Below are positions 1-39,398 of a stretch of 39,398 nucleotides of DNA, one piece after another (the stretch's first letter is position 1; every line of letters starts with the position of its first letter). A program made the translations under genes and the position numbers. Below the pieces are notes generated by a model, which was given only the letters and a program-made list of their open reading frames with translations, was not told the origin of the DNA and ran no database searches. This stretch comes from Promethearchaeati archaeon (GTDB taxonomy: Archaea > Asgardarchaeota > Heimdallarchaeia > Heimdallarchaeales > Heimdallarchaeaceae): positions 1 through 39,398 of the forward strand of contig JABLTJ010000031.1 in the NCBI GenBank assembly GCA_013166775.1. Direction: 5' to 3'.

Positions 1-1693
1 CATTTTTTTCAGTTTTATCGCATCTATTGTTGTATTAGGTGTTTTTACTCCTTCATTATTAGGTTTTGCTTACTATTATGGAATGAACCTGCTAATTAGC
101 TGTCTAATAGCAGTTTTTTATGGGAGTATTCAATTACTCATTCTATCTAATCATTTAAAAGAGATATACAAAGAAGGTGAAAAAGAAGAAAATGTTCCTC
201 TTAACAAACTATCTACTTTTCTTGGGAAAACTTTACCTTGGCTTCTATTTAATCTCTCTTTAGGATTTTCCTTCTTCTTTCTATTCTTTACAGGAATCCT
301 GAAGTTTGAGATGGACTTCTATTCTGGGATCTCATTAATTGTTATATCAGTACTGTTTACTCTTTTCCTTAATATTATAATGCTGAAAAAAACTATACTT
401 TGGATAGGCAAAAAAGTAGTTTCTCTCTCATACATTTTTTCAAAATTATCTAAACAAACAATCAAATTATCAAGAAGGTTCATAAAGGACAGTTATCGTA
501 TGATACAACTACTCATTCTGTTTCTTATAATCTGTACTTTTTTCCTCTCAAGTTTTGATACTATAAATAACTTCAATTCTCTCAATAATGATCTTAATCA
601 AGTGGGAGATGTCATAATTAGTTTTCATCCTGAAAAAGGAGACATTGTAAATTCTTACTTAAGTCCATATGTGAATATTTCTGCAGAAGTACAATTACTA
701 GTTTCAGAATTTAAAACATTAACAGAACCCGGACCTATTTCACATTATGGTTTCATATTTCTCATAAATAGCAGCAAGATTTCGCAGATTTTTGATTCAA
801 AGGCTTTTAAAGATAAATATTTTGGAAATTATATAGCTAGTGAAATAAGCAATGAATTAATAGATGACTGTGATCTAGTTGTGGTAAACAAAGCATTAGC
901 AGAATTAGTATCCACTCAACAAAGTGATGCATTTTATATTCCTATACCCACTAAAAATGGTGAAAATAATCTTTTAAGAACAACAGTACTAGATATTGCT
1001 AGATTCGTCCCTTATTTCTCTGGTATTTCTGGAGAAAAACCTTTCAGTATTTTAAATAGTGAAATTATAACAAATGCAACAGAACTACAAGTTAAAACGA
1101 TGCATCATATCATATGGTTAAAGGAAAATATATCCAAAACAGTATTTAAGGATAATATTCAAACGATTAATAAAAACTATAATACACACATAGAGATTAT
1201 TGACCAATTTGAATTTCCTATAATTACAGATTATTATTGGGTACCTTCTGTTTTTCGACAATTTATGCTTTCTTTACTCACAGTTTTTACTGTATGTTTA
1301 TTCTTCCTTTTCTTAGCCTTTTATTCAGATACGATTGATAAACAAATGAAAGGTTTTAGAATTTTCTTTGCTCGGGGATTATCTTTTAAGAAAGGAATTT
1401 TTCTTTCTATGCTGCCTTTATTCTTATTTACATTGTTTTATATTGTTTTTAGCTATATTGCAGGCTTGATATTATCATTTGTTATGTTTTCTTCTATTCA
1501 ACCTAAATACTATCTAAGAATACCATTTTCTGTTTTTCCTTTCTCATTCACCTTTCTTAGTGCTCAAATAATACTGTTAGGTGCAATTCTCATCGTATCC
1601 GGAATTACTTCTTATTTGAAACTGAGAAAACAGATCCCTGAAGTAAAATTCAATGTTCCTTCAGTTTTTCAAGAGGAGGAGGGCATAATTTGA
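1..1693 (+). CDS. FtsX/MacB-like ABC exporter permease (5'-truncated by window edge)
   Basis: Frame is open from base 2 to the ATG at 83, so the gene starts upstream of the window. Multiple TM segments and an FtsX-type 'IFFARGLS' loop before the C-terminal TM bundle. Overlaps the next permease. Confidence 0.75.
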   Translation, partial: IFFSFIASIVVLGVFTPSLLGFAYYYGMNLLISCLIAVFYGSIQLLILSNHLKEIYKEGEKEENVPLNKLSTFLGKTLPWLLFNLSLGFSFFFLFFTGILKFEMDFYSGISLIVISVLFTLFLNIIMLKKTILWIGKKVVSLSYIFSKLSKQTIKLSRRFIKDSYRMIQLLILFLIICTFFLSSFDTINNFNSLNNDLNQVGDVIISFHPEKGDIVNSYLSPYVNISAEVQLLVSEFKTLTEPGPISHYGFIFLINSSKISQIFDSKAFKDKYFGNYIASEISNELIDDCDLVVVNKALAELVSTQQSDAFYIPIPTKNGENNLLRTTVLDIARFVPYFSGISGEKPFSILNSEIITNATELQVKTMHHIIWLKENISKTVFKDNIQTINKNYNTHIEIIDQFEFPIITDYYWVPSVFRQFMLSLLTVFTVCLFFLFLAFYSDTIDKQMKGFRIFFARGLSFKKGIFLSMLPLFLFTLFYIVFSYIAGLILSFVMFSSIQPKYYLRIPFSVFPFSFTFLSAQIILLGAILIVSGITSYLKLRKQIPEVKFNVPSVFQEEEGII

Positions 1694-4347
1694 AATTGAC
1701 TATGCTTATATTCAAAGGAAAAAAGAAGATTTTATTAGTAGAATCTTTCATAATTATAGCTATTTTCTTAATTGCAAGCTTATCTTTTACTTACTATTTG
1801 AATACATATAGAACAGAATGGATAGGGTTAGTGAATTCTCAAGACGAACCTGATTTAGAAATTGAGATTTCGCAACCCTTTTGGATCTTTCTAGAGGAAA
1901 GAAGTGATTTAGAAGAAGAACTTGAGAATATTCATTACTTAGCTTTATCTGCACTTCCATCTCAACTATTCAATCTAGTTATTGAAAATGTAACCATTGA
2001 AGATTATAATTTATACATTCTCAATTCAAGAATACTTGAGGTTTTTGAATATGAGCTCTCAAGAAATGAAACGTTATTAGCAACAACTAATGAAAACAAC
2101 ATAGATCCTAGTGAAATTACTGCTAACTTTGTACTTCAATCCGAGTTAAGCAACACAACAATAACAGATATTTTCAACCAAACTTCTCTCTATTCAACTA
2201 TTTTTGGTTCTAAAAATATTGACCGTCTTTCTCCTTCTGCAGATACTAGTCTAATTCTTTCGGAATCCTATTTTTCTAATCTTCTTGCATCCATCGATGA
2301 AGAAAAATTGTTAAATATTACACAAAACTTCCTTACCTATTCCTTTTACACCTTTACCTGGAATAAAACTGAATTAATCAATGCTCTTCCTTCAAAGCTT
2401 TTACGAATTCACAAAGAATGGTCACATGAAAGAATAGCGGTATTTTCACAGATATATATTCCGAACTATGTTCAATATGAAGAATTCAATGTTGTATCAA
2501 ATCAATTATTTTCTGACAAGATTAACGAAGTATTAACAGAAATGAGTAGTATTTTGATAAGCACAGTAATTATCCTCATTTTTCTCTCCCTAGCATCAAT
2601 TCTCTTATTATTTCAGTTTCTAAAAAGTAGAACAGCTTTATTCAGCAAATTGTCTCTGATTTTCTCTTCACGAGGACTAAAAGGAAAGTCAGTAAAATCA
2701 AGATTTTTAGTACTACAGTTTTGTGATTTATTACTGTCAGTAACTGTATCATTTTGTTTTATTTTCGTCTTGCTTTACTTTTATGATCTTATAATGTGGA
2801 ATTATTCTTATCTTATCATTGGTGTAACTTCTGTCATAGTTTTCTTCTCTCTTCTTGCTATGCAAATAAAGCTAGTTCAAGCGTTAGAAATACAAACAAA
2901 GACAGAAGAAACAAAAAGAAGTTCACGTTCAAGATCTCAGCTTTTTGATTTAGGTCTTAAACTTGGAATAGGATTAGTAGCTTTTATAGCTTTAATTTCT
3001 ATCCTTTCTTTCAATCAGGTTATTCTTAATATCTTTTCCATAACTATCAGTTCATTATGGATAATATCATGTAGTATATTTGGAGTGATGATTTTACTGT
3101 TCTTCTTACCGACTCTCATTAACAAACTTGTTATTCCCTTAGCTAAATCTGTGTTAAAATATAGTTCACATTTTTATTCCTCAGTGTCCAGATTATTTGA
3201 GCAAATATCTAAACAAAAGAGAGCTGTGTGGACAAGTATTTTCATTCTTCAGTTGCTTTTCTCATTGATCATTATAGGTCCAAATCTGTTTGTAGTCCAT
3301 CAAGAGCAAACTGAATTAAGTTCATATTGTTATAACGTATCATTGGTGGTGGAAACGGAAAGTGCATCTGGAATCCAAGATTTAGTTAAGAACAATCCTT
3401 CTATGATTGCTTACATTGAGCCAATTTATGTATCACAATTTCAGATTAGGAATATCTATATTTACTTAGATAATCCTATGTCTTTTTTCAATGGTGCTCA
3501 TTTCTTTGGTAATTATTTCAAAAAAAGGAGTAGTTCTCAAGTTTTCTCCTTACTGAATTCATCTGATGAATATTTTGTTACAACCAAACAAAAAGCTAAA
3601 GAAATGCAGCTTACTATTGGAGATTTGGTTAGCTTATACAAAAAGGATATCAATAGTTCTCTAGTCGAGGAGAAGAAAATCCTACTAGATGTTGCTGATT
3701 TTCTATCATTTTTCTCAATTTTCTTCGAGAGGGAATATATGAATATCTTTCTGATGAAATATAATGAATCTGCTCATATCCTCAATAAGAACAACTATGC
3801 GATATTCAGTTTTCAAGCTGAACAAGAAGCTGATGAAGAAGCTCTTTTTGCAAACCTAAGAGAGAAACATATAATGTTTAATGTAATTCACAGTTTTTCC
3901 GAGGTAACATTACAACAGAATAATCAACAAAACACTGTTTTGAAGGTGTTAAAGCTACCAATTTATTTTCTTATCCTCCTAATCCCTAGCTTAATATTTT
4001 TAATGTTTCTAGATATTCGTAATGCTGGTAATAAGTCCTTTTCGTTTTTGATTCGAAGAGGATTTCATCGTAAAAATGCTGCTTCTTTAACATCATACTG
4101 GTTTCTAATTATGTCTAGTTTGTTTACTTTGATTTCATTTATTTATGCAATTTTCGTACTATTGACAATAATTTTCATTTTAAATATCTCATATTTCATG
4201 CCGATGCAATTAGTCATAGATTGGATTTCATTAGCAATTATTACACCTATTCTGTTCTCAGCATTTATGCTTCTATTACCAATTCAAGTAAACAAAAAGA
4301 AGAAATTTCATTTCACAAAAATCAAAGGAGTAAGATTAAATGAATAA
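1690..4347 (+). CDS. Large duplicated FtsX-like ABC permease (885 aa)
   Basis: Two repeats of TM + extracellular domain + TM bundle with 'SSRGL' and 'IRRGF' loops. Translationally coupled to a LolD-like ATPase. Confidence 0.75.
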   Translation: MKLTMLIFKGKKKILLVESFIIIAIFLIASLSFTYYLNTYRTEWIGLVNSQDEPDLEIEISQPFWIFLEERSDLEEELENIHYLALSALPSQLFNLVIENVTIEDYNLYILNSRILEVFEYELSRNETLLATTNENNIDPSEITANFVLQSELSNTTITDIFNQTSLYSTIFGSKNIDRLSPSADTSLILSESYFSNLLASIDEEKLLNITQNFLTYSFYTFTWNKTELINALPSKLLRIHKEWSHERIAVFSQIYIPNYVQYEEFNVVSNQLFSDKINEVLTEMSSILISTVIILIFLSLASILLLFQFLKSRTALFSKLSLIFSSRGLKGKSVKSRFLVLQFCDLLLSVTVSFCFIFVLLYFYDLIMWNYSYLIIGVTSVIVFFSLLAMQIKLVQALEIQTKTEETKRSSRSRSQLFDLGLKLGIGLVAFIALISILSFNQVILNIFSITISSLWIISCSIFGVMILLFFLPTLINKLVIPLAKSVLKYSSHFYSSVSRLFEQISKQKRAVWTSIFILQLLFSLIIIGPNLFVVHQEQTELSSYCYNVSLVVETESASGIQDLVKNNPSMIAYIEPIYVSQFQIRNIYIYLDNPMSFFNGAHFFGNYFKKRSSSQVFSLLNSSDEYFVTTKQKAKEMQLTIGDLVSLYKKDINSSLVEEKKILLDVADFLSFFSIFFEREYMNIFLMKYNESAHILNKNNYAIFSFQAEQEADEEALFANLREKHIMFNVIHSFSEVTLQQNNQQNTVLKVLKLPIYFLILLIPSLIFLMFLDIRNAGNKSFSFLIRRGFHRKNAASLTSYWFLIMSSLFTLISFIYAIFVLLTIIFILNISYFMPMQLVIDWISLAIITPILFSAFMLLLPIQVNKKKKFHFTKIKGVRLNE

Positions 4348-5026
4348 AAAAGAAAAAAAAATCATACAAGTTTTTGATTTACTTCATGTGTATAAAGGGA
4401 AAGTCGAAACTATTGCACTTTCGGGAATAAATCTTTCAGTGTCTAAAGGAGAAAGATTAGTTATTAGAGGAAAATCCGGTGTAGGTAAAACTACTCTTTT
4501 ACATTGCTTAGCTGGAATACTCAAACCTACTGCAGGTAAGATTTTAGTTGAGAGTAGAGACATAATCGAACTCAATGAAGATCAACAAGCAGACTATCGT
4601 TGTCAAACAGTTGGTCTAATCTACCAATCCTATAATCTAGCCCCATTTCTAACTGTCAAAGAGAATATTGAATTTCCAATGATATTAGCAAAGAAACCAG
4701 AAGAGAAAAGGGAAAAACACACAGACGAGCTTACTGAATTTCTCGAAATCGAAAGGTATCTTGATCAGAAACCGGAATACCTAAGTGGAGGAGAGCAGCA
4801 AAGAGTAGCAATTGCAGTAGCTTTAGCTAATAACCCCCCAATAGTTCTCGCAGATGAACCCACAGGAAATATAGATGTAGAAACATCTCAAATTATTTAT
4901 GAGCATTTATCAAGAATGTGCCAAGTTTATGGTACGACACTAATAATTGCATCACATGATCCAGATGCATCAAAATACGCAGATAGAGAGATAATGTTAA
5001 CAAAACTGCAATCAAGAAGCTTATAG
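4340..5026 (+). CDS. ABC transporter ATP-binding protein, LolD/MacB family
   Basis: Walker [10 protein letters not shown], signature LSGGEQQR, Walker B/D-loop [10 protein letters not shown]-loop SHD. Confidence 0.95.
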
Positions 5027-5413
5027 TTGGAAATCTCAGAAAACCTAAACAAAAAACAAGACAATTTAGTTGAACTTCATGAGAAAAAAGAAGCAGTCAG
5101 ATTTAGACCAATATTTACAAAAAGTTTAGCTTAATAATTTAAATATAGTGATCATATGTGTGGCTATTATAAATAGGATTCTTTGGAAGTTTGTTAGGTT
5201 CAATGGTTTAACAAAATACTAAATTGGGAATTAGTGATTACGAATATGATTCATTTATTTACCTCAAACAATCTAGTTGCGAAAAGAGAAGTGAAATTCT
5301 GTTTATCCTAAAAGGATTTTAATCTATTCCAATTAAATAAATACTAGAAAACCTTATAATGATTTTTCAACAAAGAGGTTATTTGGAATAATCAAAGAAA
5401 TATATGAATTCAA

Positions 5414-8119
5414 GTGGAAATAATGTTTAAAATAAAGACCCTTAAAGGTAGAAAATGGTTCCTTGCATATTCTTCATTAATTACTATAACCTTTCTTTTG
5501 CTTTTACTTTTTGGGTCAATATATTCTACGATAGTAGCTGAAAGACAAAAAATTTTGTATTTAGAGACCGCTGATATAGGTTCTAAAGGGATAGATAATC
5601 CAAATTTACCCGATTTCAGATATGTTTCGTCATTTGATAATTTTTCATCCTCTGATATTGTGAGTTATAATAACTTTTTATTTGAATTAACCAATTTCTC
5701 CAAGGAAAATCATTTTACACCATATGTATTATTTGAAATTTCCTCTTCTTCTGGATTTATGCAGTTCAATTATTCAAAGATAAATACAACTTTTACAGTT
5801 CCCATTCTAGTTGCATCACCATCGATACTGGAATGGATGTTTCCTGGTGAAGGGAGTCAGCTTCAATTTATACATTTTTCTAGTAATGTTAGTCAAAATG
5901 AAGGTTTGGAATATAATGAAGAGATTATTATGTTCAAAGATGAAGCTGAATTCACATTTCATATTGGTTCTTCTTATTATAATCCTTCTTACATATTTCT
6001 TACAAAAATAGCTAATCGAGCCATCATTTCTTCTGAACACATAACCAATTTATTAGTTTTTTTTCAAGAACAGGATTTGATTGTTAGTCTTTACTTAGAT
6101 ATTGATTCTAGTTATCTGCTAAATACGGAAGTAAACGAAATAAATGATTGGCTGGAAGAAATAACAAATTATATCGACTATATTGCAGAAGAAAATAATT
6201 TGTTCTTTGATTATTATATTTCATTGGTAAAGAATCAATTTGACAGTTTTATGGAAAACTTAATAGCTAATTATGGTCTGATAGAATTAACTCTACTACC
6301 AAGCTATTTGATTCTTGTATTGATACTTTGGGTAGTATTGAAAGAAGGCTTAGTTGACCTCAGAAAAGAACTGCATCTTTATCTCACAAGGGGAGCAAAA
6401 AAGATACAATTTGTCAAACATTACGCAATAATTTTCATAATTTCAGATCTAATTATGTTAGTTTTTCTAAGTGGAATGGGAGAGCTAATTACACAGTTTA
6501 GCTATCAGATATCATCTATTCTGATTTCAATTCTGGGTGGAATGTTAACACTACTCCCACTTGAAGCAGTAAAAATCTATTCTTTACATGATTTTGTATC
6601 AAAACATGCAACTGCTTTCACTCAAGAAAGTAAGAAACAAAAGATCAAATTGAATCAGAAGGATTTATCGTTAAAACAACTCCTCCTCCTCATGATTATT
6701 GGAACTGTTTTTCTTATCTATTCTTTTCTTCTGCCCTATATTGTTCCAATCGACTTTATTTCAACAATTATTCTAGTTTCAAGAATAGTTGCGGGGATAC
6801 TAGTATTTATTGCAATTACTTTATTCTCTACTAGAATCAGTTTTAATACGAGTCTTAGAATATTGAATAAAATTTCTTCAAAATATTATGCAATTACAAA
6901 GTTTATTGAGAAATTTCTGATGTCCAAAAGACGTAACTTCAAAATGTTCACACTAATTAGTTTTTGGCTAATTTTCTTATCTAGCTTTACGATCAATACT
7001 CTTGATTTAGATCATCAATCACAAAAATTGTTTGATCAAAGTCAGGTCTTGGATATAGAGTTATATGTCAGAGAATATTCTTTCATGAAATTAACTAGTA
7101 TTAAATCTATCTTATCTGATGATGATATTGAGAATTATATCCCTCTTACAACAATGACAACTAGTAATGATTTCAATAAAATAACTTTTCTTCCTATCTT
7201 GAATGTTACTCAGGTATGTCCTTCATTCTTCAATCTTGAAAATGCTCAAGGAGAGAATATCAATTTTCAATCTATGAGTCTGGTCGAGAATTCTCTTTTA
7301 GTATCTCATAATGTCATCGAGAGAAAATACTTGGAAATTGGTAGTAATATATCTTTATCGGTAAATCCATCAGGGCAAGGTGTAAACTTTACTATATCAG
7401 AAACTCCTTTAGAAACGAATTTTACAATTTTTGATGAATTTAATTATTTTCCATTCATCTCATATTTCATTTGGAATGATGAGATAGAACCTTTAACGTA
7501 TCATTACATAACAGATATTTCTTTGTTGGAAGAGTTATTTGGAGAATTATTTTTTGATAGAATATTAATCAAATTGAGGAAAAATGTTGACCCACAAGAA
7601 TGGTATGACAAAACCAGAAGTAAATTTGGAGTTTTAAGTCAGTTTCTAAGTGCTTACATCCCGGAAGTTAGACGAGCTGAAAGAGAAGAAACTAATCTAG
7701 ATGATATACTTGTTATCGAAATTTTTATACTTTCTTTGGTTGTTGTTATTTTTACTCTGTTTTATTTTCAATCAATAACAAAAGAAAACAAAAATCAAAT
7801 TCTAATTGCTCTATCTCGAGGAATTGACTCCAAAAAACTCAAACGTGGTTTAATTCGGAGTTCTTTCCTTTTATTGATGATTAACATCGTTTTAGGTTTT
7901 TTAGTCGGAGTTTCTCTTTCAGCCATCTTTCATTTTGGTTTACACTCTTTAGAAATTAGAATGTTTAAGCTATCTCTCATCTCTCTTAATTCCTTCTATT
8001 TCCTTTTAACTATACTTGCAGGTAGTTTTCTAACTTTGTTAGTTACATATACAGTTACTAGCAAAAGAATTGATACTGCAATTCTTACTCAAATGGGTGA
8101 AACAGTTTTAGGTGAATAA
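5414..8119 (+). CDS. Large duplicated FtsX-like ABC permease (901 aa)
   Basis: Same architecture, with 'YLTRGA' and 'ALSRGI' loops. Overlaps the downstream ATPase. Confidence 0.75.
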   Translation: MEIMFKIKTLKGRKWFLAYSSLITITFLLLLLFGSIYSTIVAERQKILYLETADIGSKGIDNPNLPDFRYVSSFDNFSSSDIVSYNNFLFELTNFSKENHFTPYVLFEISSSSGFMQFNYSKINTTFTVPILVASPSILEWMFPGEGSQLQFIHFSSNVSQNEGLEYNEEIIMFKDEAEFTFHIGSSYYNPSYIFLTKIANRAIISSEHITNLLVFFQEQDLIVSLYLDIDSSYLLNTEVNEINDWLEEITNYIDYIAEENNLFFDYYISLVKNQFDSFMENLIANYGLIELTLLPSYLILVLILWVVLKEGLVDLRKELHLYLTRGAKKIQFVKHYAIIFIISDLIMLVFLSGMGELITQFSYQISSILISILGGMLTLLPLEAVKIYSLHDFVSKHATAFTQESKKQKIKLNQKDLSLKQLLLLMIIGTVFLIYSFLLPYIVPIDFISTIILVSRIVAGILVFIAITLFSTRISFNTSLRILNKISSKYYAITKFIEKFLMSKRRNFKMFTLISFWLIFLSSFTINTLDLDHQSQKLFDQSQVLDIELYVREYSFMKLTSIKSILSDDDIENYIPLTTMTTSNDFNKITFLPILNVTQVCPSFFNLENAQGENINFQSMSLVENSLLVSHNVIERKYLEIGSNISLSVNPSGQGVNFTISETPLETNFTIFDEFNYFPFISYFIWNDEIEPLTYHYITDISLLEELFGELFFDRILIKLRKNVDPQEWYDKTRSKFGVLSQFLSAYIPEVRRAEREETNLDDILVIEIFILSLVVVIFTLFYFQSITKENKNQILIALSRGIDSKKLKRGLIRSSFLLLMINIVLGFLVGVSLSAIFHFGLHSLEIRMFKLSLISLNSFYFLLTILAGSFLTLLVTYTVTSKRIDTAILTQMGETVLGE

Positions 8120-8783
8120 AATGTCAAAAAAATTGATTATTGAAGATTTAGAAAAAATTTACAAAGCAGAAGTTGAAACAATAGCTGTTAGAGATTTCAA
8201 TTTATCTGTAAAAGAAGGTGAAATAGTTACTTTAGCTGGTCCCAGTGGTTCAGGTAAAACAACTATTTTACTCTGTATAGCAGGTTTGTTAGAACCAACT
8301 TATGGAAAAATTATCGTCAATGATAAATTAATTAATTCGTTTTCCTTCGAGGAATTGATAGGATATAGACGTCACACAATTGGGATAGTTTTTCAAAGTT
8401 TCAATTTAATAGAATACTTTACTGTCTTTGAAAACATAGCTTTCCCCCTTTGGATTGCTCAAAAAAAACATAAAGAAATTAACAGAAGAGTAGGAACTTT
8501 GCTAGAAGCTTTAGATATTGGTCGTTATGCTCAGACCTATCCACGATTCTTAAGTGGAGGTGAGCAACAAAGAATTGCAATTGCTGTAGCTTTAGCAAAT
8601 GAACCTGATATTATCCTAGCTGATGAACCAACAGGTAATCTTGATCGCAAAACAGCAGATATTGTAATCAATCTCTTGATGAAAGAAGCAATAGAAGAAA
8701 ACAAAATTTTAATCTTGGGTACACATGATGAAAGAATTGCTGAGAAATCAGAAAAAGTAGTTTCATTACAGAAAAGATTTTGA
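8112..8783 (+). CDS. ABC transporter ATP-binding protein, LolD/MacB family
   Basis: [31 protein letters not shown] motifs. Confidence 0.95.
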   Translation: MNKMSKKLIIEDLEKIYKAEVETIAVRDFNLSVKEGEIVTLAGPSGSGKTTILLCIAGLLEPTYGKIIVNDKLINSFSFEELIGYRRHTIGIVFQSFNLIEYFTVFENIAFPLWIAQKKHKEINRRVGTLLEALDIGRYAQTYPRFLSGGEQQRIAIAVALANEPDIILADEPTGNLDRKTADIVINLLMKEAIEENKILILGTHDERIAEKSEKVVSLQKRF

Positions 8784-8906
8784 AGAAAGAAACAAAGCTC
8801 AAGAGAAAGGGAAGGAAGTTCATGGTGTTAATCTCCATCACATTCATTGCTTGTGAAATTTGAACTTTTTTGGTTTTTTTAAAATGTTTATCTTTCTCTA
8901 TCTTAT

Positions 8907-8935
8907 GCTAGTTATCTCTCAGCAGGATAACTAGC
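8907..8935. terminator. 10-bp perfect inverted repeat (possible terminator hairpin or binding site)
   Basis: GCTAGTTATC (8907-8916) / GATAACTAGC (8926-8935) with a 9-nt loop, downstream of the ABC operon. Confidence 0.35.
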
Positions 8936-9040
8936 TGTATCTCCCCATCTTCCCGCTTCTTCTATACTCTTAACTTCTATTTGTGCTAGATTCTCAAAAA
9001 TTGATTTCTCAACGTATCTAACTTTTTTCTTTTTTTTCAT
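8912..9040 (-). CDS. Possible 42-aa small protein MKKKKKVRYVEKSIFENLAQIEVKSIEEAGRWGDTASYPAER
   Basis: Hand-translated ATG..TAA ORF, not in the supplied ORF track. No homology recognised. Confidence 0.25.
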   Translation of the reverse strand: MKKKKKVRYVEKSIFENLAQIEVKSIEEAGRWGDTASYPAER

Positions 9041-9118
9041 CTAAGATGTAATTATTTGCTTATATTGCTTTAATATCTTGAGGTGTTTTTATATTCTCTT
9101 CTTATTGACTTTGTAAGA

Positions 9119-9310
9119 TTAGCATGATAGAAGAGTTTGTAAAACGTTATAGGAGTTTAGGGCAGAAGTCTCAATATAACCAAAGCGACGAAGACGAACA
9201 TAACCGAGAACATTATCGCGATCAATAGAGCTAGCTTCAGTGAGATCGTATTTGTTGCCACAGATGATGATGGGAATGTCGGGACATTTGGGGATGACCT
9301 CGTTGATCCA
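9119..9310 (-). pseudogene. C-terminal fragment of a Ras-superfamily (Rab/Rho-like) small GTPase
   Basis: WINEVIPKCPDIPIIICGNKYD (G4 NKxD) and YIETSA (G5) are present, G1-G3 are absent. About 46% GC over 9181-9300, above the flanks. Confidence 0.75.
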
Positions 9311-9373
9311 GATGCATCTCAATATGCTGATAGAGAGATATTACTTACAAAACTGCAATCAAGAAACCTATAG
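9304..9373 (+). pseudogene. Diverged 3' remnant of an ABC ATPase paralogue
   Basis: 60/70 nt identical to 4957-5026. Encodes DPDASQYADREILLTKLQSRNL* versus [22 protein letters not shown]. Confidence 0.85.
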
Positions 9374-9502
9374 CAAGAAGTTAAAAAAACCTAAGTACGT
9401 TCGTTTGATATTGACATGTTTATTCATTTGTTTTATTTTTAATATATTATATACAATACTGAATTTGCCTAATTATATGCTGAACAAGGATTTGTCATAA
9501 AA

Positions 9503-9764
9503 TTTCCTTGGGGTTTTTAGGGTGAAGTGTAGTCTAGTATGCAGATAGGCAAGAATTACAACCGTAAAGGCCCAAACCCGTAATTCTTCCCTTATCCCCA
9601 AAAAGGAAAAAGGAGTTGAAAGAGAAGAAGTATAGGTAGTTCTTTTGGGATCTTAATCGAATTCCTGAAGCAATTATACACGTAGAACTATCAGTGGTTC
9701 CTCTACTGGTTTTACAGAACAGACTAGAAGAGGAACCATTGATGTTAACTAATTCGATTATGAT
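9503..9764 (+). ncRNA. Candidate structured RNA / leader upstream of tnpB
   Basis: Stems at 9551-9559/9580-9588, 9654-9663/9751-9760, 9690-9704/9729-9743 and 9706-9712/9721-9727. The non-Watson-Crick pairs in these stems are G-U on the + strand. Confidence 0.5.
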
Positions 9765-9948
9765 TTCACGTTTATTAATAGTAACAATTTTAGGAGCTAA
9801 AACTCATGAAAATTGAAAAGGAAATAAACAAAGAGAACTAAAAAATAAACTCAAGAAATATGAAAGATATGGAAAAGTAAAAAGCACTCATCAAGCACCA
9901 TCAGTTACTGGGTATGAGAATATCAAACTCAGGATAAAGACAGAACTG

Positions 9949-11379
9949 ATGACTGTTCAAGAGTGTGAAAGGTTGAAGAGAATAACCGCAAGAGATACTA
10001 GAATCTGTCAAACCTATCTTAGAATCATTAAACACAATGAGGAGAAACAAATCCTAGTAAATGGGGAATTTCGAAGACTAATCAAGAAGGATTTAACAGT
10101 AGACAAATCCATTTTGGATAAATTGACTTTAACTACTTCTAAAAGAACAACAGTTCCTCACGATTTGAAAAAACGCTATTCTCACTGTTCACATAATGAA
10201 TTCCAAGAATGTAGAGATAAAGCTATCTGGACTGATGAAAGTTGGAGAAAACTTCAAGCATATTCTACAATGGAACTGAAACGACCACAATTCAAGACGA
10301 AAACATCACGACCGATGTATCCAAGAATAACACAAGGCAGTTATACAGTAAGGGTTCATTTTGAATCCGGTAATACTGATGCTAAGCTTTGGTTAGAATT
10401 GAGAGACTCCCTTGATTCCAAAAAATCTAATAAGAGAATCCATAAGCGACTTAAGCTACCTTTAACTTATTCCCCTTATCACGAGAATAAACTAAAGCCA
10501 GAGCAAATAAAACAGATAGAACTAGTCTATAAATCCAAAGAACGACAGTGGTATGCACATTTCATTCAGAAATATTCTGTCCCTAGTTATCAGTCTACCA
10601 ACCCTCCAGCAGTTTTGGGAGTAGATCTAGGAATAAAGAAGACAGCTGTTGCAGTGTTACTTACCCCCAGAGGGAAAGTGATCATGGATGAACTCTGCTT
10701 CATTGTCAATAAGGAGAGACAATCGAAAATATGGCAACTCAATAAACGGATTAAGGATATTCAGAAAAAACTAGATACAAAGATAAACAATGGTCAATCC
10801 CATAACCAGCTTAACGTTAAACTTTCTCAATTGCGAAGAAAACGTCGTTCTATTACTGAACAGGAGCTGGGTTATGCTGTCAATCAACTTGTTGAGTTCA
10901 TTCTTCAGTTGAAGAAACAGTATAATCTGTTTGTCTCTGTTGGCTATCCTAAAGACATTCGCAAAAGTTACCTTCGTGGTAGTGGAAGCAAATCCCATCG
11001 ACGACAACTCCATAAGTGGTATTATCGTCTTTTCATCACTAAGCTGAAATACAAGCTTAAACGCTATGGATTTGAACCTCATCATGTAGTAGCAGTCAAG
11101 GAGAAAAATACCTCTAATACTTGTTCCAGTTGTAATTCAACAAACACTACCCGTACAGGACAAGGACAGTTCAATTGCCACAAATGCAAATACGAACTCG
11201 ATGCTGATCTGAATGGAGCAAAGAACATAGCAAAGAGGTTGATACGATATGCTTTGAAACCAAAACTACGCCATCCTTTGAAACCAAAGAACTACTATGT
11301 ATGGGACCTACTAACGAAAGACAACCATCCGATAGAGCTTTTTAAAAGTCTCCGGCCCCTAGGTAAATGGCTTAGGTGA
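9949..11379 (+). CDS. tnpB: TnpB-family RNA-guided endonuclease with rearranged RuvC-II (true N-terminus probably further upstream)
   Basis: RuvC-I LGVDLG (D226), bridge-helix region, VSVGYP (G332 at the usual Glu), VKEKNTSNTCSSC (E385 + CxxC), CHKC, RuvC-III DADLNGAKNI (D420). Confidence 0.9.
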   Translation: MTVQECERLKRITARDTRICQTYLRIIKHNEEKQILVNGEFRRLIKKDLTVDKSILDKLTLTTSKRTTVPHDLKKRYSHCSHNEFQECRDKAIWTDESWRKLQAYSTMELKRPQFKTKTSRPMYPRITQGSYTVRVHFESGNTDAKLWLELRDSLDSKKSNKRIHKRLKLPLTYSPYHENKLKPEQIKQIELVYKSKERQWYAHFIQKYSVPSYQSTNPPAVLGVDLGIKKTAVAVLLTPRGKVIMDELCFIVNKERQSKIWQLNKRIKDIQKKLDTKINNGQSHNQLNVKLSQLRRKRRSITEQELGYAVNQLVEFILQLKKQYNLFVSVGYPKDIRKSYLRGSGSKSHRRQLHKWYYRLFITKLKYKLKRYGFEPHHVVAVKEKNTSNTCSSCNSTNTTRTGQGQFNCHKCKYELDADLNGAKNIAKRLIRYALKPKLRHPLKPKNYYVWDLLTKDNHPIELFKSLRPLGKWLR

Positions 11380-11535
11380 TTCTGAAAAGAATACATCGTT
11401 TCGTTGGATCCGATGTGCAGGTCGAGAATCTGTCCTACCTTAGTTTGACAGGTTCTATAATGAGTGCCCTAAATCAAGAGATGATTCCAGAAGACCGGTA
11501 CTGTCACTCTATGACTTGTTCATCTTGTCATATTA
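11350..11535 (+). ncRNA. Candidate TnpB reRNA/omegaRNA overlapping the tnpB 3' end
   Basis: Consecutive hairpins: 11358-11376, ATTCT-GAAA-AGAAT at 11379-11392 (GNRA loop), 11393-11416, 11425-11456 and 11503-11515. This is the canonical position for a TnpB guide scaffold. Confidence 0.65.
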
Positions 11536-11549
11536 TACAGTTTTACTAC

Positions 11550-11570
11550 AATGAAGAATTATTCTTCATT
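11550..11570. repeat. Perfect palindrome AATGAAGAAT-T-ATTCTTCATT
   Basis: 10-bp arms with a 1-nt centre. The right arm starts a 15-mer that is repeated at 11780-11794. Confidence 0.6.
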
Positions 11571-11936
11571 CATTCTACGCTGGTTTAGGATGAGTCTTGA
11601 AATGACCTTCACAAAAATCTATTTCAGGTTTTTTTGAAGCGACTAACTCATGCAAAGGATTATCCCCATAAGATCCAATCAGTCATTCAAATCTTTGGAG
11701 ATATAACGGTTCTCATCAACCTTTAGCTGTTCCACAAAGAGATTCTTGACATTACATCTTCTCTCTCCTTTTCCTTTTTTTCTTCATTCATTCTCTTATT
11801 AGTTATCTTAGAAACACTCGGAATTATTTATGTCATTTAGGATTTACCTAAAAATGCAACAAGTGAAGGGCTAGATGTGTGTTTACAATAGTAAAAATAA
11901 GTTAATTTGATAAATATGTGAGTATATACACTATAC

Positions 11937-12398
11937 GTGCATGTCGGATTTATAGTAAAAAATGTATCTGGCCAAGAACTAGAAGGAAAATTGATTTCAA
12001 TCCCCAGAAAAGATAGGGAAATGTTTCCCAAAGAAGGAGTTTTATTTTTTATTGAGTCTTATGATGAATATTTTGGTTCTCATATTACAAAGAAGGGAGA
12101 GATTACGGGATTAGATGAATGGTTTTCCAATTATCCAGTCAAACAGAATGATACGATTATTATTTCCAAATACTCGGAGGGTTATTACCTTACAACAATG
12201 TCAGAAATAGTAGAGCAACAACAACACTTTGTAATAGAAATGGAAAGAATACTAGCATTAGAACCTGGTGATATTTTGTGTCCAAATTGTAGATATAATT
12301 TGGAACATGCAGGGAAAGGGACTAAAGATGATTCCTACATCTTAAAGTGTGCTCGATGTGGATTTACTTTGGTAAAAAAAAGTCATTTTGATATATAG
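11937..12398 (+). CDS. Hypothetical protein: B3/pseudobarrel-like N domain + C-terminal Zn ribbon
   Basis: LISIP..DREMFP...GLDEWF....VKQNDTIII pattern; CPNC...CARC. Confidence 0.55.
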   Translation: MHVGFIVKNVSGQELEGKLISIPRKDREMFPKEGVLFFIESYDEYFGSHITKKGEITGLDEWFSNYPVKQNDTIIISKYSEGYYLTTMSEIVEQQQHFVIEMERILALEPGDILCPNCRYNLEHAGKGTKDDSYILKCARCGFTLVKKSHFDI

Positions 12399-12436
12399 GT
12401 GAAAATATCCATGTATTATATGCATTTTTCTTTTGA

Positions 12437-13072
12437 ATGCATTTAATCTTCATGAAGCTTATGCTACATAATCTATGGATAGCTAAAGATACAGGTGAAT
12501 GTCTTTTTCATCGAAAGTATGGTAGCATAGAGCATGATGAGAATTTAATTACTAGCTTCTTAAGTGCAATAGAGATTTTTGCACAGAACATAGATGAGGG
12601 TTGTGATTTTCTTCAAACTTCAAGTTACAAGTTTGTTTATACAACTGGGAAAAACACTGTAACTGTAGCATGCATCGACAATTGTGACGATGAATCACTA
12701 GTGAGACAAGAAATTTCTTCCATTCAAGATGAGTTTATTAGTAGATACTCAAAAGATCTTGAAGAATGGAATGGCAGGGTTGAACGCTTTGGAGCAATGA
12801 AAGGTTTCGTTGATGATCATTTACATAAATATGGAAAACCAATCAAAAACATGTTAACGTCTAGACTAGAGCTAGATCCCTCAATGGGGAAGAGAGACAT
12901 GAATTTAAAGTTTAGTTTGCAACAAGATAAAGTGATTTCCCTCTTGAAATATAAAGGCGCAGCAACGATTGGTGAAATAGCAAAACTAATGAAACTCACA
13001 GAACCAGATACAGAAAAAGCTGCTAAAGCACTTCTTTATAACAATATTATCAGAGAAGTTGCGAATTCTTGA
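12437..13072 (+). CDS. Longin-like domain + C-terminal winged HTH protein
   Basis: N-terminal 'MLHNLWIAKDTGECLFHRKY...LITSFLSAIEIFA' longin-like pattern; C-terminal 'ATIGEIAKLMKL...KALLYNNII'. Confidence 0.6.
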   Translation: MHLIFMKLMLHNLWIAKDTGECLFHRKYGSIEHDENLITSFLSAIEIFAQNIDEGCDFLQTSSYKFVYTTGKNTVTVACIDNCDDESLVRQEISSIQDEFISRYSKDLEEWNGRVERFGAMKGFVDDHLHKYGKPIKNMLTSRLELDPSMGKRDMNLKFSLQQDKVISLLKYKGAATIGEIAKLMKLTEPDTEKAAKALLYNNIIREVANS

Positions 13073-13170
13073 AACTATAATATCGCATTTCATTTTTATC
13101 CTAATAATATTCATCAGTTAGTTTTTATAATTACTTTTCAATATTCAAACAAACAAATCTAAGTGATAAT

Positions 13171-13584
13171 ATGCAAGTATTTGCAGAAACATTTCAGTTC
13201 CAAACAGAGGGAGAAATAGATATAATCGATTTAACACATGAACTAGACAAATTAGTTTCAAAATCAGGTGTAAAAAAGGGAATGCTAACTGCTAATGTTA
13301 TTGGATCAACAGGAGCTTTGACTGCAATAGAATTCGAATCAGGAGTATTAGATGATTTTAGAAAATTGTTGGAAAAACTTGTTCCTAAAGGAGCAGGCTA
13401 TAAACATGATAGGATTGATTCAAATGCGCATTCACATTTAAGGGCATCTTTACTAGGACCTAGTCTTTCATTAGCTATTCATGATGGGAGATTACAGCTT
13501 GGTACATGGCAACAACCAGTCTTTGTTTGTCTAGATGTGCGCCCTCGATCTCGTAGAATTGCTGTCACAATAATTGGAGAATAA
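13171..13584 (+). CDS. yjbQ: YjbQ/UPF0047 family protein
   Basis: YKHD..DSNAHSHLRASLLG and LGTWQ motifs. Confidence 0.92.
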   Translation: MQVFAETFQFQTEGEIDIIDLTHELDKLVSKSGVKKGMLTANVIGSTGALTAIEFESGVLDDFRKLLEKLVPKGAGYKHDRIDSNAHSHLRASLLGPSLSLAIHDGRLQLGTWQQPVFVCLDVRPRSRRIAVTIIGE

Positions 13585-13588
13585 AATA

Positions 13589-13837
13589 ATGATTGCAGAT
13601 TATGCAGTAATTCGATGCACTAGGTTGAAATGTGGAAAATTCTGTTATTGTAAAGCAAAACAAAAAACAAAAAAATGTCCTTATTGTGGAAGAGTTGTAA
13701 AATTAAACAAAATCAAATCAATACCAGCGGAAACAACAGTTCATGCAAGAAAATTGGTTCAAGAGTTTAATAGAAAACTTGGTGAGCTTACTGAACCTAG
13801 TTGGTATAAAACAGAAGAAACAACGGATTCAAATTGA
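13589..13837 (+). CDS. DUF1922-like Zn-ribbon protein
   Basis: VIRC...CG..CY...QKTKKCPYCG. ATG at 13589 follows GGAG. Confidence 0.7.
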   Translation: MIADYAVIRCTRLKCGKFCYCKAKQKTKKCPYCGRVVKLNKIKSIPAETTVHARKLVQEFNRKLGELTEPSWYKTEETTDSN

Positions 13838-13921
13838 ACATTTGAAATCAAGATTACTAGAGTATTTATTTTATGCAATGCAGTCAAAATGTTTTTTTAG
13901 TAACTTTCATACTAATATTTA

Positions 13922-16186
13922 ATGTTGTTTTCCAAGGGCACTATAGAACTACTCAGTGATTCACCTTTCAAACAATTTGTTTTAATGGAATTAGAGAGAG
14001 AGAGAATATATCAATCTTTCATTCAAATTGATGAATTAGTAGAAATAAGCGAAATATGGACAAGTTTTTCCAGAATATGTGCGGATTCTCTTTCTGATGT
14101 TTCTTCATTAGCAAATCTTCTTTATCAGAGATTCTTGGATGAATGGACACGGGATAAATCACAAATTGAGAGTGATAAGGATAGAAAAAAAAATCTAACA
14201 TTCAAAATAGAAAATCTCCAAGAATTCCAAATGGAGCTAGCTATTCTAATGATCACATATGCAGATATTGTAAATACAGGAATTTTTGATACGGACCCAT
14301 CAGCAGAATACTGTAGCTCATATATTGAAGGACATCATATATTGAATAGCATTTCACAGACTTATTTTGATTCTACTCACCCTCGAGCTTCAAGTATTGA
14401 AGAGATTATGTTAACCTTTCTCTTACTAAATCAGAAACATCAGTTAATACAGATACTTGAGAAATCTCCTCAAAGCGAAACCAATAAACGTTTTATCGAA
14501 GAAAGTGGTTCTTATGAACTCGCATATTCAGAATTTGAAGTATCTTTTACAGCAGAACTATTAAACCGATTAGGAAAGGATTGGTGGTGGAAAGATCCGA
14601 TAGCATTGCATTTTGCTTTTGAGAAGAGTTTATCTCATTTACAAAAATCGTTTAGTTTCTATAAACAGTTACCTGAAGATCCAGAATTGAAGGCAAAACT
14701 GATTGAAGAAAATCTCATTCCAATTAACCAGGCCTTACGAGATAAAGAACTAATTGACCATTACTTCAGATTAAGCTATGAAGCTGCAAAGAATGATATC
14801 TTCATTGCAAGTGTGGAGTATCTTAATCTAGTTTTAGGATTAGAACAAGAAGCTCTTGAGATTATTTCAAAAAGCACTCAAACTTCAGAAAGAAACCTTA
14901 AACTGAAGGAGGAAATAATAAAAGATGAAAAAGTACACATATTTTTGCATAGTATAGCAGAACTAGCTTCAAAAACCTCTCAAATGATTGATATTATACC
15001 AACTGCAAAAAAAGATACAATTCAAGAATTAATCAAACAAATTGAAGAGATAGTGAATAGACCTGGTTTAAAGGCTAATATAAACTATGTGAGTAGTCTT
15101 CCTTTTGTTTATCTAAATTATGTCCAAGAGTTTAAAATAGCAATCTTAGAAAATATACCTTACCATAAAGCGACAGAAAGAGCGGAACAGAATTTTGCGA
15201 GATTTATTGAAAGGTTGGAATATGCTACTAATGATTTTGCGGTTCAACTAATGAATTTGGAGAAAAAGGGTAAAAAAATCAAAATAGAAGATGTAGAGAT
15301 TTTGATAGAAAATATCAAGAACATAAAACTCGCTGCATATTTTCTCCCAAAAACAGAGAAAAAAGTTTACATTGTTAAAGATATAGAATGTTTAGAGTTT
15401 ATAGCAGATTCAATTCATCTCGAACATTACCTAAGAGATAAGGAAACAAACGAAGTACTCGATCTAATTTATCATGCTAAAGCACATTATTATTCAACAA
15501 AAGCATTGGAAATTTCTCAACTTAGTGGAACATCTAATATAGATAGTAAATGGGTTGAACAGCGATATTCAAATACATTTATACAAGGACAAGATGTTGA
15601 GCTTAGATTATTTGAATTGGCAAGGCAATTTTTATTTCTTAATACTGTGATTGATAAACTTGCTCAGGGATACAAACTAGCTCATTCAAGAGAACCTTCA
15701 GTTAAAAGCAATTATCTTGCAATTATCAATAATACTTTCAAACACTTTGAATTATTTGACGCAATAAATTCAAGAATAGCAGCTGATTGCAAGGAACTAT
15801 TGGAACACAAAGAGCTCTTTAAAATAGATGATTCAGAAGTCAGTTGGAATACTATTGAAATTAAGAAGAACTTAGCTGATGCATTAATTCATTTCTTAGA
15901 AGCTACTAAAAATGCAATTCTTGCATTTGGGGCTGATACAAACAAAGAAAACTATAAAGCAGCAACTTATTTCAATGAAGCAGCAAAATTAGCAACTAAT
16001 TCTAGTGATATACTTCAATCAATTTCAGCTTATGAACAAACCTTTGTACAATTGGCTAAATCTACATACGAATTCAGCGTTTTATTAAAAGAATTGGAAC
16101 GAAAATCACGAGATTCAACTAAGCTTCAGAAATTACCAATTGAGCAATTATTTGGGGTACTGAAGCAACTAACCTTTCTTTCTTAA
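13922..16186 (+). CDS. Large all-helical hypothetical protein (754 aa)
   Basis: Long ORF, amphipathic helical composition, no recognised motif. Confidence 0.7.
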   Translation: MLFSKGTIELLSDSPFKQFVLMELERERIYQSFIQIDELVEISEIWTSFSRICADSLSDVSSLANLLYQRFLDEWTRDKSQIESDKDRKKNLTFKIENLQEFQMELAILMITYADIVNTGIFDTDPSAEYCSSYIEGHHILNSISQTYFDSTHPRASSIEEIMLTFLLLNQKHQLIQILEKSPQSETNKRFIEESGSYELAYSEFEVSFTAELLNRLGKDWWWKDPIALHFAFEKSLSHLQKSFSFYKQLPEDPELKAKLIEENLIPINQALRDKELIDHYFRLSYEAAKNDIFIASVEYLNLVLGLEQEALEIISKSTQTSERNLKLKEEIIKDEKVHIFLHSIAELASKTSQMIDIIPTAKKDTIQELIKQIEEIVNRPGLKANINYVSSLPFVYLNYVQEFKIAILENIPYHKATERAEQNFARFIERLEYATNDFAVQLMNLEKKGKKIKIEDVEILIENIKNIKLAAYFLPKTEKKVYIVKDIECLEFIADSIHLEHYLRDKETNEVLDLIYHAKAHYYSTKALEISQLSGTSNIDSKWVEQRYSNTFIQGQDVELRLFELARQFLFLNTVIDKLAQGYKLAHSREPSVKSNYLAIINNTFKHFELFDAINSRIAADCKELLEHKELFKIDDSEVSWNTIEIKKNLADALIHFLEATKNAILAFGADTNKENYKAATYFNEAAKLATNSSDILQSISAYEQTFVQLAKSTYEFSVLLKELERKSRDSTKLQKLPIEQLFGVLKQLTFLS

Positions 16187-16231
16187 CAATTCATCGAACG
16201 ATTTTTAAATCAGTATGAATAGCATCTTTCG

Positions 16232-17086
16232 ATGACTAATTTTCCTTTAGATGAGGAAACCAAAACCAAAATGAATCAAGCTTTTGATTTGGTTGAAGCA
16301 AGTAGGGGGGAACCGGATAAAGAATTGGATCAATATTATATAACTAAAGACTCTAGCATAAAAAGAGCCCTTTTAGTAGATCCAGAATCCTATCATGGAA
16401 AGAGGATCATCTTAATTGGTGATATGGATTTAACATCACTCTTTATTGGTATGTCATCAAAACCAAAAGATTTAGCTGTTTTGGATATAGATAGAAGAAT
16501 TCCTGAAATAGTTTTCAAAATGAAGTTTGATCACAAAATCCGAAATATTCGTTTCATAAATCACGATTTTCGCATTAGAATGATTGCTGTTCTAAAAAAC
16601 CAATTTGATTATGTCTTTCTGGAACCACCAATGACAAAAGAAGGGTTGGAATTGGGATTATCAAGGGCAGTTCAGTGTGCGAAAAAAGATTCCCTATCTA
16701 AGATTTTTCTATCATTTGATATAAAACAAGAAAAAGAAAGTCTCGTTGAGTCTTTAATTAATAAAATGAATCTAGAAAAGGTAGAAATCAAAGAAGAATT
16801 CAACAATTATGATTATTCAACTCCCTTAGGTAAGAAAAATTCTGATTTATTTGTATTAAGTGTCAAACCAAATTCTGAAGAAACAATTCCTAATCATTAT
16901 TTTGGTCCAACATATTATAGAGAGTGTATTAAATTCCCTCAACCTTACAGATGTAAATGTGGAGAGAATTATAGTATAAGAAAAGATGAAGAATTCACAA
17001 CAATAAATGATTTGGAGGAAAGCGGGTGCTCTAAATGTGGATATAAAGGACCATTCCTTTATGGATCGAGTATTGAAATTGAATAG
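16232..17086 (+). CDS. BpsA/DUF43-like aminopropyltransferase/methyltransferase fold with C-terminal Zn ribbon
   Basis: ELDQ, IILIGDMDLTS, VLDIDRR, HDFR, FLEPPMT..GL.L.LSRA resemble branched-chain polyamine synthase; CKC...CSKC tail. Confidence 0.7.
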   Translation: MTNFPLDEETKTKMNQAFDLVEASRGEPDKELDQYYITKDSSIKRALLVDPESYHGKRIILIGDMDLTSLFIGMSSKPKDLAVLDIDRRIPEIVFKMKFDHKIRNIRFINHDFRIRMIAVLKNQFDYVFLEPPMTKEGLELGLSRAVQCAKKDSLSKIFLSFDIKQEKESLVESLINKMNLEKVEIKEEFNNYDYSTPLGKKNSDLFVLSVKPNSEETIPNHYFGPTYYRECIKFPQPYRCKCGENYSIRKDEEFTTINDLEESGCSKCGYKGPFLYGSSIEIE

Positions 17087-17119
17087 AATAAAAAAAATGA
17101 AAATCTCAATGGTGATAGA

Positions 17120-17485
17120 ATGTCTGATACTACAAGAAAGAAAACAAAATGTGCAGTTTGTGATAGAGAACTTAATCTCTCAACTAAAATCATTGTAAAC
17201 GGGTGTCCTTATTGTGGTTCTTTCAAATTCAAAACTTTCAGAGAAAGTACAGAAGACGATGAGAAGAAACAAGAACTAGAGCTTATTGTAGAGAAAGAGA
17301 TTGGAGAAACAGACATTCAAGAGGGAGTGGAAGCAATAAGATTAACAAGTAATGGAGTATTTGAAGTAGATATTGACAAATTATTGAGTGAGAGTAAAGA
17401 TAATCAACCAATTATAGGTAGGAATAAAGATGGTTCTTATTATATCAAACTGCAATCTAAGAAAGAAAATGAAGAAAATGAATAA
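17120..17485 (+). CDS. oapC: OapC/DUF2072-like Zn-ribbon protein
   Basis: CAVC...IVNGCPYCGSFKF and VEAIRL..NGVFEVDIDKL...DGSYYI. Confidence 0.75.
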   Translation: MSDTTRKKTKCAVCDRELNLSTKIIVNGCPYCGSFKFKTFRESTEDDEKKQELELIVEKEIGETDIQEGVEAIRLTSNGVFEVDIDKLLSESKDNQPIIGRNKDGSYYIKLQSKKENEENE

Positions 17486-17547
17486 AAGCTCTCACTTGTC
17501 AAAAAATTTTAAACTATTAGAATAAAAAGAAGAGCGAGGCAACCTTC

Positions 17548-18471
17548 TTGTCATCTAAAGAACAACAAGCAAAAGAGAAGAGGATATTATCTGGTATTCG
17601 AGAAATCTTGGAGTTTAGAAACTACAAAATCAAAAAAACAGATGAAAATGATGATTATTTAGATATTCATGGAAATAGAGTTGAAGAGGATGGGGAAAAG
17701 ACAAATGTAATAGCTCGATTTCCAAAGAATCCTCAAATTGGAGTGAAAACTATCCGAACATTAGGAAAACTCCAAGAAGAGGAAAATATCGATAATGCAA
17801 TGCTAATCGCAGAAGCTTCTTTAACTCATTATGCAAAGAAAGAATCTGTTAAGCTTGGCATTGAGATTATAAGTAGTTCTAATCCACTATTCAATATTTT
17901 TGAACATGAGGTAGTTCCTCAGCATTTGAAGCTTAAAAGCGGTGAAATACGAGCCTTTCTCAATAGATATCAGATTGAGAAACATCAGATACCAAAGATC
18001 CTCGAAACGGATCCAGCAGTCAAAGCGATACAAGCAAAACCAGGAGATGTAATTAAGATAGTTAGAAGCCCTATAATGGGAGAACAAGGTTCCTATTACA
18101 GAGTAGTTATCAAATCAGCATCAAGATTAAGGTTAACAGAAATAACACCTATAAGGAAAACAAAAACTCAACCAAAAACAAAACCAGCTAAAAAAACTGA
18201 AGAAAAACCAAAAACAAAACCAGCTAAAAAAACTGAAGAAAAACCAAAAATCACTCCAACAAAGACAGCTAAGAAAGCACCAGCAAAGAAAACTACACCA
18301 GCAAAGAAAACTACACCAGCAAAGAAAACTACACCAGCAAAGAAAACTACACCAGCAAAGAAAACTACACCAGCAAAGAAAACTACACCAGCAAAGAAAA
18401 CTACAACAACAAAAAAGACTACAACAAAAAAGGATGCAACAAAGCCAAAAAAAACTACAAAGAAAAAGTAG
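17548..18471 (+). CDS. rpo5: RNA polymerase subunit Rpo5/RpoH with eukaryotic RPB5-type N-terminal domain and Lys-rich repeat tail
   Basis: C domain FNIFEHEVVPQH...QIPKILETDP...AKPGDVIKIVRS..YYRVV; N domain FPKNPQIGVKTIR; K/T/P/A-rich tail. Confidence 0.92.
   Translation: MSSKEQQAKEKRILSGIREILEFRNYKIKKTDENDDYLDIHGNRVEEDGEKTNVIARFPKNPQIGVKTIRTLGKLQEEENIDNAMLIAEASLTHYAKKESVKLGIEIISSSNPLFNIFEHEVVPQHLKLKSGEIRAFLNRYQIEKHQIPKILETDPAVKAIQAKPGDVIKIVRSPIMGEQGSYYRVVIKSASRLRLTEITPIRKTKTQPKTKPAKKTEEKPKTKPAKKTEEKPKITPTKTAKKAPAKKTTPAKKTTPAKKTTPAKKTTPAKKTTPAKKTTPAKKTTTTKKTTTKKDATKPKKTTKKK
18172..18250 (+). repeat. 36-bp coding tandem repeat x2 (PKTKPAKKTEEK)
   Basis: Identical copies at 18172-18207 and 18208-18243 plus a partial third. 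Confidence 0.9.
18280..18405 (+). repeat. 18-bp perfect coding tandem repeat x7 (CCAGCAAAGAAAACTACA = PAKKTT)
   Basis: Seven identical consecutive units, no spacers. Confidence 0.97.
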
Positions 18472-18507
18472 TTTGAGATTTAAACTGATTTTTTAAAAGG
18501 GTTCAAA

Positions 18508-19443
18508 ATGATTACTTTCCTAGCAGGAGGAACTGGAACCCCTAAACTAATTCAAGGTTTTAGAAAAATTCTCAGTGATAAGGAAATAGCAGTTATTGCA
18601 AATTCAGCAGATGATATATGGTTATACGGATTATACATCTCTCCAGATATCGACACTATCTTGTATCTTTTCAGTGGTTTACTGAATGAGGAGAAATATT
18701 GGGGAATCAAGAATGATACTTTTCAAACACTTGATTTTCTGAAAAGATATAATGAAGATATTTGGTTCAATCTAGGTGACAAAGACTTAGCTCTTCATTT
18801 ATTCAGAACTGAAAAACTTAGAAAAGGAGAAAAACTTTCTCTTATAGTAAACCAAATAAAAAATCAACTAGGAATTTCAGCGAAAATTTTCCCAAGTTCT
18901 GAAAAACATATAGAAACAAGAATTATAACAAAAGAAGGTGAGGATATTCATTTTCAGGAGTTTTGGGTAAAACACAGAGGAAATGTATCTATTGATAAAG
19001 TTTACATCAAAGGGATAGAGGAAGCCATTGTCCCTTCAGAAGTTCTGGAAACACTAGATGAATCAGAGATTGTAATTATTGGTCCAAGTAATCCTATAAC
19101 AAGTATAGGTCCAATAATAATGATAGAAGAAATACAAAGATGGTTTCAAAAGAATAAGGAAAAATGTATAGCTATCAGTCCTGTAGTAGGAAGGAGTCCA
19201 CTTAGTGGCCCTACAGCTGGATTAATGAAAGCAGAAAATCGGGAATCGACAGCTTTAGGAGTAGCTCAAATATATCAAGACCTCTGCTCCTGTTTTATAG
19301 TTGATAATCAAGATAAAGGAAGAATCAGCGAAATTGAGCAGAAAACTGGATTAATTGTCGAAGCACGAGATATAATTTTCAAAGATATAAACGTGGCTAA
19401 GAATCTTGCCAATTATATCTTAAAAAGAGGAAATGTGTTATGA
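18508..19443 (+). CDS. cofD: 2-phospho-L-lactate transferase (F420 biosynthesis)
   Basis: LAGGTGTPK, ISPDIDT, WFNLGDKD, HFQEFWV, IGPSNPITSIGP. Confidence 0.95.
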   Translation: MITFLAGGTGTPKLIQGFRKILSDKEIAVIANSADDIWLYGLYISPDIDTILYLFSGLLNEEKYWGIKNDTFQTLDFLKRYNEDIWFNLGDKDLALHLFRTEKLRKGEKLSLIVNQIKNQLGISAKIFPSSEKHIETRIITKEGEDIHFQEFWVKHRGNVSIDKVYIKGIEEAIVPSEVLETLDESEIVIIGPSNPITSIGPIIMIEEIQRWFQKNKEKCIAISPVVGRSPLSGPTAGLMKAENRESTALGVAQIYQDLCSCFIVDNQDKGRISEIEQKTGLIVEARDIIFKDINVAKNLANYILKRGNVL

Positions 19444-20054
19444 AAGTTGGAGTTTTAATTCCATATCGTGGAACTAGCATGGATAAAAGCAGACTCCGTA
19501 AGAGCATTACAAATAAGATTGTTGATGAATTACTTTATCAAATGACACAGCAAGTTATCACTACTAGTACAACATTGAGTGAGGAATTTAATACTTATTT
19601 ACTTACTAAGAATGATTCAGTCAAGTTTGACGGAAATTTTACAATCTTGAAAGATCAGGGAGAAATGTTGAATGATTCTATTGAATTAGCTATAAATTCA
19701 TTAAAAGAAGATATTATTCTTATTGTTATGGCTGATTTACCTTTAGTAAGGAAGGAGGATTTAGAGAGAATAGTAAATCTTCATAAAACTGGTATGGAAG
19801 TTATTATTGCACCTTCTTCTGATAATGGCACAAGTCTTTTATGCTTTAACTCGAAAAAACCTTTTAATTTTGTTTTTGGCAATAATTCAGCTGTAGAATA
19901 TCAGAAGATATTTACAGAAAAGGGAATTAAATTCAAACTACTAAAACATGAAAAATACTATTGTGACATAGACAGATTTAAAGATTTGAGAGAAATAAAA
20001 GGATTTGATTTTATTCCAAATTGGTTAAAGAAAATAGTGGATGCAGTGGTATGA
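19440..20054 (+). CDS. cofC: 2-phospho-L-lactate/PEP guanylyltransferase (F420 biosynthesis)
   Basis: KSRL, MADLP, IAPSSDNGTS, FG..S, DID motifs; overlaps cofD. Confidence 0.85.
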   Translation: MKVGVLIPYRGTSMDKSRLRKSITNKIVDELLYQMTQQVITTSTTLSEEFNTYLLTKNDSVKFDGNFTILKDQGEMLNDSIELAINSLKEDIILIVMADLPLVRKEDLERIVNLHKTGMEVIIAPSSDNGTSLLCFNSKKPFNFVFGNNSAVEYQKIFTEKGIKFKLLKHEKYYCDIDRFKDLREIKGFDFIPNWLKKIVDAVV

Positions 20055-21200
20055 ATGAAAGAGAAAATAGAAAGGATACAAAACGTATTGCAGAAGTATA
20101 ATATTGACAGTTGGATTGTTTTTTGTCATCATTCTTATGATATTCACCTTAAATATTTATTAGAGAAATGGCATTCTAGCCCAACTCTAGTAAATGTTCC
20201 TCAAGAAGGAACACCAAGAGTGATTTCCTCTGTAATGGAAACAATGATGGTTAATGATGAGATCTATGAAGTTCAAAGTTATAAGAAAGGTGATGAATTA
20301 ATAGAGTTATTGAAATCAGAAATGAATGGATTTTCAAAAGATTCTAAGATAGCTTTGAACTTTGTTGAAGAAGAAGAAGCTCTGCGAAGGCAGAGTTATG
20401 ATATTATTACAAGTGGTACGTTTAAAGCACTCACAAATTTTAACCATACTCTAAATTACGTTTCCGCAAAGGATATAATTTTTGATATTCGTGCAGTTAA
20501 AACAAAGAAAGAAATTGAGAACCATAAGATTTCTTCTAAGCTTGCTGAAGAATTAATGATAGAAGTGGTAGAACCCCAAATAAAACCAGGAATGATGGAA
20601 AAAGAACTTGCAGCAATAATTGAATTCGAATGTAATAAGCGAGGGGGAGTTGCATTTGAAGCAATTGTAGGTTCAGGTCCTAATTCAGCTATACCTCATC
20701 ATAAATCAGGTGGAGGAAAAATAGAACAGAATCAAGTTCTATTAATAGACTATGGATCAACCCATAATTGGGCAAATTCGGATATAACACACACTTATTG
20801 GATAGGTTCTAAACCACCTGAAGAAGTCTTGAGAGCTTATGATGCAGTTGATAAAGCAAAAGAAGCTGCTTATACAAAAATAAAAGCAGGAGTTTTAGGA
20901 GAAGAAGTGGAAGTAGCAGTAAGGGGAGTCTTTGATGAATTCGGGTATGATCATGAGAAACTCTTTATGCACTCTACAGGTCATCCAATAGGTATTGAAA
21001 CTCATGATATTGGTTATGGAATATATAGAGGAACACCAATTAGACCTTCAAAACCACTACTAGAAAATTCAGTAATAACAGTTGAACCAGGATTATATTT
21101 TGAAGGGGAATTTGGTGTAAGATTAGAAGATGATTGCGTTGTGACAAAAGAAGGATCAATCAGATTATCCAATACTCCAAAAGAAATAGTCTGTCTCTAA
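20055..21200 (+). CDS. M24 family Xaa-Pro aminopeptidase/prolidase
   Basis: PHH, IDYG..SDITHT, HSTGHPIGIETHD, TVEPGLY, GVRLEDD. Confidence 0.93.
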   Translation: MKEKIERIQNVLQKYNIDSWIVFCHHSYDIHLKYLLEKWHSSPTLVNVPQEGTPRVISSVMETMMVNDEIYEVQSYKKGDELIELLKSEMNGFSKDSKIALNFVEEEEALRRQSYDIITSGTFKALTNFNHTLNYVSAKDIIFDIRAVKTKKEIENHKISSKLAEELMIEVVEPQIKPGMMEKELAAIIEFECNKRGGVAFEAIVGSGPNSAIPHHKSGGGKIEQNQVLLIDYGSTHNWANSDITHTYWIGSKPPEEVLRAYDAVDKAKEAAYTKIKAGVLGEEVEVAVRGVFDEFGYDHEKLFMHSTGHPIGIETHDIGYGIYRGTPIRPSKPLLENSVITVEPGLYFEGEFGVRLEDDCVVTKEGSIRLSNTPKEIVCL

Positions 21201-21355
21201 TCCTCTCTTTATTTTTATTTCATTTTTCATGTATTTTTAGCTACAGTTTCTTCTTTACGTGGAGTTCAAATTTACTGCTAGTAATACCCACGTGTGATGA
21301 CAATATTATTTCGTTTTAAGGTAACTTGAACCTATGCATGACTAAGGTGAAATAA

Positions 21356-21970
21356 GTGTCATGGAGATTGTGGCTAAAATCAAAGCCAAAATCAATTAAT
21401 TTAGGATTCTATGGAGAAGTAAATGCAGGTAAAACTACCTTAGCAAATAAGATTGGTAGAGATTGGGCAGATCAAGAAGTGGGTATTGTAAGTGAGATAC
21501 CACATGAAACACGAAATATACAGAAACTTGAGAAAGTGAATTTTGCAACTAGAGGTACAAAATTAGATTTGACTCTAATAGACATGCCAGGTATTGCATC
21601 GTCTGTAAACCCATCAGATTTTATAAAACACGGCCTATCAGCAAGTGAAGCAATGGAAAGAGCTAAAGAAGCAACTAGAGGAATTGTAGAAGCAATAAAG
21701 TATCTAGAAAATGTAGATGTTGCATTAGTAATCATTGATGCGACAAGAACACCATTTGATCAGGTAAACTTCACAATTTTGGGTAATCTAGAACATCAGA
21801 AGAAACCATTCATTCTAGTTCCAAATAAAATAGATTTACCTGAATCAAATGTAAGAATCGTAAGAGATGCATTCGAAAATTACACTGTAATCCCAGTATC
21901 AGCTCTTCAAGGAGATGGAATAGAAGCTCTGTATGATAAAATAGCCGAGATGGCTAAGAGGGTAAGGTGA
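21356..21970 (+). CDS. oapA: Era-like GTP-binding protein OapA
   Basis: GEVNAGKTT, IPHETR, IDMPG, ERAKEATRG, NKID, VSAL; followed by a DUF2073-like gene. Confidence 0.85.
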   Translation: MSWRLWLKSKPKSINLGFYGEVNAGKTTLANKIGRDWADQEVGIVSEIPHETRNIQKLEKVNFATRGTKLDLTLIDMPGIASSVNPSDFIKHGLSASEAMERAKEATRGIVEAIKYLENVDVALVIIDATRTPFDQVNFTILGNLEHQKKPFILVPNKIDLPESNVRIVRDAFENYTVIPVSALQGDGIEALYDKIAEMAKRVR

Positions 21971-21974
21971 CAAA

Positions 21975-22325
21975 ATGAAGTATAGAGTAGATTTTATACC
22001 TTTCAGTGAGGTTCACGATTTAGCTCCTGATGAAAAGATTCGTTACATTCTATCAAAAGTGATGCGAAACACAATCTTAGTCTTAGAGAGTGGACTTACT
22101 CACTCGGAAGAATTGAACCTTATAGAGAAAACAATGGGAAAAATCGATTATGATGACTTTATCGGAGTTAAGTTATTCTCCTTCGATGCAGGAGACGATT
22201 TCAAGTGGACTAAGCTCTTTGGAAAAGGATCTAAAAACAAGATTTTTACCATCGTTGCACCAAATGAAGCTGTCTCAGTAACCAAAGATGAAAGAGGAAT
22301 ATTATCAATAAGAATTAACGATTAG
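21975..22325 (+). CDS. oapB: OapB/DUF2073 family protein
   Basis: EKIRYIL..V...ILVLESGL...EE..LIE.TM..ID.D.FIG...TIVAP. Confidence 0.8.
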   Translation: MKYRVDFIPFSEVHDLAPDEKIRYILSKVMRNTILVLESGLTHSEELNLIEKTMGKIDYDDFIGVKLFSFDAGDDFKWTKLFGKGSKNKIFTIVAPNEAVSVTKDERGILSIRIND

Positions 22326-22831
22326 ATATCATCTATGTACTTTTTCACCTTTGATAACACATCACTAAACGACTCGTCCACCGCACTATCTGTGTAAACT
22401 ACGCTTACGTTCTCAGGACCGTAAAGCTCTAACATGTCGGATAATATAACTTCCATAATCTCAGCTTGGACATTCTCGTCTACCTTAGACGGCATGTAAT
22501 CTCTCTCTACCAACCTTCGGCGTAAAAGCCTAATCGAGCACCTAAGAACTATGCAGTGTGTCAAAAACAAGGGAGGGAGTTCCACTACATGACCATCCAA
22601 TATTAAGGGAAGGGAGGAATCATTTTGCTCAATCAACTCAATCATTGTTTCAGTTATTAAATCATCATCAACCACATAAGTATCACGTTCTTCATCATAA
22701 TAATCAAACAGAGAATGTTCCTTGGCATACTTCCCAACATCAATAACTGTAAAACCTTCTTTCTGAAACATCTGTGCGATGGTTGACTTTCCAGTACCTG
22801 GTGTCCCTGTGATCAGAATAGCTTTCTTCAT
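22322..22831 (-). CDS. Adenylate kinase 6 / Fap7-like NMP kinase
   Basis: MKKAILITGTPGTGKST, LDGH, LRC...L..R.Y...KVDENVQAEI. Start placed at ATG 22831, not 23053. Confidence 0.9.
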   Translation of the reverse strand: MKKAILITGTPGTGKSTIAQMFQKEGFTVIDVGKYAKEHSLFDYYDEERDTYVVDDDLITETMIELIEQNDSSLPLILDGHVVELPPLFLTHCIVLRCSIRLLRRRLVERDYMPSKVDENVQAEIMEVILSDMLELYGPENVSVVYTDSAVDESFSDVLSKVKKYIDDI

Positions 22832-22892
22832 TATGATTTCAAATATGAAGAAGATAAAAAGTTTAAGAAATAAGAGACTAAAAGTAATATTT

Positions 22893-22916
22893 ATATATGC
22901 ACATATATACATATAT
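22893..22916 (+). promoter_or_regulatory. Putative ArsR operator ATATATG-N10-CATATAT
   Basis: Inverted repeat 14 nt upstream of the arsR ATG. ArsR/SmtB repressors typically autoregulate through such AT-rich repeats. Confidence 0.45.
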
Positions 22917-22930
22917 TCGCAGTGGATTAG

Positions 22931-23239
22931 ATGAGTGAGCAAGCGAAGTTCTTTAAAGCATTGGGAGACGAAACACGGCTTACAATAGTTATGTGTCTTC
23001 TCAACAAAGATCACTGTGCTTGTGATTTTACCGGAGTGACTAAAAGAGAACAATCAACAATCTCTAGGCATTTAAAGGTGCTTCTAGAAGCAGGAGTTGT
23101 TAAATATAGGAGAGTAGGAAAAAATCTAATTTACAGTATAAGGGATGAGGAAACTAGAGAAAAAATCGAGAATTTCGGAATAAAAGCGATAATAGATTGC
23201 TGTGAAAGTTGCACAGTAAAGATAATAGAGGAAAGGTGA
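22931..23239 (+). CDS. arsR: ArsR/SmtB transcriptional repressor
   Basis: FFKALGDETRL, HCACDF (alpha3 Cys site), QSTISRHLKVL, C-terminal DCCESC. Confidence 0.92.
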   Translation: MSEQAKFFKALGDETRLTIVMCLLNKDHCACDFTGVTKREQSTISRHLKVLLEAGVVKYRRVGKNLIYSIRDEETREKIENFGIKAIIDCCESCTVKIIEER

Positions 23240-23243
23240 AAAA

Positions 23244-23378
23244 ATGGAAGCAGAAAAAGAAGAGAATGATGGAATTACAATCACTTCTCAAAGTGAAAAA
23301 TTAAAGAGATGGACAAAAAAGAAAAACGCTTGTTGTTTTAACCATTATCTAATAGATTACTCTAGTCGAATATTCTAA
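23244..23378 (+). CDS. Unannotated 44-aa Cys-Cys micro-protein MEAEKEENDGITITSQSEKLKRWTKKKNACCFNHYLIDYSSRIF
   Basis: AGGTGA RBS-like motif overlapping the arsR stop, ATG at 23244, TAA at 23376-23378. Confidence 0.5.
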   Translation: MEAEKEENDGITITSQSEKLKRWTKKKNACCFNHYLIDYSSRIF

Positions 23379-23390
23379 TGAGGTGGAAAA

Positions 23391-23492
23391 ATGGAACCAA
23401 AAAAAGAAAGAGAAGAAAAAGAAGAAGAATGCTGTCCTGAAGAAGAAAAAATGGAAGCAGAAAAAACAGAACATGAAAAACCTTGTTGCTAA
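23391..23492 (+). CDS. Unannotated 33-aa acidic micro-protein with two Cys-Cys pairs MEPKKEREEKEEECCPEEEKMEAEKTEHEKPCC
   Basis: GAGGTG RBS at 23380-23385, ATG at 23391, ends CC-stop. Confidence 0.65.
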   Translation: MEPKKEREEKEEECCPEEEKMEAEKTEHEKPCC

Positions 23493-23513
23493 ACAAGTAG
23501 AAATGTGATAAAA

Positions 23514-24326
23514 ATGGAAGCTAAAGAGGTTAAAAAAATAGTAAGAAAAAGCTATGCAAAAGTAGCTAGAAAGGGATCCTCTTGTTGTGGAGGGGATGCT
23601 AAAGCTGAAAATATCAGCAAAGCTATCGGGTATACTAAACTTGAATTAGATAGTATTCCAGAGGAGGCAATTTTAGGACTTGGTTGTGGTAACCCAACAG
23701 CAATCGCTTCTTTACAAGAAGGAGAAATTGTTGTAGATTTAGGATCAGGAGGGGGATTAGATGTTTTTCTAGCTGCAACAAAAATAGGTCCAACAGGTAA
23801 AGCGATTGGAATTGATATGACACCAGATATGATCGATTTAGCACGAGATAATGCAAAAAAGAATAATATAACCAATGTTGAGTTTAGACTTGGAGAGATT
23901 GAAAACCTTCCAGTTGCAGACAATTCAGCAGATATAATTATTTCAAACTGTGTAATTAATTTATCTCCTGAGAAGCTAAAGGTCTTTCAAGAATCGTTTC
24001 GAGTTCTGAAACCTGGAGGAAGGTTAGCTATATCTGATTTAGTGTTATTACGCCCTCTTCCTGAATCTGTGAGAAAAAATGAAAAATATCTTGCTGGATG
24101 TATAGCAGGAGCAGAGCTCAAAAATAAATATGTCGATTTCATAGAAGAAGCTGGTTTTCAAGATGTTCAGATAGCTACTGAAGAAGGATATCTAGAAGAT
24201 TTTGATGATGAAGAAATTCTAGAGGATTTTGGTGCAGAAGAATTCGATAATCTTGAGGAAGAAAAGGAATACATTAGAAAATCAATACAAAGTATCACAA
24301 TAACTGCTTATAAACCAAAAAAATAA
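23514..24326 (+). CDS. arsM: Arsenite S-adenosylmethionine methyltransferase
   Basis: SSCCGG, LGLGCGNP, DLGSGGG.D, SNCVINL, AGCIAGA. Start is likely ATG 23514. Confidence 0.95.
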   Translation: MEAKEVKKIVRKSYAKVARKGSSCCGGDAKAENISKAIGYTKLELDSIPEEAILGLGCGNPTAIASLQEGEIVVDLGSGGGLDVFLAATKIGPTGKAIGIDMTPDMIDLARDNAKKNNITNVEFRLGEIENLPVADNSADIIISNCVINLSPEKLKVFQESFRVLKPGGRLAISDLVLLRPLPESVRKNEKYLAGCIAGAELKNKYVDFIEEAGFQDVQIATEEGYLEDFDDEEILEDFGAEEFDNLEEEKEYIRKSIQSITITAYKPKK

Positions 24327-24330
24327 CTTT

Positions 24331-24356
24331 AAGGTAGGTAATTACCTACCTTTTTT
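24331..24356. terminator. Perfect 22-bp palindrome + T tract between convergent arsM and plsY
   Basis: AAGGTAGGTAATTACCTACCTT (24331-24352) running into TTTTTT. Confidence 0.7.
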
Positions 24357-25098
24357 ATTTTAATATTTCATCTCCCAATTTGCTTTTACCTCTTATTGCT
24401 TTTAGTATTCTCATCCTTTTAGCTTCCCCAGCTTTTATTTTTCGGAAGTTATCACGTTGTCTACTAATCATTACTAAAGCAATAGCAAAGAGCAGTATAG
24501 CCAAACCAAGATTATATTCTGCCCAACCCATAAGCATTATAGGAGGGAGGAATAGAGCGATTACACCAACTAATAATGTTACTGCTACATAATTTATAGC
24601 AGAATATCCTACGAAGATTATACAAATTGGCCATAGAATTGCCCAGAAAGCAAGGAGTATAGGATTGACAACCAGTGTTGAAGCTATGACCACTGTAATA
24701 CCTCGTCCTCCATGACCAGGTAAAAGATACACAGGCCAGTTATGACCAAAAATTGCACCAATTCCAGCAAAAACTAAAGCAAAGCAAGTATAAATTCCGA
24801 ATTCAGGCCAGATAAATATCTCAACCATTGTATCATTGTTGACAAAATAAAGATTCTTTGTTAATAGATAAGGAATAGAAACTGCAGCGATAGACCTACA
24901 AACGTCTAAGATTCCTGCAAAAAAAGCCCAAAATTTAGATTCAGTTGCACGGTAAACATTTCTTCCACCAACATTTCCTGATCCTATTGTTCGTATATCT
25001 TTACCTAGTTTTAATTTCACCACAATCCAACTAAAGGGTATTGAACCAATAAGATAAGAACTAAGCAAAATCAGAAAATAAACAAGAGCGACATGCAT
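24355..25098 (-). CDS. plsY: Glycerol-3-phosphate acyltransferase PlsY
   Basis: YLIGSIP, DIRTIGSGNVGGRNVYR, GHNWPVY..GHGGRG; multi-TM. Confidence 0.88.
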   Translation of the reverse strand: MHVALVYFLILLSSYLIGSIPFSWIVVKLKLGKDIRTIGSGNVGGRNVYRATESKFWAFFAGILDVCRSIAAVSIPYLLTKNLYFVNNDTMVEIFIWPEFGIYTCFALVFAGIGAIFGHNWPVYLLPGHGGRGITVVIASTLVVNPILLAFWAILWPICIIFVGYSAINYVAVTLLVGVIALFLPPIMLMGWAEYNLGLAILLFAIALVMISRQRDNFRKIKAGEAKRMRILKAIRGKSKLGDEILK

Positions 25099-25194
25099 GA
25101 ATTTGATTTGAAAACGCTTTAATAAAAGATTTATGCGTTTCGTATTGGAAACTGCTTAGCAATCAAATTTTTATACATTGAATATTCTTCTTAT

Positions 25195-26577
25195 TTGATG
25201 ACATCGAAAATCTCACCACTCATCTTTCGCGCATATGATATACGAGGATTATACAACAAAGATTTAACACCAGATATAATGTATAAAATCGGACTCGCTG
25301 TAGGAACTTACGTTACTAGAATTCTTGAGGGGGAAAGTTTAGTAGTAGGTAATGATATTCGACAATCTAGCATTCCATTAGCTTATTCTTTTATATCAGG
25401 TGTGCTTGCTACAGGCATTAATGTTACCTATGTTGGAACCACTGCATTTGGTCAAACACTTTTTGCAGGATGGAAATTAGGAGGAGATACAACAGCATTT
25501 ATCACTGCAAGTCATTTACCACCGGAATGGAATGGAATAAAGTTCTACCATAACGAGGGTGTTGGGTATTCTGAAGAAGAACTCATGAAGATTAGAGATC
25601 TTGCAATACAGAACGATTATGATTTCAGAGAGTGGGGGGAAGTAGGTGAAGTAAAGGATCATGATATTACTAATGAATATAAGGAGTTTTTCAATCAGAG
25701 GATTAGTTTTAAGAAAGAAATCAAAGTAGCTGTAGACTGTGGTGGAGGTAGTACTACTCTCTCAGTTCCAGATGTTTTTTCTAGTTTGGGACTTACTACT
25801 TACTGTGTTTTTTGTGAACCAGATCCTACATTTTCAGGAAGATCCTCTGATCCTAAACCAAAGAATCTATCAAAATTAGTGAATGAAGTTATAACAAATG
25901 AATGCGATTTTGGAGTTGCTTTTGATGGAGATGGAGATAGAGCAGTGATAGTAGACAACAAGGGTAAAATACTGTCAGCAGACGAAACTGGGATAATAAT
26001 CGGTAAGTATGGTTTAGCACAAAAATCTGGTACAATTATAGTAAATGTGGAATGCTCAAAAGCCATAAAAGAACAATTGGAACCTTTGGGATTCAATGTT
26101 AAACAAATACCTGTGGGTCACACTTTTTTAACAATTGAAGCTAAAATAGAAAACTCGCCACTGGGGATTGAATCCAGTGGACACATAATTGTTCCTGAAT
26201 ATTTCTTATTTGATGACGCTATAGTTACACCCTTGAAAATAGTAGAAATATTGGACAATCTGGATGAGAAACTATCAGATTTAGTAAACAAAATTCCAAC
26301 ATATCCAATCCTAAAAGAAGAGATTTTATGTGAAGATGAGATTAAATTTGAGGTTGTTGATGAGTTAAAAATAGAATTATCTGAAGAGTATTCAAACATA
26401 AATACGTTAGATGGTGTCAGAGTTAATCTTGAACAAGGATGGGTTCTAATAAGACCTTCTAATACTTCACCTTTGATTAGAATGACAATAGAAGCCGATA
26501 ACGAGGAAATAATTAGTAAATTCAAAACAATTTTTAGAGAAAAAGTTCAGAACATAATTGAGAAAATGAAAGATTAG
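25195..26577 (+). CDS. Phosphomannomutase/phosphoglucomutase
   Basis: IFRAYDIRG, TASHLP, FDGDGDR, ESSGH, IRPSNT. Confidence 0.95.
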   Translation: MMTSKISPLIFRAYDIRGLYNKDLTPDIMYKIGLAVGTYVTRILEGESLVVGNDIRQSSIPLAYSFISGVLATGINVTYVGTTAFGQTLFAGWKLGGDTTAFITASHLPPEWNGIKFYHNEGVGYSEEELMKIRDLAIQNDYDFREWGEVGEVKDHDITNEYKEFFNQRISFKKEIKVAVDCGGGSTTLSVPDVFSSLGLTTYCVFCEPDPTFSGRSSDPKPKNLSKLVNEVITNECDFGVAFDGDGDRAVIVDNKGKILSADETGIIIGKYGLAQKSGTIIVNVECSKAIKEQLEPLGFNVKQIPVGHTFLTIEAKIENSPLGIESSGHIIVPEYFLFDDAIVTPLKIVEILDNLDEKLSDLVNKIPTYPILKEEILCEDEIKFEVVDELKIELSEEYSNINTLDGVRVNLEQGWVLIRPSNTSPLIRMTIEADNEEIISKFKTIFREKVQNIIEKMKD

Positions 26578-26593
26578 TAGAGCTGGTATTCAA

Positions 26594-27016
26594 ATGAACG
26601 ACTCTTTTCCCGAGTTTTATTGTCCATTTAGTGATGAATGTTACGAGTGTTGTCTAGATACAGAAATGACGCTTTCAAATTTTGATGTTAAGAAAATAGA
26701 AGAAGGGGGTTACAATAGGAGAGATTTTTTAGAAGAAAAAGAGGGGTTTCTAATACTTCAAAACTTTGAAGGACACTGTTATTTCCTGAAAGATAAAAGA
26801 TGTTCAATCTACAAAATCCGACCACAGGGATGCAGATTTTATCCTCTAATCTATGATTTTGAAGTAGATGAAATTCTGATAGACGAACTATGTACAAATC
26901 ATACGGAATTTGATGCCGACGATTATGATTCAATATCAGAAGATGTAATAATCTTTGTAAATGAAATAGTTGAAGAGAAGGAAAAAAGACTCAAGAAAAA
27001 ATTAAGAAAGAAATAG
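26594..27016 (+). CDS. YkgJ-family cysteine cluster protein
   Basis: C...C.ECC...CYFL...CSIYKIRPQGCRFYP. Confidence 0.88.
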   Translation: MNDSFPEFYCPFSDECYECCLDTEMTLSNFDVKKIEEGGYNRRDFLEEKEGFLILQNFEGHCYFLKDKRCSIYKIRPQGCRFYPLIYDFEVDEILIDELCTNHTEFDADDYDSISEDVIIFVNEIVEEKEKRLKKKLRKK

Positions 27017-27028
27017 AAACACATGGTT

Positions 27029-28126
27029 TTACTCACGGAATCTATCCTCTAATTTTTGGAGAACAGCAGGAAGTGTTGTATATTCCATTTCACTTAAGGG
27101 AAGTCTACTTGGTTCAAAGGGTCCATGTCGTCTAATATATTCCGCAATTTCATTGCATTTATCTCTAGTAGCATCAAATGAAGGATCATCGAATAAATCT
27201 ACTCCACCAATTAATTGACCATTCTTCAGTTGGAAACCTAAGCCTACTACTCTTGGAGGACCATCGAATCTCACACATTGACTATAATCTAAGGATACAG
27301 GCATAAGAGGGCCTCTATGAGAACCTCTCATCCAACCAGAAACCAAATGACCTAAAGTAAAAGCTTCTACGATTTCACCTACAGCAGGGAATCCACTTTG
27401 ACTTCTTACGATAGCAACGGGATCATCCTTTCCTACATATTTACCTGCTATAAGAGCTAACTTATCTGTTGAAATAGCAGCAGCTCTTCCCAGATCGGGA
27501 TTTTTACTATCAACGTATTTTGTTACATATTTACCCGGTGCTCCAATTAAGGCTAAAAGATCATACATCTCTTCAGGGCATACTAAGTCTACGAATTTTG
27601 CTTCATACACATCCATAACAGAGAATTTGAAACCGGCATGTAATTTTGAATCTATAATTAATCCTGCAGTATTGAAGGGATTAGCAAACATCTGAAAAAT
27701 TGGATAATTAAAAGCACCTGGTTCTGTTTTATCCATTGCAAAAAACAATAAAGGTTCTGCAGGTCTCTCTTCGATTTCTAATTCAGCGCAACCAGGACCC
27801 ATTCCTTTTATATTCCCTGAGAAAGTATCTTTCAGAAGATCTTGTCCTGCTCCATACAAACCGATTTCTCTTGCTTCTTTTCCGAGAATCATAAAAGTAT
27901 CCCAAGCTAGTTTATGTATCTCTTCGCTATCAACACCTTTGTCATGAGTCAAGAGAAGCTCTGTATCGTCACCTGCATTGAATACAACGAAATCAAATAT
28001 CAGATTCTCATCTTTTGCTTTTTCCATCATTTCTTCAGCTCTTACCATAAGAGGTTCATAAACAGTCACATGCCCTGGACTGGACCCTATATCTGCTTTA
28101 ATCAAACTAATAGTTGTTTTTACCAT
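27029..28126 (-). CDS. fbp: Bifunctional fructose-1,6-bisphosphate aldolase/phosphatase (class V)
   Basis: IKADIG..PGH, GLYGAGQDLL, DKTEPGAFN, KYVGKDDP, GWMRGSH. Confidence 0.97.
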   Translation of the reverse strand: MVKTTISLIKADIGSSPGHVTVYEPLMVRAEEMMEKAKDENLIFDFVVFNAGDDTELLLTHDKGVDSEEIHKLAWDTFMILGKEAREIGLYGAGQDLLKDTFSGNIKGMGPGCAELEIEERPAEPLLFFAMDKTEPGAFNYPIFQMFANPFNTAGLIIDSKLHAGFKFSVMDVYEAKFVDLVCPEEMYDLLALIGAPGKYVTKYVDSKNPDLGRAAAISTDKLALIAGKYVGKDDPVAIVRSQSGFPAVGEIVEAFTLGHLVSGWMRGSHRGPLMPVSLDYSQCVRFDGPPRVVGLGFQLKNGQLIGGVDLFDDPSFDATRDKCNEIAEYIRRHGPFEPSRLPLSEMEYTTLPAVLQKLEDRFRE

Positions 28127-28257
28127 AATTTAGCTCCACGATTAAGTTTCGAAAATACCCAAAATACGGGTATCTAATACATATTACGTTTGATTAATTT
28201 AAACTTTTACCTTTAAAGATGAAAAATGTGGAAAAAAGAAAAGAAAAAAGTATAAAA

Positions 28258-29175
28258 TCACAGATTTTCTATTTTGAACCAGAGTTCAATTAAATCTTTA
28301 GATCCACCTACAAAACCTGCTCTCTGATGTAGATAGTGCATTTTTGTTAGTTTATTAATATCAAGTGGTTTAATATCCTCAAATTTTATTTCATGTCCAT
28401 CAGCAGTGATGTAAAATCCATCACCATTAACTTTCGAGAGGATGTATAGATAAGGAATGATTTCATAGATAAATCTCAACTTTGGAGCAAAATAACCAAA
28501 AACACCTGTTTTTTCGAAGACATTATTCATGTCTTGAACCATGCAACCGCCATATCTGTTTTTACCTTTAATATCAAGAGCATCAACGAAAAGCTTCTGT
28601 TTAGCAGAATGATTATTATATTTTCCTCCCAGCCCAAAAACAGGATTCTTGGAGGGACTTATATCTAAACTATCTCGAACTACGTGAAATGCGTCACCAT
28701 CGTGTATAAATTGTATAAAACCTATTTCAGTTGCAAGATCAAATCGAAGGTATAATGTAAAACTAACAGTTAAAGCTGCCACTGTATAACCTTCTTTGTT
28801 TATGATGTTGACAATTGCTCCTGGACTCCGTGTTCTAATGATTGATGACCCATCTATGAAATCACCTAGAATAATGAACTCGCCTGTTCCCTTCATTATA
28901 TTATTTTCATCAGTTTCTTCTCCCAACAAGAGAGAGTAAAGATGAGTAGATAATCTTTGCATAAAAAGCTCTTGAGTAGCTATATCAAGGCTTAACTGGT
29001 CATCTCCAGACACATTGATAGTACCTGAATAATCATGTTTTCCCAAAATAAAAGTAAGAATCTGTTCTGGGACATCTAAGCTGATTGTTATTAGTTCTCT
29101 TAAAATTTCTCTTAGAGAATCCGGTTGAATTTCCTCTAGATAGGAATCAATTGTTTGATATTTTTTAATTGACAT
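28258..29175 (-). CDS. Divergent class I FBPase/SBPase-family sugar bisphosphatase
   Basis: NVSGDDQLSLD, GEE, DFIDGSS, RYGGCMVQD, KLRFIYE. Confidence 0.8.
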   Translation of the reverse strand: MSIKKYQTIDSYLEEIQPDSLREILRELITISLDVPEQILTFILGKHDYSGTINVSGDDQLSLDIATQELFMQRLSTHLYSLLLGEETDENNIMKGTGEFIILGDFIDGSSIIRTRSPGAIVNIINKEGYTVAALTVSFTLYLRFDLATEIGFIQFIHDGDAFHVVRDSLDISPSKNPVFGLGGKYNNHSAKQKLFVDALDIKGKNRYGGCMVQDMNNVFEKTGVFGYFAPKLRFIYEIIPYLYILSKVNGDGFYITADGHEIKFEDIKPLDINKLTKMHYLHQRAGFVGGSKDLIELWFKIENL

Positions 29176-29186
29176 TTTCTCATACC

Positions 29187-30359
29187 CTAATAAGTTTTAG
29201 AAAGATTGTTTTCAGTGATATAATCTAAGCATACTACTGCAGAATCTTTCATTTTCAAAGCATCAATGAAAGCATTCATATCTACCTCAGCTTTTGAGAT
29301 AATTGCTTCTTTTGTTTCACCACTTATATTTTCAACTTCATTGGAAAATTCTTTCCAAGCATATTTCGAATGCTTTGCAAATGTCTTGTGCTCGTCTACA
29401 TCTTCCTTTCCATAGTTTTCTAGAACCCAGTTTCTAATTTTTCCGTATAACTCTGGTTCATAATCCTCTAGAATCTTTTGAACAAGTCGTTGCCAGAATG
29501 TGCCAATATTTCCTTTTGTTATATTTCCATGAGGGAAAGTTGAGGCAATAACTTCAACAGGTGTTCCAGTAATCCCATGTTGTGCAATACGAGTGTTAAA
29601 ACCTAATTTCTTGAATTCATCAATAATTTCTACAGTTCGTTGTACATTTATTCCCAATTGAGGAACAACATTACCTTCCGCATCCACACTTACACCGTGT
29701 GTAGAACCGTTTGCTATTGCAAGATAATCAATTTTGATTTTATTTTCCTCTAAGGTTTTAACATAATGAACCGCTTCTTCAACAGATGTAAATTCAGTTA
29801 TACCTATTTCTCCCACTTCACCCTCTAGACCATATGGAGATTCACCCATTTTTTTACCTAAGAAATCAAACAACATTAAACCTTTAGACAATATTTCTTT
29901 CAGTTGTCCTTCTACATTTTGTTCGTCTCTATCAAAAAGAAATGATGTATCTATTGCATAGCCTGTGAAACCTGCATTAACTCTGGCTTCTATCTCTTTC
30001 TTGAGATTGTCCATTTCTTCCTCAGTACCTTTCTTGAGAGTAAGATGATCTGCATGCAAAGCGTAAGCAAACCACTTTTCCTTTTCAGCAGCAGATTTAC
30101 ACCGGTCAGCGAATTTCTGAGGAGTATAACCTGTATAACCCCCACTAAGTGACATTTCACTTAATGCAAGCTCGAAAATCACTACAGATTTCTGATTCTT
30201 CGCAGCCCTTAGAATACCTCTTATTACTTCTTCAGTAGATCTTGGATTTATTGCTGCTATAATTGTTTCATGCCCTAAAAGCCCCCTAGCAATGTAGTTT
30301 AAAGGTAAGGGAGCTCTTGGTTTTTCAAAGTAAGTGTAAACATCTTTTTCTGAGACCAT
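29187..30359 (-). CDS. fba: Class II fructose-bisphosphate aldolase family
   Basis: LHADH, IDTS, EGEVGEIG, AIANGSTHG, AQHGITG, KGNIGT. Confidence 0.92.
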   Translation of the reverse strand: MVSEKDVYTYFEKPRAPLPLNYIARGLLGHETIIAAINPRSTEEVIRGILRAAKNQKSVVIFELALSEMSLSGGYTGYTPQKFADRCKSAAEKEKWFAYALHADHLTLKKGTEEEMDNLKKEIEARVNAGFTGYAIDTSFLFDRDEQNVEGQLKEILSKGLMLFDFLGKKMGESPYGLEGEVGEIGITEFTSVEEAVHYVKTLEENKIKIDYLAIANGSTHGVSVDAEGNVVPQLGINVQRTVEIIDEFKKLGFNTRIAQHGITGTPVEVIASTFPHGNITKGNIGTFWQRLVQKILEDYEPELYGKIRNWVLENYGKEDVDEHKTFAKHSKYAWKEFSNEVENISGETKEAIISKAEVDMNAFIDALKMKDSAVVCLDYITENNLSKTY

Positions 30360-30462
30360 CTATATTCACTGCTAAAGGGGATAGTAGTCTCTTTAAGAAT
30401 TTTTTCTTATACCCTTAACACAACATTTTATTTGAAATAGAAGAAAATGTTTAATGTAACGT

Positions 30463-32256
30463 GTGGTAGCTATGCCCAGTAGGAATATAGTGAACAAATT
30501 TGTTTCAATTATTTTTGTATTCCTATTGCTTATTTTTCTTAATCCCATTCAATCCTCTCAGTTAAATAAAACAGATGAAATCTTACAACAGAATTATACC
30601 TCTCATGATCCTATTCTTATTGAAGCTGACATCGATTTCATTTCAGGAGGATTTCCTGGATCAGGTAGCGCAGAGGATCCCTATAGAATTGAAAACTACA
30701 ATATTACCTCAATAACTGAATCATGTGGAATAAATATCAGCACAACAAGTAAATTCTTTGTTATTCAAAATTGTTATATCGATTGTGTTGATTACGGTAT
30801 CTGGATATCATGGGTAGGTTATAGTACTGTAGCAATTATCAATAATACAATCACCAATCACAATCTTATCGGTTTGAAACTTTGGGATGCATCTGGAGCA
30901 ATAATAAAGAATAACTCAATTATCAGTAGTTATGATGGATTATTAGCAGAAAATTGTGATGCGATTAATGTAATTGGAAATAATTGCACACTCAACAACA
31001 AAAAAGGAATCAACATTAGGTTTGGTGAGAACGTAACTCTGGAGGGTAATTATTGTTCCAGGAACGAAATTGGTTTAGATATTCGATTTTTTAGAAGCGT
31101 TAAAATTTTAAATAATACATTTTTCAAAAACATCGAATCTGGAGTTAGGATTTTCAACATATTCAATGCCTCATTCATATCAAATACTATAAAGAAAAAC
31201 AAAAATCAAGGCCTCTTAATAACTTATTCAGAGAGTGTAGAAATCAAAACAAATCATATAATTAACAATAGAAATGGTATCTGTTCTGAAGGATATTCTA
31301 ACTCCGAAATCTTCAATAATACTATCTACTCGAACTTAAATAGAGGTATAAGATTTTATTTATCTGATAAAAATCGCATAACTTACAATAGAATTAGGAA
31401 CAACTCTGCATATGGTATTTATTCGAATGCTTCAGATGATAATATTATCCACCACAATAATTTCATTGATAATAATCTAGGAGGCTTAAGTCAAGCATAT
31501 TCAGATGGTGACAGAAATAATACTTGGTTTGACATTACTAGTTTAGAAGGAAATTTTTGGTCTAACTGGTTCGGGGGCGGATATTATCAAATTGAGGGAT
31601 CAATAAGCTCTCATGATTTTTATCCATTAGAAGAACCAATTTTGATTCCACGTCCTTCAGAACCAATAGAACAAAACCCATATATTGTTTTCTGGGTGAT
31701 AATACCTCCTATTCTCTTTATTTCGGTTGTTTCATTAATCTCATTTATCTTAAATATAGGAGTAAGAAAGAGAATAAAACGTCGATCTGTTAGAGAAACT
31801 TTGACTTACATTGAAAAGAAGAGAAAAATAGCTTTTTCTGATGATGTAGGTGCTGCACTTTTTAGGTTTGGAATGGAGGGTGGAAATGTAGTGAGTGACG
31901 ACTTAAGATCATTAGAACTTAACTTAGAAATTTTCATTGGATACTGTTATGCAACCATAGGTTTAGGACAAAGGTATGAGACAGGAGTGTTTGGCCCCCT
32001 TCCTGCACCTTCTTTAAAAAAATATAATGTGATTATCTTCACATTTTGGGGATTAGATGATGAACCAAGTGATCCAAGATTAGAGGGGAAGCAATATTAT
32101 CTAGTTGCAATAATTTATCCTGAATCACAGAATAAGAACATAGTTAGAATAAATACTATGAATGACAAATTCAGAAATTATGTTAAGAAGTTCAAATACC
32201 CAAATAGAATGACTATTGAAGATTTGAATCATTTCAGAGAAATAGTTTTTGTTTAG
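30463..32256 (+). CDS. Membrane-anchored parallel beta-helix (NosD/CASH) protein with cytoplasmic C-terminal domain
   Basis: Signal peptide, GSGSAEDPYRIEN, Asn-rich PbH1 repeats, GNFWS, one TM, cytoplasmic 'FGPLP' domain. Confidence 0.85.
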   Translation: MVAMPSRNIVNKFVSIIFVFLLLIFLNPIQSSQLNKTDEILQQNYTSHDPILIEADIDFISGGFPGSGSAEDPYRIENYNITSITESCGINISTTSKFFVIQNCYIDCVDYGIWISWVGYSTVAIINNTITNHNLIGLKLWDASGAIIKNNSIISSYDGLLAENCDAINVIGNNCTLNNKKGINIRFGENVTLEGNYCSRNEIGLDIRFFRSVKILNNTFFKNIESGVRIFNIFNASFISNTIKKNKNQGLLITYSESVEIKTNHIINNRNGICSEGYSNSEIFNNTIYSNLNRGIRFYLSDKNRITYNRIRNNSAYGIYSNASDDNIIHHNNFIDNNLGGLSQAYSDGDRNNTWFDITSLEGNFWSNWFGGGYYQIEGSISSHDFYPLEEPILIPRPSEPIEQNPYIVFWVIIPPILFISVVSLISFILNIGVRKRIKRRSVRETLTYIEKKRKIAFSDDVGAALFRFGMEGGNVVSDDLRSLELNLEIFIGYCYATIGLGQRYETGVFGPLPAPSLKKYNVIIFTFWGLDDEPSDPRLEGKQYYLVAIIYPESQNKNIVRINTMNDKFRNYVKKFKYPNRMTIEDLNHFREIVFV

Positions 32257-32302
32257 AATCTAAGATAAGGAAGAAAAAAAAGAGATTAAAGAGTAGTAAA
32301 TG

Positions 32303-34099
32303 TCATATCATTCTATCTCTAATTGTGTCTTCTTTTAGCTTCTTTCTTTCTTCTTTGATACGCATTTTTGTGGCATGTTCGTAAGCTAATTCGTCTTTTG
32401 TATAAGGTTTCCCAAGAAAAACATATCTTATCTGAAAACGAATGGTGGTTTCTATTGATTGTAATAGCTTAATAATCTTGGGAGTTAATGGTCTTAGTTT
32501 TATGTATGAGTAAGTCATAGCAGCTAGAATTCCTACCCATAGAGGTAACAAATAGAGTACATAGAGCTTAATTCTATTATCCCATTTAGTTGGATTGAGA
32601 GCTTTGTTATATTCTTCAATGTTGGTGTAACCATCTTTATCAAAATCTAGTTGAGAGTCATCTTTTAATGGATCAAGACCATACTCAATTTCCCATCCAT
32701 CAATCATGTTATCATTGTCTGTATCACTTACTGCATAGTTTGTATTGTAAAACAAATCCTCTGATACATCATCTACTAGATCACCATCAGTATCAGGATA
32801 TCCTAAATGCTGATAACTACCTTGGAATGTCCACCAATTGCCTGATGCTTTGTTTGAAGAGGATGGAATTGTATAACATGTGACTTCTGGCGAAATGTAG
32901 CTTACTGTTATTAGCTCTAAAGAGCCATCATTGTTTAAATCTCCTAAACAGCTAGATGCAGCATAGTTATTTCTGTTGCAAACTAGTAAATCTTCACTAT
33001 CCCCAGTTGAATTGATTGTTACGAACTTACGTGATTTTCCTATTACTATCTCATTCTCTGAATCTCCATCAATATCCGCAATCATGGGAAAAAGTTGAAC
33101 ACCGGTATAATTCCATAATTGGTTTCCATTCATATCTAGACAGTATAAAGTATCACCCAAATGACTGTAACTCGACCATGAACCATAAGCAAGAATTTCC
33201 GGGTCCCCATCATTATTAATATCACATATCGTAGGTGCTAACCATATCCCTCCATCCTCTATTGAAGCATTCCATCTGTGAGTACCATCATAGTTCAAAC
33301 AGATTAATTTACGAAGCTTTGTAATTAATATAGCTAAAGTTCCATCATCGTCTATATTAATAACTGAAGGAGTGCACGAATAATAATAATCTTCTAAAAC
33401 ATAACTCCATTTAACGTCTCCGTTTTTACTAAAGCAATAGAAATTTCCATCAAATGCTTTCATCAAAAGCTCTATCTCCCCATCTCCATCAATATCAAAA
33501 GCTATTGGACTCCCAACAGGAGCGTATGGAGTTTCGAAATCTGAATTGAAAAAACTCTTTTTTCTTCCTTTATGATTTAAGAAAAAAGGATTACCATGTT
33601 CATTATTGACAATTATTTCTTTATGTCCATCTTTATTCAGATCAATTATACAGGGATACCATTGATGTACCCAGCCATCACATGCAGTTTTCCAAATAAG
33701 TTTACCTTTATGATTTATGCAAATAACAAAATTTCTTCCACCATTAGTTCCAAAAACTACATCTAACTTACCATCTTCATTTATATCAGCAATAGATAAT
33801 CGTCCATAAGTACCCTGACATTTATACGCCCATTTTATTTTCCCATTCGAATCTATGCAATATATTCGCGTATGAGAATCTTCTCTTGAATAAGAGCTGA
33901 TGATAACCTCGAATTCCCCATCTCTATCTAAATCAGCGATAATAGGAAAATCCGCAGAATTTAAGGAGACAGACCATAACTCAGAAGGCTCGTCATCAAC
34001 TTGTATTGAGATATTTTGAGAGCTTGTAATATTAATCGAATGCACGAATAATGAACAAATGAAACTAATTACAATCGTAGTTTGTAGTTTTCTTAACAA
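32303..34099 (-). CDS. FG-GAP/PQQ-like beta-propeller surface protein with Ca-binding DxDxD repeats and C-terminal TM
   Basis: Repeated D(I/L)xxDGxx(E/D) motifs, DTDGD/DTDND/DFDKDG, TM near the C-terminus. Confidence 0.85.
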   Translation of the reverse strand: MLRKLQTTIVISFICSLFVHSINITSSQNISIQVDDEPSELWSVSLNSADFPIIADLDRDGEFEVIISSYSREDSHTRIYCIDSNGKIKWAYKCQGTYGRLSIADINEDGKLDVVFGTNGGRNFVICINHKGKLIWKTACDGWVHQWYPCIIDLNKDGHKEIIVNNEHGNPFFLNHKGRKKSFFNSDFETPYAPVGSPIAFDIDGDGEIELLMKAFDGNFYCFSKNGDVKWSYVLEDYYYSCTPSVINIDDDGTLAILITKLRKLICLNYDGTHRWNASIEDGGIWLAPTICDINNDGDPEILAYGSWSSYSHLGDTLYCLDMNGNQLWNYTGVQLFPMIADIDGDSENEIVIGKSRKFVTINSTGDSEDLLVCNRNNYAASSCLGDLNNDGSLELITVSYISPEVTCYTIPSSSNKASGNWWTFQGSYQHLGYPDTDGDLVDDVSEDLFYNTNYAVSDTDNDNMIDGWEIEYGLDPLKDDSQLDFDKDGYTNIEEYNKALNPTKWDNRIKLYVLYLLPLWVGILAAMTYSYIKLRPLTPKIIKLLQSIETTIRFQIRYVFLGKPYTKDELAYEHATKMRIKEERKKLKEDTIRDRMI

Positions 34100-34254
34100 A
34101 TAAAATCCGTCCTTTGAATCTTATACTAGTTCAGTAGATACAACAATTTAAATTTATTTCACAATATTTATATTTTTAGTGAATCCATATAGTTTAATAT
34201 CTTATTTTTTTTGTCTTTTTTAATGAATATTTTCCCAAAATAGGAGGATTAAGA

Positions 34255-35256
34255 ATGAAATATAGAAAAGTTGGAAAATCAGGTTTAAAAATCAGTGAGA
34301 TTTCTATTGGATCTTGGTTAACATACGGTGGTACTGTTGAAGATGAAATGGCAAAGAAATGCATGGCAACAGCTTTAGAAAACGGAATAAATTTTATCGA
34401 TTCAGCAGAGATCTATGCTAGAGGCGGAGCAGAGAAGGTTATAGCAGATTTTCTTAAAGATGAGACTTACAACAGAAAGGATTTAGTAATTTCCAGCAAA
34501 CTCTTTTGGTCAATGAACGATAAAGATGTTAACAGATGGGGTTTAGGTCGTAAGAATATGATAAACGCAATCGAAGGAACCCTTGAAAGGCTAAACACGG
34601 ATTATATTGACATTTATTTTATGCACAGATATGATTACATGACACCATTACGCGAAACTGTTGAAATCTTGGACGAGCTTATTCGAGATGGAAAGGTGCG
34701 ATATTGGGGAACCTCAGTATGGACAGCTGCCCAATTGGAAAGAGCAAATGCAATTGCAAAGGATATTCGAGCTCATAAACCAGTTGTTGAACAACCTCTT
34801 TACAACATGTTCGTTAGATATATTGAATTGGAAATAATGTCAGTTGCAAAAACTCATGGAATGGGGTTCACTGTTTGGTCTCCACTTGCTCAAGGATTAC
34901 TCACAGGTAAATACAATGCTGGAATCCCTGAAGGAAGCAGAGCAGATAAATCTGAATTTTTGAAAAGGAATATTACTGAAGAAAATATTGCAAAAGTAAA
35001 GAAATTAGGAGAAATAGCTACATCTTTAGAGATAACGGTTGGGCAATTAGCACTTGCTTGGATACTTCGAAGACCTGAGATTTCTTGTGCAATAATAGGA
35101 GCAACAAAGCCTGAACATGTAGAAGAAAATGTTAAAGCTTCTGATGTAGTTTTATCAAAGGATATTTTAGAACAAATAGATGGAATTCTCGATAATGAGC
35201 CTGAATGGCCATTGACCTATAAACCCAATTTTTATCATAAAGATAAAATGAGATAA
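34255..35256 (+). CDS. Aldo/keto reductase (Kv-beta-like subfamily)
   Basis: GLKISEISIGSWLTYG, DSAEIY, SSK, MHRYD, WSPLAQGLLTGKY. Confidence 0.95.
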   Translation: MKYRKVGKSGLKISEISIGSWLTYGGTVEDEMAKKCMATALENGINFIDSAEIYARGGAEKVIADFLKDETYNRKDLVISSKLFWSMNDKDVNRWGLGRKNMINAIEGTLERLNTDYIDIYFMHRYDYMTPLRETVEILDELIRDGKVRYWGTSVWTAAQLERANAIAKDIRAHKPVVEQPLYNMFVRYIELEIMSVAKTHGMGFTVWSPLAQGLLTGKYNAGIPEGSRADKSEFLKRNITEENIAKVKKLGEIATSLEITVGQLALAWILRRPEISCAIIGATKPEHVEENVKASDVVLSKDILEQIDGILDNEPEWPLTYKPNFYHKDKMR

Positions 35257-35336
35257 AAATCTCATTTTTTTACATAATTTTTTTATAGTAGTTTTTTTCT
35301 ATAATAAGCCATTGTTGAATCTGTTTAAGTGGTAAA

Positions 35337-36713
35337 ATGCCTAAACTAACACGTCGTCAAAAGATTTATTTCGGTATGGGAAAATTTGGAACAGCACTAT
35401 TCATGCAAGTTGTTACAATTGCAACTGTTTATATCTATGGTTCTGCTTTTCAACTAGATTATAAACTAAATGCAATTGGAAATGCAGTTGGTAAAATATT
35501 CATAGCTTTTTCCGGATTTTTCTTTGGTTATCTTTCTGATATTTTGAAAAATCCAAAATGGGGAAGAAGAAAATTCTTTGTGTGGACAGGAACTCCAATC
35601 TTAGCGGTGTCATTTGTGATGTTATTTATCCCCCATTTTTTTATTCCATTGGATAAGGAAATCTTAGTTTTTGTATGGTTATTGGTTTGGTATGCGTTAT
35701 TTAATCTCTTCTATGGATATATAACAACGCCTTATCAAGCCTGGATGCCAGAAGTCACAACAGAAGATGACAGAGTAGGTATGTCTGCTATTCAAAATAC
35801 TACTAACCTATTTGCCACAATAGGCGGTTTAGCTTTTGCTTTTATTTTTTCTGGAATGCTTGATGAACAAATAGAAGAGGTTGGACCTACAGCTATTTTA
35901 GGTGAATTAGGAATTATACTTCTGGTAGCTGTACTTATTTTTGCCTTTATCGAGGTTTTAGCTTTCATTCCCGCATTATTAAGTATCAAAGAAGAACCTG
36001 TTGAAAGAAAAGAAAGAGACATTCTTAGAGAGTTCAAGATAGTCTTAACGAATAAAAATTATGTACTCTGGTTTATAACTCAAGGAATTTACTCAATGGG
36101 ATTAACAATTTTTACAGCACTTACATTTGATCTCATAGGTTTTCTAGGTCTTACGGGTATGGGAGATTTTGCTATATTCGCTGCAGCGATGTTTGGTACA
36201 ACTATGGTAAGTTTCATATTGTGGGAAAAATTATCTAAAAGAATAGGGAAAAGAATTGGTCTTCTAATCAGTTATGGATGTCTAATATTAATACTGCCAC
36301 TTACCTTAGTTTTAGGTAATATACCTTTGATACCCAATAATGTTGAAACCTGGATTTTTGGATTACTCCTCGGTTTTGGTTTATCAACAACTTATCTATT
36401 TCCCAATGCAATAATTGGAGATTTAGCTGACGAGGATGAAAGAATAACAAAAGAATCTCGAGCAGGAATGTATACCGGGTTCAATTCCATTCCGTTAAAT
36501 ATCTTCCAAGCTACAGCCTATTTGCTAGTTCCTTTTATTTACAATCCTGAACCAGGGGCAACCTACTTGGGATTGAAATGGTTAGGACCGATTGTTGCTC
36601 TATTTTTCTTACTCTCAATACCTACTATTATTATAGGAAATTATGATCCATTTATGGATATTATAAAAACTGGAGCTAAAGTTAAGAAGGAGAGTACTCC
36701 AGAAATAGAATAG
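35337..36713 (+). CDS. MFS transporter, GPH (MelB-like) family
   Basis: GYLSD..WGRRK, PYQAWMPE, DLADEDE...RAGMY; about 12 TM. Confidence 0.9.
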   Translation: MPKLTRRQKIYFGMGKFGTALFMQVVTIATVYIYGSAFQLDYKLNAIGNAVGKIFIAFSGFFFGYLSDILKNPKWGRRKFFVWTGTPILAVSFVMLFIPHFFIPLDKEILVFVWLLVWYALFNLFYGYITTPYQAWMPEVTTEDDRVGMSAIQNTTNLFATIGGLAFAFIFSGMLDEQIEEVGPTAILGELGIILLVAVLIFAFIEVLAFIPALLSIKEEPVERKERDILREFKIVLTNKNYVLWFITQGIYSMGLTIFTALTFDLIGFLGLTGMGDFAIFAAAMFGTTMVSFILWEKLSKRIGKRIGLLISYGCLILILPLTLVLGNIPLIPNNVETWIFGLLLGFGLSTTYLFPNAIIGDLADEDERITKESRAGMYTGFNSIPLNIFQATAYLLVPFIYNPEPGATYLGLKWLGPIVALFFLLSIPTIIIGNYDPFMDIIKTGAKVKKESTPEIE

Positions 36714-36725
36714 GAGAGGATTTAC

Positions 36726-37604
36726 ATGGGTTTACTATTTGGAACACGTCCCTTTGAATTTGTAGATTTTTTTTCTTTATTCCAAGATGGAAAATTAGAT
36801 TTTACAAAACTGAACTACATTGAAGTTGTTAATAAGCACATGAGTGCTGGCTTTAAACACTTCGAAATAAATGGTGATTTAGTTCATGTTCTTCCTGGAA
36901 TAATTACGCCAGAGGTGATTAAGGTACTTGCAGAGATTAAAGAACAGAACGATATTTCTTTTTCAGTGCATTTACCTCTTTGGGCCATTGAACCCGCTGC
37001 TTTTGCCAGTCAGATAAGAAAGGCATCCGCAGACATCTTCATTGACTGCATTAATCTTACCAAACCATTAGATCCTGTTTGTTGGGTGATACATCCAACC
37101 GGAGCTCTTACCGTGGAATTCATCAATCTAAATTTGCCAGATTTTGCTAAGAGAGTTATGTTAAGTCAATTCTCATCATATGCAGCAGAAGTAATCAAGA
37201 CTATAATCACAGAAACAGAAATTTCTTCTAGGAAAATTGCAGTAGAAAACATTGAATTTCCCTTTGAGATTATGTATCCAATAATTGAACAGCTTGACCT
37301 AAGCATTTGTTTTGACACAGGACATCAGTTAGCAGGTTTTTCAGGGAAAGATAGTATTATGGAATTTGTAAACAAATACTATAATCGCATAATTGAACTT
37401 CATCTGCATGATGGTGCATATCCACGGATAGATCACAAACCTTTAGGAACTCAAAATCTTCCGACAAGAGATTTGTTATTGAAATTAAAAGAGAATGAAT
37501 TCTCAGGACCTTTGGTTTATGAATTAAATTTCGATGAAATATTACAATCAATGGATTTTGTAAGAAAAAATATTCCAGAGGTATTGAAAGAAAATTCAGG
37601 ATAA
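36726..37604 (+). CDS. AP-endonuclease-2/xylose isomerase-like TIM barrel, CbiR-like phosphodiesterase
   Basis: SVHLP, VIHP, AVEN, FDTGH, LHLHD, DH, YE metal ligands. Confidence 0.75.
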   Translation: MGLLFGTRPFEFVDFFSLFQDGKLDFTKLNYIEVVNKHMSAGFKHFEINGDLVHVLPGIITPEVIKVLAEIKEQNDISFSVHLPLWAIEPAAFASQIRKASADIFIDCINLTKPLDPVCWVIHPTGALTVEFINLNLPDFAKRVMLSQFSSYAAEVIKTIITETEISSRKIAVENIEFPFEIMYPIIEQLDLSICFDTGHQLAGFSGKDSIMEFVNKYYNRIIELHLHDGAYPRIDHKPLGTQNLPTRDLLLKLKENEFSGPLVYELNFDEILQSMDFVRKNIPEVLKENSG

Positions 37605-37642
37605 AGGTAAAAATTTATTTGTAGAGTCTCAAATTAAGAATT

Positions 37643-38053
37643 ATGTCTTTAGTAATTACAACTGAACTAAAAATAGACGCTAATAGATTCAAAGAAGTAG
37701 AAGAAGTTACACGAGAAGTTCTTGCAGACAATGGTTTTGGAATATTAACTGAAATAGATGCTAAAGAGGTTTTGAAAAAGAAAATCAGTGCAGATATTCG
37801 TCCGTATAAAATCCTAGGAGCTTGTAATCCTCCATTTGCACATAAAGCTATTATCTTAGTTCCAGAAATAGGATCTCTACTTCCATGTAATGTAATCATT
37901 TATGAGAACGAAGAGAATAACATAGTTGTTTCTGCAATGAATCCAAAAGAAGCAATGAGCATCCTTAAAAGCAATGAACTTAATTTAATTGCAAACGAAG
38001 TTAACGAAATTCTAACAGATTCTATCAAAGAAATCGAAAGAAGATTCTCTTAA
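37643..38053 (+). CDS. DUF302 family protein
   Basis: GFGILTEID, YKILGACNP.FA, LLPCNV. Confidence 0.92.
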   Translation: MSLVITTELKIDANRFKEVEEVTREVLADNGFGILTEIDAKEVLKKKISADIRPYKILGACNPPFAHKAIILVPEIGSLLPCNVIIYENEENNIVVSAMNPKEAMSILKSNELNLIANEVNEILTDSIKEIERRFS

Positions 38054-38055
38054 CA

Positions 38056-38700
38056 CTACTTGGTTCCTAAAAAGAATATTCTAAATGGGTGAACTTTGGA
38101 TTCCATTATTCCCGCCATAACAGCTGGATCTTGTTTTTGGAACTGGTTTGCTTCATCCAAGCTCTCTGCAGAAAAGACTGATACACCAAAAGTTCCTTCT
38201 TCAAGTATTGGTCCAGCTAGGAATAGTTTTTTCTTATCATATCTGCTTTTAAGGTATTGAAAATGTATCCCCATGACTTTGTTCTCTTCTTCAGTTACAT
38301 CGTTTATGAAAGTTGGACGAGGAGTTACTGTACCTAGATATTGGTTTGTCGAGGTTTTATAAAGTGATTTTATATTAACTCCTTTTTCAGTTTCAACTTC
38401 TTCCACAGGTTCATTAAGAACTAAAGAAGCCCGAAAATCAAATAATGAAACAGGAAAGATGTTTTTCTTTGTATAAGGATCGTTGTCTACTATTTCCTCA
38501 GCTTGTTCTCTATCTTTACATTTGACAATAATAATCTCACAGAACTCATTTAACGTAGTACCTGCTAGAATTAGATTATCATTGTTTTTTAAATTCTTCA
38601 AGTACACAAGATGCTGGATTATGAGATATTTATTAACTTCAAGAGAATTAGTAAAATTTACTTCGGAGAGATTAAATAGATAAATGAACTCCTTTGACAT
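38056..38700 (-). CDS. Tandem YciI-domain protein
   Basis: Two repeats of H..YL...LAG...DP. Confidence 0.85.
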   Translation of the reverse strand: MSKEFIYLFNLSEVNFTNSLEVNKYLIIQHLVYLKNLKNNDNLILAGTTLNEFCEIIIVKCKDREQAEEIVDNDPYTKKNIFPVSLFDFRASLVLNEPVEEVETEKGVNIKSLYKTSTNQYLGTVTPRPTFINDVTEEENKVMGIHFQYLKSRYDKKKLFLAGPILEEGTFGVSVFSAESLDEANQFQKQDPAVMAGIMESKVHPFRIFFLGTK

Positions 38701-38733
38701 AGGTCTTCTAAATAAGAATTGTAAGGTGATATT

Positions 38734-39398
38734 TTATTTTTCTTCTAGAACATATTTGTCTCCTTCGACCACTGGTGTTTTAATCGTTACTCCTTCAAAA
38801 GGATATTTTCGAGAAATTATATTATGAGGAGTTCCAGCATTTACTCTCAAAAGTGTATTTGCTTTACATATTATTACTTCATCATCAATTAGTAATTTTC
38901 TTTCCCCTCTTATTGTTAAATACCATTCTGTACTTTGTTTATGATAATGGCATACATCTTTATGATCATTCGCTCTCTGTTCTTCTTCTGTTGGAAAATT
39001 AACGTAAGTTAAGCAAAATTCTTCTGTATAGTAAAGAGCATGCCCAATACCTACTTGCCAAGTATTTTGGTTTTTCTTGTTGTTCAAATCAATAAAAAAC
39101 CCTATTGAAGGATCAAGATTATTTTCTACTTCACCTTTCTTCATCATATCTAATATTTTACCAATAGCTCTAGTTTTTGAATCAATAATCTTTTCGTCTT
39201 TTTGATGAGGAATTTTCAAACCAAAATGTTGTATTTTTCCTTTTCCACCTATTATTGAGTGTGAAATTCCTGGTTGAACAAGTAAAAGACTACGTCCCTT
39301 CATAATGATAGGAACTTCATCTACTACATGCCAAAGTTCACCTTCTATTAAGAGATAGATTTCTAGAGAAATACTATGAGAATGAAAATTAGGATCTT
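38734..39398 (-). CDS. Bicupin protein (5'-truncated by window edge)
   Basis: Frame is open to the window end, giving FHSH...EIY...G...PGISH as a first cupin. HYHK..TEWY...AGTPH is the second. Confidence 0.85.
   Translation of the reverse strand, partial: DPNFHSHSISLEIYLLIEGELWHVVDEVPIIMKGRSLLLVQPGISHSIIGGKGKIQHFGLKIPHQKDEKIIDSKTRAIGKILDMMKKGEVENNLDPSIGFFIDLNNKKNQNTWQVGIGHALYYTEEFCLTYVNFPTEEEQRANDHKDVCHYHKQSTEWYLTIRGERKLLIDDEVIICKANTLLRVNAGTPHNIISRKYPFEGVTIKTPVVEGDKYVLEEK

Follow-up and report, generated by a model that had tools for sequence, protein, structure and literature searches.

TnpB is the ancestor of Cas12 and of the eukaryotic Fanzors. The ends of IS200/IS605 elements fold as top-strand DNA, while the structures described in the IS200 tnpA leader and in the fold-backs of IS10 and IS50 each amount to one small hairpin that either blocks the ribosome-binding site or halts transcription entering from outside. 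To our knowledge, large RNAs in TnpB left ends have so far been known only as group I introns, which define the IStrons. In these, a group I intron is located in the left end of IS605/IS607 tnpB elements (Zedaveinyte et al., bioRxiv 10.1101/2023.11.20.567912). The TnpB element described here, which comes from a genus of Heimdallarchaeota and is accompanied by no transposase gene, probably carries a lineage-specific, functional structured RNA module in its left end, on the tnpB strand. IStrons are the closest precedent for this module and share with it a long left end, a large sense-strand structured RNA upstream of the protein genes, a 3′ omegaRNA and a TGAT-like TAM. The element nevertheless differs from them in that a search with the Rfam group I models (E ≤ 10) gave no match and neither a pseudoknotted core nor splice-site features were found. 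Pairing between its left and right ends is also missing, it resides in an archaeon and it lacks a transposase gene.

Other known systems are further removed. The structured leaders of IS transposase mRNAs, which are thought to shield expression from the insertion context, likewise consist of sense-strand element structure between the left end and the gene, but the present module has two domains over ~215 nt, leaves the Shine-Dalgarno (SD) sequence unpaired and precedes tnpB rather than a transposase gene. The omegaRNAs of IscB and IsrB (HEARO) resemble it as large structured RNAs on the same strand upstream of an RNA-guided nuclease gene of the IS200/IS605 superfamily. Here, in contrast, the nuclease is a TnpB (TNB zinc ribbon, guided_TnpB) with its own 3′ scaffold, no HEARO match was found, and the RNA is predicted to start behind a promoter-like box, 52 nt inside the element, and so would have no flank-derived 5′ guide; an IscB-style upstream omegaRNA, one of the options raised in the original prediction, therefore fits poorly. 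The bridge (seek) RNAs of IS110/IS1111 are also structured non-coding RNAs in a non-coding IS end beside an enzyme gene, but that enzyme belongs to another family, and no element-specific matches of loops to flanks or ends were detected in our copies. A bridge-RNA reading was rejected, as the longest matches of each left end to its own flanks were no better than those of mismatched pairs. With ISDra2-type solo-tnpB (IS1341-like) elements the locus shares a TAM at the left boundary, tnpB, a 3′ scaffold and a sharp right boundary followed by variable sequence. Its left end is 316 nt long, however, compared with about 100 nt, and its TnpB has an N-terminal extension and an apparently relocated RuvC-II glutamate. 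Of the features of the solo-tnpB class, a TnpB with RuvC motifs and a zinc ribbon and a conserved 3′ scaffold are present, while no Y1 TnpA was found anywhere in the genus.

The stretch of DNA analysed (39,398 nucleotides, hereafter the window) is contig 93 of a 3.85-Mb genome in 115 contigs, and the element occupies 9492-11651 on its + strand (Table 1). About 316 nt at the left end (9492-9805) are non-coding, and the structured module lies inside this region. An alignment of the flanks of 19 copies placed the onset of homology at TTG(T/G)CA after nGAT or nGAC, and the unrelated left flanks of other copies switch exactly at TTG, which is therefore the true element boundary. The TAM-like motif reads TGAT in four of the six copies with an unrelated left flank. 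Read on the minus strand, the invariant left terminus (9492-9510) is GGAAATTTTATGAC, which resembles the BRE/TATA promoters of the host; speculatively, such a promoter would fire outward into the left flank.

Table 1. Features of the TnpB element and its left flank in the window (positions in the window).
Feature	Position	Strand	Description
Left flank common to the paralogous copy	9304-9491	+	ABC ATPase tail and HerA-like gene remnant
TAM-like motif	9488-9491	+	GGAT in the window copy; abuts the left end
Left-end terminus	9492-9513	+	Highly conserved block, mean top-base frequency 0.89
TATA-like box 1	9514-9521	+	TTTTTAGG; proposed (inferred) archaeal promoter of the structured RNA
Domain 1	9544-9596	+	Two helices and an apical part variable in length and sequence
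Purine tract	9600-9615	+	A5GGA5GGAG; conserved single-stranded linker between domains 1 and 2
Domain 2	9656-9758	+	Outer stem, unpaired segment and hairpin
TATA-like box 2	9770-9778	+	GTTTATTAA; 35 nt ahead of the ATG
Shine-Dalgarno sequence	9792-9796	+	AGGAG; conserved as AGGAG(G), 8-10 nt ahead of the start codon
tnpB	9806-11379	+	True start ATG at 9806
Right end with usual omegaRNA scaffold	11330-11651	+	Terminus ...TAACTCAT in 17/17 copies
Polypyrimidine tract	11757-11785	+	29 nt, 105 nt past the right end

Relative to the paralogue and 15 other copies, tnpB in the window lacks one nucleotide of an A run near 9816, because of which its frame is open only from 9817 and the predicted ORF begins at M9949; the deletion reflects either a fresh pseudogene or a homopolymer assembly error. 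The corresponding residue, M49, is invariant across the family, and intact TnpB copies are 508-537 aa in length. Pfam analysis of the window ORF identified a Cas12f1-like_TNB domain (61.6 bits, cut-off 26.3), while the intact paralogue scored 94.5 bits with the NCBIfam model guided_TnpB, just below its cut-off of 100. Residues D269, E428 and D463 and the CxxC..CxxC motif are invariant in 17 copies. The conserved right end extends over ~270 nt and has a sharp boundary, after which the copies diverge, and the presumed guide starts at 11652. The left-end module is thus accompanied by what its conservation identifies as an ordinary 3′ omegaRNA scaffold, in agreement with the original prediction that the upstream structure is additional to the usual guide scaffold.

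One paralogous copy of the element is present in the same genome (contig 27), and, of the 24 other genomes of the genus, 11 contained the region according to a DNA search at the family level. In total, 17 full-length copies were retrieved from nine genomes of this single genus and aligned (alignment A1). All 17 share a common layout of left end, ~316 nt of non-coding sequence, SD sequence with an ATG or TTG start codon, TnpB and right end, and the module is kept in every one of them. A motif search across 399 genomes of the phylum confined the module to the genus, and a covariance model of domain 2 (R1) searched against 83 genomes of the class retrieved only tnpB-linked copies in the genus; one marginal match of 26 bits in another family was taken for chance. 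No free-standing copies of the module were detected in the 83 class genomes or the 399 phylum genomes, and the only locus returned by a pattern scan of metagenomes was not confirmed by the domain-2 model. With a single exception, a truncated copy, the module always lies directly ahead of tnpB. This copy (locus L037:2227-2385, minus strand) is a truncated left end on a contig that also carries a full element, 2.3 kb downstream of it; it retains domain 1 and the 5′ half of domain 2 before diverging and scores 43.6 bits with the model.

The nearest sister TnpB group (L067-L082) is found in MAGs of other Heimdallarchaeota, where several copies of a ~490-aa protein with 41-45% identity occur per genome. 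Its left end is only ~88 nt long and consists essentially of a TATA box (TTTTTATAGG) ~36 nt ahead of the ATG, which agrees with the earlier claim that the module is larger than an IS200/IS605 left end needs. An HMM of the right end of the module-bearing family detects the sister right ends as distant homologues, whereas the left-end HMM found nothing in the sister group. Since the right ends are homologous and the sister left end is this short, the module is an addition, placed between the terminus of the element and tnpB. It is specific to this lineage, as are a ~35-residue Lys/Glu-rich extension at the N terminus of TnpB and the SD-led start. The two copies of the window genome are 97% identical from the left end through the initial ~55 nt of tnpB and ~75% identical over the remainder of the element (68% at the protein level), which indicates that the module was recently exchanged between diverged elements. 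Comparison of window positions 9491-9863 with L002:1687-2060 gave a mosaic of identities, with 93% in the ABC tail, 65-70% in the remnant and 97% in the left end.

The insertions are frequently associated with a HerA/FtsK-like ATPase gene (Pfam DUF87, ~900 aa). In five copies this gene ends within the first bases of the left end (for example, L147:1263-3959 and L149:1248-3953), and a sixth copy has the gene end about 90 nt upstream of the element. Where the gene ends inside the element, the left-end terminus provides its stop codon, and the insertion replaces its last codons. A remnant of the 3′ end of the HerA-like gene precedes the element in a further six copies, comprising the window copy, its paralogue and four others. 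The decayed remnant in the window lies at about 9430-9491, and the left-end terminus holds a TAA at 9497-9499. In both the window copy and the paralogue, this remnant is preceded by the tail of an ABC ATPase gene, which in the window (9304-9372) is ~93% identical to the paralogue flank. These flanks suggest that the element may home into, or prefer, the 3′ ends of the HerA-like gene family. In a further paralogue, the element is located ~70 nt downstream of the same site.

At 9119-9372 of the window, the C-terminal half of a small Ras/Rab-like GTPase gene (minus strand) abuts the 70-nt ABC ATPase tail (+ strand). The N-terminal half of the GTPase was not found to the right of the element (11652-12450), and the GTPase/ABC junction is a rearrangement scar carried in with the left flank of the element. 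An intact empty site was not recovered from the two loci examined, both of which are rearranged on the left side. In locus L045, from another genome, the presumed guide, given by the 20 nt past the right end (2927-2946), matches the 5′ portion of a tRNA gene; three relatives (L157, L158 and L159) carry this gene intact at the orthologous locus. The left flank of L045 is unrelated, and the insertion was therefore one-ended or rearranged.

All of the stems listed in the original prediction are present in the sequence. Folding of the + strand of 9503-9764 gave -78.6 kcal/mol, compared with -57.3 ± 5.0 kcal/mol for 200 dinucleotide shuffles (z -4.28), none of which matched the native energy, while the minus strand reached a z of -2.51. 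RNAalifold analysis of the 17 left ends in A1 recovered the domain-2 hairpin and two helices in domain 1, GATAGGC/CCTTATC (9544-9550/9590-9596) and GAATTA/TAATTC (9553-9558/9581-9586), which are 98% and 94% paired, respectively, by pair counts and feature a C-G to U-A change in four copies. An all-against-all helix scan contributed two further pairings, the domain-2 outer stem and a weak TTTCC/GGAAA match that is 95% compatible without any double-sided change; nothing else was outstanding. In domain 2, the outer stem (9656-9663/9751-9758) encloses a hairpin (9690-9709/9724-9743), in which covariation is seen at the base and the central 9 bp hardly vary. A conserved unpaired segment of 26 nt (9664-9689) within this stem includes GCAATTATACAC. 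Across the five helices, 96.6% of cells are paired, compared with 36-54% when the partners are slid. The two core domains are 93-97% paired (slid controls 30-54%), with compensatory changes at 5-7 pairs. Double-sided changes were counted in 18 cells of the five helices, compared with 7.2 ± 2.0 in shuffles (0/500 as high). For domain 2 alone (alignment A3), seven pairs show double changes, four of them in the outer stem, and 20 cells compare with 7.8.

Two features distinguish the strands. The helices contain 70 G-U but only 7 A-C pairs, extending across the family a bias that had first been noted for the window copy, and the scores of the domain-2 covariance model are 100-124 bits for the + strand but 32-45 bits for the minus strand. 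Selection therefore acts on the single + strand, and the same bias and asymmetry ruled out a double-stranded palindromic DNA operator. The prediction of a strand-specific structure was thus borne out by folding better than in shuffled controls and by conservation and covariation among homologous tnpB loci, whereas its finer architecture stood only in part. The core helices of both proposed domains were conserved, but an outer GGGG/CCCC stem is paired in just 49% of cells and is specific to the two copies of the window genome. A GGGTTT/AAACCC pairing, which had been viewed as pseudoknot- or switch-like, reaches 81% compatibility, part of it falls where the copies are hard to align, and these pairings are not conserved.

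No known RNA family accounts for the module. Searches against Rfam, using the gathering score for the whole window and E ≤ 10 for 9300-11800, returned nothing but a chance miRNA match, and tRNA/tmRNA prediction returned none. The suggestion of a ribozyme or IStron-like remnant gained nothing from these searches or from the covariation, in which no group-I-like pseudoknot core is seen. Inspection by eye for K-turn and C/D box words showed that CUGA and UGAUG-like words are not conserved. The ~260 nt had been described as free of ORFs, and indeed the copies share no open frame at a conserved position, which also speaks against a small gene in the module. The module is real and under selection, and is apparently undescribed.

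The sequence ahead of domain 1 is consistent with a promoter. Box 1, which is TTTATAAG-like in most copies, features an invariant T..TA at a fixed distance of 30-31 nt from the invariant G9544 in all 17 copies, while the spacer between them is variable (0.68) and the least conserved part of this region. Host genes in the window have similar TATA boxes 27-38 nt ahead of their starts. This fixed spacing and variable spacer correspond to the TATA-to-start geometry of archaea, which places the predicted RNA start close to 9544, where the first helix begins. In addition, the conserved SD sequence, together with the TTG start codons that replace ATG in 5 of the 17 copies, argues for a leadered mRNA that starts upstream of 9792. 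In the consensus fold, the SD region forms no pairs. About half of the copies have no co-oriented upstream gene and would therefore need an internal promoter.

These considerations lead to a model in which the module is the element-promoted, long structured 5′ leader of a tnpB-omegaRNA transcript, a reading that we put forward tentatively and with somewhat less than even confidence. The element would carry its own archaeal promoter (box 1) at the far left, and transcription would start at around G9544, exactly at the foot of domain 1. The resulting leader of ~260 nt would comprise domain 1 as a 5′-terminal stem, the purine-rich linker and the long hairpin of domain 2, and the transcript would continue through the SD sequence into tnpB and then the 3′ omegaRNA. 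Such a leader could make the output of TnpB and guide RNA independent of the insertion site and set their level post-transcriptionally, with the 5′ stem protecting the transcript end and the sequence-invariant domain 2 offering a protein-binding site, perhaps for a host factor or for TnpB itself. Besides the observed conservation, covariation, strand bias, anatomy and distribution, this model has components that we infer, namely the promoter, the start site, continuity with tnpB and any regulatory effect.

Several observations run against the leader model. The consensus fold contains no conserved helix that occludes the SD sequence or the start codon and thus reveals no simple mechanism of cis-regulation. 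Domain 2, with its almost invariant stem and the adjoining conserved segment, looks more like a protein-binding site, and that stem would be equally in keeping with a DNA recognition site or an RNA acting in trans. The BRE-like stretch ahead of box 1 is G-rich, whereas the counterparts of host TATA boxes in the window are A-rich. Furthermore, the 35-nt spacing of box 2 matches that of the sister group and of several host genes that appear leaderless. tnpB could thus be expressed from a near-leaderless mRNA without the module, which would then be a separate small RNA.

At the other end of the element, a polypyrimidine tract follows in all 17 copies. This tract is 12-35 nt long (at least 18 nt in 15/17 copies), begins 14-127 nt past the right end (for example, L045:2965-2987), often has ACA directly before it and is the generic reverse complement of the purine tract of the left end. 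It could be a guide-RNA terminator, a target-site preference or a pairing partner. One orthologous locus free of the insertion also has a 14-nt pyrimidine run, so the tract may be a feature of the target site. By eye, the purine and pyrimidine tracts appear to match in several of the copies, but permutation tests gave p values of 0.15, 0.10 and, varying with a scoring scheme picked post hoc, 0.04-0.47, and co-evolution of the tracts is not claimed. Pairing of the left end with the right end or omegaRNA was limited to two weak, wobble-rich 6-bp matches, none of them conserved or covarying, and the best duplex sites of the unpaired left-end segments fell in inconsistent places. nhmmer found no similarity that would identify the left end as a copy of the omegaRNA scaffold. 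For an anti-repeat, as the tracr-like RNA envisaged originally would need, no covarying helix with the right end was found; the purine and pyrimidine tracts are generically complementary, with no significant element-specific co-variation.

These results bear directly on the possibility that the module is a separate trans-acting small RNA of about 230-250 nt, extending from box 1 to the T-rich stretch before the SD sequence and acting as a second RNA partner or cofactor of TnpB. It could, for example, pair through its purine tract with the pyrimidine tract after the guide (a duplex of about -20 kcal/mol, available after every copy), or bind the Lys/Glu-rich N-terminal extension of TnpB, with which the module co-occurs in this lineage. 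The promoter-like geometry ahead of domain 1 would serve such an RNA just as it would a leader, and box 2, located between module and gene, could give tnpB its own mRNA. Nonetheless, a covarying pairing with the right end is lacking, the purine and pyrimidine tracts of one element match no better than mismatched pairs under the scoring schemes used, and the distance from scaffold to tract is variable. Moreover, the sister group has a homologous 3′ scaffold that works without the module, and the place where a terminator would be required offers only a weak T4 run. We consider a separate small RNA unlikely. Its most specific form is an Asgard TnpB with two element RNAs, an omegaRNA and an independent ~240-nt left-end RNA, in which the purine tract would pair with the polypyrimidine tract and the hairpin would dock on the N-terminal extension; if true, the tract pairing could define or process the 3′ end of the guide or help to choose tract-adjacent insertion sites. 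With no conserved pairing to the right end or flanks, the two-RNA TnpB system that had been proposed gained no support, and we regard this form as distinctly doubtful. Alternatively, the structure could be a top-strand single-stranded DNA used by a transposase in excision or integration, in the manner of the IS200/IS605 end hairpins. The top strand has the sequence of the RNA, so G-T-tolerant covariation and strand bias are also expected of single-stranded DNA; the location of the structure within the left end fits as well, and the almost invariant stem suggests sequence-specific recognition. The hairpin is, however, ~200 nt from the boundary, which for Y1 transposases is far past the end-recognition reach known from IS608, and it has no counterpart at the right end. 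We also know of no described end structure as large as two multi-helix domains. A search for Y1 TnpA (PF01797), the transposase type covered, identified the gene in none of 25 genomes of the genus (72-92% complete), although control genomes scored. The lack of a Y1 gene, the remoteness of the hairpin, the missing right-end counterpart and the ~88-nt ends with which the sister group manages together favour RNA over DNA, making a transposase substrate unlikely.

A module that processes or insulates against host transcripts reading into the element, either as a self-cleaving or spliced RNA (an archaeal counterpart of the IStrons) or as a nuclease substrate, would be in keeping with the neighbourhood of the insertions: at least 6 of the 17 copies lie behind a co-oriented HerA-like gene and six more behind its remnant, so read-through is likely there, and IStrons provide a precedent for a large ribozyme in a TnpB left end. 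The Rfam search at E ≤ 10 retrieved no ribozyme or intron, though, and covariation supports two simple stem domains rather than a pseudoknotted core. No left-right end pairing was found from which splice-site helices or a bulge-helix-bulge might arise, the last base of the element is T where group I introns end in G, and the insertion truncates the ATPase instead of preserving it, all of which render this explanation quite improbable. If the module had no function and were just the relic of some other inserted sequence, carried along as a passenger of the element, its restriction to one genus and one element family would be accounted for. Yet its helices have been kept by compensatory changes and its conserved blocks persist among elements whose TnpB proteins have diverged to 59-79% identity and whose flanks cannot be aligned. 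Given this covariation and its retention in all 17 full copies, a passenger is very improbable.

Heimdall-group archaea are the closest known relatives of eukaryotes. A second, unrelated class of left-end RNA with covariation support would show that TnpB elements have repeatedly recruited RNA modules, which would control or extend the RNA-guided nuclease. If the module is a regulator, it would offer a handle on how TnpB dosage is set in archaea, while a second RNA partner would supply an independent case of the RNA splitting or accretion that has been invoked to explain how type V CRISPR arose. In either case, the module represents a new RNA motif that is well defined, with clear boundaries and 17 sequences, and for which the sister TnpB family without it would be a useful natural control.

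Follow-up and report, generated by a model that had tools for sequence, protein, structure and literature searches.

A probable transposase-less TnpB element with an alternative-glutamate RuvC site in a Heimdallarchaeota genome

TnpB proteins in which glycine replaces the canonical RuvC-II glutamate, and a glutamate is placed six residues before the zinc finger, have been described under three names: Ealt (Yoon et al. 2023, PMC10711439), TnpB2, which includes the active Thermoplasma volcanium TvTnpB (Jiang et al. 2023, PMC10530073), and RIIr, of which RIIr-5 is the largest branch (Altae-Tran et al. 2023, PMC10691335). In RIIr-5 the alternative glutamate was described as following the strand that comes after the glycine strand (PMC10691335). 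DNA cleavage has been demonstrated for TvTnpB, an Ealt TnpB, and for ApmFanzor, in which the alternative glutamate is indispensable (PMC10530073). In published trees the Ealt clade with a D-Phi-G motif is separate from the DPG clade, composed of Fanzors and cyanobacterial IS607 'pro-Fanzors', and Fanzors are derived from cyanobacterial IS607 DPG+Ealt TnpBs (PMC10711439). Two aCas1-associated TnpB groups, Cas1H-Asgard-1 and Cas1H-Asgard-2, are restricted to Asgard archaea (Altae-Tran et al. 2023, PMC10691335).

The locus described here lies in a stretch of 39,398 nucleotides of Heimdallarchaeota DNA, referred to below as the window. Positions 9510-11651, possibly extending to 11785, probably form a transposase-less TnpB element whose sole gene would encode a 524-aa Ealt RNA-guided endonuclease. 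With the RuvC-II-rearranged TnpBs this protein shares the glycine at the canonical glutamate position, the glutamate six residues before the CxxC, a D-hydrophobic-G motif in RuvC-I, the zinc ribbon, the RuvC-III aspartate, a 3' non-coding scaffold and an archaeal host. It differs from them in that its family has larger proteins (511-535 aa, against ~400 aa) with a longer N-terminal lobe, is confined to Asgard archaea in the genomes sampled, was found with no TnpA partner, and carries a long conserved 5' non-coding region as well as a polypyrimidine block past a variable stretch.

Protein fold and catalytic site

The 476-aa ORF described in the earlier note is present at 9949-11379 on the plus strand, and its first codon is the internal Met49 of the full protein; residues are therefore given below in both numberings where needed (ORF/full-length). 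Pfam PF07282 matched with 61.6 bits (cut-off 26.3), covering residues 359-427. The NCBIfam model guided_TnpB (NF040570) matched over model positions 95-389 of 389 with 95.9 bits, which falls slightly short of the required 100; this score was counted against our best explanation. In the AF2 model (pLDDT 85.1, pTM 0.76) the protein has the WED-REC-RuvC-zinc ribbon fold of TnpB, and its best Foldseek matches were ternary complexes of AsCas12f, OsCas12f and TnpB (E 1e-16 to 1e-11). The canonical enzymes ISDra2 TnpB (8exa/8h1j), AsCas12f (8j12) and OsCas12f (9nzq) were the best structural and profile matches, and they have in common with the window protein this architecture and a gene whose 3' end encodes the guide scaffold. 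They carry their glutamate on the RuvC-II strand (…E-D-L), with a proline where the window protein has its glutamate, and Cas12f, unlike the window protein, is CRISPR-associated. Judged by its sequence, the protein is a TnpB. Its attribution to Asgard archaea also held, as the relatives were labelled Heimdallarchaeota and Thorarchaeota and were found exclusively in Asgard MAGs. A metagenome scan with the single protein as query gave no match, and a second one with the alignment as query added only four subfamily loci.

The catalytic site is made up as follows.

10624-10626, plus strand: RuvC-I aspartate D226/D274 of the DLG motif; invariant, at the end of model strand 268-275
10942-10944, plus strand: glycine G332/G380 at the canonical RuvC-II glutamate position; invariant, at the end of model strand 374-381
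11101-11103, plus strand: alternative catalytic glutamate E385/E433; invariant, right after model strand 428-432
11122-11187, plus strand: zinc ribbon CxxC...CxxC (C392, C395, C410, C413), within PF07282
11206-11208, plus strand: RuvC-III aspartate D420/D468; invariant, aligned to the aspartate of the Cas12f NADxNAA motif

The motifs read GVDLG around D226, VSVGYP around G332, VKEKNTSNTC around E385 and DADLNGAKN around D420; E385 stands seven positions before C392, i.e. six residues ahead of the first CxxC. When the family profile was aligned to AsCas12f, a glycine fell on the canonical glutamate of 'IQMEDL', so that the RuvC-II glutamate otherwise typical of TnpB is missing, and E385 fell on the proline of 'DPQYTS'. 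All four catalytic positions were invariant in an alignment of 46 Asgard sequences, the zinc-ribbon cysteines and the aspartates of RuvC-I and of RuvC-III did not vary within the family, and the pattern D-x-G/G/E/D was found in each of the 118 family members covering the four positions, so that it cannot be put down to chance. The earlier note had placed the four residues at these codons, read DLG and not DPG in RuvC-I, and proposed a glycine-for-glutamate swap with a relocated glutamate; the sequence confirms the placement and the motif, and the AsCas12f alignment and family conservation bear out the swap. Lack of conservation of E385 in homologues had been named there as grounds for refutation, and the residue proved to be invariant (118/118).

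As observed in the AF2 secondary structure, E433 directly follows strand 428-432, which comes after the G380 strand in the sheet, an order also reported for RIIr-5 (PMC10691335). This position, together with published models of relatives, suggests that E433 would lie near D274 and D468, and that the protein would act as an endonuclease of TnpB/Cas12f fold whose RuvC site consists of these two aspartates and the alternative glutamate, with glycine at the canonical position. TldR and other nuclease-dead domesticated TnpBs likewise occur as solo tnpB genes with no transposase and in low copy number; unlike them, the window family keeps all catalytic positions, in the Ealt configuration, and because these are conserved the active site bears no sign of inactivation.

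Relation to Fanzors and origin of the relocated glutamate

The expression of Yoon et al. 2023, D{P}G ... E-x6-CxxC-x12-18-CxxC-x4-8-D, matched ORF residues 226-420 as well as 103 of 116 relatives, whereas its DPG+Ealt counterpart found no match, either among the 116 family members or among 87 representatives. With DLG in RuvC-I, the protein therefore shows the prokaryotic D-Phi-G + Ealt pattern and not the DPG + Ealt fingerprint of Fanzors. The swap had been presented as a signature of Fanzors and a minority of TnpBs. This description is too narrow, since large published TnpB clades are defined by it (PMC10691335, PMC10530073, PMC10711439); on sequence grounds the window protein is a known, widespread Ealt/TnpB2/RIIr variant, inherited from a large prokaryotic clade.

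A specific relationship of the Asgard clade to eukaryotic Fanzors, or an ancestral position to them, would agree with the RuvC-II glycine and the glutamate ahead of the zinc finger that both possess, with the overall TnpB fold that Fanzor1 and Fanzor2 (9b0l) also have, and with a host lineage that stands closer to eukaryotes than any other archaea. The solved Fanzor2 structure is also detectably similar, ranking 15th by profile (E 3.8e-11) and 19th by fold (Foldseek E 5.9e-11), but Cas12f/TnpB structures match far better (profile E 1e-23; Foldseek ranks 1-18), so that both sequence and fold are nearer to these. The window protein has DLG where DPG is near-universal in Fanzors, its host is prokaryotic, and its neighbourhood in the window contains neither an IS607 serine recombinase nor an association with a eukaryotic transposase. 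The proteins most closely related to it are prokaryotic G/Ealt TnpBs of ordinary size, and the published separation of the Ealt D-Phi-G and DPG clades (PMC10711439) points in the same direction. Such a kinship is thus extremely improbable, and the proposed relevance to Fanzor origins finds no support in these observations or in the published cyanobacterial IS607 derivation.

That the glutamate was relocated independently in the Asgard lineage, as had also been proposed, is very unlikely. The family is indeed a well-supported, enlarged and Asgard-restricted clade, with 98% support for the Asgard long form in a FastTree tree built without any Fanzor or TvTnpB sequence, but in the same tree it is nested among short G/Ealt TnpBs, and short relatives that do not belong to the clade, including an Odinarchaeia protein, have the same G/E pair. 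The nearest 50%-identity clusters were drawn from 1.84 billion proteins, and those covering the site were scored; nearly all of their representatives were G/E. Among the representatives covering all four sites, 70 were DLG/G/E/D, against only ~6 with the canonical glutamate. Because nearly all of the nearest relatives share G/E, these data argue against a separate Asgard rearrangement and for inheritance from the prokaryotic clade.

Element borders, structured RNAs and state of the gene

The features of the locus, from its left flank to its 3' end, are the following.

9119-9322, minus strand: partial Ras/Rab-like small GTPase, reduced to its G4-G5 half (NKxD and ETSA motifs in the six-frame translation)
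9287-9370, plus strand: remnant of an ABC-transporter ATPase C-terminus (tblastn with the ATPase of contig C27, residues 197-228, 72% identity)
9470-9509, plus strand: ~40 nt left over from a HerA/DUF87-like gene (its 3' end, closing with TCATAA), plus AATTTCCTT
9510-9805, plus strand: 5' portion of the element, conserved and non-coding (13-locus alignment), with a TATA-like box at its start
9544-9559/9580-9596: hairpin A
9600-9615: polypurine block
9690-9709/9724-9743: hairpin B
9771-9781: second TATA-like box, followed by AGGAG (9792-9796) before the ATG
9806-11379, plus strand: full-length tnpB, frameshifted at codon 4 in the window, main frame open from 9817
9949-11379, plus strand: the 476-aa ORF starting at Met49
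11355-11651, plus strand: predicted guide-RNA (omega/reRNA) scaffold, starting in the last codons and ending at the conserved TAACTCAT
11652-11756, plus strand: variable stretch, unalignable between loci and 14-127 nt long
11757-11785, plus strand: conserved polypyrimidine/oligo-T block, past the variable stretch in 14/14 subfamily loci

The neighbours in the window are ABC-transporter genes and small ORFs. The GTPase fragment is part of a scar to the left of the element; insertion into a GTPase gene was rejected because the N-terminal half was not found anywhere in the window, including beyond the element. The ATPase remnant is paralogous to the gene preceding the second tnpB copy of the genome, on contig C27, and the ATPase encoded there is 92.5% identical to window positions 4340-5023. 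DNA homology between the window and locus L002 begins at 9304. Positions 9470-9509 align with the C-terminal codons of a ~900-aa DUF87 gene found upstream of tnpB at other loci. An empty paralogue of this gene in the same genome (L093) has the sequence in common up to ...AAAATTTCTTT and diverges after it, which places the left end of the element, by this sequence comparison, at about 9510. TTTCYTT, directly before the element, is probably its TAM. The consensus fold of the 5' part (9510-9805, 13-locus alignment) contains 48 pairs, and compensatory changes occur in 10 of these; as to the 5' TATA-like boxes, we infer that they could serve as promoters.

At the other end, the scaffold region folds in a 14-locus alignment into 46 pairs, with 97.2% of cells paired. 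Compensatory changes were found in 12 pairs, compared to 4.1 ± 1.4 in shuffles (none of 500 as high) and 0-5 when the alignment was slid. ATGAGT (11460-65) pairs with ACTCAT (11646-51) in the predicted scaffold. The homology shared with L002, L007 and the remaining loci stops in all cases at 11651, and more distant subfamilies share the type of scaffold end, TAA(C/A)TCAT. The alignments thus point to a conserved structured RNA that overlaps the 3' end of the gene and stops at the element border, as in TnpB elements; scans of the window for Rfam families and tRNAs gave no match. By analogy to characterised TnpBs, including TvTnpB, the 3' end of the transcript (~11355-11651) would fold into a scaffold RNA and the ~16-20 nt past it (11652-~11671), the beginning of the variable stretch, would act as the guide. 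The complex would then cut guide-matching DNA beside a T-rich TAM, probably the TTTCYTT preceding the left end. A site in a hydrogenase gene, the one match of a 22-mer guide in its own genome (3 mismatches), was rejected as a target: its 14-nt identity is at chance level and there is no extended similarity.

Homology to the closest relative, L007, picks up again at 11718, within the variable stretch. The polypyrimidine block beyond it shows near-identities of 16-25 nt between loci, was seen in L122, L124 and L128 as well, and reads as the 5' polypurine block in reverse complement; it is probably a transcription terminator. Its conservation past a variable stretch is at odds with a simple model that takes the host flank as guide. 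More distant subfamilies, which resemble ordinary TnpB ends, do not have it. Three loci, L018, L122 and L002, have a second copy of the first part of the variable stretch farther downstream, just beyond the polypyrimidine block, and in two cases this copy falls within the 3'-terminal part of a convergent host gene; repeats were seen in only 3-4 of 17 loci, and no consistent TAM was found upstream of the downstream copies. The Heimdall subfamily may draw its guide from a built-in cassette, composed of the scaffold (...TAACTCAT), a variable guide-like stretch of 14-127 nt and a conserved oligo-T/polypyrimidine terminator, and not from plain host flank, a proposal that we regard as unlikely.

The state of the gene itself was examined by comparison to intact alleles of this locus, found in P0002 and in three ENA contigs (L087-L089) and otherwise identical to the window gene. 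When intact, tnpB encodes 524 aa from a true start at ATG 9806. The window differs by a 1-nt deletion adjoining an A-to-G change (~9816-9821), where the intact allele reads GATAAAGAAAAT at 9814-9824. The missing T at ~9816/9817, in codon 4, puts ATG 9806 out of frame and is the cause of an in-frame TGA at 9814-9816; in the genome search the frame was open across residues 5-524. The first beta strand of the AF2 model (residues 33-44) is upstream of Met49 and R43-E47 are invariant within the subfamily, so that in the model the 476-aa ORF is devoid of the conserved first WED strand. As assembled, the window copy would yield either no product or a Met49 product from which this strand is absent. 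The frameshift is either a real mutation or an assembly error, and the gene may be dead in this strain.

The copy could therefore be a decaying pseudogene, with a real frameshift, no functional TnpB produced and the element a relic. Besides the deletion, the nearby substitution at codons 4-6 and the resulting stop, this reading is consistent with the scar of gene fragments in the left flank, the truncated family fragments elsewhere in the genome (L003, L004) and the empty-handed transposase search. It is nevertheless only a tentative possibility, as no further stop interrupts the other 520 codons, which do not differ from the intact allele of three other assemblies, and the two differences, no more than 5 nt apart in an A-rich run, are also compatible with a local assembly or polishing error. 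The tnpB family is under purifying selection (dN/dS 0.22-0.28 against four relatives), which also speaks against it. The earlier claim that the nuclease is probably active is hence retained for the intact allele only; it does not extend to the frameshifted window copy.

Mobility, neighbouring genes and significance

No match to Y1 TnpA (PF01797) was obtained in the 88.7%-complete genome, and no partner TnpA, Y1 or serine recombinase lies within the window. No near-identical copies were found either, and this was counted, with the missing transposase partner, against current mobility. The family is patchily distributed: 9 of 18 congeners have it, and diverged copies and fragments number 0-7. 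Both full copies of the genome have the flanking ABC-ATPase remnant in common and, from their sequences, look like a segmental duplication rather than a transposition.

Two recurring neighbours were observed. Of 14 subfamily loci, at least 6 have tnpB directly after a ~900-aa DUF87/HerA-like gene, several of these pairs being within one genome, and solo copies, including that of the window, retain a remnant of the 3' end of this gene. At 21 Thor loci tnpB is accompanied by the same giant divergent gene. Its product had no Pfam or NCBIfam match, its 26 homologues had no precomputed Pfam, and BLASTP showed it to be unrelated to the DUF87 protein. It was also considered as a Cas1 and rejected, with no Pfam, NCBIfam or PDB-profile match.

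The Thor branch of the family (33-36% identity), in its association with one recurring giant gene, can be compared to Cas1H-Asgard-1/-2, which also resemble the window family in having a variable stretch past the conserved end and then a conserved downstream motif. In contrast to these groups, the window and the Heimdall subfamily have no such neighbour, no Asgard Cas1-like gene adjoins the window tnpB, and the downstream motif is the polypyrimidine block instead of GTTCACTCA. Neither Pfam nor a PDB-profile comparison revealed a resemblance to Cas1 in the giant Thor protein, so that these results do not bear out an identity with those groups.

An additional scenario is that the family has been recruited as a host or mobile-element module that works with a HerA/DUF87-like ATPase in Heimdall or with the giant protein in Thor, and that contains an internal, exchangeable guide cassette. 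Both neighbour associations and the DUF87/HerA remnants at solo copies are in line with this, as are the polypyrimidine block in all subfamily loci and the downstream repeats in L018, L122 and L002. We nevertheless consider it unlikely: the window copy has neither neighbour, the patchy distribution with fragments is like that of a mobile element, the distant subfamilies have ordinary TnpB ends with no such block, the repeats are limited to a few loci, and the predicted window guide matches elsewhere in the genome only at chance level. In such a module the cassette would comprise scaffold, variable guide and terminator, and the family would no longer be a selfish element.

Taken as a transposase-less TnpB element, the locus adds little as a catalytic-site variant, the alternative-glutamate RuvC site having been described and biochemically tested in 2023; the relocated glutamate is no evidence for an Asgard origin of Fanzors, and the main value of the finding in this respect is one of correction. 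The protein does extend this site to an Asgard-restricted, enlarged TnpB clade, a family of compact and apparently non-collateral nucleases of mesophilic archaea that are possible editor candidates, in an element with no known transposase. The standard TnpB model leaves unexplained its 3' end, with the variable stretch and the terminator block, and the linkage to a HerA-like ATPase. If the built-in cassette were true, it would, together with the recurring HerA/DUF87-like ATPase, suggest that TnpB guides are acquired or positioned, and the element moved without TnpA, by a mechanism not yet described.

The catalytic site of the window TnpB

An ORF of 476 aa is present on the forward strand at 9949-11379. 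Its matches to Pfam PF07282 (61.6 bits) and NCBIfam guided_TnpB (95.9 bits, slightly below the cut-off of 100), together with direct PDB sequence matches to Cas12f and TnpB, indicate that its product is a TnpB. D226 lies in GVDLG, G332 in VSVGYP, E385 in VKEKNTSNTC (C392 follows seven positions later) and D420 in DADLNGAKN, exactly as the earlier note had placed them. A profile of 46 homologues, aligned to AsCas12f, pairs G332 with that protein's canonical RuvC-II Glu (in 'IQMEDL') and E385 with the Pro in 'DPQYTS'. Conservation in homologues had been proposed as a check on E385; this residue, like D226, G332 and D420, was invariant in the 46-homologue alignment, and the D-x-G/G/E/D pattern was found in 118/118 family members covering all four positions. 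The gene is under purifying selection (dN/dS 0.22-0.28).

The full-length 524-aa form, in which the four residues are D274, G380, E433 and D468, was modelled by AF2 with the 46-sequence alignment as input (pLDDT 85.1, pTM 0.76). The first Foldseek matches of the model were AsCas12f, OsCas12f, SpCas12f, CnCas12f, ISFba1 TnpB and ISDra2 TnpB; Mimivirus Fanzor2 (9b0l) ranked 19. D274 was placed at the end of strand 268-275, G380 at the end of strand 374-381, E433 directly after the next strand (428-432) and D468 at the start of helix 467-484. In the published rearranged site the Glu sits on the fifth strand of the RNase H fold instead of the fourth (PMC10691335); judged by strand position, the order of the four residues in the predicted structure is that layout.

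A longer N-terminus, broken in this assembly

The real tnpB extends beyond the reported ORF and, as assembled here, is broken. Homologues range from 511 to 535 aa, and an intact cluster representative, identical to the window protein over residues 5-524, carries 48 extra N-terminal residues. The window ATG matching its start lies at 9806; as assembled, it is shifted by one base from the main reading frame and meets a stop after 11 codons. At this start the window reads ATGAAAATTGA-AAAGGAAAT, versus ATGAAAATTGATAAAGAAAAT in three independent ENA assemblies that cover this locus. These share the right flank of the window and are otherwise identical to it; the difference (within 9806-9841) consists of a 1-nt deletion and an A-to-G change no more than 5 nt apart. 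The reading frame is kept in all 13 other loci of the subfamily, and the window frameshift is either a real mutation or an assembly error. Since the part outside the 476-aa ORF holds the invariant RIKTE strand (beta strand 33-44 of the AF2 model), a product initiated at Met49 would lack the first WED strand.

Borders, predicted guide-RNA scaffold and genomic setting

A second full copy is found in the same genome on contig C27 (68% aa identity to the window TnpB), and the closest relative, L007, shows 84% aa identity. The three share DNA homology between about 9492 and 11651. The genome of the window also holds an empty paralogous site that matches up to ...TCATAAAATTTCTTT and diverges beyond it; this places the left border at 9510, with TTTCYTT as candidate TAM. 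On the right, the element ends with the invariant TAACTCAT (11644-11651); more distant subfamilies have the same right end, as TAA(C/A)TCAT. The last tnpB codons and 272 nt past the stop form a conserved hairpin set (97.2% of cells paired), with compensatory changes in 12 pairs as against 4.1 +/- 1.4 in shuffles (0/500 as high) and 0-5 in slid controls; these figures lean in favour of the structure, as it was derived from the alignment used for scoring. Many of its G-U pairs are specific to the + strand, and an ATGAGT/ACTCAT helix closes the predicted scaffold immediately before the right border. This is the anatomy expected of a TnpB guide-RNA scaffold, and the predicted guide would begin at 11652. 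A 70-aa ORF at 11376-11588 overlaps the predicted scaffold and is most likely spurious.

The genome of the window (88.7% complete) has eight TNB-domain loci, and no Y1 transposase was found in it. The family is carried by 9/18 other genomes of the genus, with 0-7 diverged copies and fragments each; no near-identical copies were found within these genomes. The ABC-transporter ATPase at 4340-5026 and the one directly upstream of the C27 tnpB (L002 1-1066) are 92.5% identical, so that window 1690-5026 and the C27 region are recent paralogous segments. An upstream ABC-ATPase tail remnant is also common to both copies, which suggests segmental duplication rather than transposition. At 9119-9373 a gene-fragment scar was observed, in which the G4-G5 half of a Ras/Rab-like GTPase (- strand) overlaps an ABC-ATPase tail remnant (+ strand); the N-terminal half of the GTPase is absent across the whole window.

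Several features do not fit a textbook TnpB element: a conserved 5' region, linkage to an ATPase gene, the ABC-ATPase remnant common to the window and C27 copies, and a variable stretch followed by a conserved block and by repeats. The ~300 nt from the left border to the ATG (9510-9805) are conserved and non-coding, with two long hairpins, some covariation and a polypurine block. By eye, the two copies of the genome resemble each other far more closely here than in the coding region (75.6% DNA identity across the full match), suggestive of either gene conversion or strong constraint. Directly 5' of tnpB, at least six subfamily loci carry a gene for a ~900-aa membrane-anchored HerA/DUF87-like ATPase, several such pairs occur inside one genome, and solo copies, including that of the window, retain the last ~40 nt of the ATPase gene. 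A separate ~950-aa core paralogue of this ATPase, without tnpB, was also seen in the genus. Past TAACTCAT, an unalignable stretch of 14-127 nt is followed by a polypyrimidine/oligo-T block, the reverse complement of the 5' polypurine block, in 14/14 subfamily loci and three further metagenome loci; window-L007 homology resumes at 11718-11781. The block is absent from more distant subfamilies. In four loci the sequence directly past the border recurs. No convincing second copy of the window's own variable stretch was found; a 22-mer of its predicted guide resembles a [NiFe]-hydrogenase-like gene (G000:C107:55420-55441; 3 mismatches, 14-nt identity), but the similarity does not extend further and the match is ascribed to chance.

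Repeats and neighbouring genes of tnpB loci
L018 5827-5891: 19 nt past the border recur (18/19) just beyond the block, within the final codons of a translation-factor gene in convergent orientation
L122 1933-2015: 12-17-nt repeat in the same relative place, just past the block
L002 (C27 copy) 3358-3680: 45-nt stretch with a second copy 273 nt downstream, within the 3' end of a convergent gene
L012 607-694: inverted match to the stretch at a distance of 5 kb
L007, L013, L014, L015, L018, L090-L092, L112: HerA/DUF87-like (CedD/TrwB-like) ATPase before tnpB
L036, L038, L045, L047, L048, L053-L059, L061-L063, L067-L069, L072, L082: giant divergent neighbour of Thor-type tnpB

The giant neighbour is a protein of 1,600-1,800 aa, shared by 21 loci of Thor-type relatives. 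It had no Pfam, NCBIfam or PDB-profile match, and by these sequence-based tests no similarity to Cas1.

A known class of TnpB and its relation to Fanzors

Three papers have described a change of Glu to Gly/Pro with a compensating Glu ~45-50 residues downstream, six residues ahead of the zinc finger (PMC10691335, PMC10530073, PMC10711439). Altae-Tran et al. (2023), who named it 'rearranged RuvC-II' (RIIr), place it in two major clades and eight large branches, of which some are almost exclusively archaeal (PMC10691335). Under the name 'TnpB2', Jiang et al. (2023) reported that Thermoplasma volcanium TvTnpB cleaves DNA TAM-specifically, that the alternative Glu of ApmFanzor is essential and that rearranged enzymes are without collateral activity (PMC10530073). 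Yoon et al. (2023) termed the residue 'Ealt' and kept a D-Phi-G Ealt clade apart from a DPG Ealt clade; the latter comprises Fanzors and cyanobacterial IS607 'pro-Fanzors', and the origin of Fanzors was placed there (PMC10711439).

The earlier note had left two readings of the relocated Glu, an independent rearrangement or a distinct TnpB clade relevant to Fanzor origins. A profile search over 1.84 billion cluster representatives returned 15,059 matches, 110 of them at E <= 1e-30. Of the best 150, considering those in which all four sites are covered, 70 had DLG/G/E/D, about a dozen were close variants and only about six had the canonical Glu. A FastTree phylogeny of 91 sequences, built without Fanzor sequences, recovered the subfamily of the window as monophyletic (support 100) and grouped it with other Heimdall subfamilies (100) and next with Thor-type long forms (96-98); the whole long-form Asgard family (98) was nested within G/Ealt TnpBs of short length (340-470 aa), one labelled Odinarchaeia. 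Because of this nesting, and because the nearest representatives are mostly G/E, the trait was inherited rather than reinvented, and an independent rearrangement was not borne out. Labels of 79 genome loci were Heimdall, Thor or 'uncultured archaeon' in all but one, a distant Bathyarchaeia match. Inside the known class, the family thus forms a distinct and enlarged clade that is Asgard-restricted.

The link to Fanzor origins was not supported. The D{P}G+Ealt expression of Yoon et al. was matched by the window protein at residues 226-420 and by 103/116 of its relatives, whereas the DPG+Ealt expression, that of the clade in which Fanzors sit, matched 0 of the 116. Taken with the weaker similarity to 9b0l and the literature, this motif test gives the window TnpB no demonstrated bearing on Fanzor origins. 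The observation in the earlier note is confirmed and its interpretation partly supported: the window TnpB is an added member, in an enlarged Asgard-restricted clade, of an already known kind of TnpB.
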